Positions 1 through 64,000 of a stretch of 64,000 bases of DNA are shown piece after piece (within the stretch, counting starts at the first letter, position 1; every line of letters begins with the position of its first letter). Under the pieces are notes generated by a model that did not search any database, was not told the origin of the DNA, and was given only the letters and a program-made list of their open reading frames with translations. This DNA is from Bacteroidaceae bacterium (GTDB lineage Bacteria > Bacteroidota > Bacteroidia > Bacteroidales > Marinilabiliaceae). Location: assembly GCA_963618945.1 (NCBI GenBank), contig CAVETY010000007.1, forward strand, positions 4,486 to 68,485. The letters run 5' to 3'. The position numbers and the translations under genes were made by a program.

Positions 1-550
1 CACCATCAAGCTCATTTTCGTACTCCGCGTTGAACATGATGAGAGCTGTGATGAAGATGTAAGACAAGGCAAGGCCTACAACAGCCAGAAGAGTCCTACC
101 CTCTTTCCGCATGACCGAGACAATTATCTGCAGCGGCTCATAATAGCGGACGAAACGGACAAAACGTAAAATCTTAAGCAGTCGCGAGAGACGGAACAAC
201 TTAAACGACGGAGCGACAAACTTAAGGACGGAGGGAAGGATGGAGAGTAAGTCAATTATCGCATTCAGAGTGAAGGGATAGGCCAAAAACGCTTTCCATC
301 CTTTATATTTACTGCGAAAATCAGCAGTAAACCAACGCAAGACATAATCAATTACAAACCAGACGAAAGAGACATGGTCAAAAGCGACAAGCACAAAGTC
401 TTGCTGCTTGAACATAAGTGGAGCTATGCCAAGGGCGATGGCTACAATCATGGCAATATCATAGGCATATGATAATTTATCATCACTGCCATTTACCGAT
501 GGCTCAACAATTTGATTAAGCCTCTTACGAAAGTTATACAGGCTGCTCAT
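1..550 (-). CDS. Voltage-gated ion channel family protein (ion transport protein); N-terminal part only, gene runs off the left edge
   Basis: Hand translation of the minus strand from ATG (cat at 548-550) gives MSSLYNFRKRLNQIVEPSV... It has TM helices and an S4-like segment FRLSRLLKILRFVRFVRY with a basic residue at every third position. It is absent from the ORF track because there is no stop codon in the window. Confidence 0.7.
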   Translation of the reverse strand, partial: MSSLYNFRKRLNQIVEPSVNGSDDKLSYAYDIAMIVAIALGIAPLMFKQQDFVLVAFDHVSFVWFVIDYVLRWFTADFRSKYKGWKAFLAYPFTLNAIIDLLSILPSVLKFVAPSFKLFRLSRLLKILRFVRFVRYYEPLQIIVSVMRKEGRTLLAVVGLALSYIFITALIMFNAEYENELDG

Positions 551-584
551 TATGCGAATTACGATGAAATTTTACAACTTAAAT

Positions 585-634
585 AAAAAGACCGCAGCCA
601 CACCCTAACAAGCGTTCGTGTGCGGCAGCGGTCT
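585..634 (-). terminator. Rho-independent terminator downstream of lgt
   Basis: About 15-bp stem with 2 mismatches (agaccgcagccacac / gtgtgcggcagcggtct). On the minus strand it is followed by a T-run (A-run 585-589 on plus). Confidence 0.5.
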
Positions 635-638
635 AAAT

Positions 639-1475
639 TTACTTCGATTTGGGATCAAAATATATTGATTGCTCAGGCTTACGCGTGAATGCGTAGATGA
701 GGCTCGCAATGCCGATGAGTACCATTGGCACACTCAGCCATTGCCCCATATTCATTGTCATGCTATCCTCAAAAGCCTCCTGATTTTCTTTGAAATGCTC
801 AATGAACATACGGAAGCCGAAGACGCAAACCATAAAGACTCCAAACAAAGCCCCACGTCTGACAATCAGACGCTTCTTCCAATAGAGGAACCAAAGCAGT
901 CCAAACACACAAAGATAGAAAAGAGCCTCATAAATCTGAGTCGGGTGACGCGGGATGAGAGCTTGCTCCGGGTGCAGACGCAAAAAACGGAACGCCCAGG
1001 GCACATCGGTTGGCATGCCCACAATCTCCGAGTTCATGAGATTGCCCATACGAATGAAAAAGGCAGCCAGGGCGATAGGCACGCACACGCAATCAAGAAT
1101 CCACAGAACAGACTTATGACTAACCTTATAGCTGAACCACAAAAGCGCAATCATAATTCCGATGGTTCCGCCATGGCTCGCAAGTCCGCCTTTCCACACT
1201 TGAAGTATTTCAAGAGGATGCTGCGAATAGTAATCCCAACCATAAAAAAGGCAGTGGCCAAGCCTTGAGCCTATCACGGTGGCGATGATGATCAGGAAAA
1301 AGACCTTGTCCAACATTCCCTCAGGCACCTTCTGATCCCTGAACATCTTGTCGGTAATGACATAGCCGAGCCAGAAAGCGATTGCGAAGAAAAGACTGTA
1401 ATACCTGATCTCAAAGTTTCCCAAATGGAAAAGCACAGGATCGACACTCCAGTCTATAAAACATAAATCCATCAT
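639..1475 (-). CDS. lgt: Prolipoprotein diacylglyceryl transferase
   Basis: Polytopic ORF with Lgt-like IDWSVDPVLFHLGNFEIRYYSLFF, GGLASHGG and RHPTQIYEAL. The ORF-track start at 1499 is GTG. I placed the start at the ATG pair at 1470-1475 (MMDLCFIDW). Confidence 0.9.
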   Translation of the reverse strand: MMDLCFIDWSVDPVLFHLGNFEIRYYSLFFAIAFWLGYVITDKMFRDQKVPEGMLDKVFFLIIIATVIGSRLGHCLFYGWDYYSQHPLEILQVWKGGLASHGGTIGIMIALLWFSYKVSHKSVLWILDCVCVPIALAAFFIRMGNLMNSEIVGMPTDVPWAFRFLRLHPEQALIPRHPTQIYEALFYLCVFGLLWFLYWKKRLIVRRGALFGVFMVCVFGFRMFIEHFKENQEAFEDSMTMNMGQWLSVPMVLIGIASLIYAFTRKPEQSIYFDPKSK

Positions 1476-1599
1476 TCTTAGTGATTGGTTAAAAGTCACA
1501 TATCACACGAAACATAGACAAACCACCCCGCTCTGCATTTAGAAATGAGAGAGGGGTGGGTTTTATTGTCCAACGTTATGCAGACTATAGCACGGGAGC

Positions 1600-4500
1600 C
1601 TATTCAGGCAGACCCTTGCCACAGCAGTTCTTATACTTTTTGCCGCTACCACATGGGCAGGGGTCGTTACGTCCGACCTTTTTATCCGCCTTAATGGGCT
1701 GAGTATGCTGGGCTTGGCTTGGAGCATCCGGCATCTTGGAAGGTCCAGAGACAACTTCCTCCTCACGGCTTGCGCGGAGACGCTCAATCTCGAGTCTGCG
1801 TTTAGCAAGCTCAGCCTGCATTTCACGCATCCGTCGCTGCTGCAAAGCCTCCTCCTCTTCAGGAGAACGCTGCTGAACTGGGATAGAGAGGCGAGTGAGA
1901 GACGCCACGATAGAACTGTTGATAGACTCTATCATGCTCTTGAAGAGGTTGAACGACTCGAACTTGTAGATAAGGAGCGGATCCTTCTGCTCGTAGGACG
2001 CATTCTGAACAGACTTACGGAGCTCATCAATCTGACGGAGATGCTCACGCCATGCGTCATCAATGGCAAGAAGCATGATGACCTTCTCGAACGACTTGAT
2101 AATCTCCTTGCCGTTAGTGTTATAGGCATTCTTGAGATTAGTCGGTATCTGGAAAATGCGCTGTCCATCGGTTATGGGGAAGACAATATTCTTGAACTTG
2201 TCACCCTGCTCCTCGAATACGCGCTTCACAGCCGGCATTGCCTGAGCAATGATATGCTCACACCTCTGGTTGAACGCCTCATAGGCGGCCTTGTAGAGTT
2301 GCCCTGCAAGTTCATCAACCTTCTTCTTGTCAAAGTCATCCTTAGAGAAAGGAAGTGCAATGGCAAAATTCTTGAGGACATCGAGCCTAAAGCCCTCGAA
2401 ATCAGTCTCGGCGGTCTGCTTAGCATCAGAGAGAAGCGCATAGGCAGAATCCTGCATCATGTTGATGATGTCGATATCCATTCGCTCACCATAAAGGGCA
2501 TGGCGGCGGCGGGTATAGATAACCTCACGCTGTGAGTTCATCACGTCATCATACTCAAGGAGCCTCTTACGGATGCCGAAGTTATTCTCCTCAACCTTAC
2601 GCTGCGCCTTCTCAATGGCACGCGTCATCATAGGATGAGTGATAACCTCGCCCTCCTTCATACCCATTCGGTCGAGGAGCTTAATCATCTTTTCGCTCAT
2701 TCCGTTGATACGCATGAGGTTATCCTCAAGCGAAACAAAGAACTGAGAAGAACCCGGGTCACCCTGACGGCCGGCACGTCCACGCAACTGACGGTCGACA
2801 CGACGGCTCTCATGACGCTCTGTGCCAATGATGGCGAGACCACCAGCAGCCTTGACCTCATCAGAAAGCTTGATATCGGTACCACGACCTGCCATGTTTG
2901 TGGCAATGGTGACAGCACCCTTTTGACCAGCAAGAGCTACAATCTCCGCCTCCTTCTGATGGAGCTTAGCATTCAAAACATTATGCTTAATGCCACGCAT
3001 CTTGAGCATACGGCTGAGCAACTCAGAAATATCGACAGATGTCGTACCGACAAGGACTGGACGACCTTGCTCAGTGAGGCTTACAATCTCCTCAATGACG
3101 GCATTGAACTTCTCCTTTGTGGTCTTGTATACCAAATCATCCTTATCGACACGCGCAATTGGACGGTTGGTAGGAATGACGACAACGTCGAGCTTGTAGA
3201 TGTTCCAGAACTCACCGGCCTCAGTCTCCGCAGTACCAGTCATACCCGAGAGCTTGTGGTACATACGGAAGTAATTTTGGAGAGTTATGGTGGCATAGGT
3301 CTGGGTAGGAGCCTCGATTCGGACATTCTCCTTAGCCTCAAGAGCCTGATGGAGACCATCGGAATAGCGGCGGCCGTCCATGATACGACCAGTCTGCTCG
3401 TCGACAATGAGGACCTTGTTGTCCATGACGACATACTCCTTGTCCTTCTCAAAAAGAGTATAGGCCTTAAGGAGCTGAGTGATGGTGTGAACACGCTCAC
3501 TCTTAATCGCATAGTTTTGCATAAGCTCGTTCTTCTTGGCGAGCTTATCCTCATCACTTATGTCAGCACGCTCAATGTTGGCCATCTCAGTGCCGACATC
3601 AGGCAAGACAAAGAACTGAGGGTCATCGGAGGCAGAAGTGAGAGCGTCGATGCCTTTATCAGTCAACTCGATCGTGTTATTCTTCTCGTCAATGACAAAG
3701 AAGAGGGGATCGGTTGCGATAGGCATGTTCTTGTTGTTCTCCTGCATGTAGAAGTTCTCAGTCTTGAGCATCTGGGCTTTAATGCCAGGCTCAGAGAGGA
3801 ACTTGATGAGGGGACGGTTCTTGGGGAGACCCTTGTATGCACGGAAGAGGGAAAGAGTACCCTCCTCGACAACCTTGGGGTCCTCACTCTTCATCATGGT
3901 CTTGGCATCGGAAAGGAGCTTCGTGACATAGGCTCGCTGAGCCTCCACAAGCTTCTCTACACGCGGCTTAAGAGCCTCGAATTGCTGGTCCTGCTTCTTT
4001 GTGACAGGGCCAGAGATGATGAGAGGGGTACGTGCGTCATCAATGAGGACGGAGTCGACCTCATCGACAATGGCGTAGTTATGTTTGCGCTGCACGAGTT
4101 CCTCGGGCTGGCTTGCTCCGTTGTCACGCAAGTAATCGAAGCCAAACTCGTTATTGGTGCCGAAAGTGATGTCTGCAGCATAAGCCTTGCGACGCTCAGG
4201 AGAATTGGGGCGGTGCTTGTCGATGCAATCAACACGGAGGCCATGGAACTGGTAAAGAGGTCCCATCCACTCCGAGTCACGGCGAGCGAGATAATCATTG
4301 ACAGTGACGACATGGACACCACGGCCAGGGAGCGCATTGAGGAACACAGGCAGGGTTGCGACAAGCGTCTTACCCTCACCCGTTGCCATCTCAGCAATCT
4401 TACCCTGATGAAGAACGACACCACCGATGAGCTGTACATCATAGTGCACCATCTCCCACTTTATGGGAGAGCCACCGGCAAGCCAAGTATTCTTATAGAT

Positions 4501-4965
4501 CGCCTTGTCACCTTCGATAGTCACGAAATCTTTCGTGAGGGCAAGCTCGCGATCATAGTCAGAGGCAGTAACGACAACCGTCTCACTCTCTGCGAAACGA
4601 CGCGCGGTGTCCTTCATGATGGCAAAAGCCTCCGGAAGGATCTCATTAAGCTGTTCCTCGACCTTGTTGTCTACCTCTTTCTCAAGCTCATCAATTTTCT
4701 TGTAATTAGCCTCCTTGGCCTCAATGGGGCACTCAGGCGAATCATTCTCGGCCTTGATAGACTCAATCTTATCAAGATCCTCTTTTATAGCCGCCTGAAT
4801 TTTATCACGCAACGACTGCGTACGGGCGCGCAACTCATCGTTGCTAAGGCTTGCGAGTGAAGGGTAAACCTCCTTAATTTTGGCCACGATAGGAGAAATC
4901 TCCTTCATGTCCTTCTCTGATTTGCTCCCGAAAATCATCGTCAGGAGCGAATTCAATATAGACAT
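1600..4965 (-). CDS. secA: Preprotein translocase ATPase SecA
   Basis: 1121-aa ORF with motor motifs [14 protein letters not shown] and [19 protein letters not shown]. The C-terminal zinc finger is [17 protein letters not shown] at 4963-4965. Confidence 0.98.
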
Positions 4966-5083
4966 TTATTACTTGAAGTTTTCTACTTAAAAATCAGTGC
5001 ATTCAACACGGCTCGTAAAGAAGAGCCATTAAAACGACGTTCCAGCTATCTTTACAGCCAAGAACGCTTTACAGAACACAAGA

Positions 5084-5560
5084 TCAACAAGACGGACCTG
5101 CCCTGACAAGGCCAGAAGAAGCTATATACTCAATATGACACCTTGCCCCCTGTGGCGCAGAGATGAAATTCTCCCTACAGCACCTTAAATCGACATAAAC
5201 AGGAGCCTCGGCTACACTCGCTAAACCTCCTGCTCCACCGTCATCAGCATTGACATCGTCACCACCTTGAGAAAAAGATTCGCAAGATTTGGTGCCGAAG
5301 CAAAGCGACGCGAGACGGCTCGACAAAGAAGAAAGAACAGATTTGAGTCCACCCCACCCACTACGGACGACACCAGATGATGACGCCTCTGGCTGAAAAG
5401 CCAATAGTCTTGATAATGAATTGGATGAGGAAAGGCGACAATGCGAACTCTCAACCTCTTTGAGAATCGCCACGCGGCATACGTCCGGGCTGACAATGCC
5501 CGCCCCGCAGAAAGAAATCAGCAGGGAGACGCTAAGAATGCGTACGTATACCTTGTCCAC
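5084..5560 (-). CDS. Hypothetical secreted Ser/Cys-rich protein (uncertain gene)
   Basis: This is the only long ORF in the 750-bp secA-prs spacer. It has a GTG start and a signal-peptide-like N-terminus (RILSVSLLISFCGAG). I recognise no family motif. Confidence 0.3.
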   Translation of the reverse strand: MDKVYVRILSVSLLISFCGAGIVSPDVCRVAILKEVESSHCRLSSSNSLSRLLAFQPEASSSGVVRSGWGGLKSVLSSLSSRLASLCFGTKSCESFSQGGDDVNADDGGAGGLASVAEAPVYVDLRCCRENFISAPQGARCHIEYIASSGLVRAGPSC

Positions 5561-5630
5561 TTTTATTTAAAAATAACTTCTCTGGGCAAAAGTAGGTAAA
5601 ATGCGGTTAATATCCTCAATTTTCGCCAAC

Positions 5631-5671
5631 TAAAATAGGCGGTCGCCTCTGTTGAAGAGCCAACCGCCTAT
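5631..5671 (-). terminator. Rho-independent terminator downstream of prs
   Basis: 9-bp stem ataggcggt (5635-5643) / accgcctat (5663-5671), followed on the minus strand by TTTTAG. Confidence 0.5.
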
Positions 5672-5721
5672 GGATATAACGCACACCTCACTTTGGAGCA
5701 GGCGTACTTAGTTCAAATTTT

Positions 5722-6666
5722 CTATTTGCGGAAAAGGAAGTGCTTGGTAATGGTCTCGTGGTTGTAGACACAAGCAATAGTCTCAGCAAACATATCGGCA
5801 ACAGAGAGAACCTTAATCTTGTCGCTCTGCTGCTTGAGGGGGATAGAGTCAGTTATTACGACCTCCTGCACGGCAGACTTCTCGATGTTGTCATAAGCAG
5901 GACCTGAGAGGACACCGTGAGAGGCGAAGACACGGACAGAGAGAGCGCCTTGCTCCATCATCTTGTCGGCTGCGGCACATATAGTTCCAGCAGTATCAAT
6001 CATGTCATCAAGGAGGATCACATTTTTACCCTTCACATCACCAATCACACGCATCTCACCAACGACATTAGGGCGTGGACGATGCTTGTGGCAGATGACC
6101 ATAGGCGCGTCGAAATACTTAGCATAGCTGTTAGCGCGCTTCGAGCCACCAGCGTCAGGTGATGCCATTACCATGTCTGAGAGACCGAGGCTCTCAATAT
6201 ATGGTACAAAGATGGTGGAAGAATACAAGTGATCAACAGGGATGTTGAAGAAACCTTGAATCTGATCGGCATGAAGATCCATAGTGATAATGCGATCCAC
6301 ACCGGCGGCTGTCAAGAGATCGGCAACAAGCTTGGCACCGATAGCGACACGCGGCTGGTCCTTTCGATCCTGACGAGCAAAGCCGAAATAAGGGATAACG
6401 GCGTTAATGCTTGCCGCAGAGGCGCGCTTGGCCGCATCGATCATCATGAGGAGCTCGAAAAGGTTGTCTGAAGGCTGGAACGTGCTCTGAATGAGGAAAA
6501 CGTGCGAACCACGGATGGTCTCATTGTACATCGTGGTGTACTCACCATCGGAGAAGAGGAGCTTGTTTACCTTACCAAGCTCCTGACCAAAGGAAGCTGC
6601 GATTTTCTCGGCCAGATACTTAGTGGCTGTACCAGTGAAGATTTTGACAGATGATTGAGGTTGCAT
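5722..6666 (-). CDS. prs: Ribose-phosphate pyrophosphokinase
   Basis: Motifs GFARQDRK, DLHADQIQGFF and the PRPP loop VILLDDMIDTAGT. Start moved from the track start to ATG at 6664-6666 (MQPQSSVKIFTG). Confidence 0.95.
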   Translation of the reverse strand: MQPQSSVKIFTGTATKYLAEKIAASFGQELGKVNKLLFSDGEYTTMYNETIRGSHVFLIQSTFQPSDNLFELLMMIDAAKRASAASINAVIPYFGFARQDRKDQPRVAIGAKLVADLLTAAGVDRIITMDLHADQIQGFFNIPVDHLYSSTIFVPYIESLGLSDMVMASPDAGGSKRANSYAKYFDAPMVICHKHRPRPNVVGEMRVIGDVKGKNVILLDDMIDTAGTICAAADKMMEQGALSVRVFASHGVLSGPAYDNIEKSAVQEVVITDSIPLKQQSDKIKVLSVADMFAETIACVYNHETITKHFLFRK

Positions 6667-6733
6667 TTCTTCTATGCCTTGTTTATGTTTATTTGCGTTC
6701 AACTGGCAGGTCACCCAGCCAAGTATCACGCGG

Positions 6734-6741
6734 CAAAAATA
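6734..6741 (-). promoter_or_regulatory. Bacteroidota-type -7 promoter box (TATTTTTG on minus strand) upstream of prs
   Basis: Exact match to TAnnTTTG, 68 nt upstream of the prs ATG. Confidence 0.35.
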
Positions 6742-6834
6742 GCAAAAGTCTTTTCTTATTGGTAACCTAAGCGGACAAATTAGGGCGATTTAAAATATTT
6801 TGCCTCATTCGTATACGCATTTACCACATCTCCG

Positions 6835-7839
6835 CTAAGGGTTGTACTTGCTTCCCTGAAGGATAGACTGCGCATCAGTGATGGCCATCAGCGCCTCGGG
6901 TGTCACATCGGGATGCTCTTTCATATAACCTCTCACAATGTTATAGCCGCAGTAGATGGCGGCACGACCTGGGGAGTTATTCCCGAAAAAGAAGGTAAAC
7001 GGCGCATCGTTGACCAGTTTATTTTTGTCGAGCATATCCGTGCTATACAACAACTTGCGTTCAACAAGGCACCCCCACATATTTGCCTCATTGGCTTTAC
7101 ACCACTCAACCTCGCCCTTTGTCATACCAAAGAGCGCAACATCATCTATTGAGGGTATGCAGCAATGCAAGGCATAGAGAACCTTTGCTTGATATATGAT
7201 GGAGGTCAGAACATCCTGTTTGCCTGAAGCCTCAGGCATTGTTGACAATATCCAAGCCTTTACGAGGTCAGAGACAATGAAATTGCCACTACGATTTTTC
7301 CGTGCATAGACAGGAAGTTCAAGCCACTCATAGAATCTGCAATCAGAGCCAAGATAACTCTCAATTGCAAAAGACACATAGGCTGAATCTACGAGTATGC
7401 GGCTGTTAAAGAACGAAAAATGGCAAAAGACGTCGCCTGGTACCGGTCTTTGTGGAAACAAGGCAGCAAAACAGCTGAACGCATCAGAGATATCCGCATC
7501 AATGTCAAGCTTGTCATACACGCTGTCGCAGGCAGCTATAACCTCAGCATTTTCAGGCTGTGAAAGAAAACGACCGAGCATTGAGTCGCACAAAGCAGAA
7601 CCTGGCAAACCAATCCTCAATTCATAGTTGCAGAAGTCCGAATAAAAAGCGCCATACTTATCGCCAAGCTCTTTACTCAGTTGAGCTGGCGATTTCTCGC
7701 CACCTTTCATCATATCCTTGTAGAAAGGCTTGACATTCAAGCTAACCTCGTGTCCACTGACATCCGCGTGGTGAAACTCCCCTGAGCAGCCGCACAAAAG
7801 CGCAGGAACTGCGAGAAGCCAAGACAAAGTGACTCTCAT
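6835..7839 (-). CDS. GldB-family lipoprotein (gliding motility-associated lipoprotein GldB homologue)
   Basis: Lipoprotein signal MRVTLSWLLAVPALLCGC. The C-terminal half matches remembered GldB features (ANEANMWGCLVERKLLYSTD, SPGRAAIYCGYNIVRGYMKEH, terminal SKYNP). Start placed at ATG 7837-7839. Confidence 0.75.
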   Translation of the reverse strand: MRVTLSWLLAVPALLCGCSGEFHHADVSGHEVSLNVKPFYKDMMKGGEKSPAQLSKELGDKYGAFYSDFCNYELRIGLPGSALCDSMLGRFLSQPENAEVIAACDSVYDKLDIDADISDAFSCFAALFPQRPVPGDVFCHFSFFNSRILVDSAYVSFAIESYLGSDCRFYEWLELPVYARKNRSGNFIVSDLVKAWILSTMPEASGKQDVLTSIIYQAKVLYALHCCIPSIDDVALFGMTKGEVEWCKANEANMWGCLVERKLLYSTDMLDKNKLVNDAPFTFFFGNNSPGRAAIYCGYNIVRGYMKEHPDVTPEALMAITDAQSILQGSKYNP

Positions 7840-7844
7840 CTGTT

Positions 7845-8585
7845 TCACTCCTCAATTGTAACGACCATGGAGACATCTGAGATTGGCCTGTCACGCCCAT
7901 CCGTCGCCACTTGTTGGATTTTGTCAACGATATCAAGGCCTTCGACAACCTCGCCGAAGACAGTATATTGATTATCAAGGAAAGGAGTGCCGCCCAAATT
8001 CTTATAAGCCTCTTTTTGCTCCGGGGTGAACGAAGGCACGCCAATCTCCTTGCTGCGCTTATGCGTCAACTCAACAAGTTCATCTTGCAAAGCTTGAAGA
8101 CCTGCACGATCACGATTGCGACGGAAATTCATAATCTCATCGTGATGCTCCTTTGCTAGGGAGTTAAAAATCTCCACCTCCTGTTGATTAGCCATTTGCT
8201 TTTCCATCTGCCTCAGCTGAGAGTCATTCATCGTGGTTCCCCACACAATATAGAACTGACTTCCACTACTTTCACGGGCAGGGTTCACCTCGTCGGAGAG
8301 TCGAGCGGCACTCAGCGCACCTCTTTTATGAAAATACTTTGGATAGACGAACTCGGCAGGAACATTATAGCCAGGGCCGCCAGTCCCAAGAGACTTTCCA
8401 GCCGGGGCTCCTTTGCTGTCTGGGTCACCGCCTTGAATCATAAAATCTTTCATGACACGGTGGAAAAGCGTCCCGTCATAGAATCCCTCTTTTGCGAGCT
8501 TCACGAAATTGTCGCGGTGCTGAGGCGTTTCGTCATAAAGGCGCACAACAATGTCGCCCAACGTAGTCTTGATCCTTGCTTTCAT
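7845..8585 (-). CDS. Peptidyl-prolyl cis-trans isomerase, cyclophilin type, with a large internal insertion
   Basis: Cyclophilin signature FHRVMKDFMIQGGDP and the C-terminal YTVFGEVVEGLDIVDKI. About 80 extra residues lie between them. Confidence 0.9.
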   Translation of the reverse strand: MKARIKTTLGDIVVRLYDETPQHRDNFVKLAKEGFYDGTLFHRVMKDFMIQGGDPDSKGAPAGKSLGTGGPGYNVPAEFVYPKYFHKRGALSAARLSDEVNPARESSGSQFYIVWGTTMNDSQLRQMEKQMANQQEVEIFNSLAKEHHDEIMNFRRNRDRAGLQALQDELVELTHKRSKEIGVPSFTPEQKEAYKNLGGTPFLDNQYTVFGEVVEGLDIVDKIQQVATDGRDRPISDVSMVVTIEE

Positions 8586-8658
8586 AATCGTTTTACTGTT
8601 TTCGCGAATTTAGCCACAAAAAATTCCCGACAGCCACAAAACGCCATCGGGAATGTAA

Positions 8659-8943
8659 TTAGTCGCTGCAAGAGGCTTCCAATTCGGTAAGAATCTTCAT
8701 CGCCTCATCATTTGTATCGCCACAAAAGAGGCGTTCGGCCTTAAATCCATCGCAAACCTTTGGCCTGTCTGGACTACCGAATATTGCGCACAGGTTGTCC
8801 TCTGTCAAATTTACGCACCGGACACCTCCAGGCTTTCCATTTGGATGACCAGGGATAGGTGAGCTTATCGATATGCATATGCAACAAGCGCCACACCCTA
8901 CCCTACAGTCGAAAAACTCGCCAGCCTCGTGAACCTTACTCAT
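8659..8943 (-). CDS. YkgJ-family cysteine-cluster (putative Fe/Zn-binding) protein
   Basis: 94-aa ORF with CRVGCGACCIC plus further Cys residues (VRCVN, NLCAIF, KVCDGF, LFCGD), typical of the UPF0153/YkgJ family. Confidence 0.6.
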   Translation of the reverse strand: MSKVHEAGEFFDCRVGCGACCICISISSPIPGHPNGKPGGVRCVNLTEDNLCAIFGSPDRPKVCDGFKAERLFCGDTNDEAMKILTELEASCSD

Positions 8944-8954
8944 AAGATACTAAC

Positions 8955-9893
8955 TCAAAGCGTATTGAATAGGGCTTCGGCAGCGGCGATATACTTGTCC
9001 GCATTGTTTGATTTCTTTATGGCCTTCAACTCACGATGATGAGCGTCCGCATCTCTGCAGAAGTACTCCCAATATGGCTTCATATGCTCAGCGACCTGAC
9101 GAGACTCTGTCATCCTGGCCTGAGCATCCAACAGCATCTGGTCATGCAAGGCCTTCAGGGACTTCTTTTCATCAACAGGCTCCAAGCCGCGAAGTTTTCG
9201 GCCAAGGCTCAAATCGGCCAAAAGACCGCGACCAATCATTACGCCCTTGAGGCCCGAGTAGTTCGCCACGAGGCTCTCCACGTCATCAACGGTAAGCAAG
9301 TCACCATTGTAAATGACGGGGTGTGAGCATGCCGAGAAGAACTCAGCAAAAGCCTCGCGGTTACACTCACCGCGGTACTGCTGCTTAGCTATTCTTGCAT
9401 GAATGGTGACATGACGGAGCTTGGTGGCGTTAATCATCTCTATGACATCCTTCCACTGATCGGGGCGGTCATATCCAAGACGCATTTTGAGGCTGAACTC
9501 AACATCCGTCATCTCTGATATACCCTTAAGAACATCTTCCAGTTTTTCGGGGTTGTTCAATAGAGCAGCACCACGATTATGGGCCATTATTGGTGGGAAG
9601 GGGCAACCTACGTTGACGTCAACACGCTTAATGCCTTTACTCAGGACGGGTTCGCACAGACGCTTAACCTCATCTGCTGAACCAGGCAGAATTTGAGGAA
9701 CCAGATTAGGCAACTCATCATCGGCCAAATCCCTCAAATCCTTCTTGCGGAACATGCCTCGCTCAATACGCAAAAAAGGTGTGTAGTAAAAATCAACCCC
9801 AGAGAAGAGACTCGCATGAAGACGACGGAAGGAGACATCTGTCAACCCCTGAAGCGGAGCAAAATGTATCTCATATTTAGGATCAAGCGACAT
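8955..9893 (-). CDS. tRNA-dihydrouridine synthase family protein
   Basis: Dus-like TIM barrel: FAPLQGLTDVSFR, VDVNVGCPFP (catalytic Cys) and VTIHARI. Start moved to ATG 9891-9893, because the track ORF extension runs into the tRNA-Leu gene. Confidence 0.85.
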   Translation of the reverse strand: MSLDPKYEIHFAPLQGLTDVSFRRLHASLFSGVDFYYTPFLRIERGMFRKKDLRDLADDELPNLVPQILPGSADEVKRLCEPVLSKGIKRVDVNVGCPFPPIMAHNRGAALLNNPEKLEDVLKGISEMTDVEFSLKMRLGYDRPDQWKDVIEMINATKLRHVTIHARIAKQQYRGECNREAFAEFFSACSHPVIYNGDLLTVDDVESLVANYSGLKGVMIGRGLLADLSLGRKLRGLEPVDEKKSLKALHDQMLLDAQARMTESRQVAEHMKPYWEYFCRDADAHHRELKAIKKSNNADKYIAAAEALFNTL

Positions 9894-10005
9894 AATGGTA
9901 TGAATTATAGCCACGACCTTACCCCAAGAAAAGATGAGCAGGCATTGGCGGTTAGCAATGTACAAAAGAAAAGGGCGGGGTCTACGTGACCTCGCCCAAT
10001 ATATG

Positions 10006-10089
10006 TGCCCAAGACAGGACTCGAACCTGCACCTCATTGCTGAGACTAGTCCCTGAAACTAGCGCGTCTACCGATTCCGCCACTTGGGC
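10006..10089 (-). tRNA. tRNA-Leu (anticodon CAG), class II with long variable arm
   Basis: The reverse complement GCCCAAGTGGCGGAATCGGTAGACGCGCTAGTTTCAGGGACTAGTCTCAGCAATGAGGTGCAGGTTCGAGTCCTGTCTTGGGCA folds as a cloverleaf. The anticodon loop is TTCAGGG. No CCA is encoded. Confidence 0.9.
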
Positions 10090-10102
10090 TTGAACACGGG
10101 TG

Positions 10103-10110
10103 CAAAATTA
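10103..10110 (-). promoter_or_regulatory. -7 promoter box (TAATTTTG on minus strand) for tRNA-Leu
   Basis: Exact TAnnTTTG match, 14 nt upstream of the mature tRNA 5' end. Confidence 0.45.
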
Positions 10111-10198
10111 ATGTTTTCTCCCGATTTATCAAGCATTACACCCGATATTTATTTAAGAAAATCAGACACGCACACCCATTATTCAGGTTCTCAGCCAA

Positions 10199-10954
10199 TT
10201 AGCGATTTTTACGCCCCAATAAAGAGAGCACGCCATTTACGAATGTCAGCGGATGAACAGGATTACCCGGGACGTAGAGGTCGACATGCAGACCATCAAG
10301 GACCGAGCGTCGGAGAGCAGCCGAGCCTGCAAAAATACCGCCCGAAATAGCCTCCGTACCAGCCAAAATAAGAATCTTAGGATCCGGCACAGAGTTATAC
10401 GCCTCAAGAAACGGCTCAGCCATATTCTCTGATATTGGACCGGTGAGGACAATTCCGTCAGCATGCCTTGGTGACGCCACGAAATCTATGCCAAAACGGC
10501 CGATGTCAAAATTGACATTGCCTGTCGCATTTAGTTCCATCTCGCAGCTGCCATCGCCGCCAGCTGAAACCTCCCTCAATTTAAGAGAACGGCCGAAAAG
10601 GCGTCGAACCTCAGAACGAATCTTATCAGGGTCGACCAGCACAGGATTGTTTGAACCAGCCTTCACAATTAGCGCTTCACGGACGTTGGAAGCTATGTGA
10701 TAGTCCTTGGTAAACCTTATCTTGTCGGGAGCCGCAAACATACACTCTCCGCAAAAAGTGCAACGACCGAGGTCGATGGAGAGCGGCGAACTCGTGATGG
10801 CTTCAGTCGGGCACAAGTCAACAAGGGAGGCCTCATCAACTGCGGCATCCGAAATCTCGGGACGACCGCGGAAAACGCCTGGGACATCCGTAGTCGTCAC
10901 ATCAGTTATATATTGCTTGCCCTGATGAAGCCAGATTTTGAAAGAATCAAACAT
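10199..10954 (-). CDS. Hydrogenase-3/complex-I small-subunit-like protein (HycG/NuoB fold) with N-terminal half-ferredoxin; Fe-S ligands mostly lost
   Basis: SPRHADGIVLTGPIS, ISGGIF and DLYVPGNP align to the NuoB/HycG motifs SPRHAD..TG, GxCxxSGGIF and PGCPP. The N-terminus carries CPTEAI ... CTFCGEC. Confidence 0.8.
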   Translation of the reverse strand: MFDSFKIWLHQGKQYITDVTTTDVPGVFRGRPEISDAAVDEASLVDLCPTEAITSSPLSIDLGRCTFCGECMFAAPDKIRFTKDYHIASNVREALIVKAGSNNPVLVDPDKIRSEVRRLFGRSLKLREVSAGGDGSCEMELNATGNVNFDIGRFGIDFVASPRHADGIVLTGPISENMAEPFLEAYNSVPDPKILILAGTEAISGGIFAGSAALRRSVLDGLHVDLYVPGNPVHPLTFVNGVLSLLGRKNR

Positions 10955-10994
10955 TTAGAAGCAGAAAGCTAAAAAGAGAAACCGCACAAGGAGA

Positions 10995-12485
10995 TTAAAG
11001 GTCATGACCGCAATAGCTCAGGTCAAAGCTCTTGTTGCAAATGGGGAAGTCGGATATGCCATTACCACGCACAGCCATCGCAAGTCCCATCCAATTGTGG
11101 ACAGACGGGTCAACGACCTTGTATAGAGACAATTTGCCGGCGGCATCAGTCTGAGCCACATGGACACAGACTCCACGCCACCCCTCTACTGCGGACAGGC
11201 ACATCTTTCCTGGTTGCAGGGATGAAATTTGCACCTTTTCGCGCAGATCTGACTTAGGTTGCGAAGCTATGAGCCTACGGATGTTATCGATAGACTGGAG
11301 AACCTCCTCATAGCGAACCCTTGCACGCGCATAGACATCGCCAGATTGCTTGACAACAGGCTCAAAGGCCATCTTGCCGTAGAGGAGATACGGGTGTGAC
11401 GCTCGGACATCCCTTGCCACCCCCGACGCCTTGGCTGCCATGCCCTCAAGACCAAGCCTCTGGGCCAACTCTGTGCTTACTACGCCTGTGCGCTCAATTC
11501 GCGACAACACGGACGGCAAATCAAACATCTGGGCAGCCATCTCACGGAAATCAGGCTCAAAGGCCTCGACCGTCTTGAGCCATTCTTCAGCCAACTGGTT
11601 CGTGAAAGCGAAATTGGTGTACCCCGGCCTAATCAGACTCTTCGCAAAACGGCTTCCACACCATTTTTGGAAGAAATTGATCATGGGTGTACGCAGACGA
11701 CCGAAGACCGCATTACCCAACTGGTAAGCGATGTCCGTACAAATGGCCGACAAGTCACCAGTGTGAACAGCGATACGCTCATGCTCAAGAGCAACCGTGC
11801 GATCGAAAGACAACATAGGGTCTACGTCAACACCTGCGAGCGCCTCATACAGCAGAGCGAACGCCGTGGCATGACCTACGACGGTATCACCAGCAATGTT
11901 TTCGGAGACAGTGGCACGCTGCAGCAGCTTCTCCTTCGCCAACATGACATCCTCGACACCGCGATGCTGCCATCCAAGCTGAATCTCAAGATGGTGGATT
12001 TTCTCGCCCTCACAGATAAAGCGGAAATGACCCGGCTCTATGATACCTGCGTGAATTGGGCCGACGCCAACACGGTGAAACTCCTCGCTCTCAACATTGA
12101 AAAACGGATAGTCGTATATGTCTCCGCCTGATTTTCGTCCATGACTGAAACGCAATGGTTTGAGCCATGGATGATTAGAGAAACCGATGCCAGTGGACTC
12201 ATGTATGTCGCGTTCAAAAGCATGGAGTTCCGGGCGTTCGGCAGTCATTGACATGAGCGTGCACCCTTCACTCACTTTCGAGCCATACACCTCTATAGCC
12301 TTAGCGGCGTCATCCGCAATGAAAGCGTAGAGAGCAAGAGAACCGCCTCCAAGAGGCTGAGCAAAATAGGAGAGGCAATGAATCGACTGCGCCCCAAGAC
12401 GCGACAAGACAACCGTGTAGAAGTCAGAATAATCCAACAACTCCACACTCTCGGTGTCGAAAGCCTGCCCGTTTTGAATAATCAT
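10995..12485 (-). CDS. Group-4 [NiFe]-hydrogenase large-subunit-like / NuoC-NuoD-like protein lacking the NiFe cysteine ligands
   Basis: GPIHAGIIEPGHFRF and LEIQLGWQHRGVE match the HycE/EchE/NuoD core, and the N-terminal region is NuoC-like (HAFERDIHESTGIGFSNHP). The CxxC ligand motifs are replaced (IAGDTVVGH; DLSYCGHDL at the C-terminus). Confidence 0.8.
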   Translation of the reverse strand: MIIQNGQAFDTESVELLDYSDFYTVVLSRLGAQSIHCLSYFAQPLGGGSLALYAFIADDAAKAIEVYGSKVSEGCTLMSMTAERPELHAFERDIHESTGIGFSNHPWLKPLRFSHGRKSGGDIYDYPFFNVESEEFHRVGVGPIHAGIIEPGHFRFICEGEKIHHLEIQLGWQHRGVEDVMLAKEKLLQRATVSENIAGDTVVGHATAFALLYEALAGVDVDPMLSFDRTVALEHERIAVHTGDLSAICTDIAYQLGNAVFGRLRTPMINFFQKWCGSRFAKSLIRPGYTNFAFTNQLAEEWLKTVEAFEPDFREMAAQMFDLPSVLSRIERTGVVSTELAQRLGLEGMAAKASGVARDVRASHPYLLYGKMAFEPVVKQSGDVYARARVRYEEVLQSIDNIRRLIASQPKSDLREKVQISSLQPGKMCLSAVEGWRGVCVHVAQTDAAGKLSLYKVVDPSVHNWMGLAMAVRGNGISDFPICNKSFDLSYCGHDL

Positions 12486-12498
12486 TACCGTCAGAGGA

Positions 12499-12732
12499 TC
12501 AGTGATTGCAAACTTTGGTCTTGTCTACAGTGAAGCCAAGTGATTCGGCCGGCATGAACTTTCCCCTTGCCTCAAGGAAGTCAACAAGCTCGGCAGCCGT
12601 CATATCCTCAGCAGAGCAAGTGTAAAAACGCTCATCAGGGCCGAACTTAGAGATTATGGCTTCAACGAGCTCCTGCCTGTTGGCGTAGCTATTACCCTCC
12701 ATCATTTGGAGCACCTCATGACCATGTGTCAT
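12499..12732 (-). CDS. YecH-family (DUF2492-like) small metal-binding protein
   Basis: 77 aa running from MTHGHEVLQMMEG to TKVCNH. It has an N-terminal HxH, a central FYTCSAEDMTAAELVDFL and a C-terminal CxH, as I remember for E. coli YecH-like proteins. Start moved to ATG 12730-12732, because the track extension overlaps tRNA-Asp. Confidence 0.7.
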   Translation of the reverse strand: MTHGHEVLQMMEGNSYANRQELVEAIISKFGPDERFYTCSAEDMTAAELVDFLEARGKFMPAESLGFTVDKTKVCNH

Positions 12733-12753
12733 TACTGTAAAATTATATTTTGG

Positions 12754-12761
12754 CAAAATTA
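12754..12761 (-). promoter_or_regulatory. -7 promoter box (TAATTTTG on minus strand) for the yecH-like/hydrogenase-like operon
   Basis: Exact TAnnTTTG match, 22 nt upstream of the ATG at 12732. It overlaps the T-tract of the tRNA-Asp terminator. Confidence 0.45.
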
Positions 12762-12795
12762 AAAAAGTCGCCCAATAGAAGACTACTGAGCGACT
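12759..12795 (-). terminator. Terminator after the tRNA-Asp pair
   Basis: Stem agtcgc (12766-12771) / gcgact (12790-12795), followed on the minus strand by TTTTTTAATTTT. Confidence 0.45.
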
Positions 12796-12804
12796 AAAAC
12801 TTGT

Positions 12805-12881
12805 TGGCGGTGAGGACGAGGCTCGAACTCGCGACCCCATGCGTGACAGGCATGTATTCTAACCAACTGAACTACCCCACC
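12805..12881 (-). tRNA. tRNA-Asp (anticodon GTC), copy 1, with genomically encoded CCA
   Basis: The reverse complement is GGTGGGGTAGTTCAGTTGGTTAGAATACATGCCTGTCACGCATGGGGTCGCGAGTTCGAGCCTCGTCCTCACCGCCA. The anticodon loop is CTGTCAC. Confidence 0.92.
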
Positions 12882-12979
12882 ATAAGTTTTTTTTCAAGAA
12901 ATAAGCGGTGAGGACGAGGCTCGAACTCGCGACCCCATGCGTGACAGGCATGTATTCTAACCAACTGAACTACCCCACC
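12808..12979 (-). repeat. Tandem direct duplication of the 74-nt tRNA-Asp unit (period 98 nt)
   Basis: Identical 74-nt strings at 12808-12881 and 12906-12979. Confidence 0.9.
12906..12979 (-). tRNA. tRNA-Asp (anticodon GTC), copy 2, no encoded CCA
   Basis: The 74-nt body is identical to copy 1. The 3' flank reads CTTATT instead of CCA. Confidence 0.92.
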
Positions 12980-13061
12980 AAGTGTAAGACTTCAGCAGTA
13001 AGCTTTCAATATGTCTTGCTTTCAGTTCCTTGAGCGCTGCTCTTGTTCCCGATTGCGAGTG

Positions 13062-13069
13062 CAAAGTTA
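13062..13069 (-). promoter_or_regulatory. Candidate -7 promoter box (TAACTTTG on minus strand) for the tRNA-Asp pair
   Basis: Exact TAnnTTTG match, 83 nt upstream of tRNA-Asp copy 2. The distance is long, so confidence is low. Confidence 0.3.
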
Positions 13070-13404
13070 GGGCATTTTTCTTTCCCTGCAATAGCTACAG
13101 CCATTTTTTTTGAAATAAAATCGCACTTTTCTTTCAACACACACGCTTAACCGCTAAAATACAAGACATTACGTTTACGATATTTTTCAGAGAAATTTTA
13201 GGTGATAAAGGCGAGGAGAAACGGAATTGGAGGAAACGCCCCGTTTGCGTGGACAGAAAAACAGATTGAGCAATCAAACCACATCATAGAAGCGGACTGA
13301 CGAGGTTGACACAATAAGGTATAATTGTCAAAGATAGGCGGAAAAAAATATTTACTTTCGCGACATTATATAGTGTATACGTAAGACAGACCTTACTCAC
13401 GTTA

Positions 13405-14118
13405 ATGGACAACCTGATATTCTTAGACAAAGAGCTAACACTCTACCTCAATGGGCTGAACAATCCTGTTTTAGATATGTTCTTCCATGCCGTCACGTCA
13501 AAATGGCTGTGGCTGCCGCTTTATGCGGCTCTCCTGTGGATGATTTTCCGCCGTCAGGGTGGCCGCGGCATCATGACAGTCGTCGTCATTGGCATACTTA
13601 TACTTTTGGCAGACCAGCTGACCAGCGGCCTTATGAAACCTCTTTTCGAGAGGCTGCGCCCAAGCCATGACGAAGTGATGCAATATTTGGTCCACACAGT
13701 CAACGGATATAAGGGAGGCCTATATGGTTTCGCATCATCTCACGCCGCCAACACATTCGCCCTCGCCACATTCTTTATTCTCGTGGTCAGACGCTGGTCA
13801 CTTTCATTTGTTCTGGTGGCGTGGGCTTTGCTCAACAGCTATGGCAGGGTCTATCAAGGCGTTCATTTTGTTGGAGACATAGTGGTCGGCGCATTGATAG
13901 GAATCATATTGGGAAGACTTGTATACGAAGTGTATCTACATCTGGTACTCCACTTCTTCGTCATAAAGCACCACAATAAGTGGACCTTGAAGAGCGGCTT
14001 GTCCGAGACGTTCGGAAAAAGCGACCCTCACATTGTCGCCTACACCTTTTGGCTCACGATAGTATTCTCTGTCATTTTCATACTTTTGTTCAGAAGTTTC
14101 TATGGAGCTGCTTGTTGA
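13405..14118 (+). CDS. PAP2-family phosphatase (phosphatidic acid / undecaprenyl-diphosphate phosphatase type)
   Basis: Polytopic ORF with the three PAP2 motifs: KPLFERLRP, SSH (GFASSHAAN) and SYGRVYQGVHFVGD. Confidence 0.85.
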   Translation: MDNLIFLDKELTLYLNGLNNPVLDMFFHAVTSKWLWLPLYAALLWMIFRRQGGRGIMTVVVIGILILLADQLTSGLMKPLFERLRPSHDEVMQYLVHTVNGYKGGLYGFASSHAANTFALATFFILVVRRWSLSFVLVAWALLNSYGRVYQGVHFVGDIVVGALIGIILGRLVYEVYLHLVLHFFVIKHHNKWTLKSGLSETFGKSDPHIVAYTFWLTIVFSVIFILLFRSFYGAAC

Positions 14119-14800
14119 CCCTGAATTTACGCCAGGTTCCATTCTGTGCCCAGAGGAGAGCCAGCATTGCGTTAAAGTGATGCGCCACAGGGAAGGAGAC
14201 AAAATCGTAGTGACTGACGGGAAAGGGATGAGGTATGACTGCACACTGACACGGGCTGACGCAAGAGGCTGTGAGCTGATGGTCAACGAATCTACAGAAA
14301 TCCCAGCACGTCCATTTCGACTACGCATGGCTGTGGCTCCGACAAAGAATATAGACAGATTCGAGTGGTTCGTAGAAAAAGCCGTCGAAATAGGAGTGAC
14401 TCACATCACCCCCATTGAGACGGAAAACTCGGAGCGCACAAGGGTGAGAGTTGACAGATTGGAGAGGATTGTAACGGCAGCCGCCAAACAATCACTAAAA
14501 TACTACCTGCCCATAGTTGACGAAATCACCCCCATCGATAAACTCTTGGAGGAGGACCAGTCAGAACAGAAATTCATCCTGCACTGCGCAGAGACACCCA
14601 AACCGCACTTAATGAACGCCTGCCAAGCGAAGACTGACACATTAGTGTTAATCGGCCCCGAGGGCGACTTCTCACACAAAGAGGTAGCCAAGGCTTTGGG
14701 ATTGGGCTTCAAAGAGTGCACACTTGGCCCAGAGAGGTTGCGCACAGAGACGGCGGCCGTTGTCGCAACAAACATAGTCGTATTGCGTAACCAATTGTAA
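14102..14800 (+). CDS. rsmE: 16S rRNA (uracil1498-N3)-methyltransferase
   Basis: RsmE-like PUA N-terminus (EESQHCVKVMRHREGD) and SPOUT C-terminus (LVLIGPEGDFSHKE, LGPERLRTETA). It overlaps the PAP2 stop by 17 nt. Confidence 0.85.
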   Translation: MELLVDPEFTPGSILCPEESQHCVKVMRHREGDKIVVTDGKGMRYDCTLTRADARGCELMVNESTEIPARPFRLRMAVAPTKNIDRFEWFVEKAVEIGVTHITPIETENSERTRVRVDRLERIVTAAAKQSLKYYLPIVDEITPIDKLLEEDQSEQKFILHCAETPKPHLMNACQAKTDTLVLIGPEGDFSHKEVAKALGLGFKECTLGPERLRTETAAVVATNIVVLRNQL

Positions 14801-14819
14801 AACACAAAAACTGAAGAGT

Positions 14820-15788
14820 ATGGCATTTTTCGGACTTTTCGGCAAAAAAGAGGAAAAAGAGACAAAAGAGGGGCTCGACAAAGGCCTTGCGCGCACAAAA
14901 GAGAGCTGGTTCAAGAAGCTGAGCCGCCTGCTGACAAGCAAACGCAAGGTTGATGACGACGTCCTTGACGAGTTGGAAGAGATCCTGATCACATCGGACG
15001 TGGGAGTGGATACGACGATGAAAATCATTGACCGCATTCAGACCCGCGTGAAGAGGGACTCATACAGTGGCTCTGACGAACTTGATAAAATATTACGGGA
15101 AGAGATAGAGAAGCTCTTGGAAGAAAGCGACAATGGCAACGAACGAGCCGAGGTGGCAATCCATGAGAATGGCGACCCGTATGTTATTATGGTTGTAGGC
15201 GTCAACGGCGTAGGCAAGACCACGACGATTGGAAAACTGGCCCACAGATTTAAAAAGGCGGGTAAGAAAGTCGTTTTGGGAGCGGCCGACACATTCCGTG
15301 CGGCTGCCATTGAGCAGTTGGAAGTCTGGGCCAAGCGAGTCGACGTGCCCATCGTAAAACAACAGATGGGTTCAGACCCGGCATCAGTGGCGTTTGACAC
15401 GCTATCTTCGGCAAAGGCGCGAGGAGCTGACGTTGTCATAATAGACACAGCAGGCCGACTGCATAACAACGTTGGCCTCATGAACGAGCTATCTAAGATT
15501 AAAAACGTCATGAAAAAGATAGTTCCGTCAGCCCCGGACGAGGTCCTGCTTGTGCTTGATGGCTCGACTGGACAGAACGCGTTTGAGCAGGCCAAACAAT
15601 TCACAAAAGCCACTGACGTGTCAGCACTTGCCATAACAAAGCTTGACGGGACTGCCAAGGGTGGCGTGGTAATCGGCGTGTCGGACCAGTTCAGCATACC
15701 CGTCAAGTACATAGGTGTGGGAGAAGGCATTGACGACATTCAGATTTTTGATAAAAAAGCATTTGTCGAGTCTCTTTTCCGAGAGTAA
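14820..15788 (+). CDS. ftsY: Signal recognition particle receptor FtsY
   Basis: SRP GTPase motifs GVNGVGKTTTIGKLA, DTAGRL and TKLDGTAKGG. Confidence 0.95.
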   Translation: MAFFGLFGKKEEKETKEGLDKGLARTKESWFKKLSRLLTSKRKVDDDVLDELEEILITSDVGVDTTMKIIDRIQTRVKRDSYSGSDELDKILREEIEKLLEESDNGNERAEVAIHENGDPYVIMVVGVNGVGKTTTIGKLAHRFKKAGKKVVLGAADTFRAAAIEQLEVWAKRVDVPIVKQQMGSDPASVAFDTLSSAKARGADVVIIDTAGRLHNNVGLMNELSKIKNVMKKIVPSAPDEVLLVLDGSTGQNAFEQAKQFTKATDVSALAITKLDGTAKGGVVIGVSDQFSIPVKYIGVGEGIDDIQIFDKKAFVESLFRE

Positions 15789-15836
15789 AAGAACACGACA
15801 AACCATAGACAAGCAAAAGACCAGAACGACAGAGAG

Positions 15837-17123
15837 ATGAAAATAGTAGACGTCATTTCACTCGGATGCTCAAAAAACCTTGTGGACAGCGAGCGACTGA
15901 TGGCGCAGCTGCGCGCGAACAACATAGGCGTTGAGCACGACCCCGCAAACCCACGGGGAGAGGTGGCTGTGATCAACACATGTGGATTCATTGGAGACGC
16001 GAAAGAGGAGAGTATCAACACGATACTTCAGTTTGCGGAGGCAAAGCAACAAGGCAAACTGAAGAAACTCTACGTCATGGGCTGCCTCAGCGAGCGTTAC
16101 CGTGAGGAGTTGACAGAGCAGATCCCGGAAGTTGACAAATTCTACGGCAAATTCGACTGGAAAGGTCTGGTAGCTGAGCTTGGCGCCACATACAGGCGCG
16201 ACCTGATGAATGAGCGAAGCCTGACCACCCCGGGTCATTACGCCTATCTGAAGATTTCAGAGGGTTGCAACAGGATGTGCAGCTATTGCGCCATCCCACT
16301 GATTACTGGTCCTCACACCAGCAGACCGATGGAAGATATTATCACGGAGGTGGAAAATCTTGCCAAGTCTGGCGTGAAAGAGATTCAGGTTATCGCCCAA
16401 GACCTGTCGTCATATGGCACAGACTTGTACAAAGAGAACAAGCTGGCTGAACTCATCACAAAGATTTCAGAGGTTGACGGCATTGAATGGATAAGGCTGC
16501 ATTACGCCTACCCTGCCGGATTTCCGCATGACATACTTGACGTCATGGCAAACAACCCCAAAGTATGCAAATACTTAGACCTCGCATTGCAACACGCGTC
16601 TGACCATATGCTTGGTTTGATGCGCAGGCGCATAACCAAAGAGCAGACTATAGCCCTGCTTGACGAGATCAGGGAGAAGGTGCCTGGCATACACATCCGC
16701 ACGACAATGATAACCGGACATCCGGGAGAGACGGAGGAGGACATTGCCGAATTAGAAGAGTTCGTAAGGAGTCAGAAATTCGAGAGGCTTGGTGTGTTCC
16801 CGTACTCACACGAGGATGACACATACGCTTTTAAGCATTATACAGATGACATTCCCGAGGATGTGAAGCAAGAGCGTGCTGACAGGATTATGGCCATTCA
16901 GGAGACGATAAGCGCAGATGTCAACCAAGGAAAGATTGGTAAAACATTGCGCGTGATGGTAGACAGGAAAGAGGACGACCATTTTGTTGGCCGCACTGAA
17001 TTCGACTCGCCCGAAGTTGACCCAGAGGTCGTGATATATGGCGATGCGAAAATTGGCGAATTCGTCAACGTCAAGATAACAGGCGCGGAAGATTATGACC
17101 TGATTGGAGAAGTGGAGGCGTAA
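15837..17123 (+). CDS. rimO: Ribosomal protein S12 methylthiotransferase RimO
   Basis: MTTase N-domain (ISLGCSKN), radical-SAM CNRMCSYCAIP and a C-terminal TRAM domain. Confidence 0.92.
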   Translation: MKIVDVISLGCSKNLVDSERLMAQLRANNIGVEHDPANPRGEVAVINTCGFIGDAKEESINTILQFAEAKQQGKLKKLYVMGCLSERYREELTEQIPEVDKFYGKFDWKGLVAELGATYRRDLMNERSLTTPGHYAYLKISEGCNRMCSYCAIPLITGPHTSRPMEDIITEVENLAKSGVKEIQVIAQDLSSYGTDLYKENKLAELITKISEVDGIEWIRLHYAYPAGFPHDILDVMANNPKVCKYLDLALQHASDHMLGLMRRRITKEQTIALLDEIREKVPGIHIRTTMITGHPGETEEDIAELEEFVRSQKFERLGVFPYSHEDDTYAFKHYTDDIPEDVKQERADRIMAIQETISADVNQGKIGKTLRVMVDRKEDDHFVGRTEFDSPEVDPEVVIYGDAKIGEFVNVKITGAEDYDLIGEVEA

Positions 17124-17125
17124 CA

Positions 17126-17473
17126 ATGGCAAAGCAACAAGATTGGAAAGACAGGCTTGGCGTTGTGTTCTCCACCAACGCCAACTTCGAATATACCCAT
17201 GAAGAAGAGCCCGAGGAGGACACCCTGCCGCCACAGCAGCAAAACCTGCACGTCATGCTTGACAAAAAGCAGCGTAACGGCAAAAAAGTCACGTTGGTGA
17301 GCGGATTCGTTGGCAGAGAAGACGACTTGAAAGACTTGGGTAAAAAGCTAAAGAGTTCATGCGGAGTTGGCGGCTCAACAAAAGACGGAGAGGTCTTGAT
17401 CCAAGGAGACTTCCGAGAAAAAGTAGCCCAAATACTCACAGCCGGCGGATATAAAGTAAAACTACACAAGTAA
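17126..17473 (+). CDS. SUI1/YciH-family translation initiation factor-like protein
   Basis: 115 aa with a KKVTLVSGF...LKDLGKKLKSSCGVGGSTKDGEVLIQGD core typical of SUI1/eIF1. Confidence 0.85.
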   Translation: MAKQQDWKDRLGVVFSTNANFEYTHEEEPEEDTLPPQQQNLHVMLDKKQRNGKKVTLVSGFVGREDDLKDLGKKLKSSCGVGGSTKDGEVLIQGDFREKVAQILTAGGYKVKLHK

Positions 17474-17485
17474 AAGAGCATAGCG

Positions 17486-18757
17486 ATGCTACCTTTGGCA
17501 GAAAGGATGCGTCCGACGACGCTGGAGGATTACGTAGGTCAGAGTCATCTGATAGGTGAGGGCGCCATATTGCGCAGGATGATAGACCATGGCAACATCA
17601 CGTCCATCATCTTATGGGGGCCTCCCGGCGTTGGCAAGACGACCTTGGCGAAAATCATATCTCACAAGCTTGAGCGCCCGTTCTATACGCTTTCGGCTAT
17701 AAATTCGGGCGTGAAAGATGTTCGAGACGTCATAGAGAAAGCCAAGCAAGGGCGTTTTTTCAATCCGTCGGCACCACTGCTCTTTATTGACGAGATACAC
17801 AGATTCAGCAAGAGCCAACAAGATTCATTGTTAGCTGCCGTTGAAGAGGGCACCGTCGTTCTAATTGGCGCGACAACCGAGAACCCTTCATTTGAAGTCA
17901 TATCCCCATTGCTGAGCAGGTGTCAGGTCTACGTCCTCAAATCGCTGGAGCAGGCGGACCTCATGTCGCTGTATGACAGGGCCATCCACACCGACGAGGT
18001 CTTGAAGACCCTAAAATTTGAGCTGGTAGAGGATAATGCCCTGATACGTTTTTCGGGAGGAGACGCACGGAAATTCCTTAACATATTGGAGCTTGTCGTC
18101 AATTCACAGGAGGGGAACGACACCATCATTGTTGATGACAAGCATGTGGTGGACATACTGCAACAGACATCGGCCACGTATGACAAGCAAGGCGAGATGC
18201 ATTACGACATCATATCAGCCTTCATAAAGTCGATACGCGGCTCAGACCCTGATGCGGCCATATATTGGTTGGCAAGAATGATAGAGGGGGGCGAAGACCC
18301 CAAATTCATTGCACGACGCCTGATTATATCAGCAGCGGAAGACATAGGACTTGCCAACCCCAACGCACTGCTGATGGCGAACCAGGCATTTGACGCCGTT
18401 AATAAGATTGGTTGGCCAGAGGGACGAATAATCTTAGCAGAGGCGACAGTATACTTGGCGACCTCGGCGAAGAGCAACGCCTCATATAACGCAATCAACC
18501 AAGCACTTTCGTGCGTGAAGCAAACGGGCGACCTGCCTGTTCCACTGCATTTGCGGAATGCCCCCACAAAGTTGATGAAACAACTGAATTATGGCAGCGA
18601 TTACAAATACGCACATGATTATCCAGGACATTTCGTAGAGCAGCAATACATGCCTGACGCATTGTCATCCACACGCTTCTATTTTGAGCAAGACAACCCA
18701 TCGGAGGCCAAAATCGCAGAACGAATGCGCATGTTATGGTCTGGCAAAAAAGGGTGA
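17486..18757 (+). CDS. rarA: Replication-associated recombination protein A (AAA+ ATPase)
   Basis: Walker A GPPGVGKTTLA, Walker B LFIDEIHRF, and an MgsA C-terminal domain (DPDAAIYWLARMIEGGEDP). Confidence 0.95.
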   Translation: MLPLAERMRPTTLEDYVGQSHLIGEGAILRRMIDHGNITSIILWGPPGVGKTTLAKIISHKLERPFYTLSAINSGVKDVRDVIEKAKQGRFFNPSAPLLFIDEIHRFSKSQQDSLLAAVEEGTVVLIGATTENPSFEVISPLLSRCQVYVLKSLEQADLMSLYDRAIHTDEVLKTLKFELVEDNALIRFSGGDARKFLNILELVVNSQEGNDTIIVDDKHVVDILQQTSATYDKQGEMHYDIISAFIKSIRGSDPDAAIYWLARMIEGGEDPKFIARRLIISAAEDIGLANPNALLMANQAFDAVNKIGWPEGRIILAEATVYLATSAKSNASYNAINQALSCVKQTGDLPVPLHLRNAPTKLMKQLNYGSDYKYAHDYPGHFVEQQYMPDALSSTRFYFEQDNPSEAKIAERMRMLWSGKKG

Positions 18758-18801
18758 TATAGTTTCACGACAGAAAACAAAAGAACAACAACAGTAAAAA
18801 G

Positions 18802-19761
18802 ATGTCCAGCAATTTACGCGGCTATATGTACGCCGCGCTGTCATCAGCAAGTTATGGAGTAAACGCATTCGCAGTGTTGCTATACGCCTGCGGACTAACG
18901 ACAAACTCAGTACTTTTTTATCGCTACTTTTTCGCAAGCCTCATAATGGGCTGCATCCTCTTGGTGAAGAGGGAAGGATTTAAGCTGACACTTAAAGAGT
19001 TGGCATTGGTTTGCCCCATGGGCATGCTATTCGCATACTCATCATGGTCACTATTTGAGGCGTACAAATACATGGGCGTTTCATTATCCGCCACCGTGCT
19101 GTTCGTCTATCCCGCCATGGTCGCAATGCTTATGTGGGCCTTTTTCCGCGAGAAGCCAGGCAAAGTCACCCTTTTTGCAATCCCCATAGTGTTCATGGGA
19201 ATAGTCTTGCTTGACTGGGAAGGTATAATGAGCGGGACATCATCATTGGTGGGCATGTTGATAGTCTTGTCATCATCACTGAGCTACGCCGTGTACATGG
19301 TAGTCGTGCAGAAAAGTTGCCTAAGCCAGATGCCCTCATCAAAGCTCAGCTTCTACTCACTGCTTTTCGGCTTCCTGTACTACATCATCGTCACCAAGTT
19401 TTGCACAGAAGTCCAGCCTCTTGAGTCAACGAGAGAGTGGGCTGTCGTTTTGGCCTTGGCAATGTTCCCATCGCTTATATCCGTGTCCTCAATGGCAGTG
19501 GCAATAAAACTTGTGGGATCAACAGCGACGGCTGTACTTGGCGCCTTTGAACCAATAGCATCAGTCCTTATAGGCGTGTGCCTTTATGGAGAGCGCCCGG
19601 CACCATTGTCATGGGTAGGCATGGTCGTGATATTGCTATCAGTCACGGCCGTTGTGGCGCAAAACAGAATAGTAAGAATAGGCGGTAAATTCATCGGATA
19701 CGTAAAAAAACATATACATAGGGGACATACGCAAAAACAAGTCCCAGAAGAAGAAAAATAA
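18802..19761 (+). CDS. DMT (EamA-like) family transporter
   Basis: A 10-TM-like hydrophobic profile consistent with two EamA halves. Confidence 0.75.
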   Translation: MSSNLRGYMYAALSSASYGVNAFAVLLYACGLTTNSVLFYRYFFASLIMGCILLVKREGFKLTLKELALVCPMGMLFAYSSWSLFEAYKYMGVSLSATVLFVYPAMVAMLMWAFFREKPGKVTLFAIPIVFMGIVLLDWEGIMSGTSSLVGMLIVLSSSLSYAVYMVVVQKSCLSQMPSSKLSFYSLLFGFLYYIIVTKFCTEVQPLESTREWAVVLALAMFPSLISVSSMAVAIKLVGSTATAVLGAFEPIASVLIGVCLYGERPAPLSWVGMVVILLSVTAVVAQNRIVRIGGKFIGYVKKHIHRGHTQKQVPEEEK

Positions 19762-19767
19762 AAACAG

Positions 19768-20691
19768 ATGAAACGAGAGGAATTGATGGGGCATGGAGCT
19801 ATATTCGGCGCCAACTTCCTATGGGGCGTGATGTCGCCCATCACTAAACTTGTATTTGCAGGCGGAATTATCACGCCATTCATCCTTGTGGGATTGAGAA
19901 TGGGCGGTGCCGCTATCCTGTTTTGGCTATTCGCACTTTTGACAGGTTATGAGAAAGTGGCGAAAAGAGACATACTCCTTTTCTTCGTGGCGAGCTTGTT
20001 GGGAGTGATATGCAATCAGGGCGTATATACAATAGGATTAAGCATGACCAGCCCTGTTGACGCATCAGTAATCTCGACAAGCACACCGATATTCACCATG
20101 GTCATCGCCGCGTTATACCTGCGCGAACCGATGACGGCCAAGAAAGTTGGCGGAGTCTTGCTTGGAGCGGTTGGCGCTGTCATGCTTGTGCTGAGCGGAG
20201 TAGAGAATGGCGCGGGATTGGGAGGAAGCGCATTAGGCGACGGATTATGCATCTTTGCCGAGTTGTGCTTCGCCAGCTATTTGGTATTCTTCAAAGCCCT
20301 GATTAGCCGCTACTCCCCTATGACCGTCATGCGATGGATGTTCACATGGTCGACACTGATCGCACTGCCTTTCACTTGGAATGACATAACATCAGTGGAC
20401 TATGCATCACTTGACACTCCGACATTGGCAGGTTTGGCCTATATAGTAGTTGTGGCTACATTCGTTTGCTACTTCCTTTCACCTATCGGACAGAAACACC
20501 TTCGCCCGACTGTGGTTAGCATGTATTTCTATGTACAACCAGTGGTAGCAACAATACTTGCGACAATATTGGGTTCTGCCGGCACATTCGGGATTGTGAA
20601 AATCATATCGGTTATCATGATATTCTCGGGAGTATTCCTTGTGATGAACAGCAAGAGCCGGGCTGATGTGGAGAAGGAGGCCAAGCGATAA
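19768..20691 (+). CDS. DMT (EamA-like) family transporter, tandem paralogue
   Basis: Polytopic ORF similar in layout to the upstream gene, separated from it by 6 nt. Confidence 0.75.
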   Translation: MKREELMGHGAIFGANFLWGVMSPITKLVFAGGIITPFILVGLRMGGAAILFWLFALLTGYEKVAKRDILLFFVASLLGVICNQGVYTIGLSMTSPVDASVISTSTPIFTMVIAALYLREPMTAKKVGGVLLGAVGAVMLVLSGVENGAGLGGSALGDGLCIFAELCFASYLVFFKALISRYSPMTVMRWMFTWSTLIALPFTWNDITSVDYASLDTPTLAGLAYIVVVATFVCYFLSPIGQKHLRPTVVSMYFYVQPVVATILATILGSAGTFGIVKIISVIMIFSGVFLVMNSKSRADVEKEAKR

Positions 20692-20731
20692 AATTGTCTC
20701 TTTGCCGAGAAACATTTTAACGGCATTTGCG

Positions 20732-20739
20732 TATATTTG
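20732..20739 (+). promoter_or_regulatory. -7 promoter box TATATTTG upstream of the DUF4332 gene
   Basis: Exact TAnnTTTG match, 28 nt upstream of the ATG at 20767. Confidence 0.45.
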
Positions 20740-20766
20740 TCATAGTTAACTTTCTCATCCAGAACT

Positions 20767-21174
20767 ATGGCATACAAGATTATCGACATCGAGGGCATTG
20801 GCCCTGTGTACGCAGAGAAACTTGAGGCGATTGGCATCAAGACTACTGATGACTTGCTGGAGCGCGGAAAAACTCCGACCGGTCGCAAAAAGATAGCCGA
20901 AGAAACCGGCATCTCAGGCAAACTCGTCTTGACGTGGGTAAACCACTCAGACCTTTTCCGCATCAAGGGGGTCGCAGGTCAGTTCGCCGAACTCTTAGAG
21001 GCAGCTGGCGTTGACACAGTCAAAGAGTTCCGCCACCGAGTAGCAGCCAATCTGAAAGCGAAGATGGACGAGGTTAATGCTCAGAAGAACTTGTGCAACA
21101 GGGTTCCATCCGAGAGCGAGATTGAGAAAATGATAGAGCAAGCCAAAGAGCTTGAGCCTATTGTAACGTATTAG
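20767..21174 (+). CDS. DUF4332 domain-containing protein
   Basis: MAYKIIDIEGIGPVYAEKLEAIGIKTTDDLL and LFRIKGVAGQFAELLEAAGVDTV form helix-hairpin-helix-like repeats characteristic of DUF4332. Confidence 0.75.
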   Translation: MAYKIIDIEGIGPVYAEKLEAIGIKTTDDLLERGKTPTGRKKIAEETGISGKLVLTWVNHSDLFRIKGVAGQFAELLEAAGVDTVKEFRHRVAANLKAKMDEVNAQKNLCNRVPSESEIEKMIEQAKELEPIVTY

Positions 21175-21207
21175 GGCAAAGAAGAGAAGTTGCTCTTTAC
21201 GACACAA

Positions 21208-21254
21208 GGGGTCACGCCGACCGTCATCAGACACGGGGTTGCGTGACCCCTTTT
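21208..21254 (+). terminator. Rho-independent terminator after the DUF4332 gene
   Basis: Perfect 10-bp stem ggggtcacgc / gcgtgacccc followed by TTTT. Confidence 0.6.
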
Positions 21255-21298
21255 CCGTATTTTCTGAGACACTTACATCTAAAAATCAACGATAAACC

Positions 21299-22561
21299 AT
21301 GGTAAAAGTTCGCCCATTCAAAGGCCTGCGCCCACAAAAAGAACTTGTAGAACGAGTATCCTGCCTCCCATATGACGTAATGAACAGCGAAGAGGCTGCC
21401 CAAATGTCAAAGGGTGACGAGGTGAGCCTTTTAAACATTACAAGAGCCGAGATTTGCTGCCCCAAAGGGACAGACATCCATTCTGAAACAGTATATACTA
21501 AAGCATTAGAGAACTTCACTAAAGCCCAGAGCAACAACTGGCTCAAGCAAGATTCCACACCATGCTATTACGTGTATGAGCAAGTAATGAATGGTCGTCA
21601 TCAGACTGGAATTGTTGGCGCCGCCTCATGCTCTGACTATAAAAATGGCCTGATAAAGAAACACGAGCTGACGCGTCCGGACAAAGAAGAGGACCGCATG
21701 GTGCTCACAAGAAAGCTGCACGCCAACATAGAACCCGTTTTCTTGGCCTACAAAGCTGTTCCTGAAATAGACAAAATTGTGTCGGGAGTCATGGCTGGGC
21801 CAGCAGAATATGACTTTGTTTCAGAGGACGGGATTGCGCATAAGCTGTGGGTTATTTCTGACGCAGCCACCGTTAACGAGATAGAACGCCTTTTCTCGAC
21901 AAAAGTGGAGGCGACATATGTTGCTGACGGTCACCACAGGACGGCGGCGGCAGGCCGAATCGGCGATGAATTTGCCCGTCAGAACCCGAAGCACACGGGC
22001 GAGGAGAATTACAACTTCTTCATGGCCGTGATTTTCCCTGACAGCCAGTTACGCATAATGGACTACAACCGAGTCGTGAAGGACTTGAATGGCATGACCA
22101 ATAGTGAGCTTCTTGAAAAACTTGGGAAGGTCATGACCGTGGAGAAAGTGGGGGCTGAGGAATATCGACCCAGCAAATTGCACGAATTCTCCATGTACCT
22201 TGGCGGCGATTGGTATAAACTGACAGCTAAAACCGGGACATATAATGACAATGACCCTATTGGCGTTTTGGATGTGAGCGTATTGACAGACAACGTGCTG
22301 AAACCGATATTGGGCATTGAGGACATGCGCACGTCGCAAAGGATCGACTTCGTCGGTGGAATTAGGGGATTGGGTGCCTTGAAGCAAAGAGTTGACTCAG
22401 GCGAGGCCGCAGTAGCATTCGCGCTTTACCCTGTCTCCATGAAGCAGCTGATAGACATTGCAGACACAGGCAACATAATGCCACCCAAAACCACATGGTT
22501 TGAGCCCAAACTCAGATCGGGACTTTTCATCAAGAAAGTCGATAATGATATAGAGAGGTAA
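21299..22561 (+). CDS. DUF1015 family protein
   Basis: N-terminal MVKVRPFKGLRPQKELVERVSCLPYDVMNSEEA and YVADGHHR match my memory of DUF1015. Confidence 0.8.
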   Translation: MVKVRPFKGLRPQKELVERVSCLPYDVMNSEEAAQMSKGDEVSLLNITRAEICCPKGTDIHSETVYTKALENFTKAQSNNWLKQDSTPCYYVYEQVMNGRHQTGIVGAASCSDYKNGLIKKHELTRPDKEEDRMVLTRKLHANIEPVFLAYKAVPEIDKIVSGVMAGPAEYDFVSEDGIAHKLWVISDAATVNEIERLFSTKVEATYVADGHHRTAAAGRIGDEFARQNPKHTGEENYNFFMAVIFPDSQLRIMDYNRVVKDLNGMTNSELLEKLGKVMTVEKVGAEEYRPSKLHEFSMYLGGDWYKLTAKTGTYNDNDPIGVLDVSVLTDNVLKPILGIEDMRTSQRIDFVGGIRGLGALKQRVDSGEAAVAFALYPVSMKQLIDIADTGNIMPPKTTWFEPKLRSGLFIKKVDNDIER

Positions 22562-22659
22562 GTTTTCATACAGAAAGTCAACATATACGCTGACAAAAAG
22601 ACTCTAATAAGACGACAAATTAACTTAAGGCATAAAAAACAACGAGGACATATTTTAGT

Positions 22660-22667
22660 TATATTTG
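22660..22667 (+). promoter_or_regulatory. -7 promoter box TATATTTG upstream of yggS
   Basis: Exact TAnnTTTG match, 31 nt upstream of the ATG at 22698. Confidence 0.45.
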
Positions 22668-22697
22668 CATAAGTGCGAACAGAGCACACCAAAAGAA

Positions 22698-23384
22698 ATG
22701 ACATCTATACAAGCAGCCATAGCATCAATAAAGTCAGAATTGCCGGAAAGCGTCCACCTGATTGCAGTGTCAAAGACTCACCCTGCCGAATATATCAAAG
22801 AGGCATATGAGGTTGGCCAACGCGACTTTGGCGAGAACAAAGTCCAAGAGATGACAGAGAAGGCGGAAGCATTGCCTACTGACATAAGATGGCACATGAT
22901 TGGCCACCTGCAGACCAACAAGGTGAAATATATGGCTCGCTATGTCTATATGATACACTCTATAGACAGTCCGAAACTCCTTGAGACAGTGAACAAAGAG
23001 GCGCAGAAGGCAGGCAGGACGATAAAGTGCCTGCTTCAGGTTCATGTGGCCAAAGAGGAGACAAAATTCGGATTTGCACCTGAGGCCTTGTTGAGTTTCC
23101 TTGACGAGGGAAGCTACAAACAACTCTCTAACGTATCGATTTGCGGATTGATGGCCATGGCCACGAACACCGAAGACGAGAGAGAGGTGGAGTGTGAATT
23201 TGAATTGGCGCGCAAGTTGTTCGAAGATGTCAAAAAGCGGTATTTTGCGGAAAACCCCGAGTTCAAAGAGCTCAGCATGGGCATGTCTGGCGATTATGCC
23301 ATAGCTATGAAACATGGTTCGACCTACGTCAGAATAGGAAGTAAAATATTTGGTCAACGCGACTACTCGAAAGTCGAAAAATAA
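22698..23384 (+). CDS. yggS: YggS-family pyridoxal-phosphate homeostasis protein
   Basis: LIAVSKTHP (PLP lysine), FGENKVQE, WHMIGHLQTNK and LSMGMSGD. Start placed at ATG 22698. Confidence 0.9.
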   Translation: MTSIQAAIASIKSELPESVHLIAVSKTHPAEYIKEAYEVGQRDFGENKVQEMTEKAEALPTDIRWHMIGHLQTNKVKYMARYVYMIHSIDSPKLLETVNKEAQKAGRTIKCLLQVHVAKEETKFGFAPEALLSFLDEGSYKQLSNVSICGLMAMATNTEDEREVECEFELARKLFEDVKKRYFAENPEFKELSMGMSGDYAIAMKHGSTYVRIGSKIFGQRDYSKVEK

Positions 23385-23399
23385 CGACAACAAAAGAAT

Positions 23400-24317
23400 A
23401 TGAGATACACCCTCATTGCCGTCGCATCGGCAACTCTCTCTTTGGGAATGAGTTCGTGCATGCGCAACCAGACGACTCAGAATTATGAAGACAGCATGGC
23501 CACCGAACAACCAGAAAATGGAAGTACGATGGAGGATGACATGAACAAGTCAAAGACAATCCTTTACACGCTGCCGACACCAATAGAGATGGCCTCGCTT
23601 GTCAAGGAGACAGGAGTGCGGTTTGATGACCAAATCCTCTCACAACTGGACCAGGCGGACAAGTATGCCACCAATGTTAAGATGGCCCTTAATTTGGGAG
23701 TATACACGGCTGACATGAGTTTTGCCGGGATGTTCAACCAATCACAAAGAATGGTTGACTATCTGAACACAATCAATGGATTAACCAAGAAACTGGGCAT
23801 TGTCAATATACTTGATGAGGGAACAGTAGCAAGGCTTGAGAACTCAGAGATGACACGTAAAGAGGCTCTTAATGTGATTTCTGAGGTCTACATGAACGCT
23901 AACCAGAATCTCAAAGAGAACAACAGACGAAACATTGCCACCATTGTAATGGCAGGCGGATGGGTTGAAGGTCTGTATATCGCTCTCAATCTGGTAAACC
24001 CCGACAAGTTGAACAAGGATCTCGTTGGCCGCATTGTCTCACAAAAATTGGCGATGGCTACCATGCTCAATATAATCGAGACACAAGACCCGGGGAACAC
24101 CGATGCCGACCTCAAGTTTGTAAAAGAGAAAATGGAAGAGATAAATGAGGCATTTTCATCTGTTGAGGTTGAGATGACGGGTAGAGTTTCCGCTATTACA
24201 GACCCTGAGACACATACGACTTCAATAAAAGCCAACACGAAAGGAGATCTTGACAAAGAGACCCTGCTCGCACTGAAAGCAAAGGTCTCAGAGGTAAGGG
24301 ATGAGTTTGTCAAGTAG
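23400..24317 (+). CDS. Hypothetical lipoprotein
   Basis: Lipoprotein signal MRYTLIAVASATLSLGMSSC. The body is helical and I recognise no family. Confidence 0.6.
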   Translation: MRYTLIAVASATLSLGMSSCMRNQTTQNYEDSMATEQPENGSTMEDDMNKSKTILYTLPTPIEMASLVKETGVRFDDQILSQLDQADKYATNVKMALNLGVYTADMSFAGMFNQSQRMVDYLNTINGLTKKLGIVNILDEGTVARLENSEMTRKEALNVISEVYMNANQNLKENNRRNIATIVMAGGWVEGLYIALNLVNPDKLNKDLVGRIVSQKLAMATMLNIIETQDPGNTDADLKFVKEKMEEINEAFSSVEVEMTGRVSAITDPETHTTSIKANTKGDLDKETLLALKAKVSEVRDEFVK

Positions 24318-24346
24318 ACTCACCTTGACATAAAAGACACAATTGC

Positions 24347-24385
24347 ACGCCTGCGCCCGGCATAGCAAAACCGAAGCGCAGGCGT
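24347..24385 (+). terminator. Hairpin after the lipoprotein gene (weak terminator)
   Basis: 10-bp stem acgcctgcgc / gcgcaggcgt. The T-tract is poor (agctatttat). Confidence 0.35.
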
Positions 24386-24411
24386 AGCTATTTATAAAAC
24401 ACAACAAAGAA

Positions 24412-26214
24412 ATGCCAGAAAAAAAGAGAACAGAGATTGAGGACCAATACAAGTGGGACCTCACACCACTCTACCCCACCATTGACGATTGGCGCAAAGA
24501 GAAGGACGATCTGACGAAACAACTTCAGAATATTCGCAATTACAAAGGACGGATTGGCGAATCTGCGGCCACCCTGTTAGAATTTATGCGAATGAATAGC
24601 GAGTACGACAAGACTTTGTCCCGCTTATACATATACACCACTTTACAGTCAGACGAAGATGTCAGTAATGCAGACAACATAGCCTTGACGAAGGAGATGG
24701 AGCAGGTTTGCGTCATATATGACGAGCTTTCTGACTTTGTGCGTTCCGAGATGGCCTCTATTTCTGACGAGACGTATTCGAAATACATGGCTGAGGAGCC
24801 TGGGTTGAAGGAATATGGGATGGACATAGACGTCATCTGTCGTCAAAAGCCTCACACCCTATCAGACAAAGAGGAGATATTGCTATCTAAAATGAGCTTA
24901 TTGGGCGACACACCGACCAGCGCATTTAATATTTTCTCTGATGCTGAGATGCCCCACCCCGAAATCACACTTAAAAGCGGAGAGAAGGTCGAGCTAAGCC
25001 ACTCGATGTTTGGCATTGTGCGAGCATCGTCCGTCCGTGAGGATCGAAAGGCCGCATTTGACGCGTTTTGGGACAACTATAAAAAGTTTGAGGGAACGTT
25101 TGGCGAGTTGATGGGCGGAAAACTGCGCGACAGGGTTTTCTCCGCAAAGGTTCGCAAATACGAATCGGCTCTGGAGGCTGCGCTAAGCGGTAATAAAATT
25201 CCAGTTGGCGTATACCACTCACTGATTGACAATGTCAACCGCAATCTGCCGACCTTCCATCGTTACCTGAATTTGAAAAAGAGACTGTTGGGAGTAGACG
25301 AACTGCATTATTATGACCTTTATGCACCAGCGACTGAGGATGTAGACCTTACATTCACTTATGACGAGGCTAAGGAGTTAGTTCTTGAAGCCATCAAACC
25401 ATTAAAGGAAGACTACGTTGACGTAGTAAAACGTGCATTCGCCGAGAGGTGGATTGATGTTTTCCCAACAGAGAATAAGGCTACCGGCGCATACTCTAAT
25501 GGAGCGGCATATGACGTGCACCCGTATATACTGATGAACTTCGACGGGCGTTATGACAGCGTAGGCACATTGATCCATGAGCTTGGCCATACAATGCAAA
25601 GCTACCTCTCAAACAAGACACAGCCTTACTCATTGCATGACTACACGATTTTCGTGGCAGAGGTTGCGTCAACTTTTAATGAGGCTTTGCTTGACCACCT
25701 GATGCTTGGGAAGTTGAAAGACAAGAAACAACGCATCTCACTGCTCATGAACATGTTGGACGGGTTCAAGGGAACACTTTTCCGTCAAACGCAATTTGCT
25801 GAGTTCCAGTTGGCGGCCCAGGAGAAAGCAGAGCGTGGAGAACCTATTACGGGTAAAGTGCTGTCAGAGATCTATGGTGGCATCACACGCAAATACTATG
25901 GGCATGACAACGGAGTTTGCGTAGTAGATGATAAAGTAGACATAGAGTGGGCGTTTATCCCTCATTTCTACATGGGTTTCTACGTCTACCAATACAGCAC
26001 ATCGTTTGTAGCCTCCCAGGCACTTTCGGAACTCGTACTTAGCGGACGAGAGGGTGCGCTTGAACGTTACAAGACATTCCTTTCCGCAGGACGATCTAAA
26101 TATCCGATAGAGGAGCTTGCAGACGCAGGAGTTGACATGCTATCCAACGAACCTTTTGACCAGTGCATCGGGAAGATGAACAAAATCATGGACATGATTG
26201 AGGAATTGCTGTAG
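24412..26214 (+). CDS. pepF: Oligoendopeptidase F (M3B metallopeptidase)
   Basis: 600 aa with the zinc motif HELGHTM and a downstream EVAS region, in a PepF-like layout. Confidence 0.9.
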   Translation: MPEKKRTEIEDQYKWDLTPLYPTIDDWRKEKDDLTKQLQNIRNYKGRIGESAATLLEFMRMNSEYDKTLSRLYIYTTLQSDEDVSNADNIALTKEMEQVCVIYDELSDFVRSEMASISDETYSKYMAEEPGLKEYGMDIDVICRQKPHTLSDKEEILLSKMSLLGDTPTSAFNIFSDAEMPHPEITLKSGEKVELSHSMFGIVRASSVREDRKAAFDAFWDNYKKFEGTFGELMGGKLRDRVFSAKVRKYESALEAALSGNKIPVGVYHSLIDNVNRNLPTFHRYLNLKKRLLGVDELHYYDLYAPATEDVDLTFTYDEAKELVLEAIKPLKEDYVDVVKRAFAERWIDVFPTENKATGAYSNGAAYDVHPYILMNFDGRYDSVGTLIHELGHTMQSYLSNKTQPYSLHDYTIFVAEVASTFNEALLDHLMLGKLKDKKQRISLLMNMLDGFKGTLFRQTQFAEFQLAAQEKAERGEPITGKVLSEIYGGITRKYYGHDNGVCVVDDKVDIEWAFIPHFYMGFYVYQYSTSFVASQALSELVLSGREGALERYKTFLSAGRSKYPIEELADAGVDMLSNEPFDQCIGKMNKIMDMIEELL

Positions 26215-26235
26215 ACCACCGCAACTTACAAAAAA

Positions 26236-26276
26236 ACAGGCGTCACCCTAAGATTTTCGGGGTGACGCCTGTTTTT
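26236..26276 (+). terminator. Rho-independent terminator after pepF
   Basis: 13-bp perfect stem acaggcgtcaccc / gggtgacgcctgt followed by TTTTT. Confidence 0.75.
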
Positions 26277-26446
26277 GTCTCCACATCATATTCCTTGCAG
26301 ACTGGTATTAGCCGTACAAAGCGTAGGTAATGAAAGCTATGAAACTTATGTTTGACAATATTACCCCACCATTGGGGAGCCTAACTCAAAAACATAGTAT
26401 TACAGTCCAAGTGGATTTGAAGACAACAAGGTGATATACACCAAAT

Positions 26447-26484
26447 AAAAAGAGTCACGCCAACAAAATGGCGTGACTCTTTTT
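26447..26484 (-). terminator. Rho-independent (bidirectional-looking) terminator after the TPR gene
   Basis: Stem aaaaagagtcacgcc / ggcgtgactcttttt, with A/T runs on both sides. Confidence 0.7.
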
Positions 26485-26505
26485 ATTATGTCTTAAGACC
26501 AGCAA

Positions 26506-27693
26506 TTAGTTTGCAGCCTCAAGGTCATTGATTTGCTGGGTAACCTCCTTATTCTTTTCGAACATCTCAAGAATGTAGGTAATCCTCTTGAGGTTGGTGA
26601 GAACCTCGAGCTTCTGCTGCTTGTCAGGAGCGATTTTAGCAGCCGTCTCGAAGAAAGGCACAGACTTAGCAAAAGAATCGTTAGCCTCCTTCATCATGGC
26701 GTTATACTTGTTGATGTCACGCTCTGCACTCGCATCCTGCTTGATCTTGAGACCAGAGTTGTAGTAGACAATAGCGAGGTTATAGGTTGAGCCAAAGTGA
26801 TTTGGGTCAATGCTGATAGCCTTCTTATAGTCAGCCTCTGCATCGCTGTAGCTGGTGCTCTCATTGAGGCAACCACGAGCGAAGAAATACTGAGCGTTGT
26901 TTGGATCCTTCTCAATGGCATTGTTCAAGTATACGAGAGCCTCGTCATTCTTGTGAGCCTGGAGGTAGTAGTTAATCAAGGTATTGATGATGTCAGATAC
27001 CTGGGGATAAGCCTCGAAAGCCTCCTTGAGAGTACTCTCAACATTGGCAGAGTCCTTAAGCTGCTCATAGCAATACTTAGCACGGAGATAAGCCATAGAG
27101 CCGTCGCTATCCTTGCCGGCAGTCTTGGTGTAGAGACGGGCCGTCTTGAGGAAGTAAGGAGCGCCTACAGCCCAATTCTCAGCCTGCATGCTGACAATAC
27201 CGATGTTGGAGTAGAGTGCGGTATCAGCGACCTGCTCAGCAGCCTGATTCTCAAACCATTCGCAAGCGAGGAAAGCATCAAGGCTCTTGTTGTAGTCCTT
27301 GTTGTTGAAGCTCTGGCCTGCGAGGCTCTCGGTGAGATCGCGATACTCAGCACGAGCCTTCTCGATCTTCTTGGCAGCCTTGCCTACCTTCTTGCCCTTA
27401 GGACCACCCTGAGCGTCAAGCTCCTTAGCCTTGGTGAAATACTCCTTAGCCTTGGCGATTCCATCCTCAGCCTTACCTTGAGCCGCAAGAGTGAGGTAAA
27501 TCTTTGAGGCTACAAGATATGTGTTGGGCTCCTCGTTTGACTTTTCGTTCTGCAGGGCCTCGTCGATGTCAGACTTAGCAGCATCATACCTCTGGAGAAT
27601 GAGGTTATTCTCGGCACTGTTGACCTTGCTTGACTGTGCCGAAGCCGAGAGGCCCGCAAGAGCCAATCCCGCCAAAATGATAACTTTTTTCAT
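26506..27693 (-). CDS. Secreted tetratricopeptide-repeat protein
   Basis: Signal peptide MKKVIILAGLALAGLSASAQS, then repeated TPR-like helical pairs (AEADYKKAISIDPNH, ALVYLNNAIEKDPNN). Confidence 0.75.
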   Translation of the reverse strand: MKKVIILAGLALAGLSASAQSSKVNSAENNLILQRYDAAKSDIDEALQNEKSNEEPNTYLVASKIYLTLAAQGKAEDGIAKAKEYFTKAKELDAQGGPKGKKVGKAAKKIEKARAEYRDLTESLAGQSFNNKDYNKSLDAFLACEWFENQAAEQVADTALYSNIGIVSMQAENWAVGAPYFLKTARLYTKTAGKDSDGSMAYLRAKYCYEQLKDSANVESTLKEAFEAYPQVSDIINTLINYYLQAHKNDEALVYLNNAIEKDPNNAQYFFARGCLNESTSYSDAEADYKKAISIDPNHFGSTYNLAIVYYNSGLKIKQDASAERDINKYNAMMKEANDSFAKSVPFFETAAKIAPDKQQKLEVLTNLKRITYILEMFEKNKEVTQQINDLEAAN

Positions 27694-27749
27694 TTTGAGT
27701 TTACTTGTTTTTCTTGATTTTGTTTAGTGGACAAGAAGAGGTGACTTGT

Positions 27750-30296
27750 CTACTCCTGTACAGGAGCTTCATCTTCCGATCCACCGTTATCTGCTGGTTG
27801 TTGGTTTTGTTCCGGGACTGAGCTTTCTATGCCTTCCTCCTCGGCCTCCTCGTCATCCATATGGGGGACAATGGTGCCACTGGCGATCCGGTCATTCTTC
27901 TTGCTCAGGTTAATCAGGCTCAGACCTTGAGTATTACGACTTGTAGTCTTGATATCCGTGGCCTTGATGCGGATTGTGATACCGCTCTTATTGATAATCA
28001 TGAGATCGTCATCATCTGTCATGATATCAATTGCCACAAGATCACCAGTCTTGTCAGTAATCTTTATAGTCTTGACACCCTTACAGCCGCGGCTATTGAC
28101 AGGGTACTCGCTTATCGCAGTCCTCTTGCCGAAGCCCTTCTGTGAAAGTGCGAAAATATCACCTGCGTCATCAGGGTCAACAGCTACAAAGCCTACTACT
28201 TGATTACCCTCGCCAAGGTTGACACCCCTTACGCCCATGCCTGAGCGGCCGACAGAACGGACTGAAGCCTCTGGGAAACGGACAGCACGTCCGTCTGAAG
28301 TGGCAAGCATAAGCTGTTTGCTTCCGTCTGTGAGGACAGCCTTGAGCAGCTCGTCGCCCTCACGGATGGTCACGGCAATGACACCATTAGCGCGTGGGCG
28401 AGAATACTCAGACAAGCTCGTACGCTTGACGACACCTTGCTTTGTGGCGAGTATGATGTAGTGACTTTGGGTAAACTCGGAATTATTAAGTCCGCGGACA
28501 TTAATAAAGGCCTTGACCGCATCATCACTCTCAATATTGAGCAGATTCTGGATAGCCCTGCCCTTGTTGATCTTATTGCCCTCAGGAATATCATAGACCT
28601 TGTACCAGAAGCAGCGACCCTTGTTCGTGAAGAACATCATGGTGTCATGCATCTTGGCATAATATATATGCTCAATGAAATCCTGATCGCGAGTGCTTGA
28701 GCCGCGTGAGCCTATGCCGCCCCTGTTCTGAGTCTTAAACTCGGTCAGTGAAGTACGCTTGACGTAACCCATGTGGGATACAGTCACAACGACGTCGTCA
28801 TCGGCATAGAAATCCTCGGGATTAAACTCATCCTCAGAGTATTCGATATTTGTCCTGCGCTCATCGCCATACTTCTCCCTGATCTCAAGAAGCTCATCTT
28901 TGATAACACCCATCTGCATGGATTCGTCAGCGAGCAATCGGGTGAGGTAATCGATATAGTCTGTCACCTTCTTAAACTCATCGTGAAGTTTATCCTGCTC
29001 CAAGCCGGTGAGCTGTCCGAGCCTCATCTCTACGATGGCGCGAGACTGGACCTCAGAAAGGTTGAAACGCTCCATGAGTTTTTGGCGAGCCTCATCCCTG
29101 CTGCTTGCGGCACGGATGATATGCACAACCTCATCAATATTGTCGCTTGCAATGATGAGACCTTGCAGAATGTGAGCGCGCTCCTCAGCCTTACGTTTCT
29201 CATACACAGCTCGGCGGACAACCACATCATGGCGGTGCTCAACAAAGCACTGGATGATATCCTTAAGGTTGAGCAGCTTAGGACGTCCGCCGACAAGGGC
29301 GATGTTGTTTACGCCAAAGCTTGATTGAAGCTGGGTATTCTTGAAGAGGTGGTTGAGAACGACATTGGGAATGGCATCCTTGCGAATCTCAATGACAATT
29401 CGCATACCGTCCTTGTCACTCTCATCGCGAAGATTGGTGATGCCGTCAAGTTTCTTGGCGTTGACAAGCTCAGCAATTTTCTTGATAAGGTCGGACTTGA
29501 CGACCATGTAGGGTATCTCAGTGATGACGATACTCTCATGGTCATTAACCTTCTCTATCTCATATTTGGAGCGGATGACGATACGTCCACGGCCTGTGAG
29601 ATAACCATCTCGGACACCAGAGTAGCCGACAATAGTGCCACCGGTCGGGAAGTCAGGAGCCTTGATTATCTTGATAAGCTCCTCAATATCAACATCCTTA
29701 TTCTCAACATACGCGATACAAGCGTCGATAGCGTCCTTTATGTTGTGGGGGGCCATCATAGTCGCCATACCGACGGCGATACCCGAGGCTCCGTTGACCA
29801 ACAGATTAGGTATACGGGTCGGGAGCACCGAAGGCTCGTCAAGGCTCTCATCAAAGTTCTTGACCATATCGACAGTCTCCTTGTCGAGATCAAGCATCAT
29901 GTCCTCAGCTATGCGCTGGAGCCTCGCCTCCGTATATCGCATTGCCGCCGCCGAGTCACCGTCGACTGAGCCAAAATTGCCCTGGCCGTCAACAAGGGGA
30001 TAACGCAGAGCCCAAGGCTGAGCCATGTGCACGAGCGCGCCATAGACAGACGAATCGCCATGCGGGTGGTACTTACCGAGTACGTCACCGACAATACGAG
30101 CTGATTTCTTGTATGGTTTGTCAGATGTGACGCCCAATTCATCCATGCCGAAAAGGATGCGACGGTGGACAGGCTTGAAGCCATCTCGCGCATCAGGCAA
30201 GGCACGGGCGACAATCACCGACATCGAGTAGTCGATGTAGGCGGATTTCATCTGCTCCTCAATTTTTATAGGGACAATCCTTTCTCCTTCTGCCAT
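27750..30296 (-). CDS. gyrA: DNA gyrase subunit A
   Basis: [26 protein letters not shown], active-site [10 protein letters not shown], a GyrA-box-like [10 protein letters not shown] and an acidic C-terminal tail. Start placed at ATG 30294-30296. Confidence 0.97.
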
Positions 30297-30449
30297 TCTA
30301 ATTAAATGAATTACACATAGATGCGCATAAGGCGCAAGAAGTTTCACCAATCTTGGCCGCGCAAGCTGAATGAGTCGTCAGCAAGCTCTGGAAAAGCTCC
30401 ACAGACAGCCCCATTCACCCTACTAAGTTACTACTTTTTTAACCGATGG

Positions 30450-30457
30450 CAAAACTA
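30450..30457 (-). promoter_or_regulatory. Candidate -7 box (TAGTTTTG on minus strand) upstream of gyrA
   Basis: Exact TAnnTTTG match, but 154 nt upstream of the ATG. Confidence 0.25.
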
Positions 30458-30630
30458 TATGGCCATTTTCAGGCGCAGAAAGGCCGTTTTTCGGCTTCAC
30501 TGAGCGAAACCGACCAAGTGGCGGATTTGGATGCATGGCAGAGAAAATACCCACCGAAAAAGAAATACACCCGTCAGCTAAAATTTCCTCGTTTGCATAA
30601 AGTCTCTCTTTATGCCACAAATGACAAAAT

Positions 30631-30659
30631 AAAAAAACTCCCCGACTCACGTCGGGAAG
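30631..30659 (-). terminator. Rho-independent terminator about 160 nt downstream of the small membrane-protein gene
   Basis: The minus strand reads cttcccgac-gtga-gtcggggag followed by TTTTTTT. Confidence 0.6.
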
Positions 30660-30821
30660 TTGTCCTAACCTAACCCAAATTCATGAAAAAACTTGAGGAG
30701 ACTTTGATAGTCTCTGAGTGCAATTATAATTATTTTTCATCCAATAAAAAAATTTAGATTGGATATTTTCGCAACCTCGTGGATCGAGTCCGCATCGCCT
30801 TTTGAAGGAGACACGGGAGTC

Positions 30822-31040
30822 CTAACGAGCCAAAATCCATTTGAAAATATACAGATATATGGCTAAGGCATAAAGGGTGCCAAGTGTAACCCACTCGACC
30901 CATTCATAAGGCGCATTTGATGAATTTCCACCATGCCGTATTGCTTTCACGACATTGGTGAGGAATGGCGGGACACAAATAACAAGGAACAAGAAAAAGA
31001 TGTGCCCGAAAATCCTTAATACGAAGTCAGCGGTAATCAT
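30822..31040 (-). CDS. Small two-TM membrane protein, hypothetical
   Basis: 72 aa from ATG 31038-31040 (the track start is TTG). It has two hydrophobic helices (FGHIFFLFLVICVPPFL; VTLGTLYALAIYLYIF). Confidence 0.45.
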   Translation of the reverse strand: MITADFVLRIFGHIFFLFLVICVPPFLTNVVKAIRHGGNSSNAPYEWVEWVTLGTLYALAIYLYIFKWILAR

Positions 31041-31183
31041 AGGCAACTCTATTTATTGGTTCCCTACATATTACGGCCTTTAGGTTAATTTGTTGCGATA
31101 ACATTTGCGTTATTCAACGCAAGCAACATCAAAAACTCGCACTACGCGACAAAAAAAACCTATGCCACCACAAAAGAAGCTTC

Positions 31184-32191
31184 TTAATATAGGTTCTTCT
31201 TAAAAGCCACAGTGTCCACGCGATGCATAACGCAACGCTCCCAGAAGTTGTAGATAAGCCCCAAGCCGTAACCCACTATTTGACATGCGCCAGCCCACAC
31301 ACTCATCAACGCTACTTGATAGTTGTGGAATGTTCGATTCGCATCGACAAAAATAAGCGCACCATAGGCTACTATGGGCAAAACAAAGAGCAGGGACTTG
31401 AAAACTACGCAAAGAACGAGAAGCGCCACTAACGTAAGCACTGCAAACGACGGGAGCAGATGCACAAGCTTGATGGCCCCCTTATGACGACGCGCGATGT
31501 CAATTCGAGCTGTGCCAGAGCAGAAAGTCTGCTTGAAAAAAGAGCGGAATGTCGAGCGCCTCTTATGGTACACGAAAGTCTCACTGACAAGCCCTAACTT
31601 ACCACCAGCCTCTTTGACACGGAGGCTGAAATCAATATCCTCACCATAACGCATTGACGAATCGAAACCGCCAACCTTATTAAACATATCCCGACGAACT
31701 CCCATGCTGTAGCTCCGCGGATAGAACTCATCCATCTTACCACCTTTACTGCCACCGCGTATGCCACCCGTGGTGAACATGGATGTCATGGAATAAGAGA
31801 TGGCTTTCTGAATGGGAGAGAAGAACTTATGGGCCGCATCCCTCGTTCCGAAGCAATCGAAACCATTCGCTACAATGGAGTCATGAATCTTGTCCAGGAA
31901 ATCAGAGGGGAGGGCGCAGTCGGAGTCAAAGAAAAAGAGGTACTCGCCCTCAGCCTCCTGCGCACCACGATTACGAGCCGCAGATGGACCTGCATTTTCC
32001 TGTTGTATATATTTAATCTTCAGCTGCTTCTGGAATTGCGAAACAGACTCCTCGCTTGTGAGCGTAGAGCCATCCTCGACCACAATGACCTCTGTCCTAT
32101 CTTTGAAATGCTGGATTGTGAGAGAATCAAGCAATTCCTTCAGTTCTTCAGGCCTGTTGTAGACGGGCACAATGATGGAAACCTTTATCAT
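31184..32191 (-). CDS. Family 2 glycosyltransferase with C-terminal membrane anchor helices
   Basis: VSIIVPVYNRPEEL, VVEDGS, a DSD (FFFDSDC) and C-terminal TM helices. Start placed at ATG 32189-32191. Confidence 0.85.
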   Translation of the reverse strand: MIKVSIIVPVYNRPEELKELLDSLTIQHFKDRTEVIVVEDGSTLTSEESVSQFQKQLKIKYIQQENAGPSAARNRGAQEAEGEYLFFFDSDCALPSDFLDKIHDSIVANGFDCFGTRDAAHKFFSPIQKAISYSMTSMFTTGGIRGGSKGGKMDEFYPRSYSMGVRRDMFNKVGGFDSSMRYGEDIDFSLRVKEAGGKLGLVSETFVYHKRRSTFRSFFKQTFCSGTARIDIARRHKGAIKLVHLLPSFAVLTLVALLVLCVVFKSLLFVLPIVAYGALIFVDANRTFHNYQVALMSVWAGACQIVGYGLGLIYNFWERCVMHRVDTVAFKKNLY

Positions 32192-32275
32192 ATTGAACAC
32201 CAGAGCGCGAAAGATTAAAAAAAAGCCCGTGAGGATAAGGTGCGACCTATCCCACGGGCGAAAGTCTAAAAGAGG

Positions 32276-32695
32276 TTAGGCCTCAGCCTTCTGCTCCTCA
32301 TTTTCCTCATCATCGACACCAGATACAAGTCCATGAGCGAGGAGAATGTTGTACCACGAGACAAGCTTCTTTATGTCAGAGACATAGATGCGGTCAGCGT
32401 CCCACTCGGGAAGGGCCTTAGCCATGAAAGCCTTGAGCTCCTCGTTTGAAGAGGTGGCAGGGATGCACTCCTTGCCGCCAGTGAGATTGAAAATGTTAGC
32501 CATGACATGGCTGAGACGGACATCGCCGTCAACCGTGTACATAGAAATCTCCTGAAGAGCAGAGACACGGGCGGTGCCACTGACAGGGAGTCGCTTGCCA
32601 TCGGCAAGGCTCTCGACGATTATATTGTTCTTACCCTGAGATACGAGCTTGAAGAGGCCGCTCTTGCCAGATATGGAAAGAATACCGTTAAGCAT
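32276..32695 (-). CDS. DUF5606 domain-containing protein
   Basis: MLNGILSISGKSGLFKLVSQGKNNIIVESL and IKKLVSWYNIL match the conserved Bacteroidota DUF5606 pattern. Confidence 0.75.
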   Translation of the reverse strand: MLNGILSISGKSGLFKLVSQGKNNIIVESLADGKRLPVSGTARVSALQEISMYTVDGDVRLSHVMANIFNLTGGKECIPATSSNEELKAFMAKALPEWDADRIYVSDIKKLVSWYNILLAHGLVSGVDDEENEEQKAEA

Positions 32696-32733
32696 TTCCT
32701 AAGTTAGTATAGTTTATTTTACGTAATTAGGCG

Positions 32734-32741
32734 CAAAGATA
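32734..32741 (-). promoter_or_regulatory. -7 promoter box (TATCTTTG on minus strand) upstream of the DUF5606 gene
   Basis: Exact TAnnTTTG match, 39 nt upstream of the ATG at 32695. Confidence 0.45.
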
Positions 32742-32761
32742 GTCGTATTGGCTCAACTTGC

Positions 32762-32807
32762 AAAATAAAAGCCCCGTGGAAAACCTTTTAGGGTATTTCC
32801 TCGGGGC
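32762..32807 (-). terminator. Rho-independent terminator after the RRM-protein gene
   Basis: Composite stem gccccg+ggaaa / tttcc+cggggc, followed on the minus strand by TTTTATTTTG. Confidence 0.5.
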
Positions 32808-32885
32808 GAACCGTGTGCTTTTGCCGTGGCAAATATATCTTTAACCCAGCCTCACAGAGTGCGACGTCTGGGCTACAAATGATAC

Positions 32886-33164
32886 TTACTGGCGGGGGCC
32901 GCGATTGTAGGCGGGACGCTCCTCGCGTGGACGAGCCTCGGAAGTAGCGATGTTGCGACCCTTGAACTCGTAACCGTCAAGCTCCGCGATTGCGGTCTTG
33001 GCAGCCTCGTCGTCGGGCATCTCAACAAAGCCGAAGCCCTTGCTGCGATGAGTCTCACGATCGGTGATGATGCGAGCAGATGAAACCTCACCGTACTTGC
33101 TGAAAAGTTCGCTGAGCTCCTCTTCCTTGGTGTTGTAGTTCAGCTTTGCTACGAAAATATTCAT
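32886..33164 (-). CDS. RRM-type single-domain RNA-binding protein
   Basis: RNP2 IFVAKL and RNP1 KGFGFVEM, with an Arg/Pro-rich tail. Confidence 0.9.
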   Translation of the reverse strand: MNIFVAKLNYNTKEEELSELFSKYGEVSSARIITDRETHRSKGFGFVEMPDDEAAKTAIAELDGYEFKGRNIATSEARPREERPAYNRGPRQ

Positions 33165-33316
33165 TACTGAATGTAAATAGGTTATGGTAAAAAATTGTTG
33201 ATGTAAAGTTAGACCATTTTATTTTGTACGCAACCTAAAGTAGACATTTTTTTCTGTAAATTTCCCAAATAAGTGTTTTAACATTTGACACACAATGGAG
33301 TGCGGATTTTTTATAC

Positions 33317-33324
33317 TAAATTTG
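33317..33324 (+). promoter_or_regulatory. -7 promoter box TAAATTTG upstream of the small OMP gene
   Basis: Exact TAnnTTTG match, 27 nt upstream of the ATG at 33351. Confidence 0.45.
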
Positions 33325-33350
33325 GCCCGAAAGACAAAACAAACAATTTT

Positions 33351-33902
33351 ATGAAGAAAGCTATTTTGACTGCTTTAGCATCTGCGGCCATGATGCTTGG
33401 AGGCGTCAACGCTCAGGCGCAAAGCGAGTTCAACAAGGGTGACCTTGCTTTCAATTTGGACTTTAACCTTGGTTCGGACGGAGTCGGAGGCTATAACGGC
33501 GGGAATGGAGCGACAGCCGGCTTCAGTCTGCTTGGCGAGTATGGTTTCATGAATGTCATCAACGAGAAAGGCACGATCTCGGCAGGTCTGCTTTTGGGCG
33601 CAGGTTTCAACAGCGGCAACGTTTATGACTTCAGCCGTGTCAGAATTGGCACCCGCGGAACCCTCCACTACTCCTTCATCCCACAGCTTGACACCTACGC
33701 TGGTCTCAACTTCTGCTTCGTGGACATTGAGAAAGTGAAGCTGCATGACGGATATAACTCCAAGAACACCGATGTCAAATTTGTCGTTCCGGCCATTGTG
33801 GCAGGTTGCCGATATATGTTCACCAGCAATCTCGGCGCAAACTTCGAGTGTTCATGGGATCGCTTCCAGCACATCGCGATTGGTTTGACCTTTAAGTTCT
33901 AA
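33351..33902 (+). CDS. Small outer-membrane beta-barrel protein
   Basis: Signal peptide MKKAILTALASAAMMLGGVNAQA, an alternating beta-strand pattern and a terminal LTFKF beta-signal. Start at ATG 33351. Confidence 0.7.
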   Translation: MKKAILTALASAAMMLGGVNAQAQSEFNKGDLAFNLDFNLGSDGVGGYNGGNGATAGFSLLGEYGFMNVINEKGTISAGLLLGAGFNSGNVYDFSRVRIGTRGTLHYSFIPQLDTYAGLNFCFVDIEKVKLHDGYNSKNTDVKFVVPAIVAGCRYMFTSNLGANFECSWDRFQHIAIGLTFKF

Positions 33903-33941
33903 TCGCAGAGACCTCTAAGTTTAGAGACATTAGAGAAAAGA

Positions 33942-33986
33942 AAACTCCTCCGTCAACCTACACGGCTGGCGGAGGAGTTTAGTTTT
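33942..33986 (+). terminator. Bidirectional rho-independent terminator between the OMP gene and the convergent GH2 gene
   Basis: 11-bp perfect stem aaactcctccg / cggaggagttt, with A-runs upstream and T-runs downstream. Confidence 0.7.
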
Positions 33987-34014
33987 AGAGATTTATTTGG
34001 GTATTTAGTTTTTT

Positions 34015-36420
34015 CTATTGCGCCTTGAGAGTCAACTGGGCAGAGAGGCCGCAATCGTCATCCGTCACACTTACGGTTATTGAGCCCGGCTTATGTGTAG
34101 CACGAACAATAGCGACCAGCTTACCGCTAAAGAGATTCATAGTCTCGCTCACAAAAGGCGTGAGAGACGTGGCGTCGCCATTGCATGAAGCCTGATAAAC
34201 ACCTGCGCCTGAGACTTTAATAGTCATCTTATCGCTGCAAGTGGGAATGAAATTTCCATCCTTGTCAGCAAGCGAAATTGTAATAAAAGCCAGATCGGCC
34301 CCATCTGCAGCAAGAACATTCTTATCGGCCGAAAGCACGATATGCTCGGGGGCTCCAGCTGTTCGAACCGTGTCACGCCCGGTCTCATTTCCGTCAGCGT
34401 CATACGCCACGACGGCAATCTCGCCTGGCTCATATACGACATCATTCCAACGGAGACGATAACGATCAAGCTTACTATCCTTGTTCTTAGAGATCTTACC
34501 ATGGCTCTTTCCGTTAACGAAAAGTTCAGCCGTAGGAGCATCTGTGTAGCAGTAGACAGGAGTAACTTGCCCCTCACGCCCCTGCCAGTTCCAATGTGGG
34601 AGGAGGTGAGTAGTATGCTCTGCCGTATTCCACTGGCTACGATAGAGATAATAGCGATCCTTGGGGAGGCCGGCAAGGTCACAAATGCCGAAGTAACTGC
34701 TGCGACTTGGCCAATAGGTGTCGTATGGGGTTGGCTCGCCAAGATAGTCGAAGCCAGTCCAGACAAACTGGCCAATAGTGTAACTCAAATCATCCTGAGC
34801 TATGAAATCGTCCTCGGGAATATTGCTCCAAGGGCAGTACTCGGTGTCGTAGCTTGAGCATTGCCCGTCATCATAGACCTTACTATCGGACACCTCAACT
34901 GGGAACTTGTATACGCCTCGGCTTGACACGGTCGAGGCGGTCTCAGACCCAAGGATAATACCCTGCGGAAGGCTATCGATACTCTCCTCATAAAGATGGA
35001 CGCGGTAATTCATGCCAACGACATCCTGAAGCTGCGCAAAGTGATTTTTGATAGCCCAATAGATACGATCCATTCCCTGAGTGACAGGGCGCGTCTCGTC
35101 AAGACTATGGCAGAGATTCTGAAGGCGGACAAGGTTCTCTGGGCCCTCAGACATGCCCTGCTCGGGAATTTCGTTACCGATGCTCCACATGATGACAGAC
35201 GGGTGGTTGCGATGACGGCGGACAAGGTTGGCAATATCCTTGTCACTCCACTCCTTAAAGAAGCGAGCATAGCCGTTCTTGCACTTGGGATATATCCACA
35301 TATCGAAACTCTCGGCCATGACCATCATACCAAGCGAATCGCACACGTCCATCTGCATCTTGCTCGGCATGTTATGGGCAGTGCGGATGGCATCGGCACC
35401 CATATCCTTCATAAGCTTGATCTGACGGATGAACGCAGCCTTGTTCTCAGCAGCGCCAAGGGGGCCCAGGTCATGGTGGAGGCAAACACCCTTTATTTTA
35501 CGGGTTTGGCCATTGAGTTGGAAGCCATTCTCCTTAATCACAGACACTGTTCGAATGCCAGTTTTAAAAGTCTGGACGTCGGACTGTTTATCATCGAGCA
35601 ACAAAGAGACGGAGACAGTGTAGAGGTAGGGCTTCTCGGGAGTCCAGAGCTGCGGATCTGAGACATCAACAGTGCCTGAAAATCCACGAAGCGAATCAGC
35701 CCTGATTGTAACAGCGCTGACAAGGTGACCTTCTGCATCGGCAACAGACACGGCCAATTTGGCCTCGGCACCTGACGGGACATCGATTGCATTGGCATTG
35801 ATGGCGAGAGTAGCCATATCCTTTGCTATATTCTTAGTCCTCACGAAAGTACCCCAATCGTCAAGATAGGCACCTGTATTCGTTATAAGTGTCACTGGGC
35901 GATAAAGACCAGCGCCAGGATACCATCTGCTGCTCTCTTCAACATTCTGAAGCTTAACGAGGATGTCATTCTTCTCGCCAACCTTCATGAAAGGCGTCAT
36001 GTCAACCTCAAAGGCATTATAGCCATAGGCCCAATGTCCAGCCTCCGAGCCGTTAACAAAGACGACAGGCTCACTCATAGCCCCGTCAAAAATAAGCCTT
36101 GCCGAGGTTACACCCTTTTCAATGAAAACTGAAGTTTGATACTGCCCCTCACCAATCCAAGGGAGGGAGCCAGAGCGGCCACTCTTCTCTGTCGCCTCAC
36201 TCTCGCCATTCTGCTCAATGGCGACTGTCTGTAAATCCCACTTCTTATCAAATGGGCCAGCTATTGCCCAATCGTGAGGTATCGAGACATCTTGCCATTC
36301 CTGTCCATCACGGCTGAATTGCCAGCCATCTGAGAGAATCCTCTCCGTGCGCACGGGCTGCTCAGAGCAACTGAGCAACGCAAAGCCAAGCGCACCCATA
36401 AGCAAGGCACTAAATTTCAT
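34015..36420 (-). CDS. Glycoside hydrolase family 2 (beta-galactosidase-like) lipoprotein
   Basis: 801 aa with signal LGFALLSCSE and GH2 TIM-barrel motifs AIRTAHN and NHPSVIMWSIGNE (acid/base Glu). Confidence 0.88.
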   Translation of the reverse strand: MKFSALLMGALGFALLSCSEQPVRTERILSDGWQFSRDGQEWQDVSIPHDWAIAGPFDKKWDLQTVAIEQNGESEATEKSGRSGSLPWIGEGQYQTSVFIEKGVTSARLIFDGAMSEPVVFVNGSEAGHWAYGYNAFEVDMTPFMKVGEKNDILVKLQNVEESSRWYPGAGLYRPVTLITNTGAYLDDWGTFVRTKNIAKDMATLAINANAIDVPSGAEAKLAVSVADAEGHLVSAVTIRADSLRGFSGTVDVSDPQLWTPEKPYLYTVSVSLLLDDKQSDVQTFKTGIRTVSVIKENGFQLNGQTRKIKGVCLHHDLGPLGAAENKAAFIRQIKLMKDMGADAIRTAHNMPSKMQMDVCDSLGMMVMAESFDMWIYPKCKNGYARFFKEWSDKDIANLVRRHRNHPSVIMWSIGNEIPEQGMSEGPENLVRLQNLCHSLDETRPVTQGMDRIYWAIKNHFAQLQDVVGMNYRVHLYEESIDSLPQGIILGSETASTVSSRGVYKFPVEVSDSKVYDDGQCSSYDTEYCPWSNIPEDDFIAQDDLSYTIGQFVWTGFDYLGEPTPYDTYWPSRSSYFGICDLAGLPKDRYYLYRSQWNTAEHTTHLLPHWNWQGREGQVTPVYCYTDAPTAELFVNGKSHGKISKNKDSKLDRYRLRWNDVVYEPGEIAVVAYDADGNETGRDTVRTAGAPEHIVLSADKNVLAADGADLAFITISLADKDGNFIPTCSDKMTIKVSGAGVYQASCNGDATSLTPFVSETMNLFSGKLVAIVRATHKPGSITVSVTDDDCGLSAQLTLKAQ

Positions 36421-36496
36421 TATGCTGTTGAATAGGTTTTAAAATGTGTAGAGTATTTTTAGGCAAATTAACCATAAAATATCAACATTTCCAAAA

Positions 36497-36667
36497 CTAT
36501 CCCTCCCTCTTAGCGCAATCGCACTTGGCCTTTGAATGGGGACAATTTGAGCAGCCTTCACATCCCCCACCCTTCGCAGCGCGTTTGACCGTCCTGACAA
36601 TTTTTATGACGCAGTACACGACTGCGGCAAAGACAACAATTCCGACAATAACGTATTGCATAGTCAT
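36497..36667 (-). CDS. FeoB-associated Cys-rich membrane protein-like small ORF (56 aa), absent from the ORF track
   Basis: Hand translation gives MTMQYVIVGIVVFAAVVYCVIKIVRTVKRAAKGGGCEGCSNCPHSKAKCDCAKREG. That is one TM helix, a basic stretch and a Cys-rich tail. It starts 8 nt after the yigZ stop. Confidence 0.6.
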   Translation of the reverse strand: MTMQYVIVGIVVFAAVVYCVIKIVRTVKRAAKGGGCEGCSNCPHSKAKCDCAKREG

Positions 36668-36675
36668 TTAGGTTT

Positions 36676-37278
36676 CTAAGATTCCGACACATTAACGTCA
36701 TCAAGGTCCGTTAATTTGGCGACCAAAGCATCTCGCTCGCCCATGCGGATAGTTATGTCAATCTCACAATCAGTATCGAACTTCTGTGCGATGATTTTTG
36801 CGGAACTGTCTTTTAGCACCTTCATGACGCCATTCATGGCAAGATAGGGGAATGAGATTGCCAAAGCCGCATCGAACGTCCGAGTCACAATCTGAGCATT
36901 TTGCAGACAATCTGCGGTAGCGGTCTTATAGGCGACAATGAGACCACCAGTTCCAAGTTTTATGCCGCCAAAGTAACGGACAACGACAACAACCACATTA
37001 GTAAGCTCGGCCGAGAGAATTTGACCGAGAATGGGGCGGCCCGCAGTTCCTGACGGCTCACCGTCATCACCTACCTTCGTCTCCCCCTCTCCTGGCCCAA
37101 GGCGCCAAGCGTAACAATGGTGACGTGCGTCATGAAACTCTTTCTGTTTGTCACGGACAATGGCTTTTGCCTCGTCAGCAGTAGTCACGTTATATGCAAA
37201 GGCGAGAAAACGGCTTCCCTTCTCTTTATATATGCCTGTGGACTCCTTATCAACCGTTTTATATTCGTCTGTCATCAT
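36676..37278 (-). CDS. yigZ: IMPACT-family protein YigZ
   Basis: GSRFLAFAY, HHCYAWRLG and DDGEPSGTAGRPIL are typical of the UPF0029/YigZ family. Confidence 0.88.
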   Translation of the reverse strand: MMTDEYKTVDKESTGIYKEKGSRFLAFAYNVTTADEAKAIVRDKQKEFHDARHHCYAWRLGPGEGETKVGDDGEPSGTAGRPILGQILSAELTNVVVVVVRYFGGIKLGTGGLIVAYKTATADCLQNAQIVTRTFDAALAISFPYLAMNGVMKVLKDSSAKIIAQKFDTDCEIDITIRMGERDALVAKLTDLDDVNVSES

Positions 37279-37295
37279 TGGGCTTTAGGGATTTA

Positions 37296-39593
37296 TCAGA
37301 AGCAATAGCCGATATTGACATTGACATTAAACTTGTCATCGGGCGAATACATCAGCGTGAAATCTAAGGGGAAAACACCAAAAAGATTATAAGCTAAAGA
37401 GACACCGCCGCCATGTATGTACTCAATCGGCTTGAACACCTCGCCATCAGTAATGTAATACTCAAGCCCTTTGAATGTAGCGGCAGAATTGATGTGAAAA
37501 AGCAGATGTACATCAGCCACTGCATTCAAGTCGACAGACAGACGAGCCATAGCCGCCGTCGACTCATACCTGTGAGCCGTCAGAAGGCCATAAAAGTCAA
37601 GGTGACTCGGGAGAAACTGAATGGGTCCGCCAATGGCAGTTTTGTGAACAAAAGTCTTATCACCAAAACCAGCAGCCAAACCAATGGTCTCTCCAAGCGA
37701 GACACGGTCGTTCAGGCTCTGATGCAACTCAAGCCTCGCCATGGCGCGCACCAAGAAATCATAATCATTAAGGCCATGAGCATACAGCACCTCACGCGCC
37801 AAACCTCTCTTGATAGAGTATTGAGGGAAAAGCCCGACGTAGGCATTAAAATCCCATTTCACACCAGATTGCGGGAGGAACTTACGATCTAACGAATTAT
37901 ATCGGCTACGCCCGTTTACAAAAAAGTTATTTATATGTCCCTCAATCCGGTCATCGGAATTACCGACATTGGGAATGACATGAAAATCCTCCCAACCCAA
38001 TTTAAGTGAGATATCACGCCGCGGGTTGATGGTGTTACCGATTGCCGCAGAGACCTCATTGTGAACATAATCATATATGTTGGCCGAACTCTCGTGATCA
38101 TCATAGTCGGGGACCTCGAAACGAGAGTGGTCATACATGATGTCAAGATAATGGTTATCCCTCACGCCAAAGAGTGTCCTATTCCTCACTCGGAAACGGA
38201 ACGACTTGGAGATTGCCAATTTAAAATCGGTTGTAGTCAATCGGCCAAGAAGGCTTCTTCGTTGATAGTCAAGAATTACGGCAGCGTTTGCAAAAGAATT
38301 GTAAGACAGCGCCAACTTGAACGTGGTCATGGGGTTTTCGACGACCGTGCACCTGAACGTCACGTCATTACCAGCTTCTCCGACAGGTATTAATTTATAA
38401 ATCAGATTATTGTAATAGCCTGTCGACATGGCCGACTTAATAGCCGCAGTGAAATCGGCCGGCGTATAATAGTGGCCGACATGAAGATTAAGGGCATGAA
38501 GAAGAAGCTTGCTCGTCGTATTCTCAAGTCCCTTGAAATCAAAATCGACTATACGAACTTGAGAGTCGTAAGCCTTGAGGCGATCAGTTTTTGAGTAAGG
38601 AAGTCCGAAAGATTTGTTCAGTGAATCAGCGAGTTGCTTAAAGAGAGGCTCAAACTCCATTCCGATTGAGTCTCCGATGGCCAAAATAGTATCCGCCGCG
38701 GCAAAACTGGCGGCGCTATAACGCGTCACATCAGGTTCAATGACCATGTCGCAGGCGGCTTTCTCCTCATCCAGATCCTTAGCATCCCGGAAATTCGTTA
38801 TCTGGAGCATCACATCGACCATCGAGGATAATTGGTTAACAGGAGTCAAGCCAGAGAACAGATTGACACCGATGACGAAATCGGCACCCATATCGATGAC
38901 GTCACGTACAGGGAAATTGCGCACAATGCCGCCATCAACCAATTTTGTCCCATTGTAGTCAGTTGCAGAGAAAACGCCAGGGATGGCCATGGAGCTACGC
39001 GTGGCAAATGCTATGTCGCCATGATCAAGCACAACTGCGTCGCCATTAGCCAAATCGGCAGCCACACATAGGAATGGGATATCTAACTTACTGAAATCAT
39101 CTACTTTATATACAGGATAAAAAAGCTCCTGCAAATAGGTCATGACCTGATAAGGCGAAAAAAAACCGGTATTGATTTGCGGGACGAACCCCTTCATGGG
39201 CAGTTCGAGCATATAGTTCTCGAACTCGTCTTTCTCCTCTATAGAGATGTCGCCAAGCACGGGTTTGCTGTTGATCAGCTTCATCCACTCCGTTTGGCGC
39301 GAGAGTTGCTCCATCTGCTCACCACTATAGCCCGCAGCATACATTCCGGCCACGATGGCCCCCATACTGGTTCCAGCAATATAGTCAATGTGGAGACCAC
39401 TGCGGTCAATGGCCTTAAGTACACCGATATGCGCCAATCCTTTTGCGCCGCCTCCACTGAGAACAAGACCAATCTTGGGCCTCTCGCCATCGGGACGCTC
39501 ACGTTTAACTATCTGGGCATCAGCATGTGATGACAAAAGAAGGGAGAGGGAGGTTAGAATAAAAAGGGAGGCGTGTTTCAAAAAAGGACTCAT
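37296..39593 (-). CDS. Patatin-like phospholipase fused to a C-terminal outer-membrane beta-barrel
   Basis: Signal peptide, patatin motifs GLVLSGGGAKG and GTSMGA plus a DGG dyad Asp, then about 400 aa of beta-rich sequence ending NIGYCF (aromatic beta-signal). Confidence 0.85.
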   Translation of the reverse strand: MSPFLKHASLFILTSLSLLLSSHADAQIVKRERPDGERPKIGLVLSGGGAKGLAHIGVLKAIDRSGLHIDYIAGTSMGAIVAGMYAAGYSGEQMEQLSRQTEWMKLINSKPVLGDISIEEKDEFENYMLELPMKGFVPQINTGFFSPYQVMTYLQELFYPVYKVDDFSKLDIPFLCVAADLANGDAVVLDHGDIAFATRSSMAIPGVFSATDYNGTKLVDGGIVRNFPVRDVIDMGADFVIGVNLFSGLTPVNQLSSMVDVMLQITNFRDAKDLDEEKAACDMVIEPDVTRYSAASFAAADTILAIGDSIGMEFEPLFKQLADSLNKSFGLPYSKTDRLKAYDSQVRIVDFDFKGLENTTSKLLLHALNLHVGHYYTPADFTAAIKSAMSTGYYNNLIYKLIPVGEAGNDVTFRCTVVENPMTTFKLALSYNSFANAAVILDYQRRSLLGRLTTTDFKLAISKSFRFRVRNRTLFGVRDNHYLDIMYDHSRFEVPDYDDHESSANIYDYVHNEVSAAIGNTINPRRDISLKLGWEDFHVIPNVGNSDDRIEGHINNFFVNGRSRYNSLDRKFLPQSGVKWDFNAYVGLFPQYSIKRGLAREVLYAHGLNDYDFLVRAMARLELHQSLNDRVSLGETIGLAAGFGDKTFVHKTAIGGPIQFLPSHLDFYGLLTAHRYESTAAMARLSVDLNAVADVHLLFHINSAATFKGLEYYITDGEVFKPIEYIHGGGVSLAYNLFGVFPLDFTLMYSPDDKFNVNVNIGYCF

Positions 39594-39619
39594 CGGGATA
39601 AAAAGACACAGTTTCAGGG

Positions 39620-39627
39620 CAAAGGTA
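39620..39627 (-). promoter_or_regulatory. -7 promoter box (TACCTTTG on minus strand) upstream of the patatin gene
   Basis: Exact TAnnTTTG match, 27 nt upstream of the ATG at 39593. Confidence 0.45.
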
Positions 39628-39802
39628 GCTTATTTCTTTTTGGCATCGGCAAATGAGGTGTAAAAAACGGCTTAGAGAACGGCATTGTAGCCAAAATGGC
39701 AAACGATTTAAGAGGCCTGTGTTTATTAGGGCATGACAGACTGAGGGGGGAAACAAACCTCTGACCATCTGCAAATAAACAAAGCCTCCTAAGACCCCGC
39801 TG

Positions 39803-40100
39803 TCAAAAGACATCAAAAATACCCTTAATACGATGCCCCGGTAAACGATTCCACTCATGCAAGCCCCGATAATAGAACATCTTCAATTCGTCGGTAATGA
39901 TAAAAGGTACAATACCACGATTTAAGCATTCCTTAAACATGATAAGTCGCCCACACGACCATTCCCGTCCTGAAAGGGGCGTATAAGTTCAAAACGCTGA
40001 TGAAAGTCAAGAATATCCTCAAAAGAAATCTTCTCTTTATCCTTGTACACCTTTAGCAACTCCCTGTTTCCCTTTCCAACCTGTTCAAAAAACAAGCAGT
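39803..40100 (-). pseudogene. Fic-family (AMPylase/toxin-like) gene remnant: 5'-truncated, frameshifted, active-site His lost
   Basis: Translation reads ...ELLKVYKDKEKISFEDILDFHQRFELIRPFQDGNGRVG, then after a -1 nt shift RLIMFKECLNRGIVPFIITDELKMFYYRGLHEW. The Fic motif HPFxxGNGR reads RPFQDGNGR here. Confidence 0.8.
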
Positions 40101-40105
40101 TTACT

Positions 40106-40528
40106 TTATCTTTTGATTTTAAACTCACCCAGATATACATTAAACCTGCCATGCGGACAGCAGACATCTTCAAACCAAAGATTCGCAGGATTATAATGAA
40201 AATACTTCCCATTCCGGCTCTGAGTCCTTAGAACCTTATAGCACTCGACATCCTTACCTTCTTTATGATAGAAAAATATCATTGAAGAATCAATCTTTGA
40301 TACCATTGTGGCTAAGCCATTTTTTTCTAAAGTATCTTTAATGGTAGGATAGCCGCTAACCATGTCTAATACGCTATTATCCTCGTAATAACACTTGCCA
40401 AATGCCCAATAACACTTAATCGTAACTCGCTTTCTGAAAATATCCCTCAACCCTTTCCCATAGCAATTTGCGCAAGAGACACCAGCAAGCAACAATAATA
40501 AAACTACAGCAATCCTCTTCATAACCAT
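40106..40528 (-). CDS. Hypothetical Cys-rich lipoprotein (AT-rich, likely acquired)
   Basis: Signal plus lipobox MVMKRIAVVLLLLLAGVSC, with 8 Cys in 140 aa. The region is visibly more AT-rich than its neighbours. Confidence 0.5.
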   Translation of the reverse strand: MVMKRIAVVLLLLLAGVSCANCYGKGLRDIFRKRVTIKCYWAFGKCYYEDNSVLDMVSGYPTIKDTLEKNGLATMVSKIDSSMIFFYHKEGKDVECYKVLRTQSRNGKYFHYNPANLWFEDVCCPHGRFNVYLGEFKIKR

Positions 40529-41045
40529 TTGATTTTTCTCTATATAACGCGCCTTACCATGCTTTTATTGTGGTCGGTGTTAGGTGAAATTAATTATTTC
40601 GCACTATCATGTCAAACAAGAACAACTCCGCACAGAAGATAGATTCAGACAATAGCACGTCTCGCCAAGATGGGCATCACCGGCTTACTACATCAGACTG
40701 ACCGAATCTACAAGACAAACAGGAAAGCGGACTGAGCAGTGAACACTAACTCATTCCCTCCCCTTACCGCTTAGTTGGATTTCTAAAGAAATTGTCGTCT
40801 CAAGGCGAGATTCAAAAAGCAAAGAGCAAAGCGACAATTGCTACAATAGTCGCATGTGTGGCATCAGTAATCTCAGTGGCCTCTATTGTTCTCGCTATTG
40901 TTTTATAGGTTGTTACAACGCAAAACGAGCTAAAGACAAAAGCACTCCGCCTCTTTTTTCTGCGCACATACTTTTGAATTACATGTGGCGTGCGTGCGGA
41001 TCGAGATTGGGCAGGTGGCTAAGGCTGTAAGACAAGGAATGGAAA

Positions 41046-41089
41046 CAAAAAAACATGTCCATCATCTGCATTCGCAAATGATGGACATG
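41046..41089 (-). terminator. Rho-independent terminator after the AKR gene
   Basis: Perfect 12-bp stem catgtccatcat / atgatggacatg, followed on the minus strand by TTTTTTT. Confidence 0.75.
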
Positions 41090-41117
41090 ATATTTGACTA
41101 CTTAAATCTCAAGAAAA

Positions 41118-42491
41118 CTACGCCTTGCCATTACGCCTCAGCTTCTCGGCGAAACGGTCAATCCTGTGAAGCTCCTTGGGAATGTCAATGCGCTGTGGAC
41201 AGTGAACCATGCAACGGCCGCAACCGATGCAATAGGTGGCCTGACGCAGCTTAGGCACACTGCGATCATAGCCCACAAGGAAGACACGCCTATTCTCCTC
41301 ATACGCCTTGCGGGCTACTGGATCGGCAGCGTCAACATCCTCAACATGTGGCATATGACCTTCGTTTATGCACTTATTATAGTGCAAAAGGTTGGCTGGA
41401 ATGTCTATGCCATAGGGACAAGGCATACAGTATTTGCAATCATTGCATGGTATCGTGTTAAAGCTGACAATCTCACGCGCAACATCCTCAAGGAAGTCAA
41501 AATCAGAGTCTGATAAGACATCCAAAGGACAATAGGAGACGAGATTATCACGAAGATGCTCCATGTATGTCATGCCACTGAGCACGGTCAGCACTCCTGG
41601 GAAGGAGCCTGCGTAACGGAAAGCCCAAGAGGCCACGCTTCGACTTGGCTCACGCTCCTTCAGCCTTTGCGCCACGTGAGTGTTTACCTTGGCGAGTCGT
41701 CCACCCAAGAGCGGCTCCATGATGACGGACGGGATGCCACGTTTTTGCAACTCGCCATAGAGATACTCGGCATTCGTATTTCTGTCATTTATCTCTTTCG
41801 CATGATGCCAATCAACGTAATTGAGCTGAATCTGCACAAAATCCCAATGACATTCGTCATGACGCGACAAAAGGTAATCAAACACCTCAATGTCACCATG
41901 GTAAGAGAAACCGAGATTACGAATTCGCCCGGCTTTTCGTTCCTCAAGAAGGAAATCAAGCACTCCATTGTCCTCATATCGGCCTCTATAGGCTTCCATG
42001 CCTCCCATGCCGATGCCATGCAACAACAGATAGTCAATATAGTCAGTCTGGAGTTCCTTGAATGAGTTATGGTACATTGCTATAGAGGCCTCACGACTCC
42101 ATGTCTGAGGAGCGAAATTGGACAATTTTGTAGCAATGTAATACTGGTCTCTCGGATGACGTTTAAGCGCGATGCCCGTTGCCCGTTCACTTAAGCCCTT
42201 GCAATAGGCTGGTGAAGTATCGAAATAGTTGACACCATGCTCTAACGCATAATCAACCAATCGGTTGACCATATCCTGATCTATTTCATCATTTTCATCA
42301 GTTGGCCAACGCATGCAACCATATCCAAGAATCGAGACACGATCACCTGTGGTCGGATTGGTTCGATATGTCATCGCCCCCTTCTGCTCCTCTGCCTCCT
42401 TGACATCATCATTGCCAGAAGATGAGCAGCCTGCCACAGCCACGGCGGCAGCACCTGCGCCTATCCGTTTCAGAAAATCTCGTCTCTCCAT
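41118..42491 (-). CDS. Tat-signal lipoprotein aldo/keto reductase with C-terminal 2x[4Fe-4S]-type ferredoxin domain
   Basis: Twin-arginine motif MERRDFLKRIG with lipobox AVAGC. AKR tetrad context: YFDTSPAY, IATKL and DYLLLHG. C-terminal CNDCKYCMPCP and CIGCGRCMVHCP. Confidence 0.85.
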   Translation of the reverse strand: MERRDFLKRIGAGAAAVAVAGCSSSGNDDVKEAEEQKGAMTYRTNPTTGDRVSILGYGCMRWPTDENDEIDQDMVNRLVDYALEHGVNYFDTSPAYCKGLSERATGIALKRHPRDQYYIATKLSNFAPQTWSREASIAMYHNSFKELQTDYIDYLLLHGIGMGGMEAYRGRYEDNGVLDFLLEERKAGRIRNLGFSYHGDIEVFDYLLSRHDECHWDFVQIQLNYVDWHHAKEINDRNTNAEYLYGELQKRGIPSVIMEPLLGGRLAKVNTHVAQRLKEREPSRSVASWAFRYAGSFPGVLTVLSGMTYMEHLRDNLVSYCPLDVLSDSDFDFLEDVAREIVSFNTIPCNDCKYCMPCPYGIDIPANLLHYNKCINEGHMPHVEDVDAADPVARKAYEENRRVFLVGYDRSVPKLRQATYCIGCGRCMVHCPQRIDIPKELHRIDRFAEKLRRNGKA

Positions 42492-42528
42492 ATCAGCAAA
42501 AATATCTAAAGAATAATACCGACTACTT

Positions 42529-44151
42529 TTAGTTCACCCTGTGATTTTCATGGCCCTCGACATAGATTGCGCTCAAAGGCCGTGTGGGGCAAACATGTTC
42601 GCACGCTCCACAGCCGATGCAACGATCCTCGTGGACTGCAGGAATGCGCAAATCAGGATTGTCAGGATGTTTAACCATTGCGATAGCGCCCATGGGGCAG
42701 TGGCGTGCGCAGTTACCACACTTCACACCCTCCGCATTTACGACGCACCTGTCCGCCACCCAAACGGCGTGACCAATCACAATAGAGCTTTTCTCGGACA
42801 AATCAATATGTTCAATTGCCCCCGCAGGGCAAACAACCGAACAAACATTACACTCCGGCCTACAATAGCCTCGCTCGTAGCTCATGCGAGGCTGCATGAA
42901 AGTGGCGAGGTCAGACGATGGACGCAACACCCCATTGGGACATTTGGCGACACAGACCTGACACCCCGTGCATCGCCTACTGAACTGACGAAGACTCCGC
43001 GCTCCTGGTGGCACAAGGGGAACCTCCCTACGTGAAGGCTTTTTATCCTCAATAATGGCGAGACCGCCATCAGCGACCTTATCCTCCTGAGATTTTACAG
43101 CGGAAGCAGCCACTAACCCAATCCCGACCAAAAACGCACGTTTAGAGACATCAGCTGTTGGGGCTTCAGATGATTGACTATCCTCAGTTTGACCTTCGGC
43201 CGAGGTCACTTTATCATTTAAATGCCTCTTATAGCGAATTGTATATGAAATGGCACCTTTCCGACAATTATCAATACAGTTAAAGCAAGTGACGCAACGG
43301 GAACCATCAATCTCCTGTCCTTTCTCCCTTGGACCATTGATTTTAATACAGGCTGCCTTACAATTCTTTTCACACATTTTGCACCCTACACACTTAGAGC
43401 TGTTAATCACAGGCGCAAAAAGAGAAAACTTAGCTACATAGCCAAGAATGGTACCCACGGGGCAAATAGTATTGCAATAAGTCCTACCATTACGCCATGC
43501 AAGGACGGCAACCGCCACGAAAGTAACTAACGCAACAATAAAAACGGGCAAAGACCGCAACCAAATGTCGGACCTACTAAAAGTATAGTCATCAAAAGAT
43601 TCAGACCCGAAAGCCAAGAGATTGTTGAGTAATTGATATAACGGCTGAAAAAGGTTCTGCGCTATCCTACCAAAAGAGCTGTAGGGGGCAAGGAGGGCAA
43701 CGACACTGCCAAGCCCAACAACCATGGCCAAGATAAAAACAAATAGCACAACAAGCCTCAAAACAGTCTTTGCAGGAGAATATGAATACCTGCGTTTGCG
43801 GGCTCGGAGTCCGAGACGACCAAAGAGATCCTGCAGAAGTCCCATTGGACAGATGACCGAACAATAAATGCGGCCGAAGAGGAGAGTCAGCAGGACAATG
43901 ACAGAGACTACGATGAAATTACCAGCCATAAAAGCTGGTAGAATTTGAATATGCGTCAGCCAATGTAAATGCTCAGCGGCAAATCCGCTCACATCGACAA
44001 ACAAAAACGTTATGGCGGCAAGCATTAGGATGCCTAAAATCATTCGTATGATGCGCAGCATATTCATTACTCTGGTTTTTTGATTTGCTAATGTAGTCAA
44101 AAGAGAAATCAGGAGGAATACCCAAATTACATTATTGCCATTATTCGACAT
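42529..44151 (-). CDS. Membrane polyferredoxin: NapH-like (CX3CP, 4 TM, 2 clusters) fused to NapG-like (4 clusters) module
   Basis: CSVICPMG and CNTICPVG follow TM pairs. Next come CVGCKMCEKNC and CVTCFNCIDNC, then SKRAFLVGIGLVAASAV. The last part has LVPPGA..CTGCQVCVAKCP, CRPECNVCSVVCP, KCGNCARHCP and CIGCGACEHVCP, as in NapG. Alternative starts are at ATG 44067 and 44061. Confidence 0.8.
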   Translation of the reverse strand: MSNNGNNVIWVFLLISLLTTLANQKTRVMNMLRIIRMILGILMLAAITFLFVDVSGFAAEHLHWLTHIQILPAFMAGNFIVVSVIVLLTLLFGRIYCSVICPMGLLQDLFGRLGLRARKRRYSYSPAKTVLRLVVLFVFILAMVVGLGSVVALLAPYSSFGRIAQNLFQPLYQLLNNLLAFGSESFDDYTFSRSDIWLRSLPVFIVALVTFVAVAVLAWRNGRTYCNTICPVGTILGYVAKFSLFAPVINSSKCVGCKMCEKNCKAACIKINGPREKGQEIDGSRCVTCFNCIDNCRKGAISYTIRYKRHLNDKVTSAEGQTEDSQSSEAPTADVSKRAFLVGIGLVAASAVKSQEDKVADGGLAIIEDKKPSRREVPLVPPGARSLRQFSRRCTGCQVCVAKCPNGVLRPSSDLATFMQPRMSYERGYCRPECNVCSVVCPAGAIEHIDLSEKSSIVIGHAVWVADRCVVNAEGVKCGNCARHCPMGAIAMVKHPDNPDLRIPAVHEDRCIGCGACEHVCPTRPLSAIYVEGHENHRVN

Positions 44152-44345
44152 TATTAAGACGCAATCTCAAAAAAAAGATGTGCGCTGCACTGTTAATTGC
44201 CAATACTTACATATTGCTTGCCCCCTGACACAGATTGGCGATACACACAAATTGCGAAGGCTTCTCAAAAACATTGGCAACTCATTAGATGCCTCTAAAT
44301 CTACATTTGCGTCATCACGATAACTATCAATTTACCACCTACAAT

Positions 44346-44384
44346 AAAAAAACAAAGGGGCGACCACACTTATGTGATCACCCC
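44346..44384 (-). terminator. Imperfect hairpin plus T-run about 150 nt downstream of rplI
   Basis: The minus strand reads ggggtgatcac-ataa-gtgtggtcgcccc followed by TTTGTTTTTTT. Confidence 0.4.
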
Positions 44385-44536
44385 TATGTGTGTGTGTTGA
44401 AAATGTATCTGCGTTGTTAATGCAAATTCGCACCGGGCAAACCCAGCTACTTTACAGTCTCAGTAAATTAGCTTACAGTCCAAAAATCCGAAAGACGGAC
44501 AACCAGCAAAGGCTCGGCACACTGGTTAAAATCGGC

Positions 44537-44983
44537 TTACTCAGCGACTACGTCGAACTCAACGTCAACGGACACCTCACGGTGGAGTTTGACCTGAGCG
44601 GTGTAGTGACCAAGCTCCTTGACAGCCTCCTCTTTGACGAGGATGATCTTGCGGTCAATGTCGAAGCCCTTCTCCTTGAGCGCCTCAGCGATCTGGATGT
44701 TGGTGACAGAACCGAAGATTTTGCCGGTAGAGCTGGCCTTAGTGCCGATGGTGAGGGTAACACCCTGCATTTTAGCAGCGAGATCCTCAGCGTCCTGCTT
44801 AATCTTAGCGAGCTTGTGTGCACGCTGCTTAAGGTTCTCAGCGAGTTCCTTGCGAGCAGACTCAGTTGCGAGGATGGCGATGCCTTTGGGGATAAGATAG
44901 TTGCGACCGTAGCCAGGCTTGACAGAGATGATGTCGTCCTTGTGACCGAGCTTCGCAACGTCAGTCTTCAAAATAACTTCCAT
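44537..44983 (-). CDS. rplI: 50S ribosomal protein L9
   Basis: MEVILKTDVAKLGHKDDIISVKPGYGRNYLIP is the L9 N-domain signature. Confidence 0.97.
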   Translation of the reverse strand: MEVILKTDVAKLGHKDDIISVKPGYGRNYLIPKGIAILATESARKELAENLKQRAHKLAKIKQDAEDLAAKMQGVTLTIGTKASSTGKIFGSVTNIQIAEALKEKGFDIDRKIILVKEEAVKELGHYTAQVKLHREVSVDVEFDVVAE

Positions 44984-45005
44984 TGTGCTGTTTTCTCTTT
45001 AAGAT

Positions 45006-45275
45006 TTACTTCAACAGGTCGGTTACGTAGGGCAGAAGGGCCAGGTGACGAGCACGCTTTACAGCCTTAGCCACCTTGCGCTGGAACTTGAGAGAGGTGC
45101 CAGTGATGCGGCGGGGGAGGATCTTGCCCTGCTCGTTGAGGAACTTCTTGAGGAACTCAGGGTTCTTGTAGTCGACGTACTTGATACCGCTGCGCTTGAA
45201 GCGACAGTACTTCTTCTTCTTAACTTCGACAGTTGGAGGGGTGAGATAACGAATCTCAGAAGATGCTTGTGCCAT
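45006..45275 (-). CDS. rpsR: 30S ribosomal protein S18
   Basis: [18 protein letters not shown] ... [10 protein letters not shown] ... [19 protein letters not shown]. Confidence 0.97.
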
Positions 45276-45278
45276 TTC

Positions 45279-45629
45279 TTAGTTCTCCTTTACTTCTTCT
45301 TTTTTAGCTTGGTTTCTACGAGTCTCACTGTACTTGACAGCGTACTTCTCCTGCTTGAAAGTCAGGAAGCGGAGCAGACGCTCATCGCGACGATAGGCGG
45401 TCTCGAGCTTGTTGATGAAGCTGGGGTCAGCCTTGAACTCGAACAGGTTGTAGAAACCTGTGGTCTTCTTCTGAATCGGGTAAGCGAGTTTACGCATGCC
45501 CCAATTCTCTTCGTTTACCATCTCACCTCCGTTGGCAAGGATGAGGTCCTTGTACTTCTGGACCGCTTCCTTCATCTGAGCATCAGACAAAACGGGAGTT
45601 AAAATGAAAACGGTTTCGTAGTTGTTCAT
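45279..45629 (-). CDS. rpsF: 30S ribosomal protein S6
   Basis: [16 protein letters not shown] ... [11 protein letters not shown]. It is the first gene of the S6-S18-L9 operon. Confidence 0.97.
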
Positions 45630-45666
45630 AAAACTTCGTTGGGTTATAGTGCTTATAAAAACGGTG

Positions 45667-45674
45667 CAAATTTA
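45667..45674 (-). promoter_or_regulatory. -7 promoter box (TAAATTTG on minus strand) for rpsF-rpsR-rplI
   Basis: Exact TAnnTTTG match, 38 nt upstream of the rpsF ATG. Confidence 0.5.
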
Positions 45675-45795
45675 GAGCATTAAGACGAGAAAAGCAACAG
45701 GTTAGGCTCTTTTTGCCAAATATTTCATTGAAAGGAGCAAAACCAGCTTCATGCAACACTATTGTGCGACCTGTAAATTTTCAAGTCGAGAGAAA

Positions 45796-45828
45796 TAAAA
45801 ACGCTCCGTCGCTAAAGACCGTAGCGTT
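45796..45828 (-). terminator. Weak hairpin plus T-run downstream of dapF
   Basis: Stem aacgct / agcgtt, followed on the minus strand by TTTTT. Confidence 0.35.
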
Positions 45829-45910
45829 GACACTTTCACATACAGGTCATGCAAAAATTCGCCCGTTATATTACTTCAGAAAAACGCATAAGTAGTCGAT
45901 ATTCAGCTAA

Positions 45911-46711
45911 TTAAAGAGCTATATCGATTGAGCCCTCAAAGACTTTCTTGGCAGGTCCGGACAGACACACATCAGAGAAAGTCCCGTCATCGTTACGGGA
46001 GAAAGAGACCATCAATCCCCCACCCTTTGCATCAACTTTGAAATTTTGCGACCCGGTGACAAAAGAAGAAGCTATTGAAGCCGCCGTGATGCCAGTTCCA
46101 CAGGCAAGGGTCTCAGCCTCAACACCGCGCTCATATGTCCTAATGGCTATGTGGTCGTCAGAAACGACATGTACAAAATTGACATTTACTCCATTTGGCT
46201 TGTATGCCTCCGAATAACGGATAGATGGAGCGACCTTCATAATGTCAAGATTCTCCAAGTCATCGACAAACTTCACGTAATGAGGGACTCCCGTATTCAA
46301 AACAAAAGCGCCATCAGGTTCTTTTGTTACAGACTTTACAGGTATCATTTGCAGGTCAACCCAGTCCGCCGTCTCAGAAACAGTTGCCTTATGCTCACCA
46401 TCGTCTGCAATAAAAGAGAACTCGGAGCCTGCGCACACAACACCACGGAACACAGCAAATGCGCAGATGCACCTGGCACCATTGCCACAAAAAGACGCAC
46501 GGCTGCCGTCTTGATTGTAATACTCCATTCGGAAATCGAATGGCGCATCAGACTTTGAAAGAAGCAAAAGCCCGTCAGCCCCAACGCCGAAACGGCGGTC
46601 GCAAAGATAAGCCACATGCTCGGGCGTAAGCCTGTCGAAAGCACCAGACATATTATCAAGGACGACAAAATCATTGCCCGCGCCCTGATATTTGAAGAAA
46701 TTAATCTGCAT
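45911..46711 (-). CDS. dapF: Diaminopimelate epimerase
   Basis: FFKYQGAGNDF, with catalytic Cys contexts FCGNGARC and LACGTGITA. Confidence 0.93.
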   Translation of the reverse strand: MQINFFKYQGAGNDFVVLDNMSGAFDRLTPEHVAYLCDRRFGVGADGLLLLSKSDAPFDFRMEYYNQDGSRASFCGNGARCICAFAVFRGVVCAGSEFSFIADDGEHKATVSETADWVDLQMIPVKSVTKEPDGAFVLNTGVPHYVKFVDDLENLDIMKVAPSIRYSEAYKPNGVNVNFVHVVSDDHIAIRTYERGVEAETLACGTGITAASIASSFVTGSQNFKVDAKGGGLMVSFSRNDDGTFSDVCLSGPAKKVFEGSIDIAL

Positions 46712-46712
46712 T

Positions 46713-47423
46713 TCAGTCTAAAGAATGATCGATGAGGAGAGAGTTCTCACACTCAAGCGTGCGAGCCGGGAATTTACCAATGACATTATGGTTATGCGTG
46801 GCCATAATGATAGACTTTCCTGTCGAACTAATCTGAAGGAGCAGCTTCATAAGCTCATCCGTAGTGTCAGGATCAAGGTTGCCAGTAGGCTCGTCAGCAA
46901 GAATAAGATCCGGGCTATTGAGCAGTGCGCGGGCTATGGCAACTCGCTGCTGCTCACCGCCCGACAGCTGATGAGGCCTCTTGTAGCCTTTATTAATCAT
47001 GTCAACCTGGGCAAGGACTTCGCGAATTCTCTTATCAATCTCGACCCTCTTCTTCCACCCCGTAGCGCGCAAGACGAACTCCAGATTGTCATAGACAGCG
47101 CGGTCGGATAAAAGTTGAAAATCTTGAAACACAATGCCCATTCGCCTTCTGAGGAAAGGCACATCAGAATTCCTTATGCCATTCAAATCATATCCAGCCA
47201 CATGGCCAACCTTGCCCTCAAATGGCAACTCAGCATAGAGAGTTTTCAGAAGGCTCGACTTGCCGCTGCCGACACGCCCAATGACATACACGAACTCACC
47301 AGCTTTTACTTGCATATTGACATCACGGAGGACAATATTATCCTCCTGCATGACGGTTGCGCCTATCAGCTCAACGATATTCCCGTTTTCATTGACAACG
47401 GGCTTGTCTGTTTTGGTTGACAT
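46713..47423 (-). CDS. ftsE: Cell division ATP-binding protein FtsE (ABC ATPase)
   Basis: Walker [10 protein letters not shown], signature LSGGEQQR and Walker [13 protein letters not shown]. Length and layout are FtsE-like. No ftsX gene is adjacent. Confidence 0.75.
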
Positions 47424-47431
47424 GAGATAAC

Positions 47432-48496
47432 CTATCTATATATCTTATTCTGGTTAAGCATCTTGTGATAATTCGCCGCATTTCGTTGATGCCCGGCGAG
47501 CGTACGAGAAAAATCGTGCTTACCACTTCCGTCGGGACGTGCGCACATGTAAAGATATTCGGACGCCGTAGGATTAAGCACGTCATCAATGACGCTTTTG
47601 GACGTTATGCGGATGGGGCCGGGGGGAAGCCCGAGGTTGACGTAAGTGTTATATGGTGACTCAATGCGAGTATCGGCGGTCGTAATGCGCCTAAGGGTAA
47701 AGTCGCCGAGCGCATATTTCACTGTCGGACACGCCTGCATTGGCATGCCTATACGCAAACGGTTGAGGTACAACCCGGCAATTATCCTCCTGTCATCGTC
47801 ACGATTACTCTCCTCCTCAACAATGGAAGCGAGAGTCACGACCTGAAGTTGCGACAAACCGATAGAGTCCGCTTTCGCTTTTCTCTCCTTTGTCCAAAAA
47901 CGATTATACTCATCACTCATGCGCTCCACCCAGGCTTCGGGTGAAACATTCCACCAAAGCTCATAAGTGTCAGGCAAATAGAGGACGGAAGCATGCTCCT
48001 CATCAAGTTCCAAACCTCTCAAAGTGGCGGAGTCCGTCATAGCCGCCAATAAATCAGCAGAATCGGCCTCTATGCTCTTAGAGACGACACCTGCCAACTG
48101 CTCAAGAGAACGAACATTATTAAACGTCACTCTGACAGGCGACTGGCATCCGCTCCGCAAAATGCCGACAAGACCACGTGCGGAGAGGTCACTCGTCAAC
48201 TTATAACGACCAGACTTCACATTGTCACGGTAGCCCATGATCGTAGACATGACGCAAAAAGCCTCCTCATCGGCCAAACGGCCATCGGCAGACAAGAGCG
48301 TCACGACATCAGTGAAATCGGAACCTGTCGGAATATAAAGATACTCGGCCTGACCTTTCGGAATATTCAGGATAGAGTTAAAGCAATAGCGACGGACTGA
48401 AAAATAGGCTACTACGAGCAGCGCGGCGACAACAATGGCTGCCACTAACAATATCCGCTTTGGCTTTATCGGAGAACTGGATTTCTTTATCGCCAT
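47432..48496 (-). CDS. mltG: Endolytic murein transglycosylase MltG (YceG-like)
   Basis: N-terminal TM anchor and a YceG domain (LASIVEEES, PTVKYALGD, NTYVNLGLPPGPI). Confidence 0.9.
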   Translation of the reverse strand: MAIKKSSSPIKPKRILLVAAIVVAALLVVAYFSVRRYCFNSILNIPKGQAEYLYIPTGSDFTDVVTLLSADGRLADEEAFCVMSTIMGYRDNVKSGRYKLTSDLSARGLVGILRSGCQSPVRVTFNNVRSLEQLAGVVSKSIEADSADLLAAMTDSATLRGLELDEEHASVLYLPDTYELWWNVSPEAWVERMSDEYNRFWTKERKAKADSIGLSQLQVVTLASIVEEESNRDDDRRIIAGLYLNRLRIGMPMQACPTVKYALGDFTLRRITTADTRIESPYNTYVNLGLPPGPIRITSKSVIDDVLNPTASEYLYMCARPDGSGKHDFSRTLAGHQRNAANYHKMLNQNKIYR

Positions 48497-48502
48497 AAGA
48501 GA

Positions 48503-48961
48503 CTAAAAATGCTTTTGCGCCCTATCCATATCACGCCTTGCGTCTTTCTCCTTAAGAGTCTCCCTCTTGTCGTATTCCTTTTTACCACGAGCCAAGCCTA
48601 TCTCAAGCTTAGCAAAACCGCGGTCGCTCAAGAAGAGCGCAATAGGTACAATCGTCAAGCCGCTCTCTTTTGTCTTGCGCTCCCATTTGTTCAACTCCTT
48701 CCTTTTCAAAAGGAGCTTCCGCTCTCGTTCGGGCGCATGATTATTAAACGTTCCATAGAAGTACTCGGAAATCCTCATACCCTTCACCCACAACTCGCCT
48801 TTATTGAAATAGCAGTACGAATCGGGAAGAGACGCATGTCCGCCGCGGATAGACTTAATCTCCGTTCCATATAGCTGGATGCCGGCCACGAGGCGTTCCA
48901 AAATTTCATAGTCGAACGTTGCTCGCTTGTTCTTTATATAGATCTTTTCTTGTTTAGCCAT
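48503..48961 (-). CDS. smpB: SsrA-binding protein
   Basis: [29 protein letters not shown] ... [14 protein letters not shown]. Confidence 0.96.
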
Positions 48962-48995
48962 TACTATTAGTAATCAAGACTGCGGTCGCCGAGCC

Positions 48996-50402
48996 TTATT
49001 CTATACCATTTTTGTCGCTCTCCTCAACAAGTTCCTTGAGGCGCTCAATTTGGCTCTGCTTGTTGACCTCTCGCAGACTCTGCGCTGTCTTTGTATAATA
49101 CTGATGATTAGAGATGAACTTGATTTGAACTTTATTCCATTGATTGATAGTCATGTTAGACCCGCCACGCTCTACAATCTCCTTGTATAACAAATTGGAG
49201 ACCGGTATGAAATCAGCGCGTCCGAGATAATCGAGGTCGGCATCCTGAATAACCGCCTCAAGGATATCGGTCGGCGTATGCGGAAGCTGGGTAGCCATGA
49301 TAATCCTCTTAATCGTGGAAATCTTATCTTGCGAGTAGCCATAGGAGGGCAATATCTCGTCAACATACTGGCAGCTCACATTCTCATGCCCCTTGTCACA
49401 CTGTATCTGCCCTGTGTCATGGAACAAACCAGCCACCTTTAGCAGAAGGATGTCACTCTCCTTGAGCCCCTCGGCCCAGCCAATGAGCTCGACCTCGGTT
49501 GTGACATCTATCGTGTGCTTGACATTGTGATAATAGAGAGACTTCGGTAATTGCTGCTCAAGCATGTCAAGCATATACTCCTGAATATCCATGAATTGGA
49601 CACGCGAATAGCACAAATCGAAAGCGTCACTCCATTTCTTCGCGGCATCGGTATTGATAAGCTCAGGCCTTAGATTGAGGAGTTTAAACACCTTCATCTC
49701 GCTGCCATACCTTACAGGGATTTTTGAGCACTCAGTGACCTCGAAAAACTCCTTGATTAGCTCGCTCGTCATAGGCGAGATGAAGACGCCACCTGGTTCG
49801 GCAAGAAGAGCGAGGCGCGTGACAATAAGCACATTGTTACCAGAGAGTGTGTATGGCAACTTGCGCTTCCCTGAATACCTGCCAATAACAGGACCGGTGT
49901 GTATACCGACTTGAATATCCCAGATTACCCTTTGAGACTTTTTGAATTTTGCGACCCACTCGATAATCTCAGTAGCCGCAGCCGCCGCGTCTATCGGGTT
50001 AGTTTTATTCTCACGCTCTATGCCTCCGCACAGCAGCATGTTGTCTCCAACTGTCGGAATCTTTGCCAACCCATACTTCTCCGCGATGTCAGAGATGGTG
50101 ATGAAAAGCTCATCGAGCAGGTCTAATTGCTTTGGTGCGTCAGGGGCTACAGCCAAATCCTTAAACCCTCTGACAACAATGAAAACCATTGACGCCATCT
50201 TGAAATGGCGCACACCCTGCTTGCCCTTTTGCGACTCGTCATCAAGACCGAACTCACGCAACAATTGCTTATACTGCTCATCACGTGAATTCAAAGACTC
50301 ATACTGACCAAGAAGTTCCTCAAGCTGTTTATCCAACTGCCTGTTCCTCTTGACGAGCTCGCGAAGTCTTGTAAGTTTCTCTTCTTCCTTGCTATCAGCC
50401 AT
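48996..50402 (-). CDS. Coiled-coil / degenerate class III nucleotidyl-cyclase-like domain / HD phosphohydrolase domain fusion protein
   Basis: The cyclase-homology core is MVFIVVRGF, PTVGDNML, GIHTGPVIG and GNNVLIVTR. The HD domain has YHNVKHTIDV, LFHDTG and IQDADLDYLG. Confidence 0.7.
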   Translation of the reverse strand: MADSKEEEKLTRLRELVKRNRQLDKQLEELLGQYESLNSRDEQYKQLLREFGLDDESQKGKQGVRHFKMASMVFIVVRGFKDLAVAPDAPKQLDLLDELFITISDIAEKYGLAKIPTVGDNMLLCGGIERENKTNPIDAAAAATEIIEWVAKFKKSQRVIWDIQVGIHTGPVIGRYSGKRKLPYTLSGNNVLIVTRLALLAEPGGVFISPMTSELIKEFFEVTECSKIPVRYGSEMKVFKLLNLRPELINTDAAKKWSDAFDLCYSRVQFMDIQEYMLDMLEQQLPKSLYYHNVKHTIDVTTEVELIGWAEGLKESDILLLKVAGLFHDTGQIQCDKGHENVSCQYVDEILPSYGYSQDKISTIKRIIMATQLPHTPTDILEAVIQDADLDYLGRADFIPVSNLLYKEIVERGGSNMTINQWNKVQIKFISNHQYYTKTAQSLREVNKQSQIERLKELVEESDKNGIE

Positions 50403-50514
50403 TATTGTCTGATTTATGGATCAATAGGAATGGTATTGCAGACTTTGCAACAACACCACAACGCCGACGCCTGCTTTCAAAAGACCCGACACGGCGGCAA
50501 GGGATAAAAGTAAC

Positions 50515-50546
50515 AAAAAGCCGCCGGATTACAAGCATCCGACGGC
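50515..50546 (-). terminator. Rho-independent terminator after rpoZ
   Basis: The minus strand reads gccgtcggat-gcttgta-atccggcggc followed by TTTTT. Confidence 0.65.
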
Positions 50547-50583
50547 CAAATTATTTTCCAGTCCCCAAATTGGGAGGAATGTA

Positions 50584-50967
50584 TTACTTCTCAGGCTGAG
50601 ACTCAGAGGCTGAATCAGCTCCGTCTTTTTGAGCACGATTAGCGAGCTCCTCGGGGCGACGATAGTAGAGCTTGTCATCGCAATACTCCTGGGTGGCGAT
50701 GCTTACAGGCTTGGGAAGACGCTCGTAGAAACGAGAAATCTCAATCTGCTCACGATTCTCGAAGACCTCCTCAAGGCTGTCGGTGTAGGAAGCGAACTCC
50801 TGCAACTTCTTGGAGAGCTCGTCCTTAATGTCAATGCTGATCTGGTTTGCCCTCTTGGCAATCACGTTCACCATCTCGTAAACATTACCGGTCTTCTCTG
50901 CCATCTTGACGGTGTCGCGGGTGACAGTATTGAGAGGAGCATTACTTTTCTTGAAATCTGCTGGCAT
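50584..50967 (-). CDS. rpoZ: DNA-directed RNA polymerase subunit omega (Bacteroidota type)
   Basis: TGNVYEMVNVIAKRANQISIDIK ... EEVFENREQIEISRFYERLPKP, located upstream of bamD as usual in Bacteroidota. Start at ATG 50965-50967. Confidence 0.75.
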   Translation of the reverse strand: MPADFKKSNAPLNTVTRDTVKMAEKTGNVYEMVNVIAKRANQISIDIKDELSKKLQEFASYTDSLEEVFENREQIEISRFYERLPKPVSIATQEYCDDKLYYRRPEELANRAQKDGADSASESQPEK

Positions 50968-51024
50968 GACAGTAAAAATTAAATTGGATATCGTTAGCAC
51001 CCAAGTTGTACGGGTGTGAAAGTT

Positions 51025-51942
51025 CTAATCTTGGAAATCTTGAGCTGACTTACGGTTTCTCTGTCCGTAGTTCTTGTAGTAGTCCATATCGTCCTGCGAT
51101 GGGGGGAGAAGCTTCTCAGCCTCTGTCAAGCCCTTTTGCGAACGAGAGAGAATCTTATCGGCGTCTGACCTGTATTTGCTCACAGGATACTCGTTGACGA
51201 ATGAGTAATACTCATCGATTGCATCACGATAACGATCGGCCTGCTTTGCCAAGACGCTACGATCAGCCTGGATATACTTAGCACGAAGGATCAAAAAGCC
51301 GAGTTCCTCACGATGAACGTTATCAGGGTATTTCTTCAAGCAATTTTGAGCCGTAATGACTGCACTTTGGTAGTTATTGCCCATATAATTACCGAGGTCA
51401 AAGTAGAGCTTGGCGTTAAGATAGGCCTTATAGGCCAACTTATCCTCCATCTCTGATATCATGCGCTCGGCCTCCGGCACATTAGGGCTGTCCGGGAAAA
51501 GATTGACAAAGAGGGAAAGCTCATCAATCGCACTCTGGCTATCGGACTGGTCAAGTTCAGCCTTGGGGGACAACTTATAGTAGCAATATCCAGCCATATA
51601 CTGACACTCCTCACATTTGGCAGAAGAGGGGTAAGTCTTGACGTAGTCACTAAAATAGTGCGCTGCCGTATAGTAGTCGTTGAGTTTGACGAGAGCGTTC
51701 GAGTAGGTGATGACTATCGTGTCATACTGCGACGTGCCGGCATATTGCGTAAGGATGCCTCCAAGGAGGTTTGCGGCTTTATCGTAATCACCCTTGGCAT
51801 AATACTCCATGCCTTTGCGAAGCCACAACTCATTATCCTGAGACTTAAGGATTGCCTGATACTCACCGCAAGATACGGCAACAGCCCCTAATGCGAAAAG
51901 GCACAAGGGCTTCATATATTTTTTTAATATGGCTTTCAGCAT
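51025..51942 (-). CDS. bamD: Outer membrane protein assembly factor BamD (TPR lipoprotein)
   Basis: Lipoprotein signal MKPLCLFALGAVAVSCGE followed by TPR helices. The start is ATG 51942, or alternatively ATG 51915. Confidence 0.8.
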   Translation of the reverse strand: MLKAILKKYMKPLCLFALGAVAVSCGEYQAILKSQDNELWLRKGMEYYAKGDYDKAANLLGGILTQYAGTSQYDTIVITYSNALVKLNDYYTAAHYFSDYVKTYPSSAKCEECQYMAGYCYYKLSPKAELDQSDSQSAIDELSLFVNLFPDSPNVPEAERMISEMEDKLAYKAYLNAKLYFDLGNYMGNNYQSAVITAQNCLKKYPDNVHREELGFLILRAKYIQADRSVLAKQADRYRDAIDEYYSFVNEYPVSKYRSDADKILSRSQKGLTEAEKLLPPSQDDMDYYKNYGQRNRKSAQDFQD

Positions 51943-52059
51943 TACGAAAGGAATGGATTCAGACAACGTCGTAGCGACACTCTGCAAATCGAGACGCAAA
52001 TTTAGAAAATTAGTCTCAACATAACTAAGATTTCGTCATCAAATTGCCCCTACAAATAG

Positions 52060-53361
52060 TTAATGTAACTTAATGACGTCATTCCAATCCGTCGTATAAC
52101 GGGGACTGATATGGTCACGCCTCAGATTCATGAGAAATAACTCACTCGCCCCGTTATCCGCTTCTGATGATTTCGACGCCTGCGACGCAAGATGTATCAT
52201 ATTACTTCCCTCCGTTTTGTTAACCTCGTCCACGACACGAGAAATCCTCATCATTTTTTCTTGCCTTTGGGGATCTGAGTAGAATAGAGACTGCTGGACA
52301 GCTCGATCCGGCAAGATGCCACTTAAAATGACCCCAGCCTTCTTGTAAGCCACATTTGGCCTGAATACGGACTTCAAAGCGGCTTCGGCAGCCTTGACAA
52401 TCTCAATCTGGCTTGACGCGGCCACGGGCATTACAATGTTGCTTATATTGGAGTACTGTTTCAAATCCTCACGAAACGCATTGGAGGTGACGTATACACT
52501 CACAATATTCGCCACAGACTTTTGGTTTCGCAACTTGGCGGCGCACATCGACGCGAAATTCGCCACAATGGAGCGCAATTCCTCAATCGATGTCACCATT
52601 GTGGAAAAGGAACGCGAAGTACAAATACTTTTGCGTGACTCATCATTAGACGAGATGCCAATGCTGTCATCACCTCTCAACTCGTGCCACATCCTAAGTC
52701 CATTCACACCCAACAAACGCCTGATTTGCGCCTCTGAAGCGTCACATAAATCGGCCGCGGTATAAAGCCCGGACTTATTCAATTTTTTCAGCGAGTTCCG
52801 TCCCACGCCCCAAACATCCTCAAGCTTGATCAGGGCCGCAGCCCTTCTGCGCTTATCGTCATCATCTATGGCGCAAAATCCGTTATATCCTTTGTACTTC
52901 TTTGCGAAACGGCAAGCAAGCTTAGCCAATGTTTTTGTCGGAGCGAGACCGACACTCACAGGGATGCCAGTCCATTGCCTAACCCGTTGAGGCAACTCGG
53001 CGCATCGCCTTTTAATGTCGGAAACGTCATCGCCATCGGCCAAGAAAAAACACTCATCAATCGAATAGGGCATTGTATCTCCGAAAGCGTCGCTCAGAAT
53101 ACTCATGACGCGCTTTGAGAGATCGGCATAAAGCGTGTAATTTGAAGAGAAGGCAGTCACCTCACCCATCGGATCATATTCCCCTAAGCGAAAATATGGC
53201 ACCCCCATTGGCACACCCATGGCTTTCGCCTCGTTGCTGCGCGACACGACACAACCGTCATTATTGGAAAGCACAACAACCGGTTTATCTTCGAGTTCTG
53301 GGCGGAAAACGCGCTCGCATGACACGAAGAAATTATTACAATCCATTAAACCGTAAAGCAT
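52060..53361 (-). CDS. Y-family DNA polymerase (UmuC/DinB-like translesion polymerase)
   Basis: MDCNNFFVSCERVFRPELEDKPVVVLSNNDG and YSIDECFL-like PYSIDECFF. No umuD-like gene is adjacent. Confidence 0.85.
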   Translation of the reverse strand: MLYGLMDCNNFFVSCERVFRPELEDKPVVVLSNNDGCVVSRSNEAKAMGVPMGVPYFRLGEYDPMGEVTAFSSNYTLYADLSKRVMSILSDAFGDTMPYSIDECFFLADGDDVSDIKRRCAELPQRVRQWTGIPVSVGLAPTKTLAKLACRFAKKYKGYNGFCAIDDDDKRRRAAALIKLEDVWGVGRNSLKKLNKSGLYTAADLCDASEAQIRRLLGVNGLRMWHELRGDDSIGISSNDESRKSICTSRSFSTMVTSIEELRSIVANFASMCAAKLRNQKSVANIVSVYVTSNAFREDLKQYSNISNIVMPVAASSQIEIVKAAEAALKSVFRPNVAYKKAGVILSGILPDRAVQQSLFYSDPQRQEKMMRISRVVDEVNKTEGSNMIHLASQASKSSEADNGASELFLMNLRRDHISPRYTTDWNDVIKLH

Positions 53362-53450
53362 AGGTGATCACCTAAGGGATAAGAAGGAGACAGCCATACC
53401 CGCAGTAAAGATAAGCAGGTATGGCTGTCATAAATATCAAGTCGTGTAAA

Positions 53451-54356
53451 TCAAAAAACTATCTTGTAGCCATCATAAACAGCCGTCACATCTGGGAATA
53501 CGGCTCTTGCCTCATCCTCAAAGGCGTCCGTGTTGTCATACCGACTTGAGAAATGCCCCAAAATCAGTTTCCCGGCATTTGCACTCTTGGCTATTTGAGC
53601 AGCTTGAAGCGCAGTAGAATGTAAAGTCTTTGCCGCCAATTCAGAAAGATCGGACAAAAAAGTAGACTCGTGATAAAGAAGCGAGACATTCCGAACCTCA
53701 TCCGCCACAGAGGGAAGATAGGCCGTATCAGATATGTAAGCGTAGCTTCGGGGCTCTGGGGTTTCCTTTACCAGTTCGTCTCGTGGTATCAAATCTCCGT
53801 TTATATCATAAAGGGGCTTGCCGTTCTTTACGGATACAATATCCGCAATGGACAACCCATATTTGTATATAGCAGCCTTCTTTATATTTGGCTCCTTAGG
53901 CAGCTCCCTGAAAAAGAAACCACATGTATCAATCCTGTGCCTGAGAGGGATGGACTTCACATAAGCGCAGTGCATGCCTTGCAGGACCTCAGGCTTGTCA
54001 AAACGGAGTTTATGAAAATTAATCGTGAAAGAGAGATTGTCGCAGTAGGTCTCAATCAAAGGCCGCAAAATAACCTCAAGTGATTCCGGCGCATAGATGG
54101 AAAGGGGTGAAGACCTGTTAAAAAGCGACATTGTGGAGAGGAGGCCAATCAAGCCAAAGACATGATCTCCGTGATTATGAGAGATAAAGACAGCCTCAAG
54201 CCTCATGAAATTAATATGAAGCTTTCGCAACTGAAACTGGGTTCCCTCACCGCAATCAATTAGGAAGAGATGCCCTCCTACAGATAGCACCTGCGCAGAC
54301 GGGTAACGCGACGAAGTAGGCACTGCCGCGTTACAGCCAAGGACAGTCAATTCCAT
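53451..54356 (-). CDS. rnz: Ribonuclease Z
   Basis: Metallo-beta-lactamase motif ISHNHGDH with an RNase Z-like length and layout. Confidence 0.88.
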   Translation of the reverse strand: MELTVLGCNAAVPTSSRYPSAQVLSVGGHLFLIDCGEGTQFQLRKLHINFMRLEAVFISHNHGDHVFGLIGLLSTMSLFNRSSPLSIYAPESLEVILRPLIETYCDNLSFTINFHKLRFDKPEVLQGMHCAYVKSIPLRHRIDTCGFFFRELPKEPNIKKAAIYKYGLSIADIVSVKNGKPLYDINGDLIPRDELVKETPEPRSYAYISDTAYLPSVADEVRNVSLLYHESTFLSDLSELAAKTLHSTALQAAQIAKSANAGKLILGHFSSRYDNTDAFEDEARAVFPDVTAVYDGYKIVF

Positions 54357-54376
54357 TATAATTACTTGAATAGTGA

Positions 54377-54727
54377 TTAAAGTGACATCTGGCTCTTGAT
54401 ACGAGCCTCCGCTTCGGGGAGAGTAGCCTCAATTACGAGTTCGGGATCGAACCTTTGAATAGAAAGCATTTTCTCAACCTCGTCAGATACACAAGAAAGG
54501 ACAAGGAAGCCATCCTTGCACAATCGGTGGGCAATAAGGATTGCACTGAGACCAGAAGTGTCACAATAATGACACGGACTCAGATCAAGAACCATATTTT
54601 TGACGTCATTTCCAGCCAACAAGACCAGCTCTGAGCGCAATTCCGCCGTCGTCTGAGTATCCAAGCGATCAGACAACATGCGAATAACAGAGTAGCCCTC
54701 CTTATTCTCGGAAACAAAACTTTCCAT
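54377..54727 (-). CDS. STAS-domain protein (anti-sigma-factor-antagonist-like)
   Basis: About 116 aa with a DLSPCHYCDTSGLSAIL STAS core. Start at ATG 54725-54727 (the track start is TTG). Confidence 0.65.
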   Translation of the reverse strand: MESFVSENKEGYSVIRMLSDRLDTQTTAELRSELVLLAGNDVKNMVLDLSPCHYCDTSGLSAILIAHRLCKDGFLVLSCVSDEVEKMLSIQRFDPELVIEATLPEAEARIKSQMSL

Positions 54728-54830
54728 AGATAGTGCGAATCTCAAAAGTGGGTTTAACCTAAATTACACGTTTCACATTTTGTGTATACGGCAAATAGGT
54801 GAATATGTGTCAAAAAAGGATGAATTGGAT

Positions 54831-54868
54831 AAAAAAACTCTATGTGAGGACAAAATCCCCACATAGAG
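54831..54868 (-). terminator. Rho-independent terminator after rpsA
   Basis: 9-bp stem ctctatgtg / cacatagag, followed on the minus strand by TTTTTTT. Confidence 0.7.
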
Positions 54869-54916
54869 TAATTGTATTAGAGAGTCTTAAACGACTGTAC
54901 TATCAAACCTGACAGA

Positions 54917-56713
54917 TTAATCGTTCTTCTTCTCAGCAGCCTCGAGCTTACCCTTGAGAGCAGCGAGGTTGGTGATATCACCGAGGGTGGTAACCTCCTT
55001 AGCCTCAACCTGCTTGCGAACAGCAGAGCCGCTGTTTGAAGTGGTCTTCTTGGCGCGGGGCTTACGCTCCTTGTCCTCACCCTTAGCCTCCTCGAAAGTA
55101 CGAGAGTGCGAAACGATGATGCGCTTCTGGTTCTTGTTGAACTCGATGACCTTGAAGGGGAGCTTCTCGTCAACCTTAGCCTGAGTACCATCCTGCTTGA
55201 TGAGGTGGCGAGGAGTTGCGAAGCCCTCTACGCCGTAGGGAAGAGCGACGATTGCACCCTTGTCTACCATCTCGGTGATGGTGCCCTCATGGACAGAACC
55301 GATAGTGAAGATGGTCTCGAAGACATCCCAAGGATTCTCCTCGAGCTGCTTGTGACCGAGGCTGAGGCGGCGGCTCTCCTTGTCGATGTCGAGAACAACG
55401 ACGTCGATGTTAGCGCCAACCTGAGTGAACTCGCTGGGGTGCTTGATCTTCTTGGTCCAAGAGAGGTCAGAGATATGGATGAGGCCATCGATACCCTCCT
55501 CGAGCTCAGCGAAGATGCCGAAGCTGGTGAAGTTGCGAACAACTGCAGTGTGCTTAGAGTTGATGGGGTACTTCTCCTCGATGTTGGTCCAAGGATCGGG
55601 ATGAAGCTGCTTGATGCCGAGAGACATCTTGCGCTCCTCGCGATCGAGGGTGAGAACCTGAGCCTCAACCTCGTCACCGACCTTGAGGAAGTCCTGAGCG
55701 CTGCGGAGGTGCTGAGACCAAGACATCTCAGAAACGTGGATGAGACCCTCAACACCGGGAGCGATCTCAACAAACGCACCGTAATCAGCCATGACGACAA
55801 CCTTACCCTTAACACGATCGCCAACCTTGAGGTTTGCGTCGAGGGCATCCCAAGGATGAGGAGTAAGCTGCTTGAGACCGAGGGCGATACGCTTCTTCTC
55901 GTTGTCGAAATCAAGGATAACGACATTGATCTTCTGATCGAGAGAAACGACCTCCTCAGGATGAGAGATACGACCCCAAGAGAGGTCGGTAATGTGGATG
56001 AGACCATCGACACCACCGAGGTCGACGAATACGCCGTAAGAGGTGATGTTCTTGACGGTACCCTCGAGGACCTGACCCTTCTCGAGCTTGGAGATAATCT
56101 CCTTCTTCTGCTGCTCGAGCTCGGCCTCGATGAGAGCCTTGTGAGAGACGACTACATTGCGGAACTCAGCGTTGATCTTAACGACCTTGAACTCCATAGT
56201 CTTGCCTACGAAGATATCGTAGTCACGGATAGGCTTAACGTCAATCTGCGAACCGGGGAGGAATGCCTCGATGCCGAAGACGTCAACAATCATACCACCC
56301 TTGGTACGGCACTTGATGTAACCCTTAACGACCTCGTCGTTCTCGAGAGCTGCATTGATGCTGTCCCATGCACGGATGGCGCGTGCTTTCTTGTGAGAGA
56401 GCTCAAGCTGACCATTCTTGTCCTCTTGATTCTCTACGTAAACCTCTACCTTGTCACCGACCTTGAGATCGGGATTGTAGCGGAACTCGTTACGGCTTAC
56501 GATACCGTCTGACTTGAAGCCGACATTAACGACGACCTCGCGCTTGTTGAGAGAGATTACGACGCCATCAACGACGTCCTTCTCCTTGAGCGTAGAGAGA
56601 GTCTTGTCATACTCAGCCTCTTGCTGAGCCTTCTCTGCTGCGCTGGTGGCGATACCACCATTCTCAAGAGCGTCCCAATCGAAATTCTCGACGCCCTGCT
56701 GGATTTCACTCAT
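54917..56713 (-). CDS. rpsA: 30S ribosomal protein S1
   Basis: 598 aa containing six S1 (OB-fold) repeats (GxVxxxxxxGxFVxL pattern). Confidence 0.97.
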   Translation of the reverse strand: MSEIQQGVENFDWDALENGGIATSAAEKAQQEAEYDKTLSTLKEKDVVDGVVISLNKREVVVNVGFKSDGIVSRNEFRYNPDLKVGDKVEVYVENQEDKNGQLELSHKKARAIRAWDSINAALENDEVVKGYIKCRTKGGMIVDVFGIEAFLPGSQIDVKPIRDYDIFVGKTMEFKVVKINAEFRNVVVSHKALIEAELEQQKKEIISKLEKGQVLEGTVKNITSYGVFVDLGGVDGLIHITDLSWGRISHPEEVVSLDQKINVVILDFDNEKKRIALGLKQLTPHPWDALDANLKVGDRVKGKVVVMADYGAFVEIAPGVEGLIHVSEMSWSQHLRSAQDFLKVGDEVEAQVLTLDREERKMSLGIKQLHPDPWTNIEEKYPINSKHTAVVRNFTSFGIFAELEEGIDGLIHISDLSWTKKIKHPSEFTQVGANIDVVVLDIDKESRRLSLGHKQLEENPWDVFETIFTIGSVHEGTITEMVDKGAIVALPYGVEGFATPRHLIKQDGTQAKVDEKLPFKVIEFNKNQKRIIVSHSRTFEEAKGEDKERKPRAKKTTSNSGSAVRKQVEAKEVTTLGDITNLAALKGKLEAAEKKND

Positions 56714-56842
56714 CTTAAAAAGATTAACTAATTAGTTGTTAGACTTTATGTATTGAATAAATCGGGTGCGAAGTTATGAAAAGCTTTCCACTTATCAAGC
56801 CTAAGCCCCACATTTTTAGTAATATTTTTCAGAATATCAAGC

Positions 56843-56873
56843 AAAAAGCCTCCCAGGCGTATGCCCGGGAGGC
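56843..56873 (-). terminator. Rho-independent terminator after yidC
   Basis: Stem gcctccc / gggaggc, followed on the minus strand by TTTTT. Confidence 0.65.
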
Positions 56874-56900
56874 CTATCCATTGATTTGCTCAATCAACAA

Positions 56901-58763
56901 TTATTTTCGGCCATTCTGTCGATTTTGCTGCTCGAGTTCTTTCATCTTCTTCTCATAGTACTGCTGGAAACGACCCTTCTTGACGGGCTTCTTCTGGTTT
57001 TTCTCGATTTGGGCAAGAATTGCCTTCTCGTCGATAAAGAACGCCTTGATTAAAGTCGTCTGCAATACAGTGATGAGGGTAGAGAGGAAATAATAGTAGC
57101 AGAGGCCAGCCGGGTAATCATTGAAGAAGAAGAGCAGCATGATGGGCATAAGGTACATCATGAAACTCATACCAGGCATCGAGGAAGTGTTCTGACTCTG
57201 CATAGTAAACTTGGTGTAAATCACCTGAGTTACGCACATAAGGAGACAGAACAGGCTGACATGGTCTCCATAGAAAGGAATGGAGAACGGGAGATTCAGA
57301 ATTGAGTCATACGTAGAGAGGTCACTCGCCCAAGCGAAAGACTGACCACGCAACTCGATTGCGGCAGGGAAGAAACGGAATGCCGCAAACAAGATAGGCA
57401 TCTGGAGAAGCATAGGCAAGCAACCACCCATGGGGTTAATTCCCGCCCTCTTGTAGAGGTTCATCGTAGCCTGCTGGCGCTCCATGGCTTTCTCCGCCGG
57501 ATACTTCTTGTTTATCTCGTCAATCTGCGGCTTGAGGACACGCATCTTTGCCTGGGACTTGAACGAGGAGAAAGTGAACGGGAAAAGAATGAGCTTGATT
57601 ATGATGGTGAGAACCAAGATAATCACTCCATAGTTAGAGAATACCAGCTCAAGATTCTTGAAGAGAGGTATGATGAAGTACTCATTAATCCAACGGAATA
57701 TGCCCAAGCTAAGCGGCAGAAGCTTCGTGAACTGCATATCCGCATAGCTATCCAACGTATAGAAGTAGTTGGGCAGGAAGAGGAAAGTGAATTGTGCATT
57801 CGCCGCTGAACGGAAATCATATTTGACGCCGAGAACGGACGAAGCCTTCTTGATGAAGCCGTCACCTTCCGCAGTGCCAGCCTCTGATTTCACAGTAACA
57901 CCAGCGAAGTCATCCTTTGCGAGGAAAATACTGCTGAAATACTGATTCTTATAGGCGACCCAGTCAACACTCATGTTCTCCTCAGCATTGTCATTGCCAG
58001 ACGCACTGAGTTCCTCCACGTCACCATCAGAATAACGGTAGCACACATTGCTCCACATGCTCTCAGCCTTACGCCCCTTCTCTTGCTCGGGCATCTCAGC
58101 CGCCCAAGTCAAATCAATATTCGCCCTTGGGGTAGATACCTTGTCGGCAAGTTTATCTGAAGAGATTTCAAAACCTACCTCATAAAGGCCGTTCGTAAGG
58201 GTATAAGCATACTCCAAGAAGCCGTCACCTATGTTAAGACGGAAAACGACACTCTGGGTAGAGTCATTAACCTGTTTAACTCCGTCACAAGAGAAGAACA
58301 AGTCGTTGGTGTTATATACCCTATTATTGTGGATGAAAGGGAAACCGAAATTGGTGGCAGACTCATTTCCATACATCAAGAGGACCGAATCAGCAAAGCT
58401 CTCGTAGCCCTTCATCTCAACGTTTGCGATTTTTCCGCCTTGCGTTGAAAGACTTACTTTCAGCAGGTCATTCTCAAGAGTCACATACTGTTTTTGTCCC
58501 TCAACAGCATCAGCCATCAGGCCGTATTTTTGCGTACGCAAAATAGCTTTCGCTGTATCAGAGAGGGCAACAGTATCCTCTGCGGATGACTGAAGCGCAC
58601 GAACTTGCGCAAGACTGTCTTGACGGAGTTGCTGCACAGAAGCGAGAGAATCGTAGTACCTCTGCCATTGCTCACGCTGTTCCTCTGACGGCTTATTCAG
58701 CCACCAGAAGATAACGAGGATACCGAAGCACAGGGCGAGACCTATGTTGGTTTTCTTGTCCAT
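56901..58763 (-). CDS. yidC: Membrane protein insertase YidC
   Basis: N-terminal anchor, a large periplasmic P1 domain, the conserved 5-TM core (NPMGGCLPMLLQMPILFA) and a basic C-terminal tail. Confidence 0.95.
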   Translation of the reverse strand: MDKKTNIGLALCFGILVIFWWLNKPSEEQREQWQRYYDSLASVQQLRQDSLAQVRALQSSAEDTVALSDTAKAILRTQKYGLMADAVEGQKQYVTLENDLLKVSLSTQGGKIANVEMKGYESFADSVLLMYGNESATNFGFPFIHNNRVYNTNDLFFSCDGVKQVNDSTQSVVFRLNIGDGFLEYAYTLTNGLYEVGFEISSDKLADKVSTPRANIDLTWAAEMPEQEKGRKAESMWSNVCYRYSDGDVEELSASGNDNAEENMSVDWVAYKNQYFSSIFLAKDDFAGVTVKSEAGTAEGDGFIKKASSVLGVKYDFRSAANAQFTFLFLPNYFYTLDSYADMQFTKLLPLSLGIFRWINEYFIIPLFKNLELVFSNYGVIILVLTIIIKLILFPFTFSSFKSQAKMRVLKPQIDEINKKYPAEKAMERQQATMNLYKRAGINPMGGCLPMLLQMPILFAAFRFFPAAIELRGQSFAWASDLSTYDSILNLPFSIPFYGDHVSLFCLLMCVTQVIYTKFTMQSQNTSSMPGMSFMMYLMPIMLLFFFNDYPAGLCYYYFLSTLITVLQTTLIKAFFIDEKAILAQIEKNQKKPVKKGRFQQYYEKKMKELEQQNRQNGRK

Positions 58764-58784
58764 TGTGTATGTTAGTTGTCTATG

Positions 58785-60413
<1,629 letters not shown>

Positions 60414-60447
60414 TTAATAGTGCATGATTTATGCACAACACGGGATG

Positions 60448-60455
60448 CAAATTTA
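60448..60455 (-). promoter_or_regulatory. -7 promoter box (TAAATTTG on minus strand) upstream of pyrG
   Basis: Exact TAnnTTTG match, 62 nt upstream of the pyrG start. Confidence 0.4.
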
Positions 60456-60525
60456 CTAATAACTTCGGAACAAACCCCCAACTTTGGCTTTTTATAGTTT
60501 ATTAAGAAGAAACGCACAATCCCAA

Positions 60526-61026
60526 CTATAAAAAGGAAGAGCGCAGGACAACAGCGGATCTTGCTGAAACATCTCGCCATCGCTCAACATCGAAACCAAG
60601 GACAAGTACACCCGACGTTGGGAAAGCCACGGGGAGAGGCTCCGACATCAAAGCATCAGCCCTGTAGGACAAATCGGGGTTATGTCCGACACATAGTAGA
60701 CAATCCGTATTTGCCGAGCCAAATTCTTCTGCGACCGCCGCCAAATTGTCAACAAGTACTTGAGTTGTATAAGACTGGTACAAAAATGGCAGACGCCGAA
60801 CTGCGCTCCCCGCAACATTAAGAGTCGAAAGCACAGAATCTACAGTCTCAAGAGCACGTTTGGCATCAGAACAGAGCGTGACATCGGGCGCAATCCCCCA
60901 CCCCGCCAAAAGTTTTGCGGCATATTGGGCCTGCGAAACGCCACGTGCGGTCAACCTCCTTTCATGATCATCACAATCAGACGAAAGTTGCGCCTCCGCA
61001 TGGCGCATGAGGATGAGAGTCAGCAC
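60526..61026 (-). CDS. sixA: Phosphohistidine phosphatase SixA-like (histidine phosphatase superfamily)
   Basis: LILMRHAEA (RHG-type motif) ... RLTARG ... VGHNP. GTG start. Confidence 0.75.
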   Translation of the reverse strand: MLTLILMRHAEAQLSSDCDDHERRLTARGVSQAQYAAKLLAGWGIAPDVTLCSDAKRALETVDSVLSTLNVAGSAVRRLPFLYQSYTTQVLVDNLAAVAEEFGSANTDCLLCVGHNPDLSYRADALMSEPLPVAFPTSGVLVLGFDVERWRDVSARSAVVLRSSFL

Positions 61027-61032
61027 GCCGCC

Positions 61033-62838
61033 TTAGAATTTATATGTTATACCAGCCATAGCGTTAAGCCTGTACGACGAGTAGCCGAGCCAACGCTGCT
61101 GATCGGCACAGCAAATGTTGTTGATATCCAAGAAGGCAGTCCAACGATTTGATATATAATAATTGGCACCTACATTCAAATCGGCAAAGGCCTTAAGGTT
61201 AACAGCGGAGCGTAGTGTCGGATCATAAGCTTTACGTTTGCCTACGACATTAAGAGAGGCCTTCACCTGCAGTCGTTCTACGGGCTTAAACTTTCCAGCA
61301 AGAGTGAACTCGCAAGAGGGCCTATTCCACGCCTCCTCAATATAGTCCATACTATACTTGAAATACGTGGCGGCAATTCTCACATTGCTGTTTTTAGTGG
61401 GATTGACATTCAACTCTCCATGCAAACGCACGAGCTTTCCATCATCCTGGACAATCGCGAACTGACTGCTATGGGCAAACTGGGTCGTGTCTGCGGCAAG
61501 AGCGAAGTTTCGGTTGACAAAGAAAACTTCATCACCCAAAGATCGGAAATCGAACCCGATATGCAACTGGACAAGATTGCTGAAAGAAGCCCTTGCACCT
61601 ATCTTAAAGAGAATGGGACTCTGTGACGGCCTAAGCTCATCGCGAAGAACAAACCTCTCCGCAGACTTTGACCATACATATTTGCGGCAATCAGGAGACA
61701 GATATCTGTTAGTCTCAGCAAGATGCCTATAACTGTTGGCGGTAAAATCGCCAGTCATCCCGGCATAGAAACGGACAGAGCCATCGCCAATAAAGAAATC
61801 AGCATTAAGATCAGGCTGAACGATAAAGTCATCCTTTGTGTAATCGTCTCCGATAACCGGAATCATGCGGAGTCCGAGACGCAACTTCATATAGTCATAC
61901 TCAAGTAAGAAATGGGGATAGACACGAATATCAATGCCCCTACGCTGCAAAAAGAGACAAGAGGGAACAGAATCACCCTCATGAACCTTGAAAGCGTTAA
62001 CCGCAAGGTCAACATCCAAGCCAGCCGCACTCTTGACAGGGAAACGGAGGGCACCACCGAAACGAATATCAGTCTCGTGGACACCACTCTTATTTCCAAA
62101 GAAACCTACACCTGCGGATGCGGCAAACGTAAACTTATTGAGAGGATCTACCATTGCGTTCCCGACAAAGAAATCGACGTCAGCAACAGTCATTCGTTGT
62201 TTCTCTTCGCCAGCCAAATCAGCCCCCGACAGCTCAATGCCATCCTCTGAAACATACATCAACGTATCATTCAGAGTATTAAGGCCATAATACCTGTAAG
62301 CAGAGTTTTTGAATGCGAAATTGAAACCGAACCTTACATTCTGGCGGAACCTGTGAAAGTTAATATTGGCCCAGGTATCATTCTGCGGAGCATCCGCCTT
62401 AGTGCCGTCAGTCAGCTTAGCTTTTCCAAGTTGGGCAAGATGCCCAGCATTAAAAGACAAGTGATAACGCTCGGACGCGCCGAGATTATAAGTTATCTGC
62501 CCCAAGAAAGATGGCAGGGTTCCGACCCCGGCTTGCAACAAAGCACGGTATGGGCTCTCATACTCAGGGAAAGTCATACTGGCGGCCGAAAGAGTGTCAG
62601 GCTTCGTCGTCACAGTCTCAACCCTATTGAGCAGCTGGTATTTAAAAGAGTCGTTATATGAGATTGTGTCATCCATCACTGGAGCCACAGTCAGCTTTTT
62701 AGCCTTACGAAGAGTTGGCTGATAAGCATTAACCACATCTACGGACCTGTCAAGAGCAGAGTCATCTTGAGCGTAAACCGAGCCCGACGACAAAGCCAAA
62801 ACGACAGAAGCTAATGCGTAGAGAGCTATATTTTTCAT
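61033..62838 (-). CDS. Putative porin / large outer-membrane beta-barrel (Porin_10-like)
   Basis: Signal peptide MKNIALYALASVVLALSSGSVYA, beta-rich sequence and a terminal GITYKF beta-signal. It lies immediately downstream of a large TPR gene. Start at ATG 62836-62838. Confidence 0.65.
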   Translation of the reverse strand: MKNIALYALASVVLALSSGSVYAQDDSALDRSVDVVNAYQPTLRKAKKLTVAPVMDDTISYNDSFKYQLLNRVETVTTKPDTLSAASMTFPEYESPYRALLQAGVGTLPSFLGQITYNLGASERYHLSFNAGHLAQLGKAKLTDGTKADAPQNDTWANINFHRFRQNVRFGFNFAFKNSAYRYYGLNTLNDTLMYVSEDGIELSGADLAGEEKQRMTVADVDFFVGNAMVDPLNKFTFAASAGVGFFGNKSGVHETDIRFGGALRFPVKSAAGLDVDLAVNAFKVHEGDSVPSCLFLQRRGIDIRVYPHFLLEYDYMKLRLGLRMIPVIGDDYTKDDFIVQPDLNADFFIGDGSVRFYAGMTGDFTANSYRHLAETNRYLSPDCRKYVWSKSAERFVLRDELRPSQSPILFKIGARASFSNLVQLHIGFDFRSLGDEVFFVNRNFALAADTTQFAHSSQFAIVQDDGKLVRLHGELNVNPTKNSNVRIAATYFKYSMDYIEEAWNRPSCEFTLAGKFKPVERLQVKASLNVVGKRKAYDPTLRSAVNLKAFADLNVGANYYISNRWTAFLDINNICCADQQRWLGYSSYRLNAMAGITYKF

Positions 62839-62874
62839 TTTTATATTGCTCACGTGAGTTATTGAATACAAGAA

Positions 62875-64000
62875 TTAATACGAGCCGACAGTGGATTCCA
62901 CCGCGTTTTCATCAGAGACATTCCACTTGGACATACGCTCAGCGATATCGGATGCAATGTCGTCATCTGCAGAATAGCTGTCCTTCAGAGTCTGAAGATA
63001 TTGCACTGCCTGGAAATCGTCGCCCTTGACATGGTATATGTCCGCAAGGAGGACAAAACTCTTTGCTAACCAATACTGGTGGGGCGTACCCTTCTCAACA
63101 TAGTCGAAGACCTCCTTCTCGGCCGCATCAAGGTTACTATTGTCATAATAATCCTTGGCAATGAGATACTTGGCCTCAGCACCCTCAGTGGTTTTAGTGC
63201 TTTCAGCAAGCAGACGAAGTGTTGGGACCGCTTCCGATGTTTTACCGAGAGAGATAAGCGACTTAGCCTTCAGGTATTGCGCCTCGCGGACAATAGCAGG
63301 CGTAGCGTGCGGCATGCCAATAACCTTGTCGGCGTAGGAGACGCAAAGACTCAAATCGCCCTGTTGTCTCATGCAACGCATCTGGCCGATGATAGCCTCA
63401 ACCTTGTTCGACTCAACTTCGGCCTCAACCTCAAGGCGTTTGAACATGTCAAGAGCCGCAGCATATTCACCACTCTTGTAGAGCAATTCGCCAGAACGGA
63501 GAAGAGCCTCCTCAGTGTAGATACTTCTTGGCTGGGATGCGACAGCCTGATAGAGCGAAAGCGCTTGCTCGAACTCCTTGTCGGAGTAGCAGCAGGCAGC
63601 AAGGTTGTAATTTGCTGGAGTGACGTAACGACCCGTCGGGAACGTGTCGAGATAACGTTTAAACGCAGTCTTGGCCTCAGCGGTCTTTCCATTGAGATAG
63701 AGGTTAGACGCGCTAACATAAAGTAGGGAGTCCCTTTCACTCTCACCGACATGCGCAAAAGAGCCAAGAGTTGACGTGTATGCGATATATCCGTCATAAT
63801 CACCACGCTCCATGTATACGTTACGCAAACCAGAAAGTGCGTCAGCAGCCTCAGGGGTTGACGGGTACTCATTTATGACCCTCTTGTAGAAAGCCATAGA
63901 GTTGTCAAACTCGTTATTGTTGTAATAGAGCAAACCGAGCTGAAGCATCGCCTGCGAAGCCAAACTGCCCTTAGGGTAACGCTCCTTGACAATCTTGTAG
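62875..64000 (-). CDS. Large tetratricopeptide-repeat protein, C-terminal part (gene continues beyond the right edge)
   Basis: Repeated TPR pairs. The frame stays open past the TTG at 63963 to the window end (...YKIVKERYPKGSLASQAMLQLG). Confidence 0.75.
   Translation of the reverse strand, partial: YKIVKERYPKGSLASQAMLQLGLLYYNNNEFDNSMAFYKRVINEYPSTPEAADALSGLRNVYMERGDYDGYIAYTSTLGSFAHVGESERDSLLYVSASNLYLNGKTAEAKTAFKRYLDTFPTGRYVTPANYNLAACCYSDKEFEQALSLYQAVASQPRSIYTEEALLRSGELLYKSGEYAAALDMFKRLEVEAEVESNKVEAIIGQMRCMRQQGDLSLCVSYADKVIGMPHATPAIVREAQYLKAKSLISLGKTSEAVPTLRLLAESTKTTEGAEAKYLIAKDYYDNSNLDAAEKEVFDYVEKGTPHQYWLAKSFVLLADIYHVKGDDFQAVQYLQTLKDSYSADDDIASDIAERMSKWNVSDENAVESTVGSY

What the first reader, a model, noticed from the sequence alone, without database searches (positions are those of the whole stretch)
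10199..12761. Stand-alone three-gene hydrogenase-like module (YecH-like metal binder + HycE/NuoCD-like + HycG/NuoB-like) with the catalytic and proximal-cluster ligands gone and no membrane, Hyp or protease partners
The three co-directional genes have 13-nt and 40-nt gaps and share one candidate promoter at 12754-12761. They encode a 77-aa HxH...CxH protein, a 496-aa group-4 [NiFe]-hydrogenase/complex-I Q-module large subunit and a 251-aa small subunit. Known relatives (Hyc, Hyf, Ech, Mbh, Mbx, Ehr, Nuo) all work with membrane antiporter-like subunits, and true hydrogenases also need hyp genes and a C-terminal protease. None of these is in the window. The operon is bracketed by tRNA genes (Asp x2 upstream, Leu downstream) and by housekeeping genes. 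The NiFe cysteines and 3 of the 4 NuoB-type cluster cysteines are substituted (see the two findings below), so it can be neither a hydrogenase nor a normal quinone reductase module. The ORFs are nonetheless intact and tightly coupled, which argues for a retained and different function. Possibilities include a soluble metal-handling, sensing or maturation complex. I do not know of a characterised function for such a soluble, Cys-depleted pair.
Basis: partly seen in the sequence, partly recalled or inferred. Interest (0 to 1): 0.8.

Follow-up and report, generated by a model that had tools for sequence, protein, structure and literature searches.

The report
Split-off cap of Ehr membrane complex
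The two "hydrogenase-like" genes are the peripheral subunits (EhrL/EhrS) of the already named but functionally unknown Ehr membrane complex; their four membrane-subunit genes have simply moved to another place in the genome, so this is not a free-standing soluble module.

Summary
Three co-directional minus-strand genes (YecH/DUF2492 77 aa, HycE/NuoCD-like 496 aa, HycF+HycG/NuoB-like 251 aa) have gaps of 13 and 40 nt. The NiFe cysteines and 3 of the 4 proximal-cluster cysteines are gone. The window holds no hyp, protease or membrane-subunit genes.

The "stand-alone soluble module" reading does not hold. The pair belongs to the Ehr family (energy-converting/Ech-hydrogenase-related complex), which occurs in more than 598 species. 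In 72 of 76 sampled loci ehrL-ehrS directly follow ehrA-B-C-D (HyfB-, HycD-, HyfE- and HyfF-like membrane subunits). In one Bacteroidales subclade the operon is split. In the sister species (EhrL 90% identical, same flanks) a single 533,657-bp contig carries yecH-ehrL-ehrS and an intact ehrABCD operon about 143 kb apart. Both halves are under strong purifying selection.

YecH is a lineage-specific neighbour: it is absent from 80 Ehr loci, and none of 65 YecH loci elsewhere has Ehr genes.

A secondary point is that Bacteroidota EhrS keeps exactly one ferredoxin-type [4Fe-4S] site, whereas other phyla keep three. Its Ehr is therefore probably not an electron-transfer enzyme.

Verdict: a known but uncharacterised kind, in a new genomic and cofactor variant. 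Interest is moderate.

The parts
12754..12761 (-). Candidate Bacteroidetes-type -7 promoter box (TAATTTTG = TAnnTTTG) for yecH-ehrL-ehrS
   Evidence: Sequence read. It lies 22 nt upstream of the yecH ATG and right after the tRNA-Asp terminator hairpin. The motif occurs 48 times in the window against 34 +/- 6 expected by chance, so it is only a candidate.
12766..12795 (-). Terminator-like hairpin plus T-run that ends the tRNA-Asp unit and separates it from the yecH unit
   Evidence: 13-bp stem followed by TTTTTTAATTT.
12499..12732 (-). yecH: 77-aa YecH/DUF2492 protein with N-terminal HGH and C-terminal CNH motifs
   Evidence: PF10678 at 8.4e-28. TIGR03853 scores 96.1 bits against a cut-off of 65.7. 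Invariant residues are H3, H5, C39, C75 and H77. The AlphaFold model has pLDDT 81.5 and a three-helix plus hairpin fold, with no significant PDB match.
10995..12485 (-). ehrL: 496-aa Ehr large subunit (NuoC-like N-terminal domain plus HycE/NuoD-like domain) without NiFe ligands. It ends at the residue equivalent to the HycE processing site.
   Evidence: PF00346 at 1.7e-33. HycE 7z0s_E matches at E 1.4e-33 by sequence and TM-score 0.82 over 495 columns by fold. Motifs IAGDTVVGH and CNKSFDLSYCGHDL are conserved. dN/dS is about 0.03 against the sister species, and 27 synonymous to 6 non-synonymous codon differences are seen within the species.
10199..10954 (-). ehrS: 251-aa Ehr small subunit. It is a fusion of a HycF/NuoI-like half-ferredoxin (residues about 20-100; Cys48, 65, 68, 71) with a HycG/NuoB-like domain (about 110-247) whose proximal-cluster ligands are D134, C137, E201 and N231.
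   Evidence: PF01058 at 1.3e-17. HycG matches at 4e-21. The HycF match covers residues 28-116 at 1.5e-7. Within the species there are 13 synonymous and 0 non-synonymous differences.
10005..10089 (-). tRNA-Leu(CAG) downstream of ehrS, with its own TAATTTTG box at 10103-10110. It is context and not part of the module.
12805..12979 (-). Two tRNA-Asp(GTC) genes upstream, with a candidate box TAACTTTG at 13062-13069. They are context and not part of the module.

Best explanation
The 496-aa and 251-aa genes encode EhrL and EhrS. These are the cytoplasm-facing cap of an Ehr complex, a Hyf/FHL-like, complex-I-related membrane machine that is not a hydrogenase.

In most bacteria the cap genes are the last two of a six-gene operon:
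- ehrA (HyfB/NuoL-like)
- ehrB (HycD/NuoH-like)
- ehrC (HyfE-like)
- ehrD (HyfF/NuoN-like)
- ehrL
- ehrS

In the Bacteroidales lineage of this window the operon has been split. ehrLS became their own transcription unit, and in this genus they sit behind yecH. ehrABCD lie elsewhere on the chromosome. The proteins are therefore expected to assemble on EhrABCD at the membrane and not to act as a soluble pair.

Shown here:
- Family membership and the loss of the NiFe and proximal-cluster ligands.
- The operon architecture in relatives.
- Both halves on one contig in the sister species.
- Purifying selection on both halves.
- Conserved TM5-Glu, TM7-Lys and TM12-Glu in EhrA and EhrD.

Inferred:
- The window's own genome also carries ehrABCD.
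- The six proteins form one complex.
- The complex translocates ions.
- Because Bacteroidota EhrS keeps ligands for only one isolated ferredoxin-type [4Fe-4S] cluster and EhrL has an invariant Asp/Thr/His/Ser/Asp/Arg pocket in place of the NiFe site, the cap acts as a non-hydrogenase and probably non-electron-transfer coupling or regulatory module for the membrane arm.
- YecH is a lineage-specific, co-transcribed small metal-binding protein and not a core subunit.
For: Family and fold:
- EhrL's best solved relative is HycE of the membrane-bound FHL complex (E 1.4e-33, TM-score 0.82, full length).
- EhrS's best solved relative is HycG, and its N-terminus matches HycF.
- Subunit-by-subunit best E. 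coli matches are EhrA-HyfB (7e-92), EhrB-HycD/HyfC, EhrC-HyfE and EhrD-HyfF. Pfam gives Proton_antipo_M, NADHdh and Oxidored_q2.

Operon architecture in relatives:
- The GTDB scan found at least 598 species in many phyla, including Geobacter/Geomonas, where the cluster was named Ehr (PMC7894505).
- 72 of 76 loci have the membrane genes directly upstream, and 66 of 70 have ehrS directly downstream.

Split series within Bacteroidales:
- L089: full operon, EhrL 63% identical to the window's.
- L095: ehrLS divergent from ehrABCD.
- L087 and L084: ehrLS alone.
- L093 and L096-L105: ehrABCD alone.
- L081, L091/92 and L106: yecH-ehrLS with the window's flanks.

Same-contig proof:
- Contig NODE_1_length_533657 holds yecH-ehrLS at 136-148 kb and ehrABCD at 281-293 kb.
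- A second contig of 429,770 bp also carries both an EhrL and an EhrD.

Window species:
- MAGs of the same series as the window species carry ehrBCD 92-99% identical to the sister's, with the same downstream synteny.
- Nucleotide divergence is comparable: 79% for these MAGs against the sister, and 82% for the window against the sister.

Selection:
- dN/dS is about 0.03 for EhrL/S and 0.01-0.05 for EhrA-D.

Other:
- Charged transmembrane residues are conserved in EhrA/D.
- The most invariant EhrL segments (138-152 and 481-496) are the ones AlphaFold cannot place in the monomer (pLDDT below 50). This fits interface elements that need partner subunits.
Against: - ehrABCD could not be shown in the very genome the window comes from. 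The window protein itself is not indexed, and the MAG accessions that carry ehrD differ from the two seen for ehrLS.
- No experiment anywhere shows that EhrL/S bind EhrABCD, or what Ehr does.
- Separate transcription units could allow an independent role for the pair.
- In window-species MAGs the contigs break inside ehrA, and one MAG shows a shortened ehrB. Strain-level decay of the membrane half cannot be excluded.
- dS is saturated in the between-species comparisons.
Confidence: 0.78

Rival explanations
1. The pair, with or without YecH, is a truly autonomous soluble complex that took on a new role after separating from the membrane genes. Such a role could be metal handling, sensing or maturation.
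For: - The unit has its own candidate promoter and a preceding terminator.
- It is flanked by housekeeping genes.
- The split arrangement is stable across lineages with 66-100% EhrL identity.
- A metal-binding-family protein has been recruited 10-13 nt upstream.
Against: - The sister species keeps an intact, strongly constrained ehrABCD on the same contig.
- EhrL/S of split genomes are no more diverged than those of operonic genomes (66% against 63-64%). They keep every family-invariant motif, including the beta1-beta2 loop.
- YecH is absent from the other split lineages.
- All structural relatives are subunits of membrane complexes.
Confidence: 0.1
2. YecH is a dedicated functional partner of EhrLS in this genus. 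It could be a metallochaperone for a new metal site in the Asp/His-rich pockets, or a small metal-responsive winged-helix regulator of the downstream genes. It would then be more than a neighbour.
For: - The gap is 13 nt here and 10 nt in L081, and the arrangement is kept in three species-level lineages.
- YecH is under purifying selection.
- The HxH and CxH motifs are invariant.
- Elsewhere YecH sits directly upstream of redox or metal proteins: a glutaredoxin-like protein in 30 of 67 loci and a DUF1858-DUF438-hemerythrin-PAS protein in 11 of 67.
- The model is helix-helix-helix-hairpin with weak similarity to MntR, Zur and ArgR winged-helix domains.
Against: - No YecH occurs in 80 Ehr loci from many phyla.
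- No Ehr gene occurs within 6 kb in 65 YecH loci.
- Split ehrLS without yecH exist at 75% and 66% identity.
- All fold matches are non-significant (best E 0.2, TM-score at most 0.5).
- The residues that replace the Cys ligands in EhrL/S are the same in genomes without YecH.
Confidence: 0.25
3. The pair is an evolutionary remnant on its way to becoming a pseudogene after loss of the membrane arm.
For: Catalytic and cluster ligands are lost, and the membrane genes are absent from the window.
Against: - The ligand loss is ancient and shared by all Bacteroidota Ehr, including full operons.
- The ORFs are intact in every relative.
- dN matches that of the housekeeping neighbours.
- Within the species the synonymous to non-synonymous counts are 27:6 for EhrL and 13:0 for EhrS.
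Confidence: 0.02
4. EhrL/S dock onto another membrane arm, for example the 11-subunit NUO of Bacteroidales, and not onto EhrABCD.
For: Only general homology with NuoCD and NuoB.
Against: - The cognate ehrABCD is retained and constrained.
- NuoB/NuoD NCBIfam scores are far below the cut-offs.
- There are no nuo genes in the window.
Confidence: 0.03

Closest known systems
Ehr (Ech-/energy-converting-hydrogenase-related) complex, e.g. Geobacter sulfurreducens GSU0739-0745 (EhrA-D, EhrL, EhrS). Named by Coppi and co-workers and surveyed by Marreiros et al. 2013. Cited in PMC7894505, PMC6349859, PMC10284858 and PMC5037454.
   Same: - The large subunit is related to group-4 hydrogenases but lacks the CxxC NiFe ligands.
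- The small subunit is HycG/NuoB-like.
- Relatives show the same six-gene order, with NuoL-, NuoH-, HyfE- and NuoN-like membrane subunits.
- Geobacter/Geomonas loci fall in the same family.
- The function is unknown.
   Different: - Here ehrLS are separated from ehrABCD (about 143 kb apart in the sister species) and sit behind a yecH gene.
- The Bacteroidota small subunit has lost the proximal cluster and one of the two ferredoxin clusters. The Geobacter-type and other phyla keep all 12 Cys.
E. coli hydrogenase 4 / formate hydrogenlyase (HyfBCEFGHI; HycCDEFG; PDB 7z0s), [NiFe] group 4a
   Same: - These are the best sequence and fold matches for every subunit.
- The large subunit has the same NuoC-NuoD fusion.
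- The EPGHFR loop, the EGWRG Arg and the Asp of the DPC motif are retained.
   Different: - There are no NiFe Cys, no C-terminal extension for HycI-type processing, and no hyp or hycI genes nearby.
- There is no HyfA/HycB, HyfD or formate dehydrogenase partner.
- HycF and HycG are fused into one protein with only one cluster site.
Respiratory complex I Q-module (NuoB + NuoCD) and Mbx/MBS of Pyrococcus
   Same: The fold is the same, and so is the position on a NuoH-like plus antiporter-like membrane arm. The NiFe site has been replaced by another pocket.
   Different: - The N2 ligands are absent.
- The positions aligned with the quinone-binding Tyr and His of NuoD are Gly199 and Ile149.
- NCBIfam NuoB and NuoD scores are far below the cut-offs.
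- There is no electron-input module.
YecH family / DUF2492 (TIGR03853 'matur_matur', E. coli YecH)
   Same: The 77-aa protein has HxH and CxH motifs and scores above the curated cut-off.
   Different: No function is known for the family. Its adjacency to Ehr genes is specific to this clade.

Membership tests
Ehr complex | Large subunit homologous to group-4 [NiFe]-hydrogenase large subunit / NuoD | tested here: met
   PF00346 at 1.7e-33. HycE matches at E 1.4e-33. Foldseek TM-score is 0.82 to 7z0s_E.
Ehr complex | The four NiFe-binding cysteines (L1 CxxC, L2 CxxC) are absent | tested here: met
   CGIC becomes AGDT and DPCxxC becomes DLSyCG. The same holds in all 67 family members aligned.
Ehr complex | HycG/NuoB-like small subunit encoded next to the large subunit | tested here: met
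   PF01058, with a 40-nt gap. 66 of 70 related loci show the same arrangement.
Ehr complex | Encoded in one cluster with NuoL/N-like, NuoH-like and HyfE-like membrane subunits | tested here: not met
   None of these genes is in the 64-kb window. The feature is met in 72 of 76 related loci. In the sister species the four genes lie on the same contig about 143 kb away. Their presence in the window's own genome is inferred from MAGs and not shown.
Ehr complex | Same family as the Geobacter cluster for which the name was coined | tested here: met
   Geomonas limicola (L048) and Geobacter sp. (L059) loci were found with the family profile. They are 41-42% identical to the window's EhrL and have the same gene order. 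The G. sulfurreducens protein itself was not aligned.
[NiFe]-hydrogenase group 4 | L1 (RxCGxCxxxH) and L2 (DPCxxCxxH/R) metal-binding motifs | tested here: not met
[NiFe]-hydrogenase group 4 | Four Cys for the proximal [4Fe-4S] cluster in the small subunit | tested here: not met
   The positions are D134, C137, E201 and N231. C137 is itself variable, being Thr in L081.
[NiFe]-hydrogenase group 4 | Maturation apparatus: hyp genes, an endopeptidase, and a C-terminal extension of the large subunit | tested here: not met
   There is no HypA-E or HycI homologue in the window. EhrL ends at the residue aligned with HycE R537. The rest of the genome was not examined.
Complex I Q-module (NuoB/NuoD) | N2 cluster ligands in NuoB, and curated NuoB/NuoD model scores | tested here: not met
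   Three of the four Cys are gone. The NuoB model NF005012 scores 79.5 against a cut-off of 116. The NuoD model NF004739 scores 150 against a cut-off of 360.
Complex I Q-module (NuoB/NuoD) | Quinone-ligating Tyr (Tyr87 in T. thermophilus Nqo4) and His (His38) of NuoD | tested here: inconclusive
   In the MAFFT alignment with E. coli NuoCD these positions are Gly199 and Ile149. The alignment is at about 20% identity, and the residue numbering was recalled from memory.
YecH / DUF2492 (TIGR03853) | Score above the curated cut-off, N-terminal HxH and C-terminal CxH | tested here: met
   The score is 96.1 bits against a cut-off of 65.7. H3, H5, C75 and H77 are invariant in 14 sequences.

The most novel reading that the evidence does not exclude
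Bacteroidota Ehr is a complex-I-like ion-translocating machine that has given up electron transfer altogether. It keeps one isolated [4Fe-4S] cluster, has no proximal cluster and has no NiFe or quinone site. Under this reading it uses the invariant polar pocket of EhrL (Asp200, Thr201, His205, Ser490, Asp495 and the retained Arg437) for a non-redox job. That job could be ligand- or ion-gated, or chemically driven, ion transport, in the way CupA or DabA couple CO2 hydration to antiporter-like subunits. Splitting ehrLS from ehrABCD and adding YecH would then give this genus separate, possibly metal- or redox-responsive, control of the cap.
Probability: 0.2. Interest if true: 0.75.

Novelty: new variant of a known kind. 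Interest (0 to 1): 0.4.

Why it matters
Ehr complexes are found in hundreds of species across many phyla. They have been called a "missing link" between group-4 hydrogenases and complex I, yet nobody knows what they do.

This locus does not reveal a new soluble enzyme. The comparison it prompted gives two usable handles.
1. Gut and rumen Bacteroidales carry a natural split version, with cap genes and membrane genes in separate operons. This makes independent genetic manipulation and co-expression tests easy.
2. The Bacteroidota form has cleanly lost two of its three Fe-S sites while keeping the membrane arm's charged residues and the invariant ex-NiFe pocket. This argues that the conserved function of Ehr may not be electron transfer.

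There is also an annotation point. These genes are currently labelled "NADH-quinone oxidoreductase subunit C/D/B", "Ni,Fe-hydrogenase III large subunit" or "hydrogenase-4 component". Metabolic reconstructions of gut Bacteroidales should not count them as hydrogenase or as NDH-1.

Tried and rejected
- Literature on YecH/DUF2492/TIGR03853: nothing functional was found. One search was wasted on word-start matching.
- Marreiros 2013 is not held in the library.
- A search for Prevotella or Bacteroidales hydrogenase-4-like genes found no papers.
- The exact-sequence look-up of the window's EhrL is not on record. The window's own assembly therefore could not be traced. Cluster mates gave GCA_963654135.1 and GCA_963621385.1.
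- Matching contig lengths to link ehrD and ehrL failed for the window species but worked for the sister species, with contigs of 533,657 and 429,770 bp.
Close relatives had to be reached through the protein collection.
- YecH against the PDB gave no match by sequence and only non-significant winged-helix-like matches by fold.
- I looked for YecH's usual partners in the window (the glutaredoxin-like protein and the DUF438-hemerythrin-PAS protein) and found none.
- I looked for the neighbours of ehrABCD in the window (CoaE, acyltransferase, SDR, DUF2520) to test for a clean deletion. None were present, so this was uninformative.
- Rejected: pseudogenisation, because of the selection data.
- Rejected: true hydrogenase and complex-I Q-module, because of the ligand checks.
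- Not run: the representative-library HMM search and an EhrS structure prediction. No permitted EhrS homologue set was available, and coordinates are not returned in any case.


Full report
**1. What is in the sequence**

The minus strand of 10199-12761 carries three intact, co-directional ORFs:
- a 77-aa ORF at 12499-12732
- a 496-aa ORF at 10995-12485
- a 251-aa ORF at 10199-10954

The gaps between them are 13 and 40 nt. Two tRNA-Asp genes lie upstream at 12805-12979, and tRNA-Leu lies downstream at 10005-10089.

Between the second tRNA-Asp and the first ORF there is a terminator-like hairpin at 12795-12766, followed by TAATTTTG at 12761-12754, 22 nt before the ATG. This fits the Bacteroidetes -7 consensus TAnnTTTG. 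The motif is common, with 48 matches in the window against 34 +/- 6 expected by chance, so it is only a candidate promoter. Similar boxes precede the tRNA units at 13062-13069 and 10103-10110.

Family matches:
- 77-aa protein: DUF2492/YecH, above the curated cut-off.
- 496-aa protein: Complex1_49kDa.
- 251-aa protein: Oxidored_q6, plus a weak Fer4 match at the N-terminus.

The flanks are housekeeping genes. tblastn with E. coli HycA-I, HypA-E and NuoCD-N finds nothing else relevant in the window.

**2. Ligands**

HMMER alignments to the solved E. coli FHL subunits give the following.
- HycE C241/C244 (CGIC) is AGDT here. The C-terminal DPCySC is DLSyCG.
- In HycG, three of the four proximal-cluster Cys are replaced by Asp134, Glu201 and Asn231. 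Only Cys137 remains.
- EhrL ends exactly at the residue aligned with HycE R537, the site after which HycI cleaves (from memory). There is no extension to process.
- The positions aligned with the quinone-binding Tyr and His of NuoD are Gly199 and Ile149. This alignment is at low identity, so the result is tentative.
- NCBIfam NuoB and NuoD models score far below their cut-offs.

The protein pair is therefore neither a hydrogenase nor a standard Q-module.

The small subunit is more than NuoB-like. Residues 28-116 match HycF, and four Cys (48, 65, 68, 71) remain.

**3. The family**

The large subunit has thousands of relatives. The close ones are 495-503 aa and are annotated "NADH-quinone oxidoreductase subunit C" or "Ni,Fe-hydrogenase III large subunit". 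In an alignment of 15 of them, the motifs that replace the NiFe ligands (IAGDTVVGH and CNKSFDLSYCGHDL at the end) are essentially invariant.

A scan of one genome per GTDB species found at least 598 species. They include Bacteroidota, Spirochaetota, Verrucomicrobiota, Melainabacteria, Desulfuromonadota (Geobacter, Geomonas), Planctomycetota, Elusimicrobiota and Ignavibacteria.

In the 80 loci fetched:
- ehrS follows ehrL in 66 of 70 loci with enough sequence downstream.
- 72 of 76 loci with enough sequence upstream have co-directional membrane genes directly upstream. These are about 660 aa, sometimes a second of about 676 aa, then about 300, about 210 and about 475 aa.

Pfam and BLAST identify the membrane genes as Proton_antipo_M (best match HyfB), NADHdh (HycD/HyfC), a HyfE-like protein, and Proton_antipo_M (HyfF).

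This is the six-gene Ehr cluster described for Geobacter sulfurreducens: EhrA NuoL-like, EhrC HyfE-like, EhrL and EhrS (GSU0739-45; PMC7894505). The literature treats the class as follows.
- It is described as "energy-converting hydrogenase-related complexes" that lack the NiFe ligands (PMC6349859, PMC7304191).
- Its function is stated to be unknown (PMC10284858).
- HydDB deliberately excludes it from the hydrogenases (PMC5037454).

**4. Why the genes look stand-alone here**

Within Bacteroidales there is a graded series of arrangements.

| Locus | EhrL identity to window | Arrangement |
|---|---|---|
| L089 (Marinilabiliaceae) | 63% | full operon |
| L095 | 64% | ehrLS divergently transcribed from ehrABCD |
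| L087 | 66% | ehrLS alone, no yecH |
| L084 | 75% | ehrLS alone, no yecH |
| L081 | 76% | yecH-ehrL-ehrS with the window's flanks (PAP2-RsmE-FtsY and Dus); in L091/92 and L106 a PPIase gene follows Dus as in the window |
| L091/92 (window species) | about 99% | same as L081 |
| L106 (sister species) | 90% | same as L081 |

Conversely, ehrABCD-only operons are common in gut Bacteroidales contigs (L093 and L096-L105).

The decisive result concerns the sister species. The same contig (NODE_1_length_533657) carries yecH-ehrL-ehrS at 136-148 kb and ehrA-B-C-D at 281-293 kb. A second contig, of 429,770 bp, also carries both an EhrL and an EhrD of these clusters.

For the window species the evidence is indirect. 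MAGs from the same assembly series carry ehrB, ehrC and ehrD that are 96%, 99% and 92% identical to the sister's, with the same downstream genes. Their nucleotide divergence from the sister is 79%, similar to the 82% between the window and the sister.

A 64-kb window could not have shown the partner operon.

**5. Constraint**

Between the window and the sister species:
- dN of EhrL, EhrS and YecH is 0.047-0.063, which equals that of the housekeeping neighbours (0.029-0.068).
- dN/dS is about 0.03-0.04, although dS is saturated.

Within the species the synonymous to non-synonymous codon differences are 27:6 for EhrL, 13:0 for EhrS and 3:0 for YecH.

EhrA-D show dN/dS of 0.01-0.05. EhrA and EhrD keep the canonical TM5 Glu, TM7 Lys and TM12 Glu of antiporter-like subunits. 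EhrA also keeps the TM8 Lys.

Both halves are therefore maintained, and the remnant hypothesis is rejected.

**6. Cofactors across the family**

In non-Bacteroidota members EhrS has 12 conserved Cys. This is enough for two ferredoxin-type clusters plus the proximal cluster.

In Bacteroidota members, whether operonic or split, exactly eight are gone.
- The survivors are the fourth Cys of motif 1 (Cys48) and the first three Cys of motif 2 (Cys65, 68, 71).
- By the established ligation pattern of 2x[4Fe-4S] ferredoxins, these form one complete cluster.
- By homology this is the NuoI N6b-like cluster, the one next to N2. That assignment is from memory.
- The proximal-site positions are consistently Asp, Cys (variable), Asp/Glu and Asn.

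In EhrL of all phyla, Asp200, Thr/Ser201, mostly His205, Ser490, Gly493 and Asp495 are conserved. So are the Arg of EGWRG and the Asp/Asn of the former DPC motif, which hydrogenases also have.

It is not a consequence of becoming "soluble".

**7. Structure**

The AlphaFold model of EhrL has pLDDT 80 and pTM 0.86. It superposes on HycE of the FHL complex over its whole length, with a TM-score of 0.82. The next matches are NuoCD and NuoD of complex I and then MbhL.

The segments modelled with pLDDT below 50 include 138-152 (the invariant GVGPIHAGIIEPG loop) and 481-496 (the invariant C-terminus). These are what one expects for elements that become ordered only against partner subunits. This is an inference.

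**8. YecH**

- No YecH is present in any of the 80 Ehr loci.
- In 65 metagenomic YecH loci (64-78% identical, with at least 1.6 kb downstream) no Ehr gene lies within 6 kb.
- The usual downstream neighbours are a 98-aa glutaredoxin/thioredoxin-like protein (30 of 67 loci) and a DUF1858-DUF438-hemerythrin-PAS_10 protein (11 of 67 loci).
- YecH often sits just after tRNA genes.
- The model has pLDDT 81.5 and consists of three helices plus a hairpin. It has only non-significant similarity to winged-helix domains such as ArgR, MntR and Zur.

YecH is therefore a lineage-specific addition to the ehrLS unit. A functional link, as a metal donor or as a small regulator, remains possible but is unsupported.

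**9. Mechanism, as far as it can be committed to**

Most likely (about 0.78): EhrL and EhrS assemble on EhrB and the antiporter-like EhrA/EhrD, as HycE/F/G do on HycD/C. The complex is an ion-translocating membrane machine.

In Bacteroidota the cap cannot pass electrons along a chain. It has one isolated cluster, no proximal cluster, and no NiFe or quinone site. The cap therefore probably serves as a non-redox coupling or regulatory element, or carries out an as yet unknown reaction in the conserved polar pocket. This last step is inference.

Many non-Bacteroidota loci have an HTH_17 plus PTS-EIIA(Ntr)-type regulator gene directly upstream of ehrA. This hints at ion or nutrient-state control more than at respiration.

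**10. Verdict**

The "stand-alone soluble triad" interpretation is not. The genes are members of a known but uncharacterised kind (Ehr), in a new variant with three features:
- a split operon
- an added yecH gene
- a reduced set of Fe-S sites

Interest is moderate. The headline claim fails, but the open question of what Ehr does becomes somewhat more tractable.

Noticed in passing
L034:4347-5024 and the equivalent gene in L035, L043, L045, L048, L050, L053, L056, L059, L063, L064, L069, L074, L077: In many non-Bacteroidota Ehr loci a protein of about 225 aa, with an HTH_17 domain and a PTS EIIA-2 (EIIA-Ntr-like) domain, is encoded directly upstream of ehrA. It may be a dedicated regulator, which hints at control by ion or nutrient state.
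   Followed up: partly
L115-L194 (YecH loci from metagenomes): YecH genes are most often followed by a 98-aa glutaredoxin/thioredoxin-like protein (CPDC motif; 30 of 67 loci) or by a DUF1858-DUF438-hemerythrin-PAS_10 protein of about 490 aa (11 of 67 loci). Many lie directly downstream of tRNA genes (His, Thr, Gly, Ser), as yecH does here behind tRNA-Asp.
   Followed up: partly
L195, L196, L198, L199 (MAGs likely of the window species): All four contigs end inside ehrA. In L195 ehrB is called as only 226 aa, with an 83-aa antisense ORF before it. In L197 the ehrC region is called as 134 aa. This could reflect assembly breaks at a repeat or IS element, strain variation, or frameshifts in the membrane half.
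   Followed up: no
L031 (Prevotellaceae MAG), L047 (Cytophagales MAG), L033 (Rikenellaceae MAG): ehrL is present without a detectable ehrS downstream. In L031 and L047 no membrane genes are in the locus either. These may be further rearrangements or decay of Ehr in some Bacteroidota.
   Followed up: no
window 41118-44151 (minus strand): A 540-aa poly-ferredoxin protein (several Fer4 dicluster domains plus Fer4_5) lies next to a 457-aa aldo/keto reductase with a C-terminal Fer4 domain. This Fe-S redox pair is unrelated to the Ehr genes and is the only other hit of the HycF/NuoI/HycB queries in the window.
   Followed up: partly
window 8659-8943 (minus strand): A 94-aa CxxCxxCC (PF03692, putative Zn/Fe-chelating) protein lies directly downstream of dus. 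The same small gene follows dus in L081.
   Followed up: no
window 12805-12979, 13062-13069 and 10103-10110: The two tRNA-Asp(GTC) copies appear near-identical in sequence. TAnnTTTG boxes precede the tRNA-Asp pair and tRNA-Leu, so the region seems to consist of three separate small transcription units.
   Followed up: partly
L093:9889-10341: In one Bacteroidales contig a Y1 (IS200-like) transposase gene sits immediately after ehrD, where ehrL would be in the ancestral operon. This may be a trace of how the operon was split.
   Followed up: no

What the first reader, a model, noticed from the sequence alone, without database searches (positions are those of the whole stretch)
10995..12485. Large subunit: both NiFe-binding CxxC motifs replaced; protein ends exactly where HycE is proteolytically matured
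The conserved core (GPIHAGIIEPGHFRF, LEIQLGWQHRG) fixes the alignment. Where HycE-type enzymes have R-x-C-G-x-C-x-x-x-H, this protein reads ENIAGDTVVGH. That places Ala198 at 11892-11894 and Thr201 at 11883-11885. The C-terminal D-P-C-x-x-C-x-x-R/H motif reads DLSYCGHDL followed by the stop (10998-11024), so Ser490 and Gly493 occupy the Cys positions and a single out-of-register Cys492 remains. There is no C-terminal extension for an endopeptidase. The surviving C-x-H near the C-terminus (YCGHDL) resembles the C-x-H end of the co-transcribed YecH-like protein (KVCNH).
Basis: seen in the sequence. Interest (0 to 1): 0.6.

Follow-up and report, generated by a model that had tools for sequence, protein, structure and literature searches.

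The report
Nickel-free Ehr large subunit, split operon
This gene encodes the hydrogenase-like large subunit of an "Ehr" membrane complex, a named but functionally unsolved relative of hydrogenases and respiratory complex I; lacking the nickel-iron cysteines defines that family, so the finding is real but mostly already known.

Summary
Alignment to E. coli HycE puts A198/T201 and S490/G493 at the four NiFe cysteine positions, and the protein stops at the column where HycE is cleaved.

This is not a stand-alone oddity. The ORF is EhrL, the large subunit of an Ehr (energy-converting hydrogenase-related) complex. Loss of both CxxC motifs defines that family.

- In 80 related loci from many phyla, including Geobacteraceae, the genes run ehrA-B-C-D-L-S.
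- In this genome the operon is split. ehrABCD lies on another contig, and within the genus it is kept or lost together with ehrL.
- The replacement motifs A-G-D-T/S and S-Y-x-G-x-D-L-stop are nearly invariant, so this is not decay.
- C492 (C/S/A) and H494 (H/N/F/V) vary, so the proposed surviving C-x-H site is not supported.
- YecH sits upstream only in seven closely related genomes, so the adjacency is recent.
- Stopping at the HycE cleavage column is shared with Cys-bearing relatives and with NuoCD.
- In the Bacteroidota clade, EhrS has also lost its proximal and one ferredoxin-type cluster.

The function of Ehr is still unknown.

The parts
10995..12485 (-). ehrL: 496-aa large subunit of an Ehr complex, made of a NuoC-like N-terminal domain plus a HycE/NuoD-like domain with no NiFe ligands
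   Evidence: Pfam PF00346 at 1.7e-33. Best solved relative is HycE 7z0s_E. The AF2 model has pLDDT 93.5 and TM 0.90 to HycE. The tree places it with Geobacteraceae EhrL.
11883..11894 (-). A198-G199-D200-T201, which replaces the C-G-x-C of the N-terminal NiFe motif
   Evidence: Alignments. Conservation over 222 sequences: A/S/C198, G199 in 211, D200 in 208, T/S201 in 201.
10998..11024 (-). D488-L-S490-Y-C492-G493-H494-D-L496, which replaces D-P-C-x-x-C-x-x-R and is followed directly by the stop codon
   Evidence: Alignment. S490, Y491, G493, D495 and L496 are nearly invariant, whereas C492 and H494 vary.
10199..10954 (-). ehrS: 251-aa small subunit, a half-ferredoxin domain fused to a NuoB/HycG-like domain. 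The proximal-cluster ligands read D134, C137, E201, N231. One [4Fe-4S] Cys set remains (C48, C65, C68, C71).
   Evidence: Pfam PF01058 plus Fer4. Sequence. Comparison of 88 EhrS sequences: 41 read CCCC at the proximal site, and the Bacteroidota clade reads D-C-D-N.
12499..12732 (-). yecH-like gene (DUF2492 / TIGR03853), 77 aa, ending 13 nt before the ehrL start. It is a lineage-specific neighbour, not a general Ehr component.
   Evidence: Pfam at 2.5e-27 and NCBIfam at 4.2e-27. Found in none of 80 Ehr loci. Adjacent in only 7 genomes of the genus.
12805..12979 (-). Two tandem tRNA-Asp(GTC) genes and a terminator-like hairpin (12766-12795) directly upstream of yecH-ehrLS
   Evidence: ARAGORN, Rfam, terminator scan.
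10005..10089 (-). tRNA-Leu(CAG) directly downstream of ehrS. It bounds the three-gene unit.
   Evidence: ARAGORN and Rfam.

Best explanation
The ORF is EhrL, the large subunit of an Ehr (energy-converting / Ech-hydrogenase-related) complex. Ehr complexes descend from group-4 [NiFe]-hydrogenases but have no NiFe site.

Shown:
- The protein keeps the whole HycE fold, including the fused NuoC-like domain.
- The four Cys positions are occupied by A/T/S/G. The motifs (A/S)-G-D-(T/S) and S-Y-x-G-x-D-L-COOH are under strong purifying selection from Bacteroidota to Geobacteraceae.
- The partner genes ehrA (HyfB-like), ehrB (NuoH/HycD-like), ehrC (HyfE-like) and ehrD (HyfF-like) are in the same genome but on another contig (G000 C3:109614-114631).
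- Within the genus those genes are retained or lost together with ehrL.
- EhrA and EhrD keep the canonical TM5 Glu, TM7 Lys and TM12 Glu of ion-translocating antiporter-like subunits.
- In the Bacteroidota clade, EhrS has lost the Cys ligands of the proximal (N2-like) cluster (now D-C-D-N) and of one ferredoxin cluster. One cluster is left.

Inferred:
- EhrL and EhrS still dock on EhrB and EhrA/C/D as the peripheral cap of an ion-translocating membrane machine.
- The former NiFe pocket is not a thiolate metal centre. It is now a small polar pocket formed by E150, D200, T201, S490, Y491, D495 and the C-terminal carboxylate. It most likely handles protons, a cation or an unknown small ligand, and passes that event to the membrane arm.
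- With only one isolated cluster, this subtype probably does not run a conventional electron wire to the pocket.

I put about 0.9 on the identity as EhrL of a split Ehr complex. I put about 0.3-0.4 on the non-redox ion or proton-coupling mechanism.
For: - Homology and fold.
- Motif correspondence.
- Conservation of the replacement residues in 222 sequences down to about 30% identity.
- Gene order ehrA-B-C-D-L-S in essentially all of 80 loci, including Geomonas, Geobacter, Pelobacter and Melainabacteria.
- Tree: the query lies in a Bacteroidota clade (SH-aLRT 100) inside a 47-row clade with Geobacteraceae EhrL (99). Cys-bearing relatives are basal, and HycE/HyfG and NuoCD lie outside.
- The own genome has a single PF00346 gene, and its only PF00361 and PF00146 genes form an ehrABCD cluster on contig 3.
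- Co-occurrence of EhrL and EhrB in the genus: 30 genomes with both, 5 with neither, 1 with L only (an 81%-complete MAG), 0 with B only.
- Antiporter residues intact.
- No HypD.
- EhrS cluster ligands.
- Literature defining Ehr by loss of the CxxC motifs, with function unknown: PMC10284858, PMC6349859, PMC4378227, PMC12342949, PMC7894505.
Against: - No experiment shows that EhrLS and EhrABCD assemble when they are encoded at separate loci.
- The proposed role of the polar pocket rests on conservation and on homology to the NiFe and quinone site. It does not rest on a modelled complex or a bound ligand.
- D-C-D-N could in principle bind some other metal, so a redox role is not excluded.
- No Ehr complex from any organism has a demonstrated substrate.
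Confidence: 0.85

Rival explanations
1. One reading: a new metal site is built from the surviving out-of-register C492 and H494 (C-x-H). It would be loaded or mirrored by the co-transcribed YecH-like protein, which ends in C-N-H.
For: C492 and H494 are present here and in all homologues above about 60% identity. yecH ends 13 nt before the ehrL start. The YecH family is annotated as metal-binding.
Against: Position 492 is C/S/A (128/62/25) and position 494 is H/N/F/V/T. Many Bacteroidota orthologues read LSYSGHDL or LSYCGNDL. YecH was found in none of 80 Ehr loci. It is absent from 12 of the 31 EhrL-positive genomes of the genus, and it lies on other contigs in most of those that have it.
Confidence: 0.04
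2. EhrL and EhrS act in this lineage as a stand-alone soluble heterodimer, with or without YecH, independent of any membrane arm.
For: In the window the three genes are isolated between tRNA genes, with no membrane subunit nearby. The split arrangement is stable across many species of the genus.
Against: ehrABCD is intact in the same genome with its key charged residues. EhrL and EhrB are retained or lost together in 35 of 36 genomes of the genus. Sister species and all other lineages keep one ehrABCDLS operon. EhrB identity tracks EhrL identity across species.
Confidence: 0.08
3. The protein works as a NuoD-like quinone-reducing subunit, that is, a complex-I-type ferredoxin:menaquinone oxidoreductase.
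For: It is homologous to NuoD. The complex I quinone site occupies the former NiFe pocket (PMC4758237). EhrB is NuoH-like.
Against: Scores are far below the NuoD equivalog cut-offs, 150 against 360 bits. In the alignment to T. thermophilus Nqo4, the quinone-binding Tyr87 position is G199 and the His38 position is I149. EhrS lacks the N2-type cluster that donates electrons to quinone.
Confidence: 0.04
4. The gene is a decaying hydrogenase remnant (pseudogene-like) with no function.
For: All catalytic ligands are lost, and most Fe-S ligands of the partner subunit are lost too.
Against: The 496-aa frame is intact. The motifs are invariant across phyla at 30-55% overall identity. The fold prediction is confident. 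The gene is retained in 31 of 36 genomes of the genus.
Confidence: 0.01

Closest known systems
Ehr (energy-converting / Ech-hydrogenase-related) complex, ehrABCDLS, first named for Geobacter sulfurreducens (GSU0739-45; Coppi 2005, Marreiros et al. 2013, as cited in PMC7894505, PMC6349859 and PMC4758237)
   Same: The large subunit lacks both CxxC motifs. The A-G-D-T and S-Y-C-G-x-D-L-stop motifs match those of Geobacteraceae loci at 40-42% identity. The six subunit types are the same. The tree places it in the same clade. Function is unknown in both.
   Different: The operon is split into ehrABCD (another contig) and yecH-ehrLS. The Bacteroidota EhrS has lost the proximal cluster and one ferredoxin cluster, whereas the Geobacteraceae EhrS sequences keep the proximal-cluster Cys set and most or all ferredoxin-domain cysteines. 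A yecH-like gene has been recruited upstream in a small subclade.
E. coli formate hydrogenlyase hydrogenase-3 / hydrogenase-4 large subunits HycE and HyfG (PDB 7z0s)
   Same: The fold is the same, including the fused NuoC-like domain (TM 0.90). The GPxHxxxxEPGHFR and HRG motifs are shared. The membrane partners are most similar to HyfB, HyfC, HyfE and HyfF.
   Different: There are no NiFe cysteines. There is no 32-residue C-terminal extension and no HycI-type processing. The genome has no HypD. There is no proximal cluster in the small subunit.
NuoD / Nqo4 / 49-kDa subunit of respiratory complex I
   Same: It is homologous, it lacks NiFe ligands, it ends at the same C-terminal column, and it sits (by inference) on a NuoH-like subunit.
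   Different: It lacks the quinone-site Tyr and His, falls below the NuoD family cut-offs, has no N2 cluster partner, and has no nuo operon.
Mbx/Mbs-type hydrogenase-related complexes of Thermococcales (PDB 6u8y)
   Same: These are group-4-derived complexes whose large subunit no longer binds NiFe and which couple to Mrp-like membrane subunits.
   Different: The sequence match is much weaker (E 1.9e-14 against 1.4e-33 for HycE). Mbs keeps an electron wire to its substrate site, and its subunit set differs.

Membership tests
Ehr complex (EhrL) | The large subunit is homologous to the group-4 [NiFe]-hydrogenase large subunit / NuoD | tested here: met
   PF00346 at 1.7e-33. HycE 7z0s_E at 1.4e-33. 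Foldseek TM 0.90 to HycE.
Ehr complex (EhrL) | Both NiFe-binding CxxC motifs are absent | tested here: met
   A198/T201 and S490/G493 occupy the Cys columns.
Ehr complex (EhrL) | It is encoded together with EhrA (NuoL/HyfB-like), EhrB (NuoH-like), EhrC (HyfE-like), EhrD (NuoN/HyfF-like) and EhrS | tested here: met
   All are present in the genome, but ehrABCD lies on contig 3 rather than next to ehrLS. The genes are contiguous as ABCDLS in sister species and in 80 other loci. EhrL and EhrB co-occur in 35 of 36 genomes of the genus.
Ehr complex (EhrL) | It groups phylogenetically with reference EhrL (Geobacteraceae), apart from Cys-bearing hydrogenases and NuoD | tested here: met
   Quick IQ-TREE tree: a 47-row clade with SH-aLRT 99 holds the query plus Geomonas, Geobacter and Pelobacter. 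Cys-bearing sequences are basal, and HycE/HyfG and NuoCD lie outside. No bootstrap was run and G. sulfurreducens itself was not included.
Group 4 [NiFe]-hydrogenase | L1 RxCGxCxxxH and L2 DPCxxCxxH/R motifs with four Cys ligands | tested here: not met
   The motifs read ENIAGDTVVGH and DLSYCGHDL.
Group 4 [NiFe]-hydrogenase | Hyp maturation machinery is present in the genome | tested here: not met
   There is no HypD (PF01924) match in the 98%-complete genome. Other hyp genes were not searched.
Group 4 [NiFe]-hydrogenase | The small subunit carries a proximal [4Fe-4S] cluster | tested here: not met
   The ligand columns read D134, C137, E201, N231.
NuoD (complex I 49-kDa subunit) | The score is above the NuoD equivalog cut-off | tested here: not met
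   NF004739 scores 150 bits against a cut-off of 360. TIGR01962 scores 121 against 459.
NuoD (complex I 49-kDa subunit) | Quinone-site Tyr87 and His38 (T. thermophilus Nqo4 numbering) | tested here: not met
   In the HMMER alignment to 2fug_4, Tyr87 aligns with G199 and His38 with I149. The loop alignment around His38 is less certain.
   YecH was found in 0 of 80 Ehr loci. It is adjacent in only 7 genomes of the genus. C492 and H494 vary.

The most novel reading that the evidence does not exclude
The Bacteroidota Ehr subtype, this gene included, may be a complex-I-like machine that works without any electron wire. In this reading the former NiFe pocket of EhrL (E150, D200, T201, S490, Y491, D495 and the C-terminal carboxylate) has become a conserved ion-, proton- or small-ligand-binding site. 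That site would gate an Mrp-like ion-translocating membrane arm. The single remaining [4Fe-4S] cluster of EhrS would be structural or a redox sensor. The split into two co-inherited loci would show that the cap and the membrane arm can be expressed separately.
Probability: 0.3. Interest if true: 0.7.

Novelty: new member of a known kind. Interest (0 to 1): 0.3.

Why it matters
Ehr complexes are widespread across many bacterial phyla, and here also among gut and environmental Bacteroidota. They are evolutionary intermediates between hydrogenases and complex I, and as of 2025 they have no known substrate (PMC12342949).

This report adds little to the defining observation. It does document three things:
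- The residues that replace the NiFe ligands form a family-wide, strongly conserved signature, which makes them good mutagenesis targets.
- The C-x-H and YecH lead is a dead end.
- In one Bacteroidales genus the operon has split, yet both halves stay co-inherited. This is natural evidence that the peripheral and membrane modules still depend on each other.

Together with the one-cluster EhrS, this makes a cultivable Bacteroidota species a sensible system for testing what an Ehr complex does.

Tried and rejected
- Two literature searches returned mostly irrelevant hits. The first, for DUF2492/YecH, gave nothing usable; the second still surfaced three relevant Ehr papers.
- Earlier notes of this scan report a fluoride riboswitch in front of Ehr operons in other lineages. 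I tested this with Rfam at gathering threshold on the whole window, on the ehrABCD locus L008, on three same-genus loci and on seven other Bacteroidota loci. Only tRNAs were found, so that clue does not apply here.
- I looked for a consistent partner of YecH in five species where it is not next to ehrL. The ORF lists showed no shared context, and I did not pursue it.
- The sigma-70-type promoter scan of the region gave no more hits than shuffled sequence. Bacteroidota promoters are not covered by that scan.
- Rejected readings: pseudogene decay, a NuoD-type quinone site, and a C492/H494 metal site. Reasons are given under rivals.
- One Python step meant to list ORFs in the split loci printed nothing useful.

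Full report
**1. The observation**

The minus-strand ORF 10995-12485 gives a 496-aa protein. It contains GPIHAGIIEPGHFRF, LEIQLGWQHRG, ENIAGDTVVGH and the C-terminal DLSYCGHDL-stop. Pfam finds the 49-kDa/NuoD domain at 1.7e-33. The best solved relative is E. coli HycE in the formate hydrogenlyase structure 7z0s (E 1.4e-33), followed by MbhL and Nqo4.

The HMMER alignment and a MAFFT alignment with E. coli HycE, HyfG and NuoCD fetched from NC_000913 agree:
- HycE RVCGICGFAH aligns with NIAGDTVVGH.
- HycE DPCYSCTDR aligns with DLSYCGHDL.

A198, T201, S490 and G493 therefore occupy the four Cys columns, and C492 is out of register. HycE and HyfG continue for 32 residues after ...CTDR; by established knowledge HycI removes this peptide. 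The window protein stops at that column.

**2. What the gene is**

A 54%-identical orthologue from Tenuifilaceae lies in a six-gene operon. Its order is antiporter-like (676 aa), NuoH-like (301 aa), a 209-aa membrane protein, antiporter-like (475 aa), large subunit, small subunit.

A scan of one genome per species returned 80 loci from many lineages: Bacteroidota, Spirochaetota, Planctomycetota, Verrucomicrobiota, Melainabacteria, Myxococcota, and Geobacteraceae/Desulfuromonadaceae (Geomonas, Geobacter, Pelobacter). Wherever enough flank is present, tblastn with this genome's proteins finds the order A-B-C-D-L-S.

This is the published layout of Ehr (energy-converting / Ech-hydrogenase-related) complexes, ehrABCDLS. 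The papers define Ehr by the absence of the CxxC NiFe motifs and state that its function is unknown (PMC7894505, PMC10284858, PMC6349859, PMC4378227, PMC12342949, PMC4758237).

A maximum-likelihood tree supports the assignment:
- The query lies in a Bacteroidota clade (SH-aLRT 100).
- That clade sits inside a 47-row clade (99) that contains the Geobacteraceae EhrL sequences.
- Cys-bearing relatives branch below it.
- HycE/HyfG and NuoCD lie outside.

The AlphaFold model built on a 43-sequence alignment is confident (pLDDT 93.5, pTM 0.94). It superposes on HycE with TM 0.90 over about 500 columns, including the NuoC-like N-terminal domain. No closer solved structure exists.

**3. The missing membrane arm is elsewhere in the genome**

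The genome (3.15 Mb, 98% complete) has a single PF00346 gene, which is this one. Its only Proton_antipo_M and NADHdh genes form a four-gene cluster on contig 3 at 109614-114631:
- EhrA: 667 aa, best E. coli match HyfB.
- EhrB: 296 aa, best matches HycD and HyfC.
- EhrC: 211 aa, best match HyfE.
- EhrD: 480 aa, best match HyfF.

EhrA and EhrD keep the TM5 Glu, TM7 Lys and TM12 Glu of ion-translocating antiporter-like subunits.

Within the genus, some species keep ehrABCDLS intact. One species has ehrLS and ehrABCD arranged divergently. A large subclade has them on separate contigs.

Presence and absence are tightly linked. Thirty genomes have both EhrL and EhrB and five have neither. One 81%-complete MAG has EhrL only, and none has EhrB only. 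The uncorrected hypergeometric probability is about 1.6e-5, by my own arithmetic. The two halves therefore still appear to depend on each other. This contradicts the companion reading of a stand-alone three-gene module.

**4. Are the replaced positions conserved?**

Yes. I examined 222 full-length sequences, comprising 120 close homologues and representatives down to about 30% identity:

| Position | Residues (count of 222) |
|---|---|
| 198 | A 151, S 43, C 17 |
| 199 | G 211 |
| 200 | D 208 |
| 201 | T 148, S 53 |
| 205 | H 182 |
| 490 | S 210 |
| 491 | Y 215 |
| 493 | G 213 |
| 495 | D 222 |
| 496 | L 205 |

The refutation condition "simple decay" is therefore not met.
- Position 492 is C 128, S 62, A 25.
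- Position 494 is H 144, N 36, F 12, V 8 and others.

Many Bacteroidota orthologues read LSYSGHDL or LSYCGNDL. A C-x-H metal site is therefore unlikely.

The absence of a C-terminal extension is not specific either. Seven Cys-bearing relatives (ERxCGxC ... LCYxCxDR-stop) and E. coli NuoCD end at the same column. The ancestor of Ehr thus already lacked the extension.

**5. YecH**

The 77-aa DUF2492/TIGR03853 gene (12499-12732) ends 13 nt before the ehrL start. It follows two tRNA-Asp genes and a terminator-like hairpin. Its link to Ehr is weak:
- It was found in none of the 80 Ehr loci.
- In the family, 20 of 133 genomes have a DUF2492 match and 19 pass Pfam's cut-off, all 19 in this genus.
- In the genus, 12 of the 31 EhrL-positive genomes lack YecH.
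- It is adjacent to ehrL only in G000, G127, G122, G126, G124, G096 and G112. These are the genomes whose EhrL is at least 78% identical to the query.
- Elsewhere it lies on other contigs in variable contexts.

The adjacency is a recent juxtaposition that followed the operon split. The resemblance of the two C-x-H ends is best read as coincidence.

**6. The partner subunit and mechanism**

EhrS (10199-10954) is a ferredoxin-like domain fused to a NuoB/HycG-like domain.

Among 88 EhrS sequences, 41 keep all four Cys of the proximal (N2-like) cluster. Nearly all of these are non-Bacteroidota, and most of them also keep both ferredoxin-type clusters.

The Bacteroidota clade reads D-C-D-N at the proximal site, and even the remaining Cys varies. 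It keeps only C48 plus C65, C68 and C71. By analogy with Nqo9, from my own knowledge, that is the middle (N6b-like) cluster.

An isolated middle cluster cannot feed the former NiFe pocket at physiological rates; this is inference. The genome has no HypD. The quinone-site residues of NuoD are not present: Tyr87 aligns with G199 and His38 with I149.

My best mechanistic reading, which is inferred, is that EhrL and EhrS cap an intact ion-translocating membrane arm. The pocket is lined by E150, D200, T201, S490, Y491, D495 and the C-terminal carboxylate. It would handle protons, a cation or a small ligand rather than electrons. I give this about 0.3-0.4. The identity as EhrL I hold at about 0.9.

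**7. Leads from earlier notes**

Earlier notes of this scan independently describe the one-cluster Bacteroidota EhrS and the Cys-less EhrL. My analysis agrees with them.

Other notes report a fluoride riboswitch in front of Ehr operons in other lineages. I searched with Rfam at gathering thresholds in the window, in the ehrABCD locus and in ten further Bacteroidota loci. Only tRNAs were found, so that clue does not extend to this clade.

**8. Verdict**

The finding is real but it rediscovers the defining feature of a named family. What is particular here is modest:
- a split, co-inherited operon;
- a recently recruited yecH neighbour;
- membership of the Bacteroidota subtype with a broken electron wire.

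Novelty: new member of a known kind. Interest: 0.3.

Noticed in passing
window 10005-10089 (-): A tRNA-Leu(CAG) lies between ehrS and the Dus-like gene. The mechanical 360-aa ORF 8955-10037 overlaps it, so the true Dus-like start must be downstream. The Pfam Dus match begins at residue 59 of that ORF.
   Followed up: partly
window 8955-10037 (-): The Dus-family protein scores well below the DusB equivalog cut-off (118 against 293 bits). It stays downstream of ehrS in at least three other split-operon genomes (L120, L121, L138). This is probably synteny only.
   Followed up: no
G000 contig 3:109614-114631 (L008:5615-10632): The ehrABCD cluster of this genome is flanked upstream by an acyltransferase gene and downstream by Sir2-family and short-chain dehydrogenase genes. 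No ehrL or ehrS lies next to it.
   Followed up: yes
L125 (G104:C1:157948-175435): In one species of the genus, ehrLS and ehrABCD are adjacent but divergently oriented. This looks like an intermediate between the intact operon and the split state.
   Followed up: no
L032 (CBRFFM010000013.1): A different rearrangement is seen here. The gene order is ehrL-A-B-C-D-S, with the large subunit moved to the front.
   Followed up: no
L009, L012, L013, L015, L017-L021, L026, L051, L061, L084, L086, L134: There is a gap of about 2 kb between the ehrA and ehrB matches. It suggests an extra gene there, possibly a second antiporter-like subunit as in the seven-gene Geobacter cluster (EhrA-1/EhrA-2).
   Followed up: no
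L134 (G009, same family) and L009 (Prolixibacteraceae MAG): The EhrL of a genome from the window's own family is the very close sister of a Prolixibacteraceae MAG sequence (branch lengths 0.13-0.15). This hints at horizontal transfer of the operon or a taxonomic mislabel.
   Followed up: no
L023 and L048 (Bacteroidota MAGs): Two Bacteroidota EhrS sequences still carry the full proximal-cluster Cys set. L023 also keeps both ferredoxin sets, while L048 keeps only part of the ferredoxin-domain cysteines. The cluster loss therefore happened within the phylum, and both states are available for comparison.
   Followed up: partly
window 12499-12840 (-): The mechanical 113-aa ORF for the yecH-like gene runs into tRNA-Asp. 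The real product is the 77-aa protein starting MTHGHEV at 12732.
   Followed up: yes

Follow-up and report, generated by a model that had tools for sequence, protein, structure and literature searches.

The window analyzed here, a continuous stretch of 64,000 nucleotides, carries two adjacent open reading frames that were found on the minus strand, in agreement with the sequence-only reading of this DNA. The first one encodes a polyferredoxin and the second one an aldo/keto reductase (AKR) with a predicted export signal and an additional C-terminal Fe-S domain. The locus has the following layout:

42529..44151, minus strand: gene 1, polyferredoxin; longest open reading frame of 540 aa, with Fer4_5 twice and Fer4 families
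42492..42528, minus strand: intergenic spacer between gene 1 and gene 2, 37 nt, read from the sequence
41118..42491, minus strand: gene 2, Tat lipoprotein AKR with a C-terminal dicluster domain; 457 aa, from Pfam/NCBIfam and the AF2 model
41054..41089, minus strand: intrinsic terminator 3' of gene 2, 12-bp stem and T-run
44356..44385, minus strand: terminator of the rpsF-rpsR-rplI operon upstream of the pair, after rplI; 5' boundary of the two-gene unit

The 37-nt gap and the perfect 12-bp stem, which had been reported before from the letters, were both confirmed; the stem (41089..41054) is extendable to 16 pairs and is followed by the T-run. The second terminator (44385..44356) after rplI indicates that gene 1 and gene 2 form a separate two-gene unit. 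Different gene callers assign gene 1 a length of 510, 512 or 540 aa. Its relatives of approximately 500 aa begin with MLRKIR, hence the real start is most likely M29 (44067), corresponding to 512 aa. Within gene 1 the following parts can be distinguished (residues in the 540-aa numbering):

43402..44067, minus strand: NapH-like membrane module with four transmembrane (TM) helices, from hydropathy, AF2 and our own HMM of the NapH part
43846..43863 and 43459..43476, minus strand: CX3CP motifs, residues 97-102 and 226-231
43264..43392, minus strand: two CxxCxxCxxxC motifs, dicluster ferredoxin domain after TM4, residues 254-264 and 286-296
43096..43146, minus strand: internal twin-arginine-type motif SKRAFL with a short h-region, predicted Tat-dependent fifth helix, from the linkers of relatives and AF2
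42532..43065, minus strand: NapG-like domain with four [4Fe-4S] motifs, predicted periplasmic; Cys motifs at 394-404, 430-441, 469-485 and 511-521

The Pfam scan detected Fer4_5 twice and many Fer4 families (E down to 3e-22), and NCBIfam models matched partially, NapH at residues 206-310 and NapG at residues 363-531. The previous assignment of NapH-like, NapG-like, AKR and Fe-S domains was borne out, although the NapH and NapG scores stay far below the family cutoffs, namely 59.7 bits against 213 for TIGR02163 (NapH), 56.2 against 234 for NF007013 (NapH/MauN), 73.1 against 178.85 for TIGR00397 (NapG/MauM) and 75.4 against 269 for NF007012 (NapG). Because these cutoffs are missed, quinol oxidation by gene 1 can be proposed by analogy only. 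Not every Fer4_5 protein is known as a quinol dehydrogenase, an exception being CcoG. With our own HMM of the NapH part the membrane module reached 355 bits. All elements of the NapH architecture are present, i.e. four TM helices, which are strong (hydropathy peaks of 2.5-3.0, AF2 helices with pLDDT 80-95), two CX3CP motifs and two C-terminal [4Fe-4S] motifs, and the latter are predicted to lie on the cytoplasmic side when the published NapH topology (PMC5449189) is applied. The NapG-like part shows the expected four [4Fe-4S] motifs after a twin-arginine signal, which is internal in this protein. The 24 Cys residues of the putative clusters, including 16 in the NapG-like domain, are invariant across 73 relatives.

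The internal signal is equally well conserved. An [RK]R motif was found at this site in 99 of 99 distinct linkers of fused relatives, 88 of them with a clear RR, seven with KR and the remaining four combining RR with an acidic h-region residue; the R is invariant among the 73 relatives. Gene 1 of the window contains the KR variant (SKRAFLVGIG), while most relatives have RR. The candidate fifth helix, TMD5, which corresponds to an AF2 helix at residues 308-328 in the 512-aa numbering, is only weakly hydrophobic with a 19-residue Kyte-Doolittle maximum below 1.4 compared to 2.5-3.0 in TM1-4. A protein with similar architecture has been described as NapH-NapG fusion by Tooke et al. 2017 (eLife, PMC5449189), the polytopic polyferredoxin PFD with dual Sec/Tat insertion, of which a deltaproteobacterial representative was experimentally shown to need both Sec and Tat. 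Like PFD, gene 1 has five predicted TM helices, a C-terminal multi-cluster domain and a twin-arginine motif that immediately precedes the weak TMD5; unlike PFD, it bears KR instead of RR. PFD was listed for Chloroflexi, Nitrospirae, Euryarchaeota and a deltaproteobacterium (the MLMS-1 protein), and Bacteroidales are not among them. That paper names no catalytic partner, and the string "aldo" occurs zero times in it. The internal Tat motif and the dual Sec/Tat topology, an architecture published in 2017, had been overlooked in the sequence-only reading.

Gene 2 is composed of three parts:

42426..42491, minus strand: twin-arginine signal ERRDFLK and lipobox VAGC (Cys22), from TIGR01409 and relatives
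41472..42374, minus strand: AKR (beta/alpha)8 barrel with D91/Y96/K122/H158, from PF00248, hhalign and Foldseek
41142..41459, minus strand: helical dicluster domain with C349/352/355/358 and C421/424/427/431, from Fer4_9, Fer4_10 and Fer4_17

The Aldo_ket_red domain (PF00248) covers residues 55-336 with an E value of 3.7e-37 and 128.4 bits at a cutoff of 24. The AF2 model (pLDDT 92, pTM 0.87) retrieved classical AKRs as all of its top Foldseek matches (E approximately 1e-14, TM 0.7-0.8 by target length), and hhalign related gene 2 to AKR1B1 with 95% probability. In this alignment, the suspected catalytic tetrad found its counterparts, with D91, Y96, K122 and H158 corresponding to D43, Y48, K77 and H110 of AKR1B1, and these residues are invariant or nearly so among 146 relatives. 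Gene 2 therefore shares the barrel and the Asp-Tyr-Lys-His tetrad with classical NAD(P)H-dependent AKRs such as L-galactose dehydrogenase, AKR11C1 and AKR1B1. It differs from them by its predicted export, by the lack of a 2'-phosphate site and by family-specific invariant residues (R61, H198, W216, D227, M258 and Y354). The C-terminal Fer4 matches span residues 348-448. Two Cys motifs had been claimed in this region, which is correct, but the first one reads CxxCxxCxxCP and does not end in xxxC. The eight cluster Cys are invariant in the A1 relatives and invariant or nearly so in the A2 relatives. Among the solved AKR structures found by sequence and Foldseek matches, none carries such a C-terminal domain with two [4Fe-4S] clusters.

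The Tat signal and the VAGC lipobox of gene 2 proved to be real features: the twin-arginine model TIGR01409 scored 22.6, above its cutoff of 16.7, the RR signal is kept across clades down to approximately 33% identity, and a lipobox-like Cys is found in 71 of 116 distinct AKR signals. Export of the AKR is also suggested by gene neighborhoods, since tatC adjoins the pair in 24 of the 116 loci and the B. fragilis cluster contains tatA-tatC. Moreover, 108 of 116 genes for AKR-FeS proteins with Tat signal have a NapH-like module no more than 2.5 kb away, compared to none of 18 without signal (Fisher p 1.7e-16, calculated from loci that are not phylogenetically independent). The pairing recurs in distant clades at 34-45% identity, including Desulfovibrionaceae and Leptospirales, where the order of the genes is inverted or the genes are split. 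Hence, the association of gene 1 and gene 2 is more than chance, and the functional coupling proposed earlier gained support from this co-occurrence check, in which the pair was syntenic in the 108 of 116 exported-AKR loci and in distant phyla. One could still argue that the signal is non-functional and that gene 2 encodes a conventional NAD(P)H enzyme of the cytoplasm and only happens to adjoin an unrelated ferredoxin gene, because fold and tetrad are intact and databases label the protein plainly as aldo/keto reductase. However, the retention of the RR signal at such low identity, the dependence of polyferredoxin adjacency on the signal, the tatA and tatC genes of B. fragilis and the near invariance of eight cluster Cys make this explanation extremely improbable. 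Neither a cytoplasmic AKR, nor a loss of synteny in other genomes, nor a conventional enzyme uncoupled from the polyferredoxin, all of which would contradict the sequence-only reading, emerged from the tests run.

A large share of Bacteroidales species possesses the module, among them B. fragilis, Alistipes, Prevotella, Parabacteroides and Muribaculaceae, and it was also seen in human-gut metagenome contigs. Its frequent companions are a TonB receptor and a small ECF-S-like permease, and TM1506/DUF1893 is a recurrent partner, which is fused to the exported AKR in three cases (P0242, L017 and L033). Flavodoxin genes recur near the module as well, and at locus L050 two exported flavodoxins stand in for the polyferredoxin. 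The recurrent partners TM1506, ECF-S-like permease and TonB receptor had been missed in the sequence-only reading. Part of this context was previously reported by Iyer et al. 2011 (PMC3239186) as TM1506/DUF1893-aldo/keto reductase-5TM gene neighborhood, which comprises the same AKR family and, as neighbors, TM1506, a small multi-helix membrane protein and TonB receptors. The AKR C-terminal domain was called a rubredoxin-like zinc ribbon in that study, which does not mention Fe-S clusters, Tat export, polyferredoxin or tatAC. The locus analyzed here differs from that neighborhood by the lack of TM1506 and permease; within the 64-kb window neither these nor the receptor or tatC were found next to the pair or elsewhere. 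An experimental study on any member of this AKR family was not found in the literature.

NAD(P)H is the textbook cofactor of AKRs. The nicotinamide-stacking Y209 of AKR1B1 aligns to the invariant M258 of gene 2 and N160 to Y197 (hhalign), and basic residues are missing at the positions of K262 and R268, which bind the 2'-phosphate of NADP. These AKR1 residues are likewise absent from the NAD-dependent L-galactose dehydrogenases (L-GalDH), which are the closest solved sequence relatives of gene 2 (E 1e-16 to 5e-23) and have the xGM...N motif in common with it; gene 2 may still bind NAD. The sequence-only reading had considered a pre-bound nicotinamide regenerated by the Fe-S clusters, in analogy to the glucose-fructose oxidoreductase (GFOR) of Zymomonas mobilis, which is Tat-exported in a folded state with bound NADP. 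The analogy holds for the folded Tat export of a cofactor-loaded oxidoreductase; unlike gene 2, GFOR has a Rossmann fold, no Fe-S cluster and no membrane partner, and regenerates its cofactor by turning over two soluble substrates. It might be that the AKR is exported with tightly bound NAD(P), which the Fe-S chain re-reduces or re-oxidizes, possibly with TM1506 handling the nucleotide. In this regard, the barrel retains the cofactor-side motifs xGM...N, Q222 and N316 common to the NAD-dependent L-GalDH, TM1506 is a recurrent and at times fused partner, and the B. fragilis cluster holds a classical AKR with Tat signal but without Fe-S domain, so that export of a nicotinamide-type AKR appears to occur there. 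On the chemical side, the NAD radical couple is near -0.9 V, one-electron Fe-S centers cannot readily reduce NAD(P)+ without flavin, and the step from Fe-S one-electron transfer to hydride normally requires a flavin. The Pfam scan detected no flavin-binding domain in either the gene 1 or the gene 2 protein. Together with the replacement of Y209 by Met258 and Asn160 by Tyr197 and the missing 2'-phosphate residues, this renders nicotinamide regeneration by Fe-S clusters doubtful and chemically unlikely, and an exported, NAD(P)-loaded AKR quite improbable. A signal-less family member adjoins genes for a Fer4-nitroreductase and an FMN reductase, a setting that hints at the Fe-S domain as the entry point of electrons instead of direct supply by NAD(P)H.

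The pair represents a real, widespread and uncharacterized variant of NapGH-type periplasmic redox modules. It resembles NapGH, NosGH and MauMN in the four-helix membrane protein with two CX3CP and two [4Fe-4S] motifs, in the four-cluster ferredoxin, predicted on the periplasmic side, and in the vicinity to a gene for a Tat-exported periplasmic redox enzyme. Unlike in these systems, both parts are fused in one polypeptide, whose HMM scores miss the cutoffs for NapH and NapG by a wide margin, a NapC-type cytochrome is lacking, and the client is an AKR-fold Fe-S protein instead of a molybdo-, copper- or TTQ-maturation enzyme. We slightly favor the view that the pair acts as a self-contained, periplasm-facing redox module with electron flow from the membrane to the AKR and, by analogy with NapGH/NosGH, menaquinol as donor. 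Sec would insert the four-helix NapH-like module with its two CX3CP motifs and two [4Fe-4S] clusters, whereas the internal KR/RR motif and the weak fifth helix would pass the pre-folded four-cluster NapG-like domain to Tat, which would set it on the periplasmic side. Gene 2 would fold and take up its two [4Fe-4S] clusters in the cytoplasm before Tat export and lipid anchoring, and the signal-less TM1506 partner, present in many relatives, might be co-exported with it. The eight clusters could then form a wire from the membrane to the AKR active site, where the Asp-Tyr-Lys-His proton-relay tetrad is kept, and a bound small molecule would take up one electron and one proton in each of two reduction steps that need no NAD(P)H. 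The substrate would probably have a fairly positive potential, e.g. a quinone or an activated dicarbonyl, and in the fuller clusters it may enter via the TonB-dependent receptor while the product may leave via the small ECF-S-like permease.

Domain content, conservation, synteny and the association of signal with partner follow from the data, whereas cluster occupancy, topology, donor, direction of electron flow and substrate are inferred. For the direction and the donor, two other explanations have to be weighed. Carbonyl reduction by menaquinol is uphill (approximately -74 mV vs approximately -200 mV), which favors the reverse direction unless the potential of the substrate is higher. The periplasmic AKR might accordingly oxidize a sugar, alcohol or hemiacetal and deliver the electrons via its two clusters and the polyferredoxin to the menaquinone pool, for example for fumarate respiration. 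Such oxidation of aldoses or alcohols is downhill according to textbook potentials, it would be in line with the L-galactose dehydrogenases as closest solved sequence relatives, and the architecture is equally compatible with both directions. However, if neither nicotinamide nor flavin serves as acceptor, hydride abstraction from C-H is more difficult to explain than the stepwise reduction of a quinone-like substrate, and the signal-less relative is flanked by the FMN reductase and Fer4-nitroreductase as likely donors. Furthermore, the characterized NapGH-, NosGH- and MauMN-type modules are all known to send electrons outward to periplasmic enzymes (cf. PMC5449189). We regard reverse flow as rather unlikely.

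The second explanation concerns the donor. The two invariant clusters that are predicted to face the cytoplasm have no explained role in NapH. The polyferredoxin could be a transmembrane conduit instead of a quinol dehydrogenase: soluble low-potential ferredoxin or flavodoxin would reduce these clusters, from which the electrons would reach the AKR in the periplasm. A conduit would remove the thermodynamic objection and make low-potential carbonyls reducible, and it could be related to the recurrent flavodoxin genes and to their substitution for the polyferredoxin at L050. The flavodoxins adjoining the pair, however, bear signals, which indicates that they are exported and not cytoplasmic, and a gene for a cytoplasmic donor was not consistently linked with the pair. 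Since the published evidence on NapGH also indicates quinol oxidation (PMC5449189), this explanation appears unlikely to us.

Returning to the favored flow from the membrane to the exported enzyme, we tentatively propose, at somewhat less than even confidence, that an AKR-fold enzyme freed of NAD(P)H, which draws electrons from the membrane through eight chained [4Fe-4S] clusters, is the catalytic subunit of a previously unrecognized periplasmic reductase, respiratory or salvage, in gut Bacteroidales and other anaerobes. In this proposal TM1506 would be a co-exported subunit, and in species such as B. fragilis the Tat translocase would be encoded within this system and might serve it almost exclusively.

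If this is true, an exported enzyme of this fold that is linked electrically to the membrane by Fe-S clusters would represent a new catalytic logic for the AKR superfamily, and NapGH-like modules would gain a client of a new type. The module could provide an unrecognized extracytoplasmic route to reduce or oxidize a dietary, host or microbial small molecule. Moreover, the pair offers a natural test case for dual Sec/Tat insertion of membrane proteins in Bacteroidota. For two orphan families, TM1506/DUF1893 and DUF362, it also suggests a candidate function, and the system might be one possible reason for the retention of Tat in bacteria with this module.

Both minus-strand genes that the sequence-only reading had combined into a candidate quinol-fed periplasmic aldo-keto reductase (AKR) are present, 37 nt apart, and the perfect 12-bp stem proposed beyond gene 2 was confirmed. 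Since one terminator follows gene 2 and another closes the operon upstream of gene 1, the pair represents a separate two-gene unit.

Features of the locus and its flanks (window numbering; flanking genes judged by eye from their translations)
42529..44151, minus strand: gene 1 ORF, polyferredoxin, 540 aa as the longest ORF
41118..42491, minus strand: gene 2 ORF, AKR with Fe-S domain, 457 aa
41089..41054, minus strand: intrinsic terminator 3' of gene 2, with a perfect stem of 12 bp that can be extended to 16 pairs, then a T-run
44385..44356, minus strand: terminator closing the upstream rpsF-rpsR-rplI operon
44537..45629: rpsF-rpsR-rplI operon
37296..39593: patatin plus outer-membrane-barrel-like gene
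36676..37278: IMPACT/YigZ-like gene
34015..36420: GH2 beta-galactosidase-like gene

The flanks (34015-39593 and 44537-45629) are apparently unrelated to the pair. Past the terminator, the region 39922-40528 contains a 140-aa ORF (40106..40528, minus strand) with a lipoprotein-like N-terminus and an overlapping short ORF; the former is probably a gene remnant, because its counterpart on the near-identical contig L176 gave a weak Fic match. Upstream of gene 1 no exact Bacteroides TAnnTTTG motif was found, only the relaxed TTTTTTTG at 44175, and a sigma-70 scan remained at chance level with no convincing promoter consensus. The search for riboswitches that could point to the ligand gave none between 40500 and 45000, the sole match being the terminator hairpin with weak miRNA similarity. 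HMM searches found none of the accessory genes of fuller clusters in the 64-kb window, which hence holds the minimal two-gene version.

The synteny of the pair in other genomes was first analyzed in 80 species-representative genomes with a close AKR relative, nearly all from Bacteroidales. The polyferredoxin gene is situated directly upstream of the AKR gene on the same strand in 70 of these 80 genomes, directly downstream in two and within about 1.4 kb in another two, while the remainder are mostly contig ends. The same pairing occurs in a second clade of the family of AKRs with an Fe-S domain (AKR-FeS), which is 34-45% identical and includes Desulfovibrionaceae, Leptospirales and others; here it was found in 5 of 6 neighbourhoods in reversed order with gaps of 0-13 nt, and the polyferredoxin was once split into separate NapH-like and NapG-like genes. 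The pairing is real. As a control, 80 metagenome loci were fetched with an alignment of signal-less AKR-FeS members, and all 170-odd loci were scored with home-made HMMs, with Tat signals called by a strict rule. A NapH-like module within 2.5 kb was present for 108 of the 116 testable Tat-signal AKRs versus none of the 18 testable signal-less ones (Fisher p 1.7e-16, a value that overstates the evidence because the loci are not phylogenetically independent). Despite the kinship among loci, the polyferredoxin goes with the predicted export of the AKR. In further support of export, the twin-arginine signal is kept down to about 33% identity, tatC adjoins the pair in 24 of the 116 loci, and a lipobox-like Cys was found in 71 of the 116 distinct AKR signals. 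The residues past this Cys show too little acidity for a Bacteroidetes surface-export signal, a composition that would fit a periplasm-facing AKR reachable from an inner-membrane-anchored protein.

Variants of the arrangement were also recorded. A minority of comparison loci with a Tat-signal AKR-FeS (L086-L088, L099, L104, L106, L126 and L131) have no polyferredoxin within 3.5 kb, and AKR-FeS proteins of the P0506 type, named after a family representative, possess an RR motif, no lipobox and a gene position beside an arginine-biosynthesis operon. In a Bacteroides sp. (L050, 4633-5928), two signal-bearing Flavodoxin_4 genes directly upstream of the Tat-signal AKR-FeS replace the polyferredoxin. 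A split version occurs at L093 (5353-9873), where the Tat-signal AKR-FeS is followed by a 188-aa Fer4_5-only protein and a separate 229-aa ferredoxin, with a [FeFe]-hydrogenase-like gene immediately upstream. At three further loci (L007, 7393-8544; L035, 3383-4546; L125, 2213-3382) the exported AKR-FeS is directly followed by a signal-less, diverged paralogue of about 385 aa that covers the full AKR-FeS model with 76-97 bits.

Pfam assigns to gene 1 a pair of Fer4_5 domains along with many families of the 4Fe-4S type. Four strongly hydrophobic helices are followed by two CxxCxxCxxxC motifs, a linker and four further cluster motifs, with one CX3CP motif after helix 2 and one after helix 4, so all motifs of the NapH hallmarks and the NapG-like four-cluster part claimed earlier were found; the Cys residues of the CX3CP and cluster motifs are all invariant in 73 relatives. 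The NCBIfam matches are partial, covering residues 206-310 for NapH (59.7 bits; curated cutoff 213) and residues 363-531 for NapG/MauM (73-75 bits; cutoffs 179-269), and by these families' own thresholds gene 1 is not a member but resembles NapH and NapG. Its length is disputed among gene callers (510, 512 or 540 aa); since relatives of about 500 aa start with MLRKIR, M29 (44067) is most likely the true start. At the end of the linker, the first reading overlooked SKRAFLVGIGLVAASAV, a twin-arginine-like motif that precedes a short segment of weak hydrophobicity. Among 99 fused relatives with distinct linkers, this internal motif is a clear RR in 88 and KR in 7 (window included), and the other 4 have a visible RR and an acidic residue in the h-region; RR is also found in B. 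fragilis and in four members of the distant clade. The AlphaFold model of gene 1 (pLDDT 74) displays confident membrane helices, a disordered linker and the four-cluster domain, with one helix beginning at the KR motif. A fold search of the PDB gave nothing significant (best E 0.02), and the sequence search of solved structures returned only generic ferredoxin modules, leaving the membrane part uncovered. A polytopic polyferredoxin representing a NapH-NapG fusion has been described (Tooke et al., eLife 2017, PMC5449189), and experiments with a deltaproteobacterial protein demonstrated insertion first by Sec (helices 1-4) and then by Tat (helix 5 and the C-terminal Fe-S domain). Gene 1 has the same architecture, which is hence already known; no catalytic partner was named in that study.

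The AKR domain of gene 2 is unambiguous (Pfam, E 3.7e-37, 128 bits, cutoff 24). Its N-terminus scores above the cutoff of the NCBIfam twin-arginine signal model and VAGC represents the lipobox, in agreement with the proposed Tat-exported lipoprotein. The AlphaFold model is confident (pLDDT 92, pTM 0.87). Searching the PDB with Foldseek and by sequence retrieved only classical AKRs covering the barrel alone, and none of the solved structures shows a fusion of an AKR barrel with a ferredoxin domain. The suggested catalytic tetrad could be assigned to D91, Y96, K122 and H158, which match that of AKR1B1 (hhalign, 95% probability, in a self-consistent alignment). The two ferredoxin-type motifs at the C-terminus likewise hold, their eight Cys being invariant in 24 diverse AKR-FeS members and invariant or nearly so in 146. 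Other invariant or near-invariant residues are R61, Y89, H198, W216, D227, W228, M258, E259 and Y354. In the alignment, the nicotinamide-stacking Tyr209 of AKR1B1 corresponds to the invariant Met258 and Asn160 to Tyr197, and no basic residue is found opposite Lys262 or Arg268. The closest solved relatives, NAD-dependent L-galactose dehydrogenases, also lack those AKR1 features and have the xGM...N motif in common with gene 2; hence, the sequence by itself would fit an enzyme with or without a bound nicotinamide.

In B. fragilis the pair belongs to a larger co-directional, tightly spaced cluster in the order DUF362, polyferredoxin, Tat-signal AKR-FeS, TM1506, TonB-dependent receptor, ECF-S-like permease, TatA and TatC, followed by a hybrid sensor kinase and a sigma-54 regulator. 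The genes tatA and tatC (L174, 13788-14774) come directly after the ECF-S-like gene with gaps of -1 and 3 nt. Their position at the end of the cluster raises the possibility that Tat mainly serves the AKR system in bacteria with this cluster type. The same B. fragilis locus (L174; GCA_021411665.1, JAHYPP010000001.1) harbours a second, classical AKR of 389 aa (5760-6929) without Fe-S domain, which keeps AYSPL-type motifs, bears the twin-arginine signal KRFSRRSFLKTAALTGAGMM and appears to be a Tat-exported AKR of the nicotinamide type; the neighbouring Abhydrolase_6 and DUF362 proteins carry signals of the Sec type, with an RND efflux pump upstream.

Among the 116 Tat-signal AKR loci, TM1506/DUF1893 occurs in 34, the ECF-S-like membrane protein of about 170 aa in 28 and a Flavodoxin_4 protein with signal in 6, while the first 80 genome loci include 7 with the TonB-dependent receptor (about 630 aa) and 5 with DUF362. 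Some exported AKRs carry TM1506 as a fused domain, at the C-terminus in P0242, L017 and L033 and at the N-terminus in P0271, and TM1506 proteins encoded by a gene of their own lack a signal; most simply, TM1506 would therefore be a physical partner co-exported with the AKR. On a Firmicute-like contig, a signal-less AKR-FeS is followed by an ECF_trnsprt protein, TM1506, a Fer4-nitroreductase fusion and an FMN reductase, which argues that the core of AKR-FeS, TM1506 and permease is older than export. Soluble flavo- and Fe-S proteins putatively stand in where the polyferredoxin is absent. Fusions of signal-less AKR-FeS to MsrA (methionine sulfoxide reductase), a histidine phosphatase, GCS2 plus Peptidase_C26, a TPP-enzyme N-domain and an FkbM-like methyltransferase were seen once each (P0384, P0337, P0343, P0345 and P0313) and may be real or gene-call artefacts. 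Linkage of TM1506 to an aldo/keto reductase and a 5TM protein, as well as its fusion to TonB receptors, was reported by Iyer et al. 2011 (PMC3239186), who proposed it as binder of NAD or ADP-ribose and described the AKR C-terminal domain as a zinc ribbon; Fe-S clusters, Tat and polyferredoxin were not mentioned for this neighbourhood. None of TM1506, the ECF-S-like protein and DUF362 could be assigned to an NCBIfam family, and the TonB receptor is of a generic B12/siderophore-like type below all NCBIfam cutoffs. DUF362 is related to LarA at the clan level only. No riboswitch was detected in 11 gene-rich loci; the sole match was the FopS sRNA (Rfam RF04319, 59.2 bits, gathering score 56) at L001 8855-8922 in Duncaniella, just downstream of the AKR-TM1506-permease genes.

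It is well supported at the sequence level that eight predicted [4Fe-4S] clusters, of which gene 1 contributes six and gene 2 the other two, connect the NapH-like membrane module with the extracytoplasmic AKR active site. In the accepted view, NapGH and NosGH act as quinol dehydrogenases that feed periplasmic reductases (PMC5449189), a precedent that favours a flow from menaquinol to the AKR and from which we infer both donor and direction. The donor-type genes beside the signal-less AKR-FeS of the Firmicute-like contig would likewise favour a flow toward the AKR. As an option, the sequence-only reading had considered a pre-bound nicotinamide cofactor, which the Fe-S chain would have to serve. 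Fe-S clusters pass electrons one at a time, and stepwise one-electron reduction of NAD(P)+ does not proceed unless a flavin takes part; since Pfam detected no flavin domain in either protein, such regeneration is unlikely and this model is ranked third. Moreover, menaquinol at about -74 mV cannot drive the reduction of an ordinary carbonyl at about -200 mV. Together, these arguments lead to three possibilities: the AKR substrate might have a higher potential, such as a quinone or an activated dicarbonyl; a low-potential cytoplasmic donor might possibly feed the clusters on the cytoplasmic side of gene 1; or the exported AKR might be a dehydrogenase that passes electrons into the quinone pool. 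Stepwise substrate reduction without NAD(P)H, with electrons that would come from the membrane, is ranked first and the dehydrogenase direction second. The accessory genes suggest that a small molecule may pass the outer membrane, become transformed in the periplasm and then be imported.

In the literature, with subscription journals thinly covered, nothing was found on Fe-S AKRs, on polyferredoxin together with AKR or on Bacteroides Tat together with AKR; there was no characterised Fe-S AKR, no link of such an enzyme to tatAC and no description of a polyferredoxin paired with a Tat-exported Fe-S AKR. A 2026 preprint on an acetol dehydrogenase was rejected as precedent, because this enzyme belongs to the GMC flavoproteins and the apparent NapH mentions are naphthoquinones. 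Parts of the system are already known or partly noted, namely the NapH-NapG fusion architecture in 2017 and the AKR-TM1506-5TM neighbourhood in 2011. The pair is a putative periplasmic redox module of the NapGH type whose catalytic subunit would belong to a new class, and the AKR-polyferredoxin module represents a real, widespread and testable feature.
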